DNA from: Planctomycetota bacterium
GTDB lineage: Bacteria > Planctomycetota > GCA-002687715 > DRQF01
Length of the DNA: 12,300 nucleotides
Assembly: GCA_027001995.1 (NCBI GenBank)
Contig: JALTLO010000143.1
Coordinates: forward strand, 1 to 12,300
Reading direction: 5' to 3'
The translations under genes were made by a program, and so were the position numbers. The notes beneath the pieces were generated by a model. It ran no database searches and was not told where the DNA came from. It saw only the letters and a list, made by a program, of their open reading frames with translations. The first letter of the stretch is position 1. Each line of letters opens with the position of its first letter. This document shows positions 1 to 12,300 of this stretch, in pieces.

Positions 1-2
1 AC

Positions 3-611
3 ATGGTCTTGTGGATGGGCAGGCTCCAAGACCCGGAACTTTCCTTCGAAGCCGTCCGTGGGTCATTGGATCAATTGGCCCAAGAAGCCGGGGCATTCCA
101 GAGCGCAGAAAACTCCAGTCGAGAGAATTTCGAGGCCTTCCTTCGCTTCATCCACAAAGAAAAAGGTTTCAGTGGAGATACCGAAGACTTCCACGCCTAC
201 GTCAATAACTTCTTGGCCGCTGTTCTGAAGCGCCGAAAGGGCATGCCCATCACCCTTATCCTGGTGTACATGCTTGTTGGCAAGCGGCTTGGTATTCAGA
301 TCGACGCCATCGGATCACCTTACCGCGCTTTGGCCTTCTATCACGACCCTGCCTTCGAAACGTATATTGATGCCTTTGGCGGCGGCAAAATGTGGTCTCA
401 TCATGATTGCGTCTCTTATCTCAAACAAAGCGGCTTCAAGAACCCTGATACCAAACATTTCTTGCGCCGACTTAGCTCGCGGGAGATCATCGAAAGGATG
501 ACCCGCAATCTCATCAACTTCTGCAACAACACTTCAGGCCGCAACCAAGAAGGAAGAAACCTTCGACGTCTGGCCCAAGCGTTGGTGCAAAATCGCGACA
601 AAGATGTCTAA
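3..611 (+). CDS. SirB1-family / transglutaminase-like (Transglut_core2) protein, possibly 5'-truncated by the window edge
   Basis: Motif FSGDTEDFHAYVNNFLAAVLKRRKGMPITL..Y..VGKRLG, then YIDAFGGG and EIIERMTRNL, matches the SirB1 pattern (F.G....Y...NS.L..VL.RR.G.PI.L; IDPF..G; IL.RML.NL). TAA stop at 609-611. Confidence 0.8.
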   Translation: MVLWMGRLQDPELSFEAVRGSLDQLAQEAGAFQSAENSSRENFEAFLRFIHKEKGFSGDTEDFHAYVNNFLAAVLKRRKGMPITLILVYMLVGKRLGIQIDAIGSPYRALAFYHDPAFETYIDAFGGGKMWSHHDCVSYLKQSGFKNPDTKHFLRRLSSREIIERMTRNLINFCNNTSGRNQEGRNLRRLAQALVQNRDKDV

Positions 612-640
612 GACACGTGTTGTCGGAAACGGAAAATTAA

Positions 641-1831
641 ATGCCAAAACATGATCCGGAGCTCCTCGAGTGGCGCGCCCAATACCCCATTCTCAAAACA
701 ACCACCTACATGAATTCTAACTCTCTGGGTGCCATGCCTCGTGGTGTTTATCTCGAAATGCAAGAATTTGCCGACATGTGGGCCACGAGAGGAGTTCGGG
801 CTTGGCATGAAAGCTGGATCGACCTGGTCGGCAAAGTTGCCAACATCTATGCTGATGTCTTGGGGGCGCCCCATGACTCAGTTTCGATGCACCAAAACGT
901 GGCCATTGCCCAGTGGATCTTAACATCCTGTTTCGATTTCGATGGCCCTCGCAACAAAGTGGTCTATACCGGGATGAACTTTCCCAGCGTGATGTACCAC
1001 TACGAAGAATTGAAGCGGCGAGGTGCAAATGTGGTCACGATCGAAAGTGATGATGGTATTTCCATCGACCTAAACCGACTCTTAGAGGCCATCGACGAAA
1101 CCACACTCTTGGTACCCGTTTCTCATGTCCTTTTTCGCAGTGCCTACGTCCAAGATGCGAAAGCCATCATCGATCGCGCTCATGAAGTGGGCGCGAAGGT
1201 CATTCTTGACACTTACCAAAGCGCCGGTTGCGTACCCGTCAATCTAAAAGAATGGAACGTCGATTTCTGCGTTGGCGGCTCGGTCAAGTGGCTTTGTGGC
1301 GGCCCTGGGGCTGGCTACCTCTATGTTCGCCCGGACTTAGCACAAGAACTAAAGCCCGTCTGCACCGGCTGGTTCGCCCACGAAAAACCATTCGAATTCG
1401 TTCCCGGTGCCATCGAATGGGCTGGAGCAAAAAACCGCTTCAACAACGGTACGCCCCACATACCTGCACTTCACGCCGCCAGGACTGGCGTTCACATTGT
1501 GCGGGAAATCGGCGTCGAGCGCATTCGCGAAAACTCTCTGGCACTCACCGACCGCATGATCGAAAGAGCCGAAGGCTACGGATTCACTTTGACGGTGGCC
1601 CGGGACCACGCCCACCGAGGTGGTACCATCGCCTTTGACTTGCCCCACGCCAAGCAAGTTGCCGCCGAAATGTTGGAGCGGGAATTCATCATTGATTGGC
1701 GCCCCAACGCCGGTATCCGCGTGTCGCCCCACTTCTACACCACCCCAGAAGAATGCGACAGCACTGTGGACGTCATCAAAGAAATTCTCGACACCGATGC
1801 TTGGCAAAAGCACGGTGAGGATCTTTACTGA
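641..1831 (+). CDS. kynU: Kynureninase-like PLP enzyme (aminotransferase class V)
   Basis: N-terminal YMNSNSLG, NFPS, LVPVSHVLFRS, DTYQSAG, PLP-lysine motif GGSVKWLCGGPG, GWFAH, RGG and DWRP..GIRVSPHFY. Directly coupled to a KynB-type cyclase gene. Confidence 0.85.
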   Translation: MPKHDPELLEWRAQYPILKTTTYMNSNSLGAMPRGVYLEMQEFADMWATRGVRAWHESWIDLVGKVANIYADVLGAPHDSVSMHQNVAIAQWILTSCFDFDGPRNKVVYTGMNFPSVMYHYEELKRRGANVVTIESDDGISIDLNRLLEAIDETTLLVPVSHVLFRSAYVQDAKAIIDRAHEVGAKVILDTYQSAGCVPVNLKEWNVDFCVGGSVKWLCGGPGAGYLYVRPDLAQELKPVCTGWFAHEKPFEFVPGAIEWAGAKNRFNNGTPHIPALHAARTGVHIVREIGVERIRENSLALTDRMIERAEGYGFTLTVARDHAHRGGTIAFDLPHAKQVAAEMLEREFIIDWRPNAGIRVSPHFYTTPEECDSTVDVIKEILDTDAWQKHGEDLY

Positions 1832-2454
1832 TGAAGATCATCGACATCAGTCAAACCGTTGACAGCAACACCGTCGTCTGGCCCCAAGACACGCCATTTA
1901 CCGCCGAGTGGGTCATGAAAATCCGAGACGGGGATTCTTGCAACGTCTCCACCATGAGAATGAGTGTTCACTGTGGCACCCACGCTGACGCCCCCTATCA
2001 CTTCCATGAAGAAGGGGCGAAATCAGATGAGGTGCCCATCGAATCCTTCATCGGCCCATGCTTGGTGGTCGCGATTGACAGCGAAGATGCCATCCACGAG
2101 TCTGATCTCCAAGATATCGACCTCAACAAATACAGCCGTATCCTGTTTCGCACCAAACGACCCTGCACCGCTACCACATGGCGAGACGACTTTGCCTACA
2201 TGAGTGAAGATGCCGCCGAGATCTTGGCGGCGAGTTCCGTCAAGCTCATTGGCATCGATACCCCGAGCATGGATCCCCTGTCCTCTAAAACACTGACGGC
2301 TCACAAGATCATGAGCCAAGCTGGTCTCATCTGGATAGAGAATTTGGAGCTCGGCCACGTAGAGCCGGGAGAGTACGAACTCATTGCCTTGCCCCTAAAA
2401 TTAGGCGCATCGGACGCCGCTCCTGTCCGCGCCATATTGAGAGAAATCAAATGA
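1831..2454 (+). CDS. kynB: Kynurenine formamidase (metal-dependent cyclase family)
   Basis: Signature HCGTHADAPYH (HxGTHxDxPxH), IDISQ, VWPQDTPF, GIDTPSMDP, AH and ENL..L..V.PG.YELIALPLKL...DAAPVRAILR. The ATG overlaps the kynU stop (TGATG at 1829-1833). Confidence 0.9.
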   Translation: MKIIDISQTVDSNTVVWPQDTPFTAEWVMKIRDGDSCNVSTMRMSVHCGTHADAPYHFHEEGAKSDEVPIESFIGPCLVVAIDSEDAIHESDLQDIDLNKYSRILFRTKRPCTATTWRDDFAYMSEDAAEILAASSVKLIGIDTPSMDPLSSKTLTAHKIMSQAGLIWIENLELGHVEPGEYELIALPLKLGASDAAPVRAILREIK

Positions 2455-2849
2455 CTATGGAAATCATCAACCCAAAGAATTGGAAGAAACCCATTGGCTA
2501 CTCCAACGCCATTAAGACCGATCGCAGTCAAATGGTTTTCTTAGGAGGGCAAGTCGCCTTCGACTCCAAGTTTAATGTCATTGGCAAGGGTGACTTGGTT
2601 GCCCAGTTCGAACAAGTCATGAAGAACCTCAAGACGGTCATGGAAGAAGCTGGAGGCACCCTGAAGGACGTCGTCAAGCTCACAATCTTCGTCCAAGACA
2701 AGGATGACTATCTCGCCAACGCCAAACCCATTGGCGTCTCCTACCGTTGGCATTTCGGCGATCACTATCCGGCCATGACTTTGGTAGAGATCTCCCGTTT
2801 CTACGAAGAGGATGTCCTCATCGAGATTGAAGGCATTGCCGTGCTCTAA
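2451..2849 (+). CDS. Rid (YjgF/YER057c/UK114) family protein lacking the catalytic Arg
   Basis: PIGYSNA, FLGGQV, Q..Q...NL...MEEAGG...DVVKLTIF, YPAMTLVEIS and IEIEGIAV. ATGA overlap with the kynB stop at 2451-2454. Confidence 0.9.
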   Translation: MTMEIINPKNWKKPIGYSNAIKTDRSQMVFLGGQVAFDSKFNVIGKGDLVAQFEQVMKNLKTVMEEAGGTLKDVVKLTIFVQDKDDYLANAKPIGVSYRWHFGDHYPAMTLVEISRFYEEDVLIEIEGIAVL

Positions 2850-2944
2850 GACCTGAAATGACCGCAAAATGGGAGTTGCTCGGCGATTCCCTAGGCATCT
2901 GCTATTGTCGGAGCTTCCACCTCAAGTCATTGGCAGAGCCGAAA

Positions 2945-4717
2945 ATGAATTTAAACCCATGGGCCCTTGGTGCTTTCATCCTGAGCTTCGTCGTCGCTTC
3001 TTGGCTGGGAGCCCAGTTGCCCACCCCTTATCCCCAAGGATCAGGGCCCACGCCAAACCCAGAACCCGCCCGCGCGTCTTTGTTTACCACCCGGTTCCGC
3101 CACAAAGACACAGGTGTTCTTTATGCCCCTGGGACGCAGGTTCATCGGGCAGGCGATGTCAACAACGACGGCATCCCCGACTTCATCGTTTCCATGCCAC
3201 CCATCGGCGCCAATTGGAACGGGCCAGCGTCTCTGAATACGGGGACTGTATTTCTTCGCTCCGGTGTCGATGGGGCCATCATTCATCAGTAATTCGGATC
3301 GGTTTACAACACATCACAATACAGCGACTTTGGCCATGCGGCTTGTGGCATGGGCGATGTCAATGGCGATGGCCATGACGATGTCGCCGTCAGTGTCGTA
3401 GCAATTCCCAACGGTACAATCGGTGGTTTCGACGGCGCTGTTCAAGTCTATTCAGGTTTCGATGGCTCAGCTTTGGCAACCATCGTGGGAACTCCCGGGG
3501 CCAGCACCGGCGTCGACTTGGCTAATTTGGGAGACCTCAATGGGGACGGCATCGCGGAACTGGCCATTGCAGAGCGTTTCAGTGTCGGTACAGCCTTCGA
3601 TGGCCATGTCTTGATCTACTCCGGGGCAGATTGGTCTTTGTTCCGCACCATTGATGACCCAGTGGGCACAATGTTGGTGGCGTCTCTTGCCAACGCCTTG
3701 GATGTGGATGGCGATGGCATCGATGACATCTTGATTGGTCAACCTCTTTATGGAGGCCCTGTCACCTCTGGTCGTGCCCAAGTATTCTCCGGTTCCGATG
3801 GTTCTCTCATTCATGAGTTCACCGGTTCCAACCAAGGTCTCTTGGGTTCAAGAGTGGCTGGCCTGGGTGACATCAACAACGACGGCTTTGCCGATGTGCT
3901 GATTGCCGAACCTGACTTTGCCGTTTCAACGGCTTCCGCTGGGGTCCAAAAAGCCGGACGGGCACGGGTCTATTCTGGGATCGATGGGGCCCCACTCTTT
4001 TCCTTCGACAACGTCGCCTTCAACGGGAAAATAGCGTCCATGGTTGCCTGCGTTGGTGACGTCAATGGCGACGGGGTCAACGACTTAGCCTTTGATCATT
4101 TGCAACCAGCATTCCATCACAGCAACGCTGCCCTGCTCATTTACTCCGGTGCCGACGGCTCTCTTATTTCGGTGATTGACGGCCATGACGTTTCAGAACC
4201 AAAACACATGGACATCGCAGGAATCGGGGATGTGAATGGTGATGGATTTGGCGATGTGGCCACCAGCTCAATTCTCTTTGACAACGATCCGAACACAGAA
4301 AACGACGGCGAGACAAGGCTCTTCTTAGGAGGAACACCACCGACTGAAAAGATCTACTCATCCTCCGGAACTCCCCCTGCTCTCGACTTGGAATGGTGGC
4401 CTCGACAAAGCAACCCCAACCACTTCATCGGCAACTACCGCAGTACTGGTGCCACGCCCGGAGCCTTAGGACTGATCGTAGCCAGCCTAGCGTCCATCGA
4501 CCTCCCGATCTTAGGAGTTGATCTCTTGGTGGCCATCGACTCAATCAATTTGTTGACCTTGGGGACTCTAGGAGCCAACGCCGCTGGAGAGTTCACTGTT
4601 GGTAATCTATCCAGATCCTACCCACCATTAGCGGGCCAGGAAATTTACCTTCAGTTCTTTGAAACGACTCCGACGGTCCAAGCATCCAACGCCATCAAAA
4701 TGATTCTACTACCCTGA
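2945..4717 (+). pseudogene. Secreted FG-GAP (integrin-alpha-like) 7-blade beta-propeller protein with a C-terminal domain, interrupted by a single in-frame TAA at 3290-3292
   Basis: ORFs 2858..3292 and 3350..4717 share a frame, and the gap reads openly after the stop (HQ*FGSVYNTSQYSDFGHAACGMGDV). Signal peptide from ATG 2945 (MNLNPWALGAFILSFVVASWLGA/QLP). One D-x-[ND]-x-DG repeat lies before the stop and six after it. Confidence 0.8.
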
Positions 4718-4751
4718 ATCTGCTCCAAGACCCAAGGCAGTCAAAGCCCCA

Positions 4752-5972
4752 CTAAGGAAGATAGGGAATCCTGATCTCAGGGAGCGGACCACTCAGCCCC
4801 TGTGACATGAATTGAACGACATCTTCTACTTCTTCTGTTGTCAGATTCAATGGACGGATGCGGTCCTTAGACAACCACTTATTGGGTGTGCCACCCTTGT
4901 TGTAATGCTCAACAACATCGTGGAGTGTCTTCAGGCTGCCATCGTGCATGTAAGGTGCGGTCAAGCTAATGTTGCGCAATGTCGGAGTTCGAAAGAAACC
5001 ACGGTCTTTTTCGTTCTTGGTAAAGTCCTCTCGTCCTTTGTCGATCTTGGCCTTATCCATGCCAATCCCAAGATTCCAGTAGAGCTCGTCGGTGAAGTTC
5101 TCCCCCACATGACAAAGGCTGCACTCAGCCTTGCCAAAGAAGAGAACCCGCCCCCGGATGGCGGCCTCACTCATAGGATTCGCTTTCGCACCTGCCAGGG
5201 CCCGATCTCGTTTCTCCATGAGGCGTTTGTTCCCCTTGTCGGCCTCGGTCAGTTCATAGTCAACCCAGGGTTTGGCAGCCACGAACCAATCATTGGGGGC
5301 TGAGGCGGTGATGACAGTTCTTTCGAAGGTGGCAATAGCCTTGGCGATACTATCGGGATCAGCGGGTTTGCCGAAAACACGTTCAAATTGGATCTTGTAC
5401 CCTTCGATGCCATTCAGCTTCTGGGCTGCTTCCTCAGGACTGAAGCCCATCTCAATCGGATTTCCGATTGGCCCCAAAGCCTGCTCCTCCAAACTCTTGG
5501 CCCGACCATCCCAAAATTGAATGGGGTGCAAGATTCTGTTGAGCACCGTAGGAGCACTCCGTCCACCTTTTTGTCCACGAATCCCGGTGGAGACAGGAGC
5601 AGCATCGGCCCATCCCATGTCAGGATGATGACAAGTAGCACAGGAAATCGTGTTGTCCTGGGACAGACGGACATCGAAGTAAAGCTGACGCCCCAGCTCA
5701 ATCTTGGCTGGGGTCATGGGATTGTCACGGGGAATGACCGTTTTGAGCTTGGTGACGATGCCAAAGGGCGCATCCGGCACGAAGGAATCATGAGCCCCAG
5801 GGGCATCGAGAGCCCTCCGAATGTCTGCAAGGCTCAAACTTCCGGGGGTGCCACGTTGAGCTGAATCATCAGGAGAATCTGACTGCTTGGAGCCATTGCC
5901 ACAAGAAAGCAAAGAAAAGCCAACAGTCCCCAGGCATATAAAAAAACCTAACCGGCGCAAAAAGAGCGGCAT
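4752..5972 (-). CDS. Di-heme cytochrome c peroxidase / MauG superfamily lipoprotein
   Basis: Two CxxCH motifs (CATCH 5628-5642, CSLCH 5109-5123), LGRQLYFD.RLS, QFWDGRA..LEEQA.GP..NP.EMG and FRTPTLRNI..TAPYMHDG. Lipobox-like LLSC follows MPLFLRRLG. ATG 5972 is preferred over the ORF-track TTG at 6005. Confidence 0.9.
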   Translation of the reverse strand: MPLFLRRLGFFICLGTVGFSLLSCGNGSKQSDSPDDSAQRGTPGSLSLADIRRALDAPGAHDSFVPDAPFGIVTKLKTVIPRDNPMTPAKIELGRQLYFDVRLSQDNTISCATCHHPDMGWADAAPVSTGIRGQKGGRSAPTVLNRILHPIQFWDGRAKSLEEQALGPIGNPIEMGFSPEEAAQKLNGIEGYKIQFERVFGKPADPDSIAKAIATFERTVITASAPNDWFVAAKPWVDYELTEADKGNKRLMEKRDRALAGAKANPMSEAAIRGRVLFFGKAECSLCHVGENFTDELYWNLGIGMDKAKIDKGREDFTKNEKDRGFFRTPTLRNISLTAPYMHDGSLKTLHDVVEHYNKGGTPNKWLSKDRIRPLNLTTEEVEDVVQFMSQGLSGPLPEIRIPYLP

Positions 5973-6028
5973 GTGCCAATTCCAATCAGTATCTATGAAA
6001 TCCAAGTAGCGATAGAAAATCCTATCAC

Positions 6029-6062
6029 CCAGATTAAGCGAGCAAAATGTAACTTTATCTGG
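6029..6062. promoter_or_regulatory. Imperfect inverted repeat in the divergent intergenic region, a possible regulator site
   Basis: CCAGATTAAG (6029-6038), a 14-nt spacer, then CTTTATCTGG (6053-6062), with 9 of 10 positions complementary. Lies in an AT-rich stretch between divergent genes. Confidence 0.3.
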
Positions 6063-6595
6063 TACTCATAAGAATATGTGAAGACTTTGCATAAGGATGG
6101 CGGTCGTCTCTGGGCGGCAGCACATCGATGATAGGCGTCGGATTGAGGAAATTAGCTATGAACAAGTTCATTCAAATCGTCACAGGCTGTGTAGCACTTA
6201 CGCTCGGGCTGACGCTCAACGCACAACTCCCCCTTGCTCCCTCCGGGACATACGGGGGGCCCTTGCCACAGCCTGCTCCTTACTCTCAATTTACGACCAG
6301 TTTCTGGAACCACGGTACGGGTGTCCTTTACGACAGGCTCACGACGGTAGAAGCTGGATTCGACGTCAACGCCGATGTAACCCCTGACTTCATCGTTGCC
6401 TGTCCCGGCATTGGCGCCAACTGGAGTGGCTCTTCCACCTACAGCGTCGGCCGCGTCGAGGTTCGATCCGGGACCAATGGTTCAATCATTCATCAATTCG
6501 TCAGTGCTAACCATGACAAATTCGGGACAGTCGCTTGCGGCATGGGAGACGTCAACGGGGACGGACGTGACGCCCCCTCCTACTTGGTACTCATA
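6060..6595 (+). repeat. 11-bp direct repeat TGGTACTCATA at 6060-6070 and 6585-6595
   Basis: Two exact copies read from the sequence. They bracket the truncated FG-GAP fragment. Confidence 0.6.
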
Positions 6596-6607
6596 CCATT
6601 GGCTTGA
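6158..6607 (+). pseudogene. Truncated paralog of the FG-GAP protein (signal peptide plus about 1.5 repeats)
   Basis: GAGGA at 6145-6149 precedes ATG 6158. Signal peptide ...LTLNA/QLP. Colinear with 2945-3380 (FTT.F....TGVLY; DVN.D..PDFIV..P.IGANW.G; RSG..G.IIHQF; ACGMGDVNGDG). Similarity ends abruptly near 6571, followed by 11 unrelated residues and TGA. Confidence 0.75.
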
Positions 6608-6817
6608 AAAATGCAGCAACGAGAACGCGATGCCAAGGCAGAGGTCTCGTTACGCTGCAAGACCTCAGGGGGAGTCTACTCTCCTGTTGGCCCGTCGCTA
6701 CCCTTCACACCATCATTTTCAGTTGCTCCATTCTGGCCTGCAACCCATGTAACTGTTGCAGTGATCCCTGCACTTAGCGAAAACGAAACTGTGCCAGCCT
6801 TGCCACATTCTTCCGGC

Positions 6818-6863
6818 GGCGAACCGAACAAGTAGAGTAGCTTGTTCGGAGGACGCCTTTTGT
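6818..6863. terminator. Stem-loop between convergent transcription units, probably an intrinsic terminator
   Basis: CCGAACAAG (6824-6832) pairs perfectly with CTTGTTCGG (6841-6849) around an 8-nt loop. The stem extends through GGCG/CGCC and is followed by TTTTGT on the + strand. It lies about 35 nt past the stop of the 6884..9031 minus-strand gene. Confidence 0.55.
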
Positions 6864-6883
6864 GATCAAGATCGAGTTGGTGT

Positions 6884-9031
6884 TCACCAATTCAGAAGTT
6901 GAACTGCGTTGCTCACGGCAAAGAACGGCGGAGCAGGAACGCCCATGACACATTGGAAGGTGGCAAATGGAGTGTTGCGATCGAAAGGAGCGATCGGCAA
7001 TTGTGGCAGTTGAGCTTGAATCAAGGCTGTTCCCGCAGAGTCGGTGTAGAACAAGAAATCAACCGCAGTTGCGAGTGCGAAACCGTTGCCCCAAACCGTC
7101 AATGCCGTCGGGAATCCGGATGCCAAGTCTAAGGGGCCGCCGACATCCATCTGTCCTATGCTCGGGTAGGTTGCATTCACTTCATTGCGTAGTCCCGAGA
7201 GAAGAATAAAAGGCTGGGACGGTATGCCCTCAAAAACGAAGTCCAAAATAGCCGGGAATCGAGAAACCTTTTCATAAGGTCCATTTTCTCCGGACATGAT
7301 TTCTTTTTTGTGCCCATTGGTCGCGAAGCTGATATCGAGTGTTGCTATGCCCTGTTGGGGAGCTTGGCCCTTCAACAAGACTGCTTGGTCCGTGATCGAA
7401 ACATCATCGATACTCAAAGAGTCCGAGGCACTGCCACCAGCGCTCTGAAAGCGAATCACGATGACCTCCCCAACAAATGGAGTCAGGTCAATTTCTTGCA
7501 AACGCCACTCATCGGGACCAACATTAAAAATAGCATTGCCAACAAAACTCGTGATACCCGTTGTCAGAGAGACAACGGAGATAGTCAGAATACCACCGCC
7601 TAAACTCCCGGGGGGGCTATAAGTGTTGACATAGAAAGACAAGCTTGGCTGGCTGACTCCGATCAAATCGATGCAAGGCGATTCGAGGGTTTCCGTGGCA
7701 AAACCCGGGCCAGAAGTGGCATACTCAGTTAGCCCACTGCCGCTTGTGTGGTCAACCGCTGGATAAGGGCCAGGAAATGTCGGCTGGGGAGAAGATTCGA
7801 ATTCCCATTCTTGCTCAGTTCCGTTTAGGGCTGGTTCATTTTGAACATTGACCCATCCGATGGGCGGCGTTGTTGCGGGTTGACTCACTTGCGGCACGGC
7901 GTCAAAAGACTCGGTCCACGGAAATCTCGAAACCACACCAGGGCCCCCGCCCTTGAAGTCGAGTTCGATCACATCGTTGAGAGGTTGGGTGTCCCCAGGG
8001 TAGCTGCTAGTGATGCGAATCACATGGCGAGTCGGTGCAGAAAGATCAGCGGGAACCGAAAACGTGTAAGCGACGCTGTCTCCCGGATTCAAGTCAGCAT
8101 TAAGAACCAACGCGTCGGATGCCACGAGAATACCATCAACTTCCATATCCATAGGAATCGCGGAACCAGATGGGACGATGGTCAAACCAGGATTGCACAC
8201 TTCAACTGTGATCACTTCATTCGAAGAATAGTATTGGCAATGAGCTAAGGTACGAGGCGGGCTGGTGATGTTGCCGGCGCCAACGTCAATCGTTGCTGGT
8301 TCTCCAACAGATCCCAAACGTACAAAGGCTGCCGACCTTGCCGTGTCCCAAACACGAACTTCGTCGATCTTCCCACGCCATCTGCCGGGCGGTCCGTTGA
8401 ACGAAAAACCAACTGTCCAAGGTGCTGATGCCAAGATGCTGAAGGGATTCAATGGCGAAACGAAAACAAGCTCCCCATTTAGGTATGTGCCCATGAGAAA
8501 AACTGACTTGTGATAGGCGACGGAAATGAAAGTCCATTCACGTAAGGGAATGGCAGGCGAAACAACCCTTTGAAAAGCAGATCCGCCAAACATGAACAAT
8601 CCGTAGTCACCGTGGACGTTTCGTTCCAAGAAGAAGCCGACCGCGCCACCGAGAGCAATAATTGCCATTCGGTTGGGCGGCGCCAAGGCATCAGGGTCAG
8701 GATAGATCGCAAATTCGACAGTGAAATCTGTGGTATGAGAATGAACAATCCCTGTCGACACCACTTCTGAATTCGTTGGGGAAGGATTCCAAGCTGCCGC
8801 CCCAAAGAACGGGTCCACCACATCCCAATTACTGCCATTACTCAGTAGAGGAGCCGACCCAGGGATTCCTGGAGCCGCCAAATCCGCAGTTGCAGTTCCC
8901 GCCCCTTCATTGAGTGGCAAGTAGAGTAGCTGTGGGAGCTGAGCCCTTGCCCCTGAAGAGCATGCAACCAGCAAGATGAAGGCGCCCACAACACCACGGA
9001 CCCCGTGCAACCTAAGTCGATCTGTATTCAT
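6884..9031 (-). CDS. Secreted multidomain protein: LamG/concanavalin-like domain, CARDB-like Ig domain, MAM/cleaved-adhesin-like jelly roll, C-terminal SNA domain
   Basis: GGAG about 10 nt upstream of ATG 9031. Signal peptide ...SSGARA/QLP. LamG motifs YLPLNEGAG, DFTVEF, EWTFISVAY, YLNGEL and WRGKIDEVRVWDTARS. Ig-like DVGAGNITSP...TVEVCNPG...LNPGDS..YTF...DLS...D.QPLND. MAM-like FPWTESFD, P..DHTSG, LESPCIDL, W....IDLTPF.G....IRF and IDDVSI. Confidence 0.8.
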   Translation of the reverse strand: MNTDRLRLHGVRGVVGAFILLVACSSGARAQLPQLLYLPLNEGAGTATADLAAPGIPGSAPLLSNGSNWDVVDPFFGAAAWNPSPTNSEVVSTGIVHSHTTDFTVEFAIYPDPDALAPPNRMAIIALGGAVGFFLERNVHGDYGLFMFGGSAFQRVVSPAIPLREWTFISVAYHKSVFLMGTYLNGELVFVSPLNPFSILASAPWTVGFSFNGPPGRWRGKIDEVRVWDTARSAAFVRLGSVGEPATIDVGAGNITSPPRTLAHCQYYSSNEVITVEVCNPGLTIVPSGSAIPMDMEVDGILVASDALVLNADLNPGDSVAYTFSVPADLSAPTRHVIRITSSYPGDTQPLNDVIELDFKGGGPGVVSRFPWTESFDAVPQVSQPATTPPIGWVNVQNEPALNGTEQEWEFESSPQPTFPGPYPAVDHTSGSGLTEYATSGPGFATETLESPCIDLIGVSQPSLSFYVNTYSPPGSLGGGILTISVVSLTTGITSFVGNAIFNVGPDEWRLQEIDLTPFVGEVIVIRFQSAGGSASDSLSIDDVSITDQAVLLKGQAPQQGIATLDISFATNGHKKEIMSGENGPYEKVSRFPAILDFVFEGIPSQPFILLSGLRNEVNATYPSIGQMDVGGPLDLASGFPTALTVWGNGFALATAVDFLFYTDSAGTALIQAQLPQLPIAPFDRNTPFATFQCVMGVPAPPFFAVSNAVQLLNW

Positions 9032-9064
9032 CTTTTCTTCTCCACGATAGTTTGGCCCTTTTTC

Positions 9065-12000
9065 CTACTGAGTCTTAACGCGAACAAGAACCATCCCCCC
9101 CTTGTAGAGATCATTGATCAACGCCGTCGCGTATCCTTGTGGCAGGAACCATGCAATGGGGAAGACGGTGATCATGCGATAGTCCACAAGGGCAACACGC
9201 ACATACAAGAACTTGTTTATGGCATCGTAGTGCCACGCTAAGCCAAATGGAGAGGTCATAAGTTGAGCAGCAGTGGGTGCCGTGGTCGGTGGCAGCAATG
9301 GGGTCGGAGGTAGAATAATGCCAGGTGTACTACCAGCGGTGAGGACGTTAACTGCAGGGTTGTAGAAAGGCACTGGAGCTGCTTCCGCCGGATAGGATGG
9401 CACATCACCCAAGCTCGGTGGCGATGACGGAGGTAAGAAACCTGGGAACGTTAGGCAATCTAGACGTTGATGGACGACAAACTCAACGTGATGCGGCAAA
9501 GGCGCAGTTGGATTGAAGGTTGCATTGGCAACAGGAATCTTAAGAGTGATCCAATCTCCTGGTTTGCCGAACCTCACTGCGATTCGAAAGTCTGCAAACG
9601 ATATTGGCAGACCGCCTGCAGTTGGCCGAGGCGGCACGACCTCGTAGACGTGCCCCTGCTTCACATTGAAGGGATAGACATTAGAAAGCTGGGCCGAAAG
9701 AACATTCTCGCCATGATGGCTCTGATAGCTCGCAGTTGATTGTGCGGGATCACGCTTAAGTTCCATGTAGGCGGCCACCGGCGAAGCCCCTGAATAGCCA
9801 AAGCTAAGTAACTCATCATAGAACAGAATCTGAATAAGGCCACGTCCAGGTTCGTTGGGCAAAGCTTGTGGTAGATCCGGAACGATCCAAGCATTCCAAT
9901 CGGCTATCCAGATTGGTGCGTCCAAGACTGGCGGGGAGGCTGGTGTCTTGCTCGCCCCATCTGGAAGCATGATCGATTGGTCGGCAACGATGTATGCCGC
10001 TGTTACACTTTGTCCCACACCATTTGGCGGCGTCGGAAACCCCGAGATGCTTCCATCTGGATCCCACACCGTTACCAAATTCGTGGCGTTGAATTTTGGG
10101 CTCGTCGTGGCGGCACGAAACCACAATTTGTTGGCATTGGTAAAAGTGGTGCTCATCACCGTATTCCTGGGGTCGATTGCAAAAGCCAAGTCGATCAACC
10201 GATTTACAATGGCGGCCCCGTGCCGATCGCCCGACGTAGGCAAAGCGGAATCCTGAAAATTAATGAACTCCGCGTCTTCTACGACTACCAGCCCGTCATA
10301 AAGTTCAAGACCAAATACGCCAGGGTTGGCAAGTTCGGGGCTAATATTGAGGCTTGAAGGCACAAGACTTCGTTGAACCAAAAGTTCCTCCGGGTCATCC
10401 CAGCCAGCGGTGCTACCTACGTTGAGTGAGTCGCCGATCGCAAGGACGTCACGAAATGTTGTTGTCCCTTCACCATCAACGAGCGGATAAGCAGTTGTTG
10501 CTGCGTAGATCGCAACTTGGCAATCGGCGATCCGCAGGCCATCCCAAGTGAGGTGGCCAAAAGTCCGCGAAAAGACTCCGTACCTTTGGCATTTGTAGGC
10601 AGAAAAATCGGAGATTACGAATGATGAGTCAACCGGGTCGGAACCAAACAAATATGGCCTGTGATCCGCAAAGTAGCCATGCAACTTGTTTGAATGAGAG
10701 ACATTCCCATTAAAAGACCACTTGGTTGTCGGTGAACTTACAACTTTTGGATCTGGAATTGGTAGCAATGAACTATCGATGCCATGGACGGAAAAACTCT
10801 CATGGGGATTCTCGATCCAGAATCCCGTTCCTTCACAACCGGCAGAGATATTGTTGTCAAAGGTCCCATCGATCGTGGAAATCCAGAAGGTCGCGGGGTT
10901 GTTGTCTTGAGGAAAAAAGTGTGGTCCAGCCGCCGCAGTCACGTTTGCGCTCAACGTCGAAATCCCAATGTTTCCGGTTAGCGTGCAACCATGTTCGAGT
11001 CCATCCACGAGGTAATAAGCTCGCCCCAAGGTGTGATAAGAGACGTTGTTTGTGACTTCCACCGATTCGGTCTGATGAACCACAATAGATTTGTTGAAGT
11101 TGTGATGAAAAGAACAAGAATCTACAACGCCAAATTTATCCCCCAGGTCGTTGGCCATTCTCCCGGAATAGTGAAAATGAAGGGGGTAGTCGCCAGGTAT
11201 CGCCCAGTTTCCGAGTCCTCGAAACTCGACCCAATGCAATTGCAACGTCGGGGCAGGTGTGGCAGGACTGTGGCTGATTGGCGGTGACGGAGGAGGCGGA
11301 ACTGCCCCACCGATCGTTTCGCCGATCTGTACCTTCCCACCAAATTGTGCGACAGTAGGATTATCAGGTCCCTTAATGACAACGTTTCGGCTGAGCAAGG
11401 CGACCTCCGCCGCAACAGCCATCGATTTGCCAGTTGTTCCACCATCCAGAGCACCAACAAAATGTTGATAAACTGCTGGACGATCTATCCCATAGTTGGT
11501 GACCATCGGCACGCCACCCGCTGAAGAAACACTGGTAATCGTAAATTCTTCCGCTTGTTTAGTGTCGAAGTCTGTCGATGCAATGACAATCCGATCTCCA
11601 ACTTGCCAACCAGGATTCCCTTCCACCAACACTTCTACATCCAGCTCGTTTACTGTCTGAGATGCTCGTCCATGAGGAATCTTACCGCCTTGATCTCCCC
11701 AGATATGGAGAGCCCCACCGGATTCGACAAGCAGTTGCCCAGTGACTGGAATTCTCGCAGGGTTCTCGGCAATCTCCAATTCTAGAGTGCCAGAAAAAGG
11801 AAGTGATTGACTGCCAATTCTCAAGATCCCGCCGGGCCTCACATGAAGCAGATGAAAACATAGCCTCAGAACATTAGGGGAAATAATGAGCGTTCCATCG
11901 ACAAGGACCGCATCGAGGCATTTCACGGGTTTGTCCAACGTAATTGTATGACCTGCAAGGATGTGGGCCGTATCCATACTTGTATCAGGCACACCGATTG

Positions 12001-12226
12001 CTGGAGGGACCGGTACCCAAGATGCATTGTTACTCCAGACACCGTTGACAGTGGCGGACACATGAGTTGCAGCGGGGATTTGTCCTATGAGCGGAACAGA
12101 AAACAGGAAGAATACGAGACACGAGACACGAGACACGAGACACGAGACACGCTGTAAGAACAAATTCGGATCGACATCAAGTCCTCCCCTGTAGAGTAAT
12201 TCCCGAGCGTTAGATATGGGAGACAA
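9065..12226 (-). CDS. Secreted G8-domain plus parallel beta-helix protein (CEMIP/TMEM2/fibrocystin-like); true start uncertain
   Basis: G8 pattern GVWSNNASW...VP...AHILAGHTITLD...GGILRIGS...PF...GGALHIWG, then GWQVGDRIVIASTDF...AEE, AEVALLSRNVVIKG, VEFRGLG, YPLHFH, SFHHNFNKSIVVHQT, YYLVDGLE, ATFWI, AGCEGTGFW, F.GNVSHSN and a C-terminal WHYD..NKFLYVR. The 12226 start is a TTG. Confidence 0.8.
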   Translation of the reverse strand: MSPISNARELLYRGGLDVDPNLFLQRVSCLVSRVSCLVFFLFSVPLIGQIPAATHVSATVNGVWSNNASWVPVPPAIGVPDTSMDTAHILAGHTITLDKPVKCLDAVLVDGTLIISPNVLRLCFHLLHVRPGGILRIGSQSLPFSGTLELEIAENPARIPVTGQLLVESGGALHIWGDQGGKIPHGRASQTVNELDVEVLVEGNPGWQVGDRIVIASTDFDTKQAEEFTITSVSSAGGVPMVTNYGIDRPAVYQHFVGALDGGTTGKSMAVAAEVALLSRNVVIKGPDNPTVAQFGGKVQIGETIGGAVPPPPSPPISHSPATPAPTLQLHWVEFRGLGNWAIPGDYPLHFHYSGRMANDLGDKFGVVDSCSFHHNFNKSIVVHQTESVEVTNNVSYHTLGRAYYLVDGLEHGCTLTGNIGISTLSANVTAAAGPHFFPQDNNPATFWISTIDGTFDNNISAGCEGTGFWIENPHESFSVHGIDSSLLPIPDPKVVSSPTTKWSFNGNVSHSNKLHGYFADHRPYLFGSDPVDSSFVISDFSAYKCQRYGVFSRTFGHLTWDGLRIADCQVAIYAATTAYPLVDGEGTTTFRDVLAIGDSLNVGSTAGWDDPEELLVQRSLVPSSLNISPELANPGVFGLELYDGLVVVEDAEFINFQDSALPTSGDRHGAAIVNRLIDLAFAIDPRNTVMSTTFTNANKLWFRAATTSPKFNATNLVTVWDPDGSISGFPTPPNGVGQSVTAAYIVADQSIMLPDGASKTPASPPVLDAPIWIADWNAWIVPDLPQALPNEPGRGLIQILFYDELLSFGYSGASPVAAYMELKRDPAQSTASYQSHHGENVLSAQLSNVYPFNVKQGHVYEVVPPRPTAGGLPISFADFRIAVRFGKPGDWITLKIPVANATFNPTAPLPHHVEFVVHQRLDCLTFPGFLPPSSPPSLGDVPSYPAEAAPVPFYNPAVNVLTAGSTPGIILPPTPLLPPTTAPTAAQLMTSPFGLAWHYDAINKFLYVRVALVDYRMITVFPIAWFLPQGYATALINDLYKGGMVLVRVKTQ
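12114..12151 (-). repeat. Heptanucleotide simple sequence repeat (CGTGTCT)5CGT, read as (ACGAGAC)5ACG on +, within the signal-peptide coding region
   Basis: Five perfect units at 12114, 12121, 12128, 12135 and 12142, plus a 3-nt partial unit. Confidence 0.95.
12183..12190 (-). promoter_or_regulatory. Strong Shine-Dalgarno-like AGGGGAGG, 5 nt upstream of ATG 12177
   Basis: The minus strand reads AGGGGAGG-ACTTG-ATG-TCG-ATC-CGA. Confidence 0.6.
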
Positions 12227-12300
12227 AGTCCCTCAACGTTGGACGCCTACTGAAGAATAACTCGGTAGCTAAGCCTATGTCAAACGAAAATCGGCGACAT

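Follow-up and report, generated by a model that had tools for sequence, protein, structure and literature searches.

The repeat-containing locus and its setting

The window analysed here is the whole of contig C143 (12,300 nt) from an assembly (G000) of 5.22 Mb in 204 contigs, which is 92% complete and has a GC content of 51.7%. No 16S gene was found in the assembly, and its genome matches (2 planctomycete cytochrome C and 4 DUF1501) were consistent with the planctomycete label. An Atlas search with the kynureninase pointed to no clear taxon. The sequencing runs that contain the window were hydrothermal vent metagenomes wherever labelled, and run X5, from another study, held pieces about 99% alike to it. 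Scans of the JGI metagenomes gave no matches, and the named-genome scan returned 4 loci only, at 23-25% identity. The features of the window are collected in Table 1.

Table 1. Genes and sequence features of the window (contig C143)
Feature	Position	Strand	Remark
Kynureninase-like aminotransferase, cyclase (kynurenine formamidase-like) and RidA-family genes in a row	641..2849	+	probably tryptophan breakdown
FG-GAP gene	2858..4717	+	split by one in-frame TAA (3290-3292); frame resumes beyond the stop
Truncated FG-GAP paralogue	6128..6607	+	reads through the place of the TAA; stops after first repeat
Laminin G-like predicted secreted protein, 715 aa	6884..9031	-	33 nt downstream of the G8 gene
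Mature G8/CEMIP beta-helix protein, 1005 aa, no stops	9065..12082	-	Pfam, sequence and fold matches
Hydrophobic and cleavage part of predicted Sec signal peptide	12083..12113	-	in the long frame; crude heuristic
Heptamer array (CGTGTCT)5 + CGT, putative switch	12114..12151	-	in frame at 0, 3, 6, 9 units
ATG 12177 and 30-aa truncated product of the 5-unit allele	12085..12177	-	stop TAG 12087-12085
Shine-Dalgarno sequence AGGGGAGG	12183..12190	-	5-nt spacer to ATG; core retained in X2 allele
Alternative start TTG 12226 with GAGG	12224..12234	-	in frame only at 2, 5, 8 units
Sigma-70-like promoter match (TTGACA, 18 nt, TATTCT; 10/12)	12254..12283	-	motif scan

On the minus strand, we found a heptamer array of 5.43 perfect copies (100% matches), which begins 26 nt after ATG 12177 and separates this codon and its strong Shine-Dalgarno (SD) sequence from a 1015-codon frame of G8/CEMIP type. 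ATG 12177 is offset by 2 from the long frame. It joins this frame at 0, 3, 6 or 9 units to give 1025-1046 aa, and at other unit numbers it gives products of 23-53 aa. The initial annotation had described the SD sequence with its spacer, the out-of-frame ATG 12177, the 30-aa peptide at five units, and the in-frame TTG 12226 with GAGG 4 nt upstream and a 48-aa leader, and all of these were confirmed from the sequence; its statement that 3 or 6 units restore the frame also held, with 0 and 9 to be added. In two third-order Markov simulations (5.2 Mb each), no array of at least 3 copies arose for 7-, 8-, 10- or 11-nt units, and the longest simulated 7-mer run was 17-18 nt, compared with 38 nt in the real array. 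Because the simulated genomes held no comparable array, the C143 array is not a product of chance. No second run of at least 2 copies of its heptamer was found elsewhere in the assembly.

The promoter match upstream is weak on its own, since such sites are no commoner than in shuffled sequence (3 in 6.3 kb versus 4.4 expected). In run X1 the assembly graph splits in two exactly at the contig end (12271-12300), some 120 nt ahead of the start; both branches have lower depth (7.7 and 9.9), and strain variation next to the promoter is a possible cause.

The protein encoded behind the array

Pfam searches of the long frame matched G8 (PF10162, E 2.7e-7; about 11992-11765) and the CEMIP beta-helix (PF24606, E 4e-35; about 11248-10676), both above the cut-off, and this order of domains is that of a CEMIP/TMEM2-like protein. 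The best match was TMEM2 (PDB 8c6i) both by sequence (E 5.7e-22) and by fold (E 8.6e-36, TM 0.64); polysaccharide lyases and glycoside hydrolases matched much less well. The structure model was confident over most of its length (mean pLDDT 79.3, from a 49-row alignment). The mature protein resembles TMEM2 in its G8 domain and parallel beta-helix, at 16% structural identity and with strong sequence alignment only over residues 153-475. TMEM2 is the only relative with a solved structure. In the available text of PMC10206443, no hyaluronidase activity was found for TMEM2, for which this activity is disputed, and its active site is unassigned, and therefore such an activity is not transferable to the protein described here. 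The most likely role of the protein is to bind or to cleave a polysaccharide. Its signal peptide is predicted by a crude heuristic to be cut before the Gln at 12082. Homologues of the Laminin G-like neighbour, 46-49% identical, also lie behind paralogous G8 genes on contigs C11, C123 and C202.

Similar arrays behind start codons in the genome

We listed the non-triplet arrays of the assembly with units of 4-14 nt and at least 3 copies (n = 26), and found that eight of them lie 5-33 nt behind an SD-backed ATG and ahead of a long frame. The same placement test was passed by 572 of 20,000 random sites (Fisher p = 5e-7), by 0 of 18 triplet-unit arrays and by 8 of 390 shorter non-triplet arrays, the last being the background rate. 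All eight passing arrays have 7-11-nt units, and arrays with such units number 14 in total. Similar tracts in other signal peptides, which the initial annotation had thought worth looking for, amount to seven more arrays of like design. The eight loci belong to four families of predicted secreted proteins and carry units of 7, 8 or 11 nt: C143 (7-mer, 5.43 copies), C131 (7-mer, 4.57), the G8 paralogues C11, C204 and C7 (one common 8-mer; 9.88, 9.12 and 4.12), C159 (8-mer, 4.75), C123 (8-mer, 4.62) and C68 (11-mer, 3.73). Contigs C143, C123 and C204 are joined end to end by 127-nt overlaps, and these three loci therefore share one region. Beyond the C143 contig end, C123 carries on with the remnant of a transposase and with a duplicate of the 3' part of its own repeat-gated gene.

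All eight loci are out of frame as assembled. The offset is 2 at three loci and 1 at five; one added unit restores the frame at five loci, and the loss of one or gain of two at the other three. With the crude heuristic, a signal-peptide-like start appeared at a frame-restoring unit number in 8/8 loci, and in a first-40-nt test 7/8 had such a start, running up to a Gln, at one or two of the unit numbers that restore the frame; the heuristic also picked C102 and four doubtful low-copy matches. In-frame genes with a signal peptide by crude criteria (n = 284) had at most 2.14 copies of any 7-11-mer. The same kind of heuristic gives Gln as the first residue of the mature chain for all repeat-gated genes.

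No Pfam match was found for the products of C68, C159, C123 and C131. The genes on C68, C159 and C123 belong to two multi-copy families (11 and 5 matches in G000) of predicted secreted proteins, one cysteine-rich of about 450-500 aa and one of about 1100 aa; the cysteine-rich family has only seven database relatives, and an Atlas search with the C159 family gave no match above 0.78. Seven inspected family paralogues have ordinary in-frame signal peptides, and in two more the start was not reached. The paralogues on C102 and C187 have fewer than two copies of an 8-mer and are out of frame.

Several other candidates were considered. A fixed programmed ribosomal frameshift was rejected on the mixed offsets. 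In S. gallolyticus pil1, the repeat reportedly lies in a separate leader ORF before a terminator, and the main gene has its own start; we found no terminator-like site near 12085-12190, and at C143, C131 and C159 no in-frame start with an SD sequence follows the array, which does not fit leader attenuation of this type. Four 10-mer arrays were rejected as switches, being part of a dispersed intergenic element that contains 3-5 copies of the 10-mer (C141:124953, C14:1906, C64:3781 and C75:4785); a remnant beside the C141 element resembles an IS66 gene, and at C75 a 3-copy and a 1-copy version flank a scaffold gap. Two further arrays are intergenic, an 8-mer of 5.1 copies about 165 nt upstream of a secreted gene (C68:34791-34831) and a 5-mer of 22 copies (C159:4573-4683), and these might tune promoters. 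Loss of mismatch repair was unsupported, a full-length MutS frame being present in the genome.

Repeat tracts in related genomes

G8 homologues were found in 4 of 8 genomes of the family, and 14 further genomes from the order had none. By targeted searches of G001-G008, we examined 27 homologue 5' ends, of which 12 were in frame without a repeat and 12 carried a tract (11 out of frame, 1 in frame); one more was out of frame without a clean repeat (G001 C339), and two were unreadable. The tracts were 8-mers (G001 C488, G005 C4), a 10-mer (G008 C428), an 11-mer of fewer than two copies (G001 C46), a 4-mer (G001 C457), and poly-C, poly-G or CT runs (G003 and G007); the one in frame was a poly-C9 (G007 C234). 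Two of the relatives' tracts occupy sites orthologous to those of G000 arrays, and their units are related to the G000 units but not the same. One pair is TCAAGCTC on G000 C123 and TCAAGGAC on G001 C488, written in register, where the proteins are 46% identical, and 11-mers occur in both G000 C68 and G001 C46. The look at related genomes proposed in the initial annotation was thus answered by tracts in family relatives, two of which share the site but not the unit of a G000 array. In the closest G8 orthologue (G001 C2, 47%), the signal peptide is ordinary and there is no repeat. In blind samples of about 1.8 Mb, we found one locus, already known, in 897 kb of G005 and none in 800 kb of G002 or 130 kb of G001, indicating that such loci are sparse and that G002 may have none. 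A G8 homologue in G004 (L009/L004, C2:286146-286155) shows a frame change near residue 220.

Differences in unit number between samples

Four of the 15 listed runs were examined, all as contigs; X1 and X2 cover the array, and X4 and X5 do not. In X2, from another study (depth 7), one contig crosses the site and is 28 nt (4 units) shorter than the window, with 11 substitutions in 407 aligned nt and a flank about 97% identical. The X2 allele has one unit left (10 nt of repeat with one substitution inside), and when modelled on the window it retains ATG 12177 and is out of frame. An allele of one mutated unit would slip rarely.

In X1, which differs from the window by 1 substitution in 3.1 kb (at 10862), the contigs are interrupted at the array, where pieces of 31 nt (depth 85) and 36 nt (depth 53) stand between flanks of depth 25.2 and 30.2. 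We read these pieces as a de Bruijn loop with k = 31, the probable value given the piece lengths and the Logan assembly method. The loop would be passed 1.8-2.1 times, giving a mean of about 6.2-6.5 units, while a pure 5-unit allele predicts a depth of about 28 and would give a depth of 53 with a Poisson chance of 4e-4 to 9e-7. Flank and loop add up to about 85 with balanced inflow, so no other locus is needed to feed the loop. These depths are a strong hint that the X1 population is either mixed in unit number or made up mostly of in-frame 6-unit alleles; they are a hint and no unit count, because depth is no share of cells and the Poisson figure understates the noise.

The C11 paralogue has 9.88 copies in two contigs and 3 units fewer in another assembly, with the protein otherwise identical (P0002 versus P0123), a difference that keeps the frame; the unit count of the C204 paralogue was unchanged in a second assembly. 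P0001, 99% identical to the window protein and from another assembly, begins at a GTG inside the array and so has at least 3 units. Its 10 residue differences from the window protein fall in one short stretch (about 9470-9500; P0001 residues near 870), which suggests local exchange or a variable loop. In cluster look-ups for the C68, C159 and C123 genes, P0125 and P0130 begin inside or behind the array, and no readable alternative alleles were found. Between near-identical backgrounds, then, unit number differs by 4 fewer in X2, a depth pointing to more than 5 in X1, and 3 fewer at the C11 paralogue. At C143 the OFF allele was read directly, and the ON allele is indicated by X1 k-mer depth only, from contigs. 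The initial annotation had called the locus apparently OFF, a description that applies to the 5-unit assembly only, since the k-mer depths of X1 suit a mean near 6.

The X1 depths can also be read as a sign that the assembly miscounts a fixed, in-frame 6-unit allele and that OFF, here and at other loci, is a short-read artefact. They fit 6.43 copies almost exactly (expected about 56 and 84; seen 53 and 85), X1 is possibly the sample behind the assembly, 149 nt separate the array from the contig end, and 10 of the 15 long arrays have lengths of 31-41 nt, close to widely used k values. We consider this explanation improbable. The 127-nt contig overlaps suggest that assembly ended at k = 127, which would bridge arrays of 38-45 nt; X1 need not be the source, as it differs from the window at 10862; and the X2 allele, with its internal substitution in 10 nt of repeat, cannot be a collapsed loop. 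The correction to be made also differs by locus, and even a miscount at C143 would leave the concentration of arrays behind start codons to be explained.

Choice of start codon

A second explanation holds that the gene is ON as assembled, with translation from TTG 12226 and the repeat as a length-variable part of the 48-aa leader that is selected for frame. This start has a GAGG and a promoter-like site ahead of it, and the 1053-aa form that it gives is the NCBI record. At C11 and C204 the long frame is likewise open upstream, and the frame-keeping difference of the two C11 alleles would agree with it. However, each of the four X2 codon changes in the TTG 12226 frame is non-synonymous and X2 lacks TTG 12163, compared with 28 synonymous and 7 non-synonymous among the 35 listed substitutions of the ORF body. 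When the same upstream region is read for ATG 12177, the SD core and the ATG are retained and 3 of the 5 upstream substitutions fall in the six-base SD-ATG spacer. TTG 12226 is moreover out of frame at the unit number of X2. In homologues without a repeat, the start lies about 18-28 residues upstream of the conserved Gln, and at C7, C159, C123, C68 and C131 the long frame opens 0-24 codons before the array end and has no SD-backed start. The X2 substitution pattern and the start positions of the repeat-free homologues make ATG 12177 the likely start, and TTG 12226 is probably not the main one. The initial annotation had kept TTG 12226 as a possible start: its sequence features are present, and the X2 codon changes weaken its case. 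We regard a gene that is ON from TTG 12226 as quite improbable.

Selection on the genes behind the arrays

No stops were found in the frames of 450-1087 codons behind the arrays. For three paralogue pairs in which all members are assembled OFF, dN/dS was 0.056, 0.125 and 0.098 at dS 1.0-1.6, which is purifying selection and indicates that the OFF-assembled paralogues have long been expressed and selected. These results bear on a third explanation, that the arrays are chance duplications in dispensable secreted genes, now decaying and permanently OFF. Nearly all assembled alleles are indeed OFF, including low-copy ones (X2; C102 with 1.75 copies; C187 with 1.88 copies before an 88-codon fragment); G001 C339 is OFF without a clean repeat; and the window also has an FG-GAP gene broken by an in-frame stop. 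Nevertheless, the stop-free frames, the dN/dS of about 0.1 between paralogues with a common unit, and the arrays themselves, which are perfect, confined to 5' ends and persistent at orthologous sites in two species, argue against decay, and we hold it to be highly improbable.

A proposed phase-variation switch

The array is a perfect non-triplet repeat in a 5' coding region, and with ATG 12177 taken as the start its unit number decides access to an intact frame. The product is predicted to be secreted and appears to be under selection, judging from the signal-peptide heuristic, the synonymous bias and the paralogue dN/dS. We therefore favour, with good confidence, the reading that the heptamer array is a slipped-strand phase-variation switch of the opa/neuO type. 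The initial annotation had seen a contingency locus here, and this reading gained support from the length differences between samples and from the tracts in the genome and its relatives.

In the proposed mechanism, slipped-strand mispairing in replication would add or remove whole 7-nt units, frequently and reversibly within a clone. ATG 12177, as the presumed start, would thereby move in and out of frame with the predicted secreted beta-helix protein, two of the three unit-number classes giving a truncated product. The escape of 7-11-nt loops from mismatch repair is established and is touched on in the available part of PMC4060949. ON alleles would be exported via Sec, with a signal peptide that grows by 7 residues per 3 units, and at several loci the repeat would encode part of the hydrophobic core of the signal peptide. 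In this way a population might keep each protein on display in a shifting fraction of its cells, be it the smaller or the larger part; the most plausible benefit would be hedging against phage or grazers, or altered attachment.

The arrays with units of at least 4 nt and at least 3.7 copies behind an SD-backed ATG were assembled out of frame in 12 of 12 cases; chance alone would give (2/3)^12 = 0.008, for loci that are not independent. Selection against display, non-independent loci or assembly bias are possible causes of the excess. A broader and tentative idea, which may well prove wrong, is that this vent lineage keeps a set of large secreted proteins that are OFF by default. In each of several unrelated multi-copy families, some members would be constitutively in frame, and others would carry independently evolved 7-11-nt repeats that write part of the export signal, are renewed across species by unit turnover and are selected to be out of frame in most cells, with ON states only in rare cells or niches.

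At issue is whether free-living or biofilm bacteria hedge their surface as pathogens do. A 5.2-Mb environmental genome with eight putative long-unit switches, in families mostly without a Pfam match, offers a direct test of such hedging, and the C143 locus is easily scored in existing vent reads. The arrays also call for caution with annotation, as database entries (P0001, P0002, P0124, P0130) have wrong starts or lost signal peptides.

Comparison with known systems

Repeat-driven phase variation is described in the available text of PMC11475388 as typical of small-genome pathogens, and reports on 6-9-nt repeats are called rare in that of PMC4692102. A literature search, which covered few subscription journals, found no paper on repeat-driven phase variation in planctomycetes. 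The available part of PMC3960869 describes CTCTT coding repeats in the leader peptide of Neisseria opa and a switching rate of about 1e-3. As far as that account goes, the likeness to opa is close, in that a non-triplet repeat in the signal-peptide coding region sets the frame and paralogues each have their own tract. The loci described here differ in that units are 7, 8, 10 or 11 nt long and vary between gene families, the products are large predicted secreted beta-rich proteins rather than Opa barrels, and the host is an uncultured environmental bacterium.

In E. coli K1, neuO has an AAGACTC heptamer in its 5' coding region with 3-53 units (mode 20) and is OFF in 65.6% of genomes, according to the accessible part of PMC13001214. 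As described there, neuO shares with C143 the 7-nt unit and the ON state when the unit number fits the frame; slippage has been measured in neuO, which is thus a precedent for heptamer switching and for phage as a selective force. It differs in being a single prophage gene for a capsule O-acetyltransferase, and its repeat is not described in that text as an export signal. The five units of C143 are few by comparison, and the long arrays described here are OFF in 12 of 12 cases versus 65.6% of genomes for neuO. In Beggiatoaceae, Cyanobacteria and Xanthomonas, long intergenic heptamer repeats are reported in the available text of PMC4679880 and PMC4692102, and these are like the C143 array in that they are perfect, have heptamer units, lie close to start codons and come from environmental bacteria. 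Within those accounts, they consist of one motif at many mostly intergenic sites without a tie to surface genes, whereas the arrays described here have family-specific units, lie inside coding sequence and break the frame.
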